DNA of 750 nt, taken from the NCBI RefSeq assembly GCF_003334255.1, contig NZ_QOWU01000193.1; one strand, written 5' to 3'. Both the position numbers and the translations under genes were made by a program. Under the pieces are notes generated by a model. The model was not told the origin of the DNA and did no database searches. It saw only the letters and a list, made by a program, of their open reading frames with translations. How positions within the stretch are numbered: the stretch's first letter is position 1; each line of letters starts with the position of its first letter. Shown in pieces: positions 1 through 750 of the stretch. The DNA is from Escherichia coli (lineage in GTDB: Bacteria > Pseudomonadota > Gammaproteobacteria > Enterobacterales > Enterobacteriaceae).

Positions 1-98
1 TAGCCGAAGGGGTCGACAGAACCACAATACGGGCAACACACTGTATTATGAGTAATCGCGTTTCCACAGTCCCTGCACTTCTTTTTGCGTATCACCAT
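1..98 (-). CDS. Candidate small zinc-ribbon protein (CxxC-x9-CCxxC), divergently oriented; C-terminal end at or beyond the left window edge
   Basis: Seen in sequence: reverse-complement ATG at 96-98, preceded on the - strand by AGGAGG (+ coords 104-109, 'cctcct') with a 5-nt spacer; frame open down to position 3 (32 codons: MVIRKKKCRDCGNAITHNTVCCPYCGSVDPFG). The next codon starts TA (positions 1-2) with its third base outside the window, so it is either a stop (giving a 32-aa protein) or Tyr. Four-Cys spacing C8-x2-C11-x9-C21C22-x2-C25 is typical of a zinc ribbon. Short and not verifiable by homology here, so moderate confidence. Confidence 0.45.
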   Translation of the reverse strand, partial: MVIRKKKCRDCGNAITHNTVCCPYCGSVDPFG

Positions 99-103
99 CA
101 CTC

Positions 104-109
104 CCTCCT
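104..109 (-). promoter_or_regulatory. Shine-Dalgarno (AGGAGG) for the - strand small ORF starting at 98
   Basis: + strand 'cctcct' at 104-109 is AGGAGG on the - strand, 5 nt upstream of the - strand ATG (96-98); seen directly. Confidence 0.5.
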
Positions 110-129
110 CACAGCCTTACCCGTAACCG

Positions 130-148
130 GTTTTTTACATTAAAAAAC
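130..148. repeat. Perfect AT-rich inverted repeat, 8-bp arms with 3-nt spacer (GTTTTTTA-CAT-TAAAAAAC); function unknown, candidate operator or promoter-associated site
   Basis: Seen in sequence: 130-137 'gtttttta' is the exact reverse complement of 141-148 'taaaaaac'; flanking bases (129 g / 149 g) do not extend the symmetry. Immediately adjacent to the palindrome AACCGGTT (125-132). Lies about 32 nt upstream of the - strand ORF start. Confidence is for the repeat itself, not for any function. Confidence 0.85.
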
Positions 149-268
149 GACGCTGAAAATTCAACCGTCAGTCCGGAGACGACCGTTCGGGTTATCACAG
201 AGTGCCTGAGACAGTGTCCTGCCGGAGGTCACTTCAGGGACTCTGCGTATTTTTTACGACGTGGCTAT

Positions 269-287
269 TCCGTATGAACCATACGGA
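269..287. repeat. Perfect inverted repeat, 8-bp arms with 3-nt spacer (TCCGTATG-AAC-CATACGGA), overlapping the Shine-Dalgarno of the + CDS; candidate operator or RBS-occluding hairpin
   Basis: Seen in sequence: 269-276 'tccgtatg' is the exact reverse complement of 280-287 'catacgga'; symmetry ends at 268/288. The right arm covers G285-G286-A287 of the GGAG Shine-Dalgarno; the element ends 9 nt before ATG 297. Confidence is for the repeat itself, not for any function. Confidence 0.85.
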
Positions 288-288
288 G
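285..288 (+). promoter_or_regulatory. Shine-Dalgarno (GGAG) for the + CDS starting at 297
   Basis: GGAG at 285-288, 8 nt upstream of ATG 297; seen directly. Confidence 0.6.
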
Positions 289-296
289 ATTTAACC

Positions 297-750
297 ATGA
301 CCTACAAATACAACCCCTTCTGGCAGCAACGTATTCGTGAGACGGTGCGGCACGCACTGAATGTTCATCCCCGCCTGACGGCATTGCGGGTTGACCTGCG
401 TCTCCCGGATGTACCGGCAGCAACGGACGCAGCTGTGATATCCCGCTTCATCAATGCCCTGAAAGCCCGAATCGACGCTTACCAGAAACGTAAGCATCGG
501 GAAGGTAAACGCGTGCATCCCACAACCCTGCATTACGTCTGGGCCCGGGAGTTTGGGGAGTGCAAAGGTAAAAAACACTATCACCTGATGCTGCTGGTCA
601 ACCGGGATACCTGGTGTCGTGCCGGTGATTACCGCGCTCCGGAGTCTCTGGCCGGGATGATTAAACAGGCGTGGTGCAGTGCCCTGGGAGTGGATGTCGG
701 GTGCCATGCCACGCTGGTGCATTTTCCGGCCTGGCCGGCGGTGTGGCTGG
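297..750 (+). CDS. Putative replication-initiator-like protein with HUH-type motif, YagK/YfjJ-like ('inovirus Gp2 family'-like); N-terminal 151 codons, 3' end beyond window
   Basis: Seen in sequence: ATG at 297-299 preceded by GGAG (285-288) with an 8-nt spacer; frame open from 297 to 750 with no stop (my own translation: MTYKYNPFWQQRIRETVRHALNVHPRLTALRVDLRLPDVPAATDAAVISRFINALKARIDAYQKRKHREGKRVHPTTLHYVWAREFGECKGKKHYHLMLLVNRDTWCRAGDYRAPESLAGMIKQAWCSALGVDVGCHATLVHFPAWPAVWL). Codon usage is enterobacterial-like (12 of 13 Leu are CTG, G/C-rich third positions). In-frame stop TGA at 207-209 bounds the 5' side, so 297 is the first ATG after the stop. Family assignment is from recollection of the YagK/YfjJ family plus the HUH-like motif at aa 94-101; not verified by any search. 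Confidence refers to this being a real CDS; the family call alone is about 0.5. Confidence 0.82.
   Translation, partial: MTYKYNPFWQQRIRETVRHALNVHPRLTALRVDLRLPDVPAATDAAVISRFINALKARIDAYQKRKHREGKRVHPTTLHYVWAREFGECKGKKHYHLMLLVNRDTWCRAGDYRAPESLAGMIKQAWCSALGVDVGCHATLVHFPAWPAVWL

Follow-up and report, generated by a model that had tools for sequence, protein, structure and literature searches.

A predicted tail-anchored zinc-ribbon protein of 66 residues encoded in the conserved core of SRL-PAI/CP4-like islands of Escherichia coli

A 750-nt stretch of Escherichia coli DNA (hereafter the window) begins inside a small open reading frame on the minus strand, divergent from a gene of the inovirus Gp2 family, which raises the question of what the small frame encodes and what its product would do at this position. 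The original prediction offered two readings, a microprotein of 32 amino acids or the N-terminus of a larger protein. In the sequence obtained to the left of position 1 (window position n is position 12000+n of locus L001), the frame runs to a TGA stop 103 nt beyond the window edge and forms a coding sequence of 66 codons (L001:11898-12098, minus strand), which RefSeq lists as the 'hypothetical protein' WP_001297219.1. The peptide translated up to the edge is MVIRKKKCRDCGNAITHNTVCCPYCGSVDPFG, followed by the bases TA; since the edge codon is TAC, encoding Tyr, and the stop comes only after 34 further codons outside the window, the 32-aa form is ruled out and the product is the 66-aa protein MVIRKKKCRDCGNAITHNTVCCPYCGSVDPFGYYRNTDRIVTILLALIIVVLLTTVSVSVCILCSW, with W66 as its last residue. 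The larger protein was thus the right choice, although all that follows its ribbon is a predicted transmembrane (TM) helix. Within the window lie the basic N-terminus (RKKK), the complete Cys4 zinc ribbon and the start of a conserved DPFGYYRNTDR segment; the TM tail (residues 40–66) is encoded outside it.

The ATG of the small ORF occupies 98-96 on the minus strand and is preceded, as had been noted, by an AGGAGG core (109-104) at the ideal spacing of 5 nt. The full element (111-104) forms an 8-bp duplex with the 16S anti-Shine-Dalgarno sequence at −12.7 kcal/mol, and a value of −11 kcal/mol or lower is attained by just 0.35% of random 20-mers with the base composition of the window. GTG codons at 101-99 and 95-93 are further in-frame candidates, and the TAA at 119-117 limits the start to GTG 101, ATG 98 or GTG 95. 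In three of the nine diverged loci the Shine-Dalgarno sequence is the weaker GAGGGAG (−7.7 kcal/mol) and ATC replaces ATG, so that the next codon, GTG, is the likely start there. The 5′ region of the small ORF has no significant fold (z = −1.2), leaving the Shine-Dalgarno sequence exposed, and these features of the sequence suggest that the frame is translated.

Features of the 750-nt window (positions from its first base)
Feature	Position	Strand	Basis
Small ORF, first 32.7 of 66 codons	1..98	-	RefSeq CDS WP_001297219.1, conservation, predicted structure
Divergent intergenic region, 198 nt, common to the small ORF and the Gp2-like gene	99..296	.	Identity comparison, repeats
Shine-Dalgarno sequence TGAGGAGG	104..111	-	Anti-Shine-Dalgarno duplex energy; strong form kept in 6 of 9 diverged loci
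In-frame TAA, upstream closure of the reading frame	117..119	-	Read from the sequence
Gp2-like gene, first 151 of 189 codons, 'inovirus Gp2 family', PF11726 (YagK_YfjJ_C)	297..750	+	PF11726 match, HUH motif

Behind the basic N-terminus, the Cys codons follow the predicted pattern CxxC-x9-CCxxC exactly, lying on the minus strand at 77-75 (C8), 68-66 (C11), 38-36 (C21), 35-33 (C22) and 26-24 (C25), and the arrangement C8-x2-C11, x10, C22-P-Y-C25 is that of a zinc ribbon. Across eight diverged copies compared over codons 2–39, pooled pN/pS was 0.26 in the ORF frame versus 1.36 and 0.65 in the shifted frames, the variable sites numbered 10, 14 and 27 at codon positions 1, 2 and 3, and pairwise dN/dS in this ribbon half was 0.06–0.29 for well-diverged pairs. 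The ribbon half is under purifying selection, and the small ORF is a real protein-coding gene, a minority of whose copies are decaying. An alignment of 14 intact proteins showed I3, R4, K5, C8, R9, H17, N18, T19, C22, P23 and C25 to be invariant, together with G32, Y33, Y34, R35, T37, D38, R39, L44, L47, L52 and S59; C11 (at least 90% conserved) and C21 are nearly invariant in intact members. Frame and Cys codons are thus maintained in related elements, apart from a minority of frameshifted or Cys-less copies. Selection is focused on the head and DPFGYYRNTDR, whereas the helix drifts: codons 40–66 fall into three sequence types with a between-type dN/dS of about 1 or above, which could also reflect relaxed or diversifying selection. 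Every tail type nevertheless consists of 25–27 residues without charge (mean Kyte-Doolittle 2.45–2.69), and an ORF length of 64–66 aa is kept even though nucleotide identity to the window copy in the 3′ half is just 54–67% across tail types.

In the window protein the 27 residues from 40 to 66 are uncharged, with a mean Kyte-Doolittle value of 2.66, and the predicted protein has the layout that defines a tail anchor, namely a single C-terminal TM helix with essentially nothing beyond it. AlphaFold2, run with a 30-sequence alignment, predicted a beta hairpin (strands 5–7 and 14–16, pLDDT 74–79) and a helix spanning residues 33–65 (pLDDT ~90); a shallower alignment gave the same helix and a less confident head. 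Because seven K/R residues precede the helix and none follow it, and because Cys4 zinc sites require a reducing compartment, we infer an N-in, tail-anchored topology, in which the N-terminus would be cytoplasmic and the C-terminal helix would lie in the inner membrane in keeping with the positive-inside rule. C8, C11, C22 and C25 would bind zinc. We consider it very probable that the gene encodes a real tail-anchored zinc-ribbon protein. A Foldseek search of the PDB returned no significant match (all E-values ≥ 0.68), and its short local matches (23–30 residues, rmsd 1.2–2.2 Å) were mostly Cys4 ribbons or rubredoxin knuckles, for example in Trf, the reverse gyrase finger, ChsH2, L40e and other small ribosomal zinc-ribbon proteins, and the LapB rubredoxin domain; a PDB sequence search gave nothing below E = 0.04.

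Zinc-ribbon families were reached by remote relatives and not by the protein itself. No Pfam family passed threshold (best i-E values: zf-ChsH2 0.014, UPF0547 0.022, DZR 0.074, Zn_ribbon_3 0.092) and no NCBIfam model passed (NF033497 scored 16.6 bits where the cutoff is 32). When 1.84 billion representatives were searched with a profile, just 25 proteins reached E ≤ 1e-10; those checked all belonged to the same Escherichia family, and many were frameshifted or truncated variants. Below this level came a tail of 56–80-aa proteins at E = 1e-4 to 1e-6, remote relatives built in the same order of CxxC, CxxC, (S)xDPFG, basic residues and TM helix. Comparison of the E. coli protein with the remote relatives by tblastn gave 42% identity over 48 residues, and hhalign joined the E. 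coli family to the remote set with 99.4% probability, a value that is partly circular because the set was picked from the family's own matches. The remote relatives reach PF13248 (Zn_ribbon_3) and PF13240 (Zn_Ribbon_1) at E = 3.6e-7, which makes the Pfam link of the E. coli protein an indirect one. Three of them could be located on contigs, each as a lone opposite-strand gene, two of them within clusters of conjugative-transfer genes and the third in an ICE-like SSB/AcaB region.

Generic Pfam zinc ribbons often stand N-terminal to a TM segment in 'zinc-ribbon domain-containing' proteins, and the E. coli protein resembles the ribbons of PF13248, PF13240 and PF12773 in having, at the extreme N-terminus, a pair of CxxC knuckles spaced by about 10 residues, after which come a basic stretch and a TM helix. 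It differs from them in its sub-threshold scores, an extra Cys (CCxxC), the family-specific DPFGYYRNTDR and the lack of anything past the helix. DUF2116 (PF09889, 'probable treble clef', a ribbon plus hydrophobic tail of ~59 aa) is of the same size class and two-part layout; remote relative P0099 matched it over residues 7–58 at E = 0.005, whereas the window protein had no significant match to it. Two other connections were rejected. The two zinc-ribbon proteins encoded downstream share with the small protein only the word CCPxCG, which is not significant, and a zinc-binding anti-sigma factor (ZAS, zf-HC2) is contradicted by the absence of the HxxxCxxC motif and of zf-HC2 among the Pfam matches; a sigma-factor gene was found in none of nine module copies.

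The window's 750 bases match many E. coli chromosomes at 100%, for example ATCC 11775 (NZ_CP033092.2 4154108-4154857), and similar DNA occurs in 3635 of 5426 complete E. coli genomes. The surrounding island has an SRL-PAI/CP4-like backbone (GTPase, Ag43, DUF932, antirestriction and RadC-like genes and an AlpA-like HTH regulator), which continues with an Hha gene, the small ORF, the 'inovirus Gp2 family' gene, two zinc-ribbon proteins and IS66, with the fec operon beyond. Gene order in the Shigella SRL PAI is the same, with orf39 (YfjJ-like), orf40 (Hha) and orf41 (Vis/AlpA) in Table 2 of PMC6980539; in that table, which updates the ORF list of the 2001 era, nothing is entered between orf39 and orf40. 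Beside yfjJ and yagK of K-12, in CP4-57 and CP4-6, we found no counterpart of the small ORF.

Synteny was conserved in all nine module copies examined: the divergent PF11726 gene of 189 codons lies beside the small ORF in each, one or two DUF7828/Zn_ribbon_11 genes follow it in copies with intact downstream DNA, and past the 3′ end of the small ORF eight of the nine have an Hha gene or its remnant. The idea of a regulator or nucleic-acid-binding factor beside a replication gene holds for the neighbour, whose PF11726 domain, HUH motif (HYH at 576-584) and weak match to REP_ORF2-G2P fit such a gene, and fails for the small protein, whose predicted TM helix after the ribbon argues against a soluble factor. 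The ATG of the Gp2-like gene, at 297-299 on the plus strand, confirms the divergent arrangement, and the DNA between the two starts presumably serves as a bidirectional control region; perfect inverted repeats of 8 bp lie within it, at 130-148 and at 269-287. The window contains no consensus sigma-70 promoter or terminator, and two promoter-like sites in the wider region, one of them antisense to the small ORF, are at chance level.

Taking these observations together, the explanation we prefer, with slightly less than even confidence, is that the small ORF is a 66-aa accessory gene of the SRL-PAI/CP4-57-like island backbone in Escherichia and Shigella and that its product serves as a tail-anchored membrane tether; the tether mechanism itself we propose tentatively, as possible rather than probable. 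Residues 1–39, comprising the basic N-terminus, the Cys4 ribbon (C8, C11, C22, C25) and the juxtamembrane DPFGYYRNTDR, would be cytoplasmic, and residues 40–66 would form the single TM helix that ends the protein and act mainly as an anchor. The ribbon and juxtamembrane surface might then bind a cytoplasmic partner and keep it at the inner membrane, candidate partners being nucleic acid or a protein of the adjacent module (the HUH Rep-like Gp2 or the two DUF7828/Zn_ribbon_11 proteins), and expression from the conserved bidirectional region could co-regulate the small ORF with the HUH-type Gp2-like gene.

A tether of this kind has a precedent in Caulobacter crescentus, where ZitP carries an N-terminal cytoplasmic zinc finger followed by a TM helix and recruits PopZ to the membrane. 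The likeness, a cytoplasmic zinc-finger head on a membrane anchor, is by analogy only, as ZitP is a far larger protein with a periplasmic DUF3426 domain and a finger of another family, and showed no sequence relation to the small protein. The C-tail-anchored E. coli inner-membrane proteins ElaB, YqjD, YgaM, Flk, DjlC and TssL likewise end in one C-terminal helix, with the functional part N-terminal to it in the cytoplasm, but are larger, lack a zinc ribbon and have no homology to the small protein; TssL is described as a YidC-inserted tail-anchored protein in PMC3426401.

The same hydrophobic helix could instead be the effector. A small membrane-active toxin or exclusion factor (type I toxin-like, holin-like, or an abortive-infection or entry-exclusion peptide), acting through the helix in island stabilization or defence, is an unlikely reading, to which the setting nonetheless lends some substance. 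Hok, Ldr, TisB, Ibs, ShoB and ZorO are also small, with one hydrophobic helix, and reside on mobile or cryptic elements, and the islands carrying the small ORF are rich in toxin-antitoxin and defence cargo. Moreover, variability within the module peaks in the helix and the DNA immediately 3′ of it: mean pairwise identity is ~0.9 in the Gp2-like gene and the intergenic region (~0.89 for the latter), falls to 0.79 and 0.69 in the two halves of the ORF, and gives way to essentially non-homologous sequence in the next 200 nt downstream, and at the same locus pairs the synonymous divergence of the small ORF far exceeds that of the adjacent gene (Fisher p 3e-3 to 8e-9). Arms-race loci often show such local hypervariability, although this mosaic divergence could be element-specific diversification or simply recombination. 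The placement of remote relatives inside conjugative-transfer operons, where exclusion genes occur, points the same way.

Against a toxin, neither Pfam, NCBIfam nor PADLOC matched a toxin family; PADLOC gave no family at E ≤ 0.1 for the small protein, and its three neighbours gave one match, at E = 0.063. Rfam had no match in the window or in L001 10400-14200 (3.8 kb), and thus no known antisense or small RNA, and the strong, unstructured Shine-Dalgarno sequence contrasts with the sequestered one typical of type I toxin mRNAs. We know of no type I toxin with a zinc ribbon, whereas here the Cys4 head is conserved and selection acts on the predicted cytoplasmic ribbon rather than on the helix. 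A constrained head and DPFGYYRNTDR beside a helix that retains mostly its hydrophobicity favour the tether over a helix acting as effector.

The invariance of L44, L47, L52 and S59 within the helix suggests that it may do more than anchor, as it would in a modulator like MgrB, AcrZ or MgtS that binds a larger inner-membrane protein of the host or the island (a transporter, sensor kinase or secretion component, for instance) and tunes its activity. Among the known roles of bacterial small proteins with a single helix, modulation of this kind is the most frequent (review PMC12648545). We nevertheless think a modulator quite unlikely here, given that none of the constant neighbours is a membrane protein, the conserved ones being soluble, and that the helix drifts between island lineages while the predicted cytoplasmic head is constrained.

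A broader reading would unite the E. coli protein and its remote relatives in one family of mobile-element-specific tail-anchored zinc-ribbon microproteins, which would couple the DNA processing of the element (for example by an HUH Rep/Gp2-like initiator, or of transferred ssDNA) to the inner membrane, with the diverging helix and downstream segment as an incompatibility or exclusion determinant. We rate this extension of the tether proposal as distinctly improbable.

The frame might also be decaying or functionless, left over from a longer protein that had an outer domain besides the ribbon and the TM helix, and hitchhiking on the conserved regulatory DNA beside it. Three PHROG families of 136–178 aa match residues 6–59 weakly (best E 2e-5), having only the N-terminal ribbon and helix in common with it. 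Pseudogenes abound in the islands, some alleles of the small ORF are frameshifted (locus L006) or have lost a Cys (C25 at locus L008), and the intergenic DNA is better conserved than the ORF itself. Such a remnant is highly improbable, however, as pN/pS is 0.26 only in the ORF frame, with variation concentrated at third codon positions, as the strong Shine-Dalgarno sequence is kept in 6 of 9 diverged loci, and as the open frame, its length and its hydrophobic end are kept across the three tail types despite their divergence. Finally, a soluble product, whether a zinc-ribbon microprotein of 32 aa, a regulator or a factor binding nucleic acid, is scarcely credible. The basic RKKK N-terminus and ribbon could bind nucleic acid, and one source names the protein a 'predicted nucleic acid-binding Zn ribbon protein', but the edge codon is TAC and every intact member has the 27-residue uncharged hydrophobic helix.

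The gene was already annotated, several sources label its zinc ribbon, and its domain types are ordinary; what the present analysis adds is the 66-aa tail-anchored gene model, the evidence of selection, the fixed position in the island core and the link to zinc-ribbon-DPFG-helix proteins of mobile elements. SRL-PAI/CP4-like islands carry virulence, resistance and defence cargo, and the small ORF belongs to their conserved core; roughly two in three complete E. coli genomes have it, frequently as multiple copies. If the product does tether an island replication or regulatory factor, it would offer a handle on the control of excision, replication or transfer in very common islands and one characterized example for the large class of zinc-ribbon-plus-helix small proteins that lack an assigned function; if it is only a dispensable accessory peptide, the corrected gene model of a membrane-anchored 66-aa protein would remain.

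The expectation that the gene would easily be missed in annotation was mistaken, as PGAP annotates nearly all sampled copies as WP_001297219.1. In a spread sample of 60 copies a PGAP CDS was present in 54, and the six without one were four 200-nt alleles with a 1-nt deletion, one insertion and one 39-nt remnant; one more copy in the sample was flagged as frameshifted. Frameshifted, Cys-loss and unannotated copies indicate that the gene is dispensable in many hosts. The exact protein sequence is present on at least 1000 public contigs, some of which label it 'zinc-ribbon domain-containing protein' or use the nucleic-acid-binding name quoted above, and our searches by accession, peptide string and topic found no paper on WP_001297219.1.

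Apart from sporadic records in Salmonella and Klebsiella, the close family seems to be limited to Escherichia and Shigella. Two scans we take as uninformative on wider spread: a peptide scan of GTDB species representatives confirmed no relative, and a scan of species-representative genomes with an intergenic 24-mer hit only a 683-nt low-coverage 'Paenibacillus' contig, which is probably contamination. The phage collection held no copy of the small ORF except on one unannotated 4.4-kb fragment, and the plasmid collection gave few matches, several of them in megabase-sized records. DNA matching the small ORF was present in 3473 of the 5426 complete E. coli genomes, nearly always on the chromosome, at a median of 2 and a maximum of 6 copies, and one of the nine module copies lay on a Salmonella contig with the same synteny as in E. 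coli.

Among the copies of the island module, synonymous divergence in the small ORF, the minus-strand gene for a 66-aa protein with a zinc ribbon and a TM helix, is far higher than in its divergent Gp2-like neighbour, which suggests that this site has recombined or is of mosaic ancestry. Across the same locus pairs for both genes, drawn from the window's own locus (L001, in which position equals 12000 plus the window position) and the diverged copies L005 and L007-L009, dS was 0.3-1.7 in the N-terminal half of the small ORF (window 1-98) and 0.03-0.30 in the Gp2-like gene (297-750), with Fisher p values for the excess of 3e-3 to 8e-9 per locus pair. Past the stop codon of the small ORF, ~200 nt to the left of the window (L001 ~11700-11897) had an identity of only 0.03-0.18 to the window copy and is essentially non-homologous between island copies, so that the 3′ half of the small ORF adjoins a hypervariable segment; beyond it, conservation resumes in the Hha block.

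In one lineage of copies, L005, L006 and L007 (3001-3006), ATC replaces the ATG of the small ORF, and the Shine-Dalgarno sequence is weaker (GAGGGAG, -7.7 kcal/mol). PGAP nonetheless calls the CDS from ATC; the next codon, GTG, is the more plausible start.

The divergent intergenic region (window 99-296) had a mean pairwise identity of ~0.89 among the diverged island copies, exceeding that of the two halves of the small ORF (0.79 and 0.69), which suggests dense regulatory content, and no consensus sigma-70 promoter was detected within it. The AT-rich inverted repeat near the small ORF lies 19 nt upstream of its Shine-Dalgarno sequence, is kept in all six aligned copies, and is a candidate operator or promoter element. 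At the other end of the region, the RNA of the second repeat is predicted, from a fold computed on window 255-330, to form a longer hairpin over the GGAG and ATG of the Gp2-like gene (-15.7 kcal/mol, z = -2.59), and the diverged copies retain the stem with the loop extended from 3 to 8 nt; the hairpin may exert translational control on this Rep-like gene.

Features in and around the window and in contigs with remote relatives
Feature	Locus	Coordinates	Strand	Details
Gp2-like gene	window	start 297; window part 297-750	+	"inovirus Gp2 family"
Perfect 8-bp AT-rich inverted repeat	window	130-148		GTTTTTTA-CAT-TAAAAAAC
Perfect 8-bp inverted repeat	window	269-287		TCCGTATG-AAC-CATACGGA; directly upstream of Gp2-like gene
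Two overlapping genes	L001	13126-13949		133 and 144 aa; DUF7828 + Zn_ribbon_11; downstream
Remote zinc-ribbon/DPFG/TM small-protein gene	L011	5001-5237		
Remote zinc-ribbon/DPFG/TM small-protein gene	L013	5001-5219		
Remote zinc-ribbon/DPFG/TM small-protein gene	L014	5001-5228		
Promoter-like CTGACA-17-AATAAT	L001	11929-11957	+	antisense within 3′ part of small ORF
31-aa ATG ORF	window	48-143	+	antisense to 5′ end of small gene

In the Gp2-like protein, a member of the uncharacterised YagK/YfjJ family, aa 94-96 (window 576-584) are HYH, an HUH-type motif with LMLLV after it, and a YLAK motif lies at aa 168-171, beyond the window; this combination is consistent with a nuclease of the rolling-circle Rep or relaxase-like kind.

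Both downstream DUF7828/Zn_ribbon_11 proteins have CxxC-x8/9-(C)CxxC at their C-terminal end, and in one of them this motif is CVMCDEDYEGEKCCPRCGTG, a sequence like the ribbon of the small ORF; by BLASTP, the small protein had no significant similarity to either. The remote relatives are each a lone gene on the opposite strand: that in L011 has a DotM_C gene nearby and is overlapped by a gene called on the strand facing it, that in L013 lies inside a transfer-gene cluster (TraN, TraF, TraH, TraG, TraD), and that in L014 lies in an ICE-like SSB/AcaB/SNF2 region.

The promoter-like sequence within the small ORF lies in a region where such sites are no more numerous than in shuffled sequence. The 31-aa ORF, absent from the RefSeq annotation of every record examined, was regarded as spurious. 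NZ_WACP01000054.1, a 683-nt contig with 0.59x coverage from an assembly of Paenibacillus tengchongensis, contains this island segment of E. coli, with part of the small ORF in it, and is probably contamination of that assembly. The unannotated 4468-nt record OR844780.1 ("Escherichia phage ECO111 5-P") starts within the small ORF, its positions 1-60 matching the first 20 codons at 100% identity, and appears to be a fragment of an island and not the genome of a phage.

Follow-up and report, generated by a model that had tools for sequence, protein, structure and literature searches.

The DNA analyzed here, hereafter the window, is a stretch of 750 nt that exactly matches the chromosome of Escherichia coli strain 503025. 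Related copies were found in 3,635 of 5,426 complete E. coli genomes, usually two per genome and at most six. Annotated in the surroundings are an Ag43 adhesin, a YeeP-like GTPase, an AlpA/Vis-like HTH protein and an Hha paralogue, as well as an "inovirus Gp2 family" gene, two zinc-ribbon genes, IS66 and the fec operon. The ORF table of the Shigella SRL pathogenicity island contains the same YfjJ-like/Hha/Vis-like trio (PMC6980539). The window is part of an SRL/CP4-type genomic island of E. coli, with a layout that matches Shigella SRL. Near-identical copies of the island segment also turned up in assemblies assigned to Firmicutes and Actinobacteria, i.e., in a Paenibacillus tengchongensis WGS contig (L004, 683 nt, coverage 0.59) and in a Collinsella MAG contig (L005). 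These copies are almost certainly assembly contamination.

The left end of the window (positions 1–98, minus strand) holds the 5′ part of a small ORF of 66 aa, assigned from annotation and translation as zinc-ribbon plus transmembrane, which extends left beyond the window (in full L001:11898-12098, minus strand). Its start codon lies at 98–96, preceded by the Shine-Dalgarno sequence GAGGAGGGAG at 110–101, and its protein has CxxC...CxxC motifs followed by a hydrophobic tail. Outside E. coli/Shigella, the family is practically absent. The small ORF was intact in 47 of 73 copies, with a pN/pS of 0.64. It is fast-evolving; the second CxxC is missing in some alleles, and the start is altered or a premature stop is found in about one third of copies. 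Either the gene is under weak constraint or it is decaying.

On the plus strand, a YagK/YfjJ ("inovirus Gp2") gene of 189 aa starts with an ATG at 297, fills the window to position 750 and extends right beyond it. Its protein matched the Pfam families YagK_YfjJ_C (4.8e-48) and REP_ORF2-G2P (3.3e-5), and its AlphaFold2 model had a pLDDT of 86; a Foldseek search with this model, on its own, gave no significant match. H94-Y95-H96 and Y168-x-x-K171 were invariant in 49 E. coli alleles and nearly invariant even when compared with K-12 YagK and YfjJ. The gene was intact in 63 of 66 copies, with a pN/pS of 0.29. The predicted fold of this YagK-like protein is HUH-nickase-like. A reading made from the letters of the window (the sequence-only reading) had called it Rep-like, and fold, REP_ORF2-G2P match and HUH plus YxxK motifs support that name. 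The literature on YagK, YfjJ or "inovirus Gp2" holds annotation-level mentions only, with no function, regulatory data or replication role.

Between the two genes lies a divergent control region of 198 nt (99–296). Close to the small ORF, where the sequence-only reading had placed it, we found the AT-rich 8-3-8 inverted repeat GTTTTTTA-CAT-TAAAAAAC (130–148), perfect in the window exactly as claimed and tied in this perfect symmetry to the A6 allele. It reads G130, T131–136 and A137 in the left arm, C138, A139 and T140 in the loop, and T141, A142–147 and C148 in the right arm, with A-T in seven of the eight pairs. The distance to the minus-strand start codon, given before as about 32 nt, measured 31 nt. 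The self-complementary 8-mer AACCGGTT at 125–132, which overlaps the left arm, was also present as described, though at chance level: two self-complementary 8-mers were observed in the window versus about 2.9 expected, and G129T disrupts AACCGGTT in 13% of distinct copies, in a collection whose search pattern largely set positions 122–130. When the window was shuffled with its dinucleotides preserved, 1.2% of shuffles contained a perfect 8-bp repeat with a loop of 3 nt, 10.6% one with any loop of 0–10 nt, and 0.03% two 8-bp repeats with loops of 3 nt. If only the window is considered, two such palindromes appear non-random; this statistic overstates the case, as the perfect form is a minority allele.

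We collected homologous copies of the block from three sources, i.e., diverged E. coli paralogues, contigs coding for diverged small-ORF alleles, and a metagenome scan anchored on the flanks with the element itself left unconstrained. The anchor pattern was too loose, with 57 of 120 returned stretches being true homologues, and it rendered positions 122–130 and 167–176 invariant by construction. Most frequent among the 57 metagenome copies was a T6-A-CATT-A7 allele (28 copies, 49%), followed by CT5-G-CATT-A7 (10 copies, 18%), the perfect T6/A6 allele (9 copies, 16%), an A8 allele (5 copies, 9%) and other alleles with A4/A5 or T5 (5 copies, 9%). Among complete E. coli genomes, about 7,300 places have the intergenic region, and 787 of them (about 11%) carry the perfect allele; only this A6 count is usable, as the "no match" of the 30-nt A7 and A8 megablast queries is almost certainly due to low-complexity masking of the longer A-runs.

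T131C and A137G were each found in about 22% of distinct sequences and were never compensated at A147 or T141. Together with A4/A5 they removed the symmetry, uncompensated, in 26% of copies, and the outer G-C pair was missing in 84–89%. Seven of the nine perfect copies carry the window's CGACGC flank and are one haplotype, to which A6 is mostly linked, with occasional independent slippage. That the T-run and the A-run both slip, and do so independently, is evident from scattered A6 copies in an otherwise consensus context and from one T5 copy. The 7-3-7 core TTTTTTA-CAT-TAAAAAA was intact in 42 of 57 copies (74%), which does not exceed what inheritance at about 92% overall identity would give; a core TTTT-R-CATTAAA was invariant in 53 distinct copies. 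Substitution diversity of 130–148 was 0.047 (0.088 with indels) compared with 0.073 (0.097) for the whole spacer, and synonymous divergence, at 0.16–0.19, was well above the diversity of the block and likewise above that of the whole spacer. With 4–8 A, the tract stays below the about nine or more expected of a phase-variable tract, which would also be hypervariable within lineages, and A7 is dominant. Since the A-run varies between 4 and 8, T131C and A137G stay uncompensated, the perfect form is restricted to 11–16% and both runs slip, the symmetry is not under selection. Judging from these alleles, perfect symmetry is incidental and arises only when the slippage-prone A-run has a length of six, matching T6.

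Folding of 130–148 as DNA gave −4.5 kcal/mol (z = −1.5), an energy that was reached by 16 of 200 shuffles. As RNA, values of −3.7 and −3.2 kcal/mol were obtained (z = −0.9 and −0.35), and an RNA hairpin at this site was rejected with z near that of shuffles. Hardly any fold was left in the CT5-G allele (−1.3 kcal/mol as DNA, z = +0.4). We also rejected an intrinsic terminator at 130–148: the terminator scan called no terminator-like site in the window, and the stem, seven-eighths A-T, is not G+C-rich. An Rfam search returned no match at E ≤ 10 on either strand.

A second 8-3-8 repeat, TCCGTATG-AAC-CATACGGA, is found at 269–287 (plus strand). Its right arm lies over the Shine-Dalgarno GGAG (285–288), and an outer stem of 260–264 with 295–299 covers the AUG (297–299) of the YagK-like gene. 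The arms were invariant across E. coli copies (π 0.002), with a loop of either 3 nt (AAC) or 8 nt (AACGAAAC); the longer loop occurred in 12 of 54 scorable copies, and all nine copies with a perfect 130–148 had the shorter one. The fold had z = −6.3 as DNA and z = −4.1 as RNA. In six other genera, the Shine-Dalgarno segment of the leader pairs with an upstream anti-Shine-Dalgarno stretch, the partner sequence being lineage-dependent. RNAalifold across genera gave no consensus for the Shine-Dalgarno hairpin because the left-arm partner differs between lineages; the leaders of the six genera were then folded singly, with z from +0.3 to −3.2. In K-12, the hairpin ACGGTCT-GCTAT-AGACCGT lies about 25 nt upstream of the yagK start codon (L012:6960-7010, minus strand). 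Its presence hints at leader hairpins as a general trait of the YagK/YfjJ family.

With invariant arms and a variable loop, 269–287 behaves as a selected hairpin, and the hairpin spanning 260–299 is probably a translational control element. Like 130–148, this Shine-Dalgarno-sequestering leader hairpin is 8-3-8 in the present allele. Unlike 130–148, it combines its arm and loop pattern with z of −4 to −6, overlap with the Shine-Dalgarno and equivalents in six genera. The shared geometry noted earlier hence exists in this window, but it holds only in this allele class. The idea that each divergent gene has a symmetric element of its own, with matching geometry, was not borne out, 130–148 being allele-specific and uncompensated and 269–287 behaving as a selected hairpin.

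On the plus strand, 3′ of the AT block, folding placed two conserved hairpins at 163–245, H1 (163–193) and H2 (198–245), followed by CGTA and a T6 run. H2 folded with −30 kcal/mol (z = −4.9). In 35 distinct copies, 12 variable pair-columns kept G·U on the plus strand versus 2 on the minus strand, and 98–99% versus 91–93% of cells were paired. A binomial test of this strand asymmetry gave p ~0.007, with the caveat that the structure had been derived on the plus strand. Pairing and folding thus point to a putative selected, structured plus-strand leader or small RNA at 163–245, and such an RNA would require a promoter no further 3′ than about 163. The segment is found only in the E. coli/Shigella lineage. 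The HS and SEC470 alleles have lost 24 nt of the H2 apex and retain a shorter, terminator-like hairpin.

Next to it, the alignment of seven genera showed a conserved T-run motif, GTATTTTTTAC (247–257, plus strand), 40–50 nt ahead of the YagK-like start. This motif and the Shine-Dalgarno hairpin were the only conserved non-coding blocks across the seven genera. The T-run motif might act as a −10-like TATTTT, be bound by a protein, or be where the HUH-fold protein nicks. The 8-mer TTTTTTAC is common to the T-run motif (250–257) and the left arm of 130–148 (131–138). A duplicated promoter or nick-site repeat based on this shared 8-mer was rejected, as about four repeated 8-mer pairs are expected by chance in 750 nt. 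In E. coli Ec387, a 76-nt leader fragment (L011:2501-2576, 91% identical, window about 222–297) lies 3′ of a different Gp2-type gene and 5′ of zinc-ribbon genes, with no YagK-like gene following; it appears to be a remnant of deletion or recombination.

YagK-like orthologues of 189 aa and 62–69% identity were present in Enterobacter, Serratia, Klebsiella, Salmonella, Pectobacterium and Rouxiella. Their loci have the order YagK-like, AlpA, zinc-ribbon pair, and the upstream genes are unrelated. Upstream homology to the window stops at about 246 in these genera; only GTATTTTTT(A)AC (window 247–257), TATGAAC and the Shine-Dalgarno hairpin are shared. Upstream of the orthologues in the six genera we found no small ORF, no 130–148 element and no 163–245 segment, and the upstream regions of K-12 yagK and yfjJ contained nothing similar to 130–148. 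In EDL933 OI-43 the whole module is absent. Because cross-genus homology ends at about 246, we assign 130–148 to the small-ORF module and not to the YagK-like module. The palindrome is hence not conserved in related loci, being a minority allele in E. coli and absent from the orthologous loci of six genera, an outcome that speaks against the sequence-only reading on its own terms.

The block lies between the Shine-Dalgarno and start of the small ORF (110–96) and the plus-strand RNA from about 163, and promoters are therefore needed in both directions. We scanned for sigma-70 promoters with a PWM whose weights were those of classic compilations. On the minus strand, the candidate TTGAAT (164–159)-N16-TAATGT (142–137), spanning 137–164, scored 8.9 in the window (A6) and 10.1 in A7 (spacer 17) and was the best on either strand; its TAATGT matches the consensus at three of six positions. 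The implied start at about 130 would give the small ORF a leader of about 30 nt. On the plus strand, TTTACA (134–139)-N15-GAAAAT (155–160), spanning 134–160, scored 6.8 in the window and 8.8 in A7 (spacer 16), and its implied start at about 167 is the first base of the inner H1 stem. The alternative with N16-AAAATT (156–161) scored 7.2 in the window, the best plus-strand score of the intergenic region. The top sigma-70-like site of each strand in the intergenic region thus overlaps the AT block. Neither candidate exceeded the shuffle null of best PWM scores (median 9.0, 95th percentile 12.3). A promoter scan requiring at least 4/6 matches in both hexamers and a spacer of 16–18 nt called no promoter in the window, where the plus-strand spacer is 15, and called TTTACA-16-GAAAAT in the A7 allele with 9/12 matches.

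We propose, with a probability of about 0.45, that 130–148 is the AT-rich core of candidate back-to-back promoter-like sites with the A-run inside both spacers. The left arm and loop would supply a −35-like TTTACA on the plus strand, while loop and right arm would supply a −10-like TAATGT on the minus strand. We infer that the length of the A-run would set promoter spacing on both strands. For A6, A7 and A8, spacers are 15, 16 and 17 on the plus strand and 16, 17 and 18 on the minus strand, i.e., with the commonest allele A7 (49%) the spacing is close to optimal in either direction (16 and 17) and the scores are highest. However, each candidate promoter is degraded in about one quarter of copies, where the ORFs can remain intact. 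On the plus strand, the −10 GAAAAT is changed to GGGAAT in about 26% of copies; on the minus strand, TAATGT becomes TAATGC in A137G alleles and TTGAAT becomes CTGAAT in others. Moreover, a stronger-looking plus-strand site, CTGACA-17-AATAAT (10/12 matches), lies about 200 nt upstream of the block with no terminator between. It occupies L001:11929-11957, which lies within the small ORF on the opposite strand and about 45–70 nt left of where the window begins, and it recurs in L008. This candidate promoter could drive antisense transcription through the small ORF into the plus-strand YagK-like leader. Among the rows listed in part from the EDL933 Cappable-seq supplement (PMC10469882) we found no matching sequence, and neither did the Shigella M90T TSS supplement (PMC7132871) contain one. 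With shuffle-level scores, degraded sites and a stronger upstream plus-strand site, the promoter reading is coherent but weak.

Several features would equally be expected if the block was neutral intergenic DNA, its T/A-run symmetry an accident of one allele, and transcription of both genes started elsewhere. Promoter scores do not leave shuffle level, the block is about as diverse as the remaining spacer and tolerates both indel variation and substitutions without compensation, an alternative plus-strand promoter-like site exists upstream, and the small ORF is weakly constrained, with about one third of copies disrupted or altered at the start. Against neutrality stand the invariant TTTT-R-CATTAAA core and a substitution diversity well below synonymous divergence, although the latter is true of the whole spacer. 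Also, the small-ORF promoter must fall within 99–245, where the AT block is the best candidate. We consider neutrality unlikely, if still plausible. Curvature offers another explanation, in that in-phase T6/A6 tracts might bend the DNA and form a nucleoid-protein site (H-NS/Hha, Fis, IHF) that recruits a silencer or modulates promoters; bent DNA or a nucleoid-protein site had been raised in the sequence-only reading. The centres of the T-tract and A-tract are about 11 bp apart, i.e., about one helical turn, the block is the lowest-GC 40-nt stretch in the first 400 nt (35% GC), and the island encodes its own Hha paralogue nearby. But the AT dip is confined to about 35 nt within DNA of about 52% GC (48–57%), unlike the extended tracts silenced by H-NS, and A-run indels alter the phasing freely. 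By eye, nothing in the block resembled a high-affinity consensus site of IHF or H-NS. The nucleoid-protein idea thus has little basis, and we regard a bent-DNA or nucleoid-protein site as rather improbable. A palindromic operator for a dimeric island regulator, e.g., the AlpA/Vis-like HTH or a zinc-ribbon protein, would fit the 74% retention of the 7-3-7 core, the overlap with both candidate promoters and the small predicted DNA-binding proteins encoded nearby. It is quite improbable all the same: core retention is as expected at about 92% identity, symmetry-breaking changes in 26% of copies were never compensated, homopolymer half-sites have little information content, and the AlpA-containing orthologous modules of other genera lack the element.

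The sequence-only reading had also considered part of an origin or nick region for the adjacent Rep-like protein, and this extends to a DNA-unwinding element for the HUH-fold YagK/YfjJ protein. The neighboring protein indeed has the fold of an HUH nickase, its HUH and YxxK motifs are invariant, the A/T arms would melt easily, and TTTTTTAC links the left arm to the seven-genus T-run motif. In addition, TTTTTTAATGT on the minus strand loosely resembles the nick region of Ff phage gpII, TTCTTTAATAG. Of the hallmarks of an HUH-Rep origin, the adjacent HUH endonuclease is in place; however, the block does not co-occur with the rep gene, as 130–148, the small ORF and 163–245 are all missing upstream of the orthologues in six genera, and the hairpin is no more stable than shuffles. 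Changes in arms and geometry are tolerated, the shared 8-mer is expected by chance, and the family literature gives no replication role. We therefore judge an origin, nick site or unwinding element at 130–148 very improbable; a nick site for the YagK-like protein may well exist somewhere, but, as argued here, not in this block. It is highly improbable, too, that the TTTTTTAC-bearing palindrome serves YagK/YfjJ as a second site, confined to this lineage, for recognition, nicking or unwinding, paired with the motif at 250–257. If it were, SRL/CP4-type islands would carry a rolling-circle-type initiation module with two sites flanking the structured 163–245. Finally, were transcription to begin further upstream, the repeat would lie about 31 nt ahead of the small-ORF AUG and might form an RNA hairpin in the 5′ leader of the small-ORF mRNA, or in the plus-strand leader, and affect stability or translation. 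Yet its RNA folds stay close to shuffles, it makes no contact with the Shine-Dalgarno, T131C leaves a C·A mismatch and the CT5-G allele barely folds, which makes this role extremely improbable.

Most likely, 130–148 is unremarkable DNA of a promoter region rather than a replication origin or a dedicated symmetric site. This negative outcome is useful in that it removes a tempting operator or origin reading and shows that the two look-alike palindromes of the window are different kinds of thing. The more interesting neighbors are the HUH-fold YagK/YfjJ protein, encoded on islands that roughly two in three complete E. coli genomes carry, and, also worth following, the Shine-Dalgarno-occluding structured leader and the cross-genus T-run motif upstream of the YagK-like gene.

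In HUH-Rep rolling-circle origins such as the pMV158 dso or the gpII site of Ff phage, a short inverted repeat lies near the gene of an HUH-fold protein; the Ff phage plus origin is located just upstream of gene II. The present locus likewise has a short inverted repeat near such a gene. Unlike these origins, however, 130–148 does not travel with its gene across genera, its A/T arms fold at shuffle level and its geometry is polymorphic. In hifA/hifB of Haemophilus influenzae, overlapping divergent sigma-70 promoters have a repeat tract in their shared spacer. Our promoters, in contrast, are candidates proposed from sequence, with scores not above those of shuffles, and the tract of 4–8 A is below the lengths of high-frequency phase variation, with alleles that look lineage-stable. 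Like hifA/hifB, the locus places back-to-back promoter-like sites in one AT-rich block with a length-variable tract inside both spacers, and, as there, a one-base change of the tract would shift both spacers together.

Follow-up and report, generated by a model that had tools for sequence, protein, structure and literature searches.

The window, by which we mean the whole 750-nt stretch of Escherichia coli DNA that was analysed, contains the 5′ part of a YagK/YfjJ gene (hereafter the Gp2 gene) and, immediately before it, a leader with a short palindrome. The following features, all on the + strand, are referred to below.

198–245, + strand: long imperfect hairpin followed by CGUA and U6; terminator-like, and present in the E. 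coli type only.
250–257, + strand: TTTTTTAC motif (T-run), the 5′ edge of the cross-genus leader; a U-rich tract 10 nt 5′ of the stem foot (268).
260–264, + strand: 5′ strand (CGUGG) of a second helix, paired by RNAfold with CCAUG at 295–299.
268–288, + strand: extended nine-pair stem including the U268–G288 wobble, which exists on the + strand only; RNAfold includes this pair.
269–287, + strand: core hairpin palindrome TCCGTATG-AAC-CATACGGA, from an inverted-repeat search and RNA folding.
273–279, + strand: TATGAAC, the hairpin apex; of the sequence motifs in the leader, the one best conserved between genera.
285–288, + strand: SD (Shine–Dalgarno) GGAG, 8 nt 5′ of the ATG, read from the sequence.
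295–299, + strand: 3′ strand (CCAUG) of the second helix, including the start codon AUG (297–299).
297–750, + strand: 5′ part of the YagK/YfjJ (‘inovirus Gp2 family’) gene; the full gene encodes 189 amino acids with a predicted HUH fold.

The first-pass annotation had called the gene Rep-like and the locus an integrated element, and both descriptions held. The gene product matches Pfam YagK_YfjJ_C and, weakly, REP_ORF2-G2P, and its HxH and YxxK motifs are invariant in 130 diverse homologues. A confident AlphaFold model found its best structural matches among HUH nucleases, including pMV158 RepB, parvovirus NS1 and TnpA_REP bound to a REP hairpin; the model shows a predicted HUH-nuclease fold with the catalytic motifs intact. 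A sequence search of the PDB returned nothing. The locus is a CP4-like island, which also encodes HTH (helix-turn-helix) and zinc-ribbon proteins. Genes of the YagK/YfjJ family, which belong to the core of integrative islands, are carried by most E. coli genomes, frequently as several copies, and are spread through many other Proteobacteria, forming 1392 clusters at 50% identity, and Gp2-like genes are also core in Pseudomonas islands (bioRxiv 10.1101/2024.08.29.610337). A viral-contig scan gave two loci. Our search of the literature on YfjJ, YagK and Gp2 found no work on function, control or substrates. The divergent gene at the other end of the window (1–98, − strand; 8898–9098 of locus L001) is labelled hypothetical, and other genera do not conserve it upstream of Gp2; it encodes a 66-amino-acid protein with a CxxC...CxxC arrangement followed by a hydrophobic tail, a zinc ribbon with a probable membrane anchor.

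The palindrome was found in the sequence exactly as the annotation had described it, with an 8-bp stem and a triloop, an overlap with the SD and a distance of 9 nt to the ATG. Its arms, 269–276 (TCCGTATG) and 280–287 (CATACGGA), are 100% complementary and enclose the 3-nt loop AAC (277–279); the 3′ arm holds the GGA of the SD GGAG, and 9 nt lie between its end (287) and the ATG at 297–299. When the U268–G288 wobble is counted, the extended stem spans the entire GGAG. When the window was shuffled 2000 times with dinucleotides preserved, 6.0% of the shuffles had one or more perfect stems of at least 8 bp with a loop of 3–8 nt, and thus the palindrome alone is just marginally surprising. Two such stems arose in 1.45% of the shuffles, and the window has two (269–287 and 130–148). 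The second is also a perfect 8-bp palindrome with a 3-nt loop, GTTTTTTA-CAT-TAAAAAAC; it lies in the divergent intergenic region and bears the same T-run/AC motif on both strands. A terminator reading of the 269–287 palindrome found no support, as the stem is followed by GAUUUAACC and a terminator scan detected none. A covariance-model search against Rfam gave no match in the window at E ≤ 10, and the leaders of seven loci gave none at the gathering score.

Folding of the 5′ UTR with RNAfold, a check that the first-pass annotation had itself proposed, placed the SD inside a stable stem. The RNA of 255–320 folded at −15.2 kcal/mol (z = −4.05), and none of 200 shuffles was as stable; the palindrome stem alone contributed between −8.9 and −9.9 kcal/mol as RNA. 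The proposal of a translational hairpin was therefore borne out in that the stem includes the SD and is stable as RNA, whereas its extent had been underestimated, since only the 8-bp stem had been seen. The predicted structure was unchanged at 25 °C (−19.2 kcal/mol) and at 42 °C (−13.5 kcal/mol), and an RNA thermometer was rejected because an SD stem that persists at both temperatures is not weak enough. Unpairing the region from −15 to +3 would cost 11.6 kcal/mol in the window compared with a median of 6.2 kcal/mol for 79 control genes (92nd percentile). By the folding model, a structure of approximately −15 kcal/mol should nearly silence the gene, which is a point against the translational reading.

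Conservation was analysed first within the species. Of 5426 complete E. coli genomes, 3394 have the 54-nt leader (246–299), at 6278 places in all, and among the matches listed nearly all copies lie at the 5′ end of a Gp2 gene, a distribution on which we rejected a dispersed palindromic repeat of the REP/BIME kind. Most E. coli copies are more than 95% identical. At the positions left unfixed by the search pattern, one of ten in the arms was variable compared with ten of 19 in the flanks (Fisher p = 0.044). Among distinct E. coli variants, the arms were nearly invariant (one T-to-C singleton), whereas the flanks varied. In 16 distinct E. coli leaders, 99.1% of cells were paired, a level that the shuffle control reached in 25 of 500 trials; the regular expression used to collect these leaders fixed most of both palindrome arms, and the invariance of the main stem among them is therefore partly built in. 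The second helix was not constrained by this expression except for the ATG. It was paired in 100% of cells even though four of its five pairs vary, the changes being C–G/U–G/U–A, G–U/A–U and G–C/G–U. The pair 261–298 is G–U in 14 of the 16 leaders and would be a C–A mismatch on the opposite strand, so that the helix makes sense only for a single-stranded + strand. At 268–288, the 16 leaders have U–G (13), C–G (two) or an unpaired A at 268 (one), the T268C variants having turned the U–G pair into C–G.

In a frequent E. coli variant the loop is longer by five bases (AACGAAAC), with stem and gene intact. This insertion was found in at least seven distinct leaders with intact genes and shifts the spacing between the half-sites from 3 to 8 bp. 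Its tolerance is what would be expected of a hairpin and not of a spaced double-stranded operator. On comparison of the sequences, the conserved unit is a leader of approximately 50 nt (T-run, hairpin, SD and ATG) with a second helix over the start codon, and it is this conservation, rather than the palindromic sequence as such, that lifts the hairpin above chance.

The leader was then followed into other genera. Orthologues with 60–69% protein identity were found in Hafnia, Kosakonia, Klebsiella, Tatumella, Rosenbergiella, Salmonella, Pectobacterium, Serratia, Rouxiella and others, and in approximately 15 other genera they keep an SD-covering hairpin, of which the 3′ arm is the SD, through changes of G–C to A–U and G–U. 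The genes upstream are unrelated between genera, and detectable homology starts a few bases 5′ of the T-run. The layout shared across genera reads TTTTTTAC, 15 nt, TATGAAC, (A)CCGGAG, 8–11 nt and ATG. In the other genera, an outer stem, CxCCGGT/ACCGGAG, spans the SD, and the inner stem and loop are variable. The cells of this outer stem in 15 leaders comprised 87 Watson–Crick, seven G–U, two C–A and nine other combinations; in an alignment of 14 sequences 90.8% were paired, with one compensatory pair (G–C to A–U). The shuffle control for these leaders was reached in 39–47 of 500 trials, and the sequences in both this set and the E. coli set are related. As the shuffle controls were only moderately exceeded, covariation supports the structure and is no proof of it. 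GGAG was present in 13 of the 14 aligned orthologous leaders and AGAG in one; in the Rouxiella orthologue (L136) the stem is weak and the SD degenerate. On its 3′ side the E. coli version is shorter by 6 nt, and this shortening creates the perfect palindrome. That related genes elsewhere retain an SD-covering stem through base changes strengthened the case for an SD-sequestering hairpin made in the annotation.

These comparisons bear on the second suggestion of the annotation, that the palindrome, as DNA, offers a dimeric repressor a symmetric site. A double-stranded operator for a repressor of the island would account for the perfect two-fold symmetry immediately 5′ of the gene, and the HTH and zinc-ribbon proteins of the island would offer candidates to bind it. 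However, the spacing of the half-sites is not conserved, being 3 or 8 bp in E. coli leaders with intact genes, while the SD-covering arms of the other genera lie ~22–23 nt apart and differ in sequence; moreover, the base changes keep pairing, including G–U, and not the sequence of a half-site. We regard an operator of this kind as very improbable.

A more distant leader was seen on a plasmid of Pseudomonas frederiksbergensis (L159), whose Gp2 homologue has 34.5% protein identity. Within the 40 nt 5′ of its ATG, a stem GGTTATGA/TCATAACC encloses the SD and abuts the ATG, and the leader has GGTTATGAA, resembling the TATGAAC apex, in common with the enterobacterial leaders, which could reflect deep leader homology or coincidence.

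To place the window-type leader in the wider family, 16 independent leader classes were compared, including K-12 yfjJ and yagK and plasmid homologues from Salmonella, Citrobacter, Enterobacter, Proteus and Pseudomonas. The opening cost of these 16 classes did not differ significantly from that of the 79 annotated control genes (Mann–Whitney p = 0.23), and ten of the 16 were not significant individually; SD occlusion as a universal trait of the family was thus rejected. Occlusion beyond the upstream-shuffled expectation, in which only the part upstream was shuffled, was found in the other six classes:

window-type leader, p = 0.017;
other-genera-type leader, p = 0.043;
leader of a second E. coli paralogue (D-type), p = 0.003;
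K-12 yagK leader, p = 0.020;
leader of the Pseudomonas plasmid copy, p = 0.003;
leader of the Proteus plasmid copy, p = 0.003.

Fisher's combined p over all 16 classes was 1.2e-4. Several of the occluding leaders have no obvious similarity to each other, indicating that anti-SD pairing recurs across different leader sequences. These results also weigh on the idea that the palindrome is functionless, having arisen by chance or hitch-hiking and appearing conserved only through the recency of the E. coli copies. The 6% of shuffles with such a stem and the close identity of most E. coli copies would agree with it, but the flanks vary where the arms do not, orthologues at 60–69% protein identity retain the SD-covering stem, and different leaders occlude the SD beyond the shuffled expectation; we give this idea hardly any credence.

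Upstream of the leader, the 198–245 hairpin of the E. coli type folded at −28.9 kcal/mol (z = −4.63). Its consensus structure among E. coli copies had three two-sided pair changes, and eight G–U compared with three C–A/A–C cells. A simple terminator scan did not call it because such a scan allows loops of 3–8 nt only; together with its U6 it looks like a putative intrinsic terminator directly upstream of the leader. Downstream, a copy of TTTTTTAC also follows the Gp2 stop codon by ~55 nt (L004, L005 and L007–L011) and is the U-tract of a terminator-like site in L004, with a weaker T-rich tail in L142. With terminator-like sites before and after it, the gene appears to be bracketed by terminators.

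The TTTTTTAC motif, often in the form GTA[T/A]TTTTTTAC[G/A], is far more frequent than chance in these islands. It occurs at 250–257 and 131–138 of the window and at 5875 (+), 7759 (−) and 9952 (+) of L001, and precedes Gp2, AlpA-like and zinc-ribbon genes. The pre-Gp2 copy has no hairpin before it in other genera, and the motif is conserved nonetheless. Its role may be that of a terminator U-tract, a ribosome standby site or both. The distance from TTTTTTAC to TATGAAC is fixed at 15 nt (16 in one case), and the E. coli type and the other genera have different bases within this spacer. Both motifs are thus kept in sequence and spacing beyond structural need, which hints at a sequence-specific partner.

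One such possibility is that TTTTTTAC and TATGAAC, 15 nt apart, are promoter elements or a bipartite protein-binding site. Native transcripts would then start inside or after the hairpin, near position 285, and the full hairpin would form only in transcripts reading through from outside, as in the fold-back inhibition established for IS10. The spacing that stays constant while the intervening bases differ would be explained in this way, as would a cross-genus homology that starts at the T-run, and TATGAA matches four of the six positions of the −10 consensus. However, TATGAA lacks the final T, the best −35-like hexamer (TTTACG/TTTACA) is merely 14 nt away, a sigma-70 consensus scan found no promoter in the window or in two orthologous loci, and the T-run after the gene is the U-tract of a terminator-like site. 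We consider a promoter or bipartite site quite improbable.

Several further candidates around these motifs were discarded. The T-run was not taken as a −10 element TATTTT, given that CATTTT is the reading in most E. coli copies and that the A is missing from several genera. A minus-strand promoter for the divergent gene, TTCATA-16 nt-TAAAAA, scored just eight matches in 12 positions, and different genes lie upstream in different genera. Pairing over a long range between the U-run and GTAAAAAA in GKK codons was dismissed as these codons are not conserved at synonymous sites. The apex itself opens a mini-ORF at 274–294, ATG AAC CAT ACG GAG ATT TAA (MNHTEI*), with its stop 2 nt before ATG297. In many other genera the apex ATG shares the frame of the main ORF, and it was taken as the start by one gene caller (L148, 199 amino acids); in two genera it is GTG. 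An N-terminal extension or leader peptide from this codon found no support, since a stop follows in the window, L005, L136, L138 and L140 and no SD precedes it.

Next, we considered the hairpin as single-stranded DNA, that is, as the recognition or nicking site (origin-like) of the adjacent HUH nuclease, possibly together with TTTTTTAC, in which case the overlap with the SD would be secondary or would serve autoregulation. The hairpins on which HUH enzymes act have a conserved loop or a motif next to them. The pMV158 RepB double-strand origin, the geminivirus/circovirus stem-loop and the REP hairpins bound by TnpA_REP likewise combine a conserved-apex hairpin with an HUH gene next to it, and resemble the present leader in having a short conserved motif at a fixed distance from the hairpin. 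The adjacent protein has a predicted HUH-endonuclease fold with invariant HxH and YxxK; TATGAAC and its fixed distance to TTTTTTAC are conserved in sequence while the stems change; GGTTATGAA recurs before the Pseudomonas homologue, only 34.5% identical; and the + strand also folds as DNA (−7.0 kcal/mol, z = −3.09). On the other hand, the 3′ arm is the SD in every orthologue, at ribosome-binding distance from the ATG, so that in contrast with the known origin hairpins the Gp2-leader hairpin always includes an SD, and the start-codon helix depends on G–U pairs. The gene for a Gp2 protein of 81% identity (L134) is preceded by an unrelated leader that lacks these motifs, whereas a non-nuclease gene, AlpA-like, has a similar one. 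No second copy or termination site was found, nor was an excision junction in 5426 genomes, and the literature search yielded nothing on substrates of the YagK/YfjJ family, for which no nicking, replication or binding is known. A single-stranded DNA site of this kind is, in our judgement, rather unlikely.

A related idea, that the leader marks the end of an IS608-like (IS200/IS605-like) element, arose because TTTTTTAC ends in TTAC, lies ~10 nt before the hairpin and recurs ~700 bp downstream after the gene. It was rejected: homology extends a few bases 5′ of the T-run, the predicted empty-site junction was present in none of the 5426 genomes, and the upstream contexts in E. coli have ~35 nt in common before the T-run, which counts against an element end.

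The leader is also retained in copies from which the Gp2 gene has been deleted. A common derivative (L002, 4001–4115; 14 of 120 metagenome matches) keeps the T-run, palindrome, SD and ATG without the Gp2 ORF; ~48 nt of unrelated sequence follow the ATG and lead into the region normally 3′ of Gp2. In one metagenome contig (L055), an E. coli-type copy lacks the region from the start of the zinc-ribbon gene to the T-run (~95–247) and is kept from TTTTTTAC onwards. An IS1414 insertion (IS256 family; L002, 2673–4020) interrupts the leader after TTTTTTAC and before the palindrome, and has duplicated 9 bp of the target, TACGACATG. An isolated 45-bp copy in NZ_LT599825 was for this reason rejected as an independent module, being the same leader split by IS1414 with the 9-bp duplication.

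The similar leader noted above belongs to an AlpA-like HTH gene of the same E. coli island (L001, 7669–7766, − strand) and is like the Gp2 leader of other genera, with a T-run, CCGG...CCGGAGG, about 10 nt and an ATG. It reads TTTTCATGAC-CACACCGG...CATCCGGAGG before the spacer of ~10 nt and the ATG. Its presence there suggests that the module goes with gene expression and not with the nuclease alone; it may represent an expression cassette shared by the two genes, or what is left after deletion of a Gp2 gene. In other genera (L136, L140 and L142), the gene order is Gp2, AlpA and sometimes a DUF7828/zinc-ribbon gene, with ~150 nt from Gp2 to alpA. The alpA leader has an SD and a short ORF, then a terminator-like CCGGCGTG...CACGCCGG followed by UUUUCUCCC, with repeated GGGAG/CUCCC, and to judge from these elements looks like a leader-peptide attenuator. 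The DNA-binding helix-turn-helix of Pseudomonas aeruginosa AlpA lies at residues 128–142 (PMC9371919). The antiterminator mechanism of that protein was not borrowed for the present islands, where AlpA-family genes encode just 71–77 amino acids. Elsewhere in the island, an Rfam IS102 RNA match (73.4 bits; L001, 3337–3573, − strand) adjoins the Ag43 gene.

Taken together, we give somewhat better than even chances to the reading that the palindrome is the core of a cis-acting 5′ leader hairpin that blocks translation initiation of the YagK/YfjJ HUH-nuclease gene. The structure and its stability, the conservation, the pair-preserving changes and the nature of the gene were established by the analyses above; we infer that the mRNA includes the leader and that its translation is reduced by the hairpin. 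In such a transcript, 268–276 would pair with 280–288 and bury the SD GGAG, and the second helix (260–264/295–299) would bury the AUG. With both buried, the 30S subunit could not bind unless the structure opens, and translation of the nuclease would stay low. The U-rich TTTTTTAC tract before the hairpin might provide a single-stranded ribosome standby site. In E. coli, the terminator-like hairpin and U-run (198–255) just upstream would in addition block read-through transcription, and the gene would be doubly insulated, against read-through transcription and against translation of those transcripts that do read through.

Occlusion of an SD by a hairpin is a textbook mechanism, and the brake proposed here would be of an ordinary kind. 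IS10 and IS50 provide a related case, in which sequence upstream of the ribosome-binding site folds back on that site in the transposase mRNA and leaves outside transcripts untranslated, as is established for IS10. The Gp2 leader resembles them in that sequence upstream of the ribosome-binding site pairs with it. In IS10/IS50, however, the native promoter lies inside the fold-back, so that native transcripts escape, whereas the candidate internal promoter of the Gp2 leader is weak. A third comparison is with translational operators of RNA phages, such as the MS2 replicase operator, a coat-protein-binding hairpin that is likewise small and contains a ribosome-binding site. The conserved apex of the Gp2 leader could be read by a protein in the same manner; this resemblance would explain just the conservation of the TATGAAC apex, and no binding protein is known for the leader.

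The tnpA gene of IS200 has, at the left end of the element, a terminator followed by a stem–loop that sequesters the SD (PMC4513863). The likeness covers several points: a small HUH-family nuclease on a mobile or foreign element, a 5′ UTR inverted repeat that pairs with the SD, a terminator-like hairpin just upstream and a promoter that is weak or undefined. The differences are that YagK/YfjJ is no known transposase and that no element ends or empty sites were found. The stem is also short here, with nine plus five pairs compared with nt 69–138 in IS200; there is no sequence or Rfam similarity and no known antisense RNA, and the Gp2 leader is known from sequence.

The two roles might also be combined, the hairpin with TATGAAC and TTTTTTAC being the single-stranded DNA recognition or nicking site of the nuclease and, in the mRNA, its translational brake. 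We hold this combination to be unlikely; if true, it would provide the first substrate for, and a handle on, the YagK/YfjJ nuclease, and would concern a core gene of the very widespread AlpA-type genomic islands. The region at approximately 246–300 of the window is a short, well-defined sequence for work on expression and nicking. The interest of the leader comes mainly from the gene it is predicted to control, an uncharacterised and very widespread HUH gene. At the level of the leader sequences, our comparison shows that one large YagK/YfjJ subfamily carries a conserved leader predicted to hide its ribosome-binding site, as would fit a potentially harmful DNA-nicking enzyme that is restrained until the island is activated.

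Follow-up and report, generated by a model that had tools for sequence, protein, structure and literature searches.

Organization of the locus

The DNA analyzed here, hereafter the window, is a 750-nt stretch of island DNA that is 100% identical to many Escherichia coli chromosomes, e.g., that of ATCC 11775 (NZ_CP033092.2, 4154108-4154857). At least 80% of it is covered in one or more places in 3,478 of 5,426 complete genomes, and multiple copies per genome are common. The window holds the first part of a plus-strand gene, the beginning of a small divergent gene, the region between the two and, opposite the plus-strand gene, a minus-strand ORF (Table 1). Allelic comparisons were made on a set of seven copies, i.e., the window allele and six diverged copies with 88.6-97.7% DNA identity.

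Table 1. Coordinates, strand and supporting evidence of the features in the 750-nt window
Feature	Position	Strand	Evidence or remark
Divergent small gene, first 32 codons (window 98..3)	1..98	-	RefSeq CDS, L001 7898-8098
Divergent intergenic region, small minus-strand gene to plus-strand CDS	99..296	.	Annotation and alignment
Perfect 8-bp inverted repeat TCCGTATG-AAC-CATACGGA	269..287	+	3' arm covers GGA of the Shine-Dalgarno sequence
Shine-Dalgarno sequence GGAG	285..288	+	Direct reading; 8 nt 5' of ATG 297; invariant across seven copies
Start codon ATG	297..299	+	RefSeq start in all copies
CDS, first 151 of 189 codons	297..750	+	Stop-free translation, RefSeq, Pfam, PHROG, comparative
Antisense shadow ORF, 143 aa, non-gene	291..722	-	No family match; TGA at codon 26 in 6/6 diverged copies
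E85 codon	549..551	+	Invariant in 60 homologues; probable third metal ligand by analogy
H94-Y95-H96 codons, HUH motif	576..584	+	H94 and H96 invariant in 60 homologues

As had been claimed in a first-pass annotation of this DNA, the plus-strand frame is free of stops from ATG 297 to the window end, and the downstream extension that it proposed as a check brought the frame to its stop at the window-equivalent position 866, 116 nt past the window end. In RefSeq, this is the CDS of WP_000221544.1 ("inovirus Gp2 family protein"), located at L001 8297-8866, which corresponds to window 297-866, and starting at the same ATG, while nothing is annotated on the minus strand opposite it. The gene is present at full length in over 3,400 of the complete E. 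coli genomes. The GGAG sequence, rightly described beforehand as a well-spaced Shine-Dalgarno, is invariant together with the start codon in the alignment of the seven copies. An alternative in-frame start at GTG 261, which would give a product of 201 aa, was rejected because in four of the copies (L002-L005) a 5-nt insertion (AACGA) lies between this codon and ATG 297 and breaks the frame from the GTG.

The length of the open frame is by itself not significant in a window of this size (of 2000 mononucleotide shuffles, 120, or 6%, had 151 or more consecutive codons without a stop in at least one frame). Leucine is encoded by 12 CTG, one TTG and one CTC codons in the part of the frame inside the window, in agreement with the CTG-dominated usage reported in the first reading. 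The comparison of codon usage and third-position GC that it recommended was less conclusive: codon-usage log-likelihood favored the plus frame over the minus frame (0.20 versus 0.10 bits per codon), but GC3 was nearly the same in both (0.65 versus 0.64), so that composition parts the two frames weakly, and it is the homology and comparative evidence that is decisive. The CDS also contains an exact 10-nt direct repeat, GGCAGCAACG, at 322-331 and 416-425 (94 nt apart), a short family of two copies that most likely occurs by chance.

Genomic neighborhood

The divergent gene encodes a 66-aa product (WP_001297219.1, "hypothetical protein"; windowed translation MVIRKKKCRDCGNAITHNTVCCPYCGSVDPFG) whose cysteines form a CxxC...CxxC zinc-ribbon motif and whose C-terminal tail is hydrophobic. 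This gene, too, is missing from the ORF track of the window because it runs off the window end. In L003-L005 this small upstream gene is strongly diverged, while an identity to the window of approximately 93% or more is kept through the intergenic DNA and the first part of the Gp2 gene. Such an alignment suggests either that a recombination junction lies in or beside the small gene, or that the intergenic DNA is under constraint. Immediately downstream of the Gp2-family gene, two adjacent or overlapping zinc-ribbon genes (L001 9126-9949) were found in all copies examined, and this pair, the upstream zinc-ribbon gene and the Gp2-family gene make up a small conserved module. The island adjoins a tRNA-Leu gene and is rich in IS elements and pseudogenes; besides the fec operon, it has the well-known module of GTPase, Ag43, DUF932, antirestriction, RadC-like (JAB), DUF987, YeeU and CbtA genes, with genes for Hha and an HTH regulator as further neighbors. 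The 49 kb of flanking sequence that we examined has neither an annotated integrase nor any annotated inovirus gene.

Upstream region and inverted repeats

A search of the window for consensus σ-70 promoters and for terminators found none, and there was no Rfam match at E ≤ 1. The perfect inverted repeat that reaches into the Shine-Dalgarno sequence folds as RNA with -15.2 kcal/mol (z = -4.17), a stability equaled by none of 200 shuffles. All seven copies have an identical CCGTATG/CATACGGA core, while four have a loop enlarged by a 5-nt insertion (AACGA), and because the stems never vary, covariation is silent either way on the hairpin. The repeat occurs once in the 49-kb island and is absent from the distant 243-aa paralogues. 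It is likely to be a putative 5'-UTR hairpin or operator, and may represent a candidate element for sequestering the ribosome-binding site or a protein-binding palindrome.

The divergent intergenic region contains another perfect inverted repeat of 8 bp, which is AT-rich (GTTTTTTA-CAT-TAAAAAAC, 130-148) and less perfect in L003-L005. Two perfect 8-bp inverted repeats per 750 bases exceed what is seen in shuffled sequences, with a mean of 0.09 and two reached in 18 of 1000. Two of the 243-aa paralogues have an imperfect 15-nt inverted repeat of their own (L009 507-560 and L010 501-554; 87% complementary, 24-nt spacer), the 3' arm of which spans the paralogue's own start codon, and a third paralogue (L011) has no such repeat.

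The minus-strand ORF

The mechanical lister used on the window has a default cut-off of 60 aa and leaves out ORFs that run off an end, and the 143-aa frame at 291..722 (-) was, as first reported, the only ORF that it gave. This also explains, along the lines already suspected, the absence of the plus-strand frame from the track, since that frame has no stop inside the window. The remarks made earlier on the minus-strand ORF held equally well: a 3-base AGG, in ...CCAGGCCGGAAA-ATG, is all that precedes its ATG at 722, where no 4-base Shine-Dalgarno is present, and the composition of its product is odd for a protein, with 0.7% K, 0% W, 10.5% G, 8.4% P and 8.4% Q.

In each of the six diverged copies, codon 26 of this ORF is the stop codon TGA. 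The stop arises because Ser117 of the plus-strand product is encoded by TCT in the window and by TCA in every diverged copy, a change that is synonymous in the plus frame. The ORF lies in the antisense frame in which codon position 2 faces position 2 of the plus strand, where stops are possible only opposite plus-strand TTA, CTA and TCA codons, and none of these three occurs in the whole gene of the window allele. The minus frame is therefore open in this allele because the CTG-rich gene lacks them, and for the same reason it extends at L001 8291-9160 (-) to 289 codons, spanning the entire plus-strand gene. In frame geometry, in the restriction of its stops and in its destruction by a single synonymous change, 291..722 (-) is a textbook case that does not differ from the known antisense shadow ORFs of GC-rich or CTG-biased genes.

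The distribution of variable sites points in the same direction. The plus frame is uninterrupted in 7/7 copies, each time with a length of exactly 189 codons, and its variable columns fall at codon positions 1, 2 and 3 in the numbers 24, 18 and 60. Counted by the codons of the minus-strand ORF, they number 36, 10 and 12; as position 1 of this ORF faces position 3 of the plus strand, the peak at its own position 1 is the mirror pattern of a non-coding antisense frame. Amino acid divergence among copies of the plus-strand gene is appreciable, particularly in the C-terminal third. Neither a conserved frame, nor a third-position bias of its own, nor homologues were found for the minus-strand ORF, and its 143-aa product had no match in PHROGs, NCBIfam or Pfam, the last with the threshold relaxed to E ≤ 10. 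Nevertheless, the exact 143-aa sequence has been deposited as "Uncharacterised protein [Escherichia coli]" (e.g., CTU14253.1 and CTW04368.1), in a protein cluster of 16 members, compared with 3,421 in the cluster of the plus-strand product; several of the 16 are 95-aa versions truncated by the stop. These deposited proteins are likely annotation errors.

Family assignment of the plus-strand product

Searches with both translations, as suggested in the first-pass annotation, gave the reverse of what would have favored the minus strand, with family matches for the plus-strand product alone. It matched Pfam PF11726 (YagK/YfjJ C-terminal domain) with E = 4.8e-48 and a score of 163.7, residues 21-187 aligning on positions 1-170 of the 170 in the model, which places it in this family. 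It also matched PHROG 25019 (E = 7.7e-41), and 691 relatives were found at E ≤ 1e-3 among 1.84 billion cluster representatives. The K-12 proteins YfjJ (CP4-57) and YagK (CP4-6) carry the same RefSeq name, and our product matches their family model end to end. Their islands are alike in setting, being tRNA-associated and carrying GTPase, Ag43, antirestriction, RadC-like and CbtA/YeeU genes. The subfamily described here differs from the E. coli paralogues in length (189 versus 243 aa) and has approximately 68% DNA identity to them over part of the gene.

The name "inovirus Gp2" derives from a weak and partial match to PF23343 (REP_ORF2-G2P; residues 59-128, E = 3.3e-5, model positions 19-61 of 99), in the region around the HUH motif where the product resembles the filamentous-phage gene II initiator. 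Similarity to G2P over the full length was not found, the PHROG replication-initiation family phrog_2969 was reached with E = 0.014 only, and gpII of the Ff phages is approximately twice as long. We therefore rejected the assignment as a true inovirus gene II protein despite the name, because the profile match is partial and the neighbors are island genes with no inovirus genes annotated alongside.

The HUH-nuclease signature

In the HUH superfamily, two histidines and an acidic residue bind a metal, and a tyrosine forms a 5'-phosphotyrosine link with DNA. E85, H94, H96, W126, Y168 and K171 are invariant in 60 aligned full-length homologues that have 32-49% identity to the product. H94-Y-H96 forms an HUH motif, in which a hydrophobic residue stands between two histidines, within a predicted strand (93-102), and Y168-L-A-K171, the codons of whose Y168 and K171 lie past the window end, forms a YxxK motif with its tyrosine in a predicted helix (156-170), as expected for a catalytic tyrosine. 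This order, HUH followed by YxxK, is that of the Rep-class HUH endonucleases. The structure model is confident and has HUH Rep nucleases as its best structural matches, in agreement with the HUH fold of solved Rep nucleases, an antiparallel sheet with helices on its flanks, and E85 is by analogy the probable third metal ligand.

Based on the invariant E85, H94/H96 and Y168/K171 and on the match of the model to HUH Rep nucleases, the product is most likely a single-tyrosine HUH DNA-nicking enzyme of its island. A divalent metal would be bound by H94 and H96, probably with E85 as a further ligand, and the tyrosine of the YxxK motif, Y168, would nick a single DNA strand and form a covalent bond with it. 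By analogy with Rep proteins, the nick could start the replication or the processing of the excised island; the nicking activity is, like the target DNA and any role in the life cycle of the island, inferred from these comparisons. The product has no detectable sequence similarity to any solved Rep of this class, to which SIRV1 ORF119, the parvovirus NS1/AAV Rep nuclease domains, plasmid pMV158 RepB and the Helitron Rep domain belong, and, unlike them, has no fused helicase or oligomerization domain and is encoded in a chromosomal island instead of a plasmid or virus.

Discussion

Taken together, these results leave us highly confident that the minus-strand ORF is the shadow of the plus-strand frame, that this frame is the real, annotated gene, and that a small HUH endonuclease of the single-tyrosine type is its most likely product. 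The first reading, in which the listed ORF was taken for the antisense shadow of a true gene, is thus borne out by the RefSeq CDS, by the Pfam match and by the stops in every diverged copy. The opposite reading, with 291..722 (-) as the gene and the plus frame as its shadow, could draw on the 143 open codons of the minus frame in the window and the 289 in the genome of L001, on the few automated annotations of its product and on a codon-usage score that is slightly positive. We consider its probability negligible, and in fact it is already refuted by the comparative data, with the frame broken in 6/6 diverged copies and its variable columns peaking at its own codon position 1. In addition, it has neither a 4-base Shine-Dalgarno nor more than a trace of lysine, it has zero matches in the three family libraries, and the homology support for the plus-strand product is overwhelming. 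It is very improbable, too, that both strands code, i.e., that a lineage-specific antisense gene overlaps the plus-strand gene in the allele that has no TCA. The antisense frame of that allele is indeed fully open, and the exact 143-aa sequence is present on at least nine contigs; however, such openness is the direct result of the gene, CTG-biased as it is, having no TTA, CTA or TCA codon, and the ORF has no start-site signal, no homology and no conservation beyond near-identical copies.

A different kind of doubt concerns the function of the plus-strand gene, which could survive as a nonfunctional remnant while the island decays, or could encode a DNA-binding protein with no nuclease role. 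The wealth of IS elements and pseudogenes around the gene, the lack of an annotated integrase in the 49 kb inspected and the amino acid divergence between copies, notably in the C-terminal third, would fit such an explanation, although it appears unlikely to us given that the frame is kept at the same length in seven of seven copies with an excess of change at third positions, and that the gene is full-length in thousands of genomes. Moreover, the putative catalytic residues are invariant down to 32% identity, which argues for retained chemistry in the family. A small HUH endonuclease thus remains the reading that we favor for the plus-strand product.

The gene itself is no discovery, as it is already annotated in thousands of RefSeq genomes, and its absence from the track is an ordinary gene-calling artifact. 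Its practical lesson is that an ORF track from which end-truncated ORFs are omitted will display shadows where the real genes should be.

As for the family, yfjJ and yagK of K-12 are still classed as uncharacterized, and the function of the family is undemonstrated (PMC11551758); we found no experimental work on it in the literature. In a preprint on genomic islands, a Gp2-like protein has been named among their likely core genes, with no function assigned (10.1101/2024.08.29.610337). A speculative proposal, to which we give a rather low probability, is that the YagK/YfjJ "Gp2" proteins form a clade of minimal HUH nickases (approximately 190 aa) that would initiate the replication or processing of a very widespread class of tRNA-integrated enterobacterial islands, with the hairpin TCCGTATG-N3/8-CATACGGA as the recognition or nick site or as an autoregulatory element. 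The wider interest of the locus lies outside the first reading, in the yfjJ/yagK family, which is experimentally uncharacterized, yet bears a clear HUH-nuclease signature and, according to published work, probably belongs to the core genes of mobile islands.

Follow-up and report, generated by a model that had tools for sequence, protein, structure and literature searches.

In this study, we analysed a stretch of 750 nucleotides of Escherichia coli DNA (hereafter, the window). Sequence comparisons and a structural model support the identification of its positions 576-599 as the metal-binding motif of an HUH endonuclease of the Rep class. This enzyme, a member of the YagK/YfjJ family, would have one domain, one catalytic tyrosine (Y1 type), and about 190 amino acids. 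On the same grounds, the protein is very likely to be a catalytically competent Rep-class nuclease, and as such it would nick DNA and become covalently attached to it. We propose that this nickase initiates rolling-circle replication of the excised genomic island that carries its gene. The explanation as a whole, enzyme and role together, we consider slightly favoured (probability of about 0.55). The protein represents an uncharacterised branch of the well-known HUH superfamily, and databases already half-recognise this kinship. The assignment is conceptually unsurprising, since mobile elements are where one would look for HUH initiators. Our literature search found no functional study or cleavage assay of the family, and both YagK and YfjJ were listed as uncharacterised in a 2024 survey of the y-ome (PMC11551758).

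The gene and its distribution

The window is 100% identical to the chromosomes of many E. coli strains, and in strain ATCC 11775 it corresponds to positions 12001-12750 of the locus designated L001. Matches were found in 3,635 of the 5,426 complete E. coli genomes, near full-length in 3,478; the median number of matching places in a genome was two. The gene of interest lies on the + strand. It starts with an ATG at 297-299, preceded at 8 nt by the Shine-Dalgarno (SD) sequence GGAG (285-288), and its reading frame is still open at the end of the window. In the matching chromosome, the full gene (L001 12297-12866) codes for 189 amino acids, and its coding sequence would end at window position 866. 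The RefSeq entry for this protein, WP_000221544.1, is named "inovirus Gp2 family protein". The features of the window are collected in Table 1.

The divergent gene at the other end of the window codes for WP_001297219.1, which has a CxxC...CxxC arrangement and a hydrophobic C-terminal half; its PHROG matches are weak and fall in families of unknown function. Given the two CxxC pairs and the hydrophobic tail, it resembles a small membrane protein of the zinc-ribbon kind. It is a neighbour of the HUH gene, separate from the enzyme. We also considered an antisense reading frame on the minus strand (291-722, 143 amino acids in the window). In the full locus (L001 12291-13160), the call for this frame is 289 amino acids long and the stop-free stretch reaches 302, and the frame is absent even from a copy with 97% identity. 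It is very probably spurious and was rejected. A scan of the window for promoters and terminators, and an Rfam search of 5.5 kb around the gene, returned nothing.

Table 1. Features of the 750-nucleotide window. Residue numbers refer to the 189-amino-acid protein.
Feature	Position	Strand	Basis
YagK/YfjJ-family protein, first 151 codons of 189 aa	297-750	+	Translation; full gene in L001; Pfam YagK_YfjJ_C
Beta-strand 1, residues 26-35 (RLTALRVDLR)	372-401	+	Conservation; strand from model
E85, in strand 79-86 (window 531-554), nine residues before H94; presumed third metal ligand, by analogy	549-551	+	Invariant column; strand from model
HUH motif H94-Y95-H96 and LMLLV, in beta-strand 93-102 (window 573-602); presumed metal ligand pair	576-599	+	Invariant H94 and H96; strand from model
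Helix 118-130 (LAGMIKQAWCSAL) with invariant W126 (672-674)	648-686	+	Alignment; model; Pf3 ORF278 aligns over E..HUH..W
Perfect 8-bp hairpin TCCGTATG AAC CATACGGA, arms 269-276 and 280-287	269-288	+	Repeat finder; RNA fold
Long stem-loop, arms 198-209 and 234-245, then T-rich GTATTTTTTAC (247-257)	198-257	+	Repeat finder; fold
Divergent 66-aa protein WP_001297219.1, first 33 codons	1-98 (full gene: L001 11898-12098)	-	Annotation; ORF translation

The HUH motif and the invariant residues of the family

Codon 94 of the gene begins at position 576 (297 + 93*3), and positions 576-599 (CAC TAT CAC CTG ATG CTG CTG GTC) read H-Y-H-L-M-L-L-V. The translation thus agrees with the preliminary description of this DNA, which had singled out residues 94-101 as His-Tyr-His followed by five hydrophobic residues and preceded by K-G-K-K (residues 90-93). 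Taken alone, the motif is weak evidence. The bare pattern H-U-H-U-U-U was present in 1 of 278 unrelated reading frames of at least 150 amino acids from the loci fetched, so that it is expected to occur by chance several times per genome. What makes the motif significant is the conservation of H94 and H96 among homologues.

We found 691 relatives of the protein among 1.8 billion cluster representatives, and the main alignment comprises 112 full-length homologues with 32-68% identity. Only six columns of this alignment are invariant, namely E85, H94, H96, W126, Y168, and K171. The same six residues are kept in an alignment of 18 sequences and in 25 proteins derived from the loci, which reach down to 30% identity and include YfjJ of E. 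coli K-12. The H-x-H pair, whose conservation had been put forward as a check on the earlier assignment, is therefore invariant both in the 112 homologues and in the 25 locus proteins. H94 and H96 are the presumed pair of divalent-metal ligands, and by analogy with Rep-class HUH enzymes E85 is presumed to be the third ligand.

The preliminary description had also placed the catalytic tyrosine downstream, beyond the window. In the full-length protein we found an invariant Y168-L-A-K171 whose codons would occupy window positions 798-809 (798-800 for Y168). Y168 lies in a helix of the structural model (residues 156-170) with K171 just after it, which gives a YxxK motif; the single invariant tyrosine in this motif assigns the enzyme to the Y1 type. 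Further conservation is seen in the first strand, where R26, R31, D33, L34, and P37 are at least 90% conserved among the 112 homologues. This strand (ALRVDLRLP, with R31 and D33 conserved) occupies the position of Rep motif I, and its sequence departs from the uuTu consensus (e.g. FLTLT). The C-terminal tail ERNFGCS is conserved as well.

Family assignment and predicted fold

Both the profile search and the structure prediction suggested as checks in the preliminary description gave results in line with an HUH nuclease. The Pfam family YagK_YfjJ_C (PF11726) matches the protein over its full model (E 4.8e-48; residues 21-187, model positions 1-170 of 170) and matches all 112 aligned homologues. 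The family REP_ORF2-G2P (PF23343) matches locally (E 3.3e-5; residues 59-128 against model positions 19-61 of 99), a similarity confined to the HUH half, and it is recovered in 96 of the 112 homologues (E <= 1e-3; best 3e-10). Further families of HUH replication proteins (Rep_1, RepSA, Phage_GPA, and Helitron_like_N) gave scattered weak matches among the homologues, and a weak PHROG match is annotated as "replication initiation protein". No relaxase family appeared among the Pfam matches of the protein and its 112 homologues. NCBIfam yielded no family for the protein, and sequence searches of the PDB with the protein and with the 112-sequence profile found nothing.

The AlphaFold2 model built from the 112-sequence alignment is confident (pLDDT 96.3, pTM 0.91) and has the HUH-nuclease fold, with the HUH motif on a strand of the central beta-sheet. 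Its elements follow the order helix, strand 26-35, helix 47-68, strand 79-86 (with E85), strand 93-102 (with the HUH motif), helix 118-130 (with W126), strand 148-152, and helix 156-170 (with Y168). A Foldseek search of the PDB gave marginal matches only. The same search of predicted viral structures (BFVD) gave 136 matches at E <= 1e-3, and the named ones are nearly all replication proteins, chiefly microvirus replication initiators. Transposases come lower in the ranking of fold matches than replication proteins do.

The order of the motifs bears on the class of the enzyme. MOB relaxases have a conserved tyrosine N-terminal to the HUH motif and a third histidine (motif of the HxDxxxxHxH type); we found no invariant tyrosine before position 94 and no third histidine. 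The HUH motif at 94-96 followed by Tyr168, together with the lack of a conserved N-terminal tyrosine, is the arrangement of the Rep class and not that of the relaxase class. Thus, of the two options offered in the preliminary description, a rolling-circle Rep initiator or a relaxase-type nuclease, the Rep-class layout stands and the relaxase class does not, as the tyrosine lies C-terminal to the HUH motif.

The "inovirus Gp2" label

According to the preliminary description, proteins of this type are annotated as "inovirus Gp2 family", after the initiator of filamentous phages. The name is indeed that of the RefSeq entry; the protein itself, however, is no relative of gpII of the fd/M13 type. 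Neither the protein nor any of the 112 homologues matches Phage_CRI (PF05144), the family of the fd/M13 gene II product, and no inovirus was matched by tblastn against 50,697 phage records. The sole match in these records (L003; OR844780.1, positions 265-831) is an unverified and unannotated contig of 4.5 kb labelled as Escherichia phage, which is probably island DNA and not a phage.

The only demonstrable link to inoviruses is, from sequence comparison, a local similarity to ORF278 of phage Pf3. ORF278 matches PF23343 (E 1.7e-7), and its Rep motifs are legible (ALTLTV, HLHCAAFF, and YVSKH). Its E..HUH..W stretch aligned with that of the query family (hhalign E 3e-4, probability 39%). In the phage collection, we found no relatives of ORF278 besides Pf3 itself. 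ORF301 of Pf3, a Zot-type assembly ATPase that is unlike the query, was rejected as a candidate for the gene II product.

Island context and helicase linkage

CP4-57-like integrative islands share a core of genes linked to alpA, and the gene is part of it. In the island of the window, its neighbours are an AlpA-like HTH gene, a GTPase, Ag43, DUF932, an anti-restriction protein, a RadC/JAB protein, and DUF987. Most loci have alpA as the immediate neighbour of the gene. The homologue adjoins alpA in Alcaligenes, Pontibacterium, Budvicia, Klebsiella, Salmonella, Serratia, and Pectobacterium, with RadC, DUF932, and YqaJ close by, and the cargo of the islands of these genera varies and consists mostly of defence systems. 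In CP4-57 of K-12, the order is intA, yfjH, alpA, yfjI, yfjJ, and then the AbpAB defence genes; in plasmid pNDM-CIT, an alpA-yfjI-gp2 block is followed by a CBASS system. In the two collections that we searched, the family was seen only in islands, either chromosomal or inserted in large plasmids. These collections showed no small plasmid that relies on a family member as its only Rep, and no verified phage genome with a member. Conjugative plasmids of the IncI and IncHI types carry copies of the module.

In at least eight distinct loci, among them those of the most divergent family members, the HUH gene comes immediately after a YfjI-like gene with the same orientation. YfjI is a DUF3987 protein with a PHROG match to "DNA helicase" (5e-100), and one DUF3987 member has been demonstrated to be a 5'-3' helicase (PMC11724360). 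The order alpA, yfjI (DUF3987 helicase), yfjJ (HUH) can be seen in L037 (5645-8174; K-12 CP4-57) and L039 (6046-8591), and also in L018, L022-L025, L029, L030, and L033. This arrangement amounts to a split HUH-plus-helicase module. The branch of the window itself is without the YfjI helicase gene; zinc-ribbon genes come after the HUH gene. In several genera, one or two such genes (DUF7828 / Zn_ribbon_11) are found behind the HUH gene or behind the pair that it forms with alpA (L001 13126-13949, L007, L009, L011, L013, and L027).

The slot beside the HUH gene was seen to hold anti-phage systems that differ by host, among them AAA_15/DUF4435, type I restriction-modification, CBASS with SAVED, AbpAB, and RnlAB (slot coordinates: L004 353-6899; L005 179-8085; L006 13502-20657; L039 8947-13290; L037 8352-14356). 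It looks like a defence hotspot. Between the AlpA-like and the HUH genes of the island of the window, we also noted a truncated pseudogene of the Hha/YmoA family (L001 11430-11552) and about 1.6 kb of mostly non-coding DNA, which suggests a rearrangement relative to the usual HUH-alpA order.

A related core has been described in Pseudomonas islands, which share the integrase at tmRNA, intY, alpA, RadC, YqaJ, and an "inovirus Gp2-like" gene. One of them, I55, was shown to be transduced by a jumbo phage as a satellite (bioRxiv 10.1101/2024.08.29.610337).

Features upstream of the gene

The perfect hairpin just upstream of the gene covers most of the SD sequence with its right arm, and the fold of positions 262-300 reaches -11.4 kcal/mol (z -3.6). 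SD-covering hairpins with different arms and loop lengths are found in L004, L006, L009, L010, and L012. Such hairpins, with dissimilar arms, were observed in Alcaligenes, Pontibacterium, Klebsiella, Salmonella, and Pectobacterium. RNAalifold predicted no pairs for the SD hairpin, because the left arms lie at non-homologous positions, and in a pairing-probability test the SD was clearly occluded in no more than about 6 of 18 loci, against a high background. The hairpin probably limits the translation of the nickase.

Farther upstream, the long stem-loop at 198-245 (12-nt arms, -30 kcal/mol, z -4.4) and the T-rich box behind it resemble a terminator or a leader. Conservation of this stem-loop is absent in other genera. 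The T-rich box was found, in either orientation, in 19 of 23 loci, against a maximum of 16 in shuffled sequences, and in many relatives it lies about 45-58 nt ahead of the start codon. As a conjecture, the hairpin and the structured leader would be in keeping with tight repression of the nickase, which could be harmful.

Other elements of this region were inspected. The SD hairpin harbours a six-codon upstream frame (MNHTEI, stop TAA, 274-294), the end of which is 2 nt away from the main ATG. Relatives have an ATG at the corresponding position, as part of a conserved TATGAA motif; it either opens a short upstream frame or is in frame with the main one. An AT-rich hairpin at 130-148 was discarded, as it folds no better than shuffled sequences. 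We also searched the flanking sequences of 23 loci by k-mers for a conserved nick site. Only the upstream T-rich box emerged; the signals on the downstream side were traced to the coding sequence of AlpA and were dropped. No origin or nick site was identifiable near the gene; what the upstream regions share is the T-rich box and SD hairpins with non-conserved loops.

Proposed role and alternative readings

Four observations suggest that the protein acts as a rolling-circle initiator. Its gene is linked to alpA, which implies control of excision, and has an ancient link to a helicase gene; the layout of the enzyme is that of the Rep class; and a related island behaves as a satellite. We regard it as an even bet that replication initiation of the excised island is the actual job of the protein. 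In the mechanism that we propose, the island would be excised under the control of the integrase and AlpA, and the protein would then bind a specific site in the island DNA. A Mg2+ or Mn2+ ion held by E85, H94, and H96 would polarise the scissile phosphate, and Y168 would attack it and become joined to the 5' phosphate. The free 3' OH would prime rolling-circle replication by the host polymerase, while unwinding would fall to a host helicase in the island of the window and to the adjacent YfjI (DUF3987) helicase in the sister branches. The copies produced in this way could serve maintenance, packaging, or transfer. Expression would be held down tightly by the SD-occluding hairpin and the structured leader.

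Several points speak against a replication role. No origin was found, the island of the window has no YfjI helicase, strand 1 is without a canonical Rep motif I, and in the two collections searched the family was confined to islands. Moreover, the anti-restriction, RadC, and DUF932 genes of the islands fit conjugative entry of single-stranded DNA as well.

This last point leads to the alternative that survives best, although we consider it rather unlikely: the protein would work in a relaxase-like manner, nicking an oriT-like site and piloting a single strand via a helper conjugative plasmid, which would make the island an integrative mobilisable element. Rep-like HUH proteins are known as relaxases of mobilisable elements. 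The genes of the kind associated with single-strand entry (ArdB/KlcA-like anti-restriction, RadC/JAB, and DUF932) and the copies of the module on IncI and IncHI plasmids would suit such a role. On the other hand, the HUH-then-Tyr order and the structural neighbours are those of the Rep class and not of MOB relaxases, and neither a coupling protein nor an oriT was seen near the gene in the loci examined. The DUF3987 helicase in the sister branches points to replication and argues against a relaxase-like role. In the accessible part of the preprint, the one related island tested, I55, moved by phage transduction; assays of conjugation and of transformation were also part of that work.

A less probable alternative is that of an active HUH nuclease with another job, either as a single-strand transposase or recombinase (IS200/IS605 TnpA or REP-associated TnpA) or as an anti-phage nuclease. 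Fold matches that rank replication proteins over transposases do not favour the former, and the gene is single-copy within each island, which has its own tyrosine integrase; flanking hairpin repeats were not found. As for an anti-phage function, the HUH gene is part of the conserved core, whereas the defence cargo is variable.

We consider it highly improbable that the protein is a domesticated and catalytically dead Rep-like DNA-binding regulator of island genes. The classification of these islands as cryptic prophages, the many truncated copies of the gene that E. coli holds, and the presence of a DUF3296 gene of E. coli 042 in the Aar/H-NS regulon (PMC5570504) would be in keeping with such a regulator. 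Nevertheless, the invariant set in 112 diverse homologues consists of the expected catalytic residues and W126 only, and such invariance would not be expected if catalysis were dispensable. Finally, the notion that H-Y-H and its hydrophobic run are a chance motif, which draws on the occurrence of the bare pattern in about 1 in 300 reading frames, is refuted by the invariance and by the agreeing fold and profile matches, and its probability is negligible.

Our preferred reading, a rolling-circle initiator of excised islands, would have a broader consequence, which we put forward only tentatively and consider doubtful as a whole. Some two thirds of the complete E. coli genomes carry CP4-type "cryptic prophages", and these may be other than dead. 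They may have preserved an intact rolling-circle module that is linked to AlpA and under tight repression, and that consists of a stand-alone HUH nickase, in some cases accompanied by a separate DUF3987 helicase. Once excised, such islands may amplify, and they may spread as phage satellites or as mobilisable defence islands, in the manner shown for the related Pseudomonas island I55 (bioRxiv 10.1101/2024.08.29.610337). The host islands carry adhesins, toxin-antitoxin pairs, and many anti-phage systems. The predicted catalytic set of E85, H94, H96, and Y168 turns an uncharacterised y-gene family into a directly testable enzyme. The same set gives a handle on the replication or movement of the islands and bears on the spread of defence systems and virulence genes.

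Comparison with known systems

The closest known systems are YfjJ of CP4-57 and YagK of CP4-6 in E. coli K-12, which belong to the same family as the query (PF11726, formerly DUF3296 / Inovirus_Gp2). YfjJ and the query are 36% identical over the whole length, and all the catalytic-type residues are common to both. CP4-57 and the island of the window are also of the same type, with DUF932, a GTPase, an anti-restriction gene, RadC, and DUF987 in both. Unlike YfjJ, the 189-amino-acid branch of the query is without an insertion after strand 1 and without a preceding YfjI gene, and it has zinc-ribbon genes after the HUH gene.

Similarity to the replication proteins of single-stranded DNA phages is more restricted. 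Pf3 ORF278, the other PF23343 proteins, and the microvirus initiators (VP4) share with the query the local E..HUH..W domain; about 43 of the 99 positions of the PF23343 model align with the query, and identity outside the motifs is noise. Pf3 ORF278 has the same order of motifs as the query (strand 1, HUH, YxxK), and this group of proteins provides fold matches in BFVD. The PF23343 and VP4 proteins serve autonomous single-stranded DNA phages, whereas the query sits in an integrated island.

The solved Rep-class HUH domains (SIRV1 ORF119, parvovirus NS1, AAV Rep, Helraiser, and pMV158 RepB) are 10-15% identical to the query. The query lacks the fused helicase of NS1 and Rep and the oligomerisation domain of RepB, and its extra helices (7-23 and 134-140) and its ERNFGCS tail have no described counterpart in these domains. 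If the islands do amplify, the HUH nickase and the separate DUF3987 helicase would be a split version of the HUH-helicase Rep of single-stranded DNA viruses.

The "inovirus Gp2-like" core gene of the Pseudomonas islands I23, I44, and I55 carries the same annotation as the query. The likeness considered here is one of annotation and neighbours. The neighbours of that core that also lie near the query family are a P4-type integrase at tmRNA, alpA, RadC, and a variable defence cargo.
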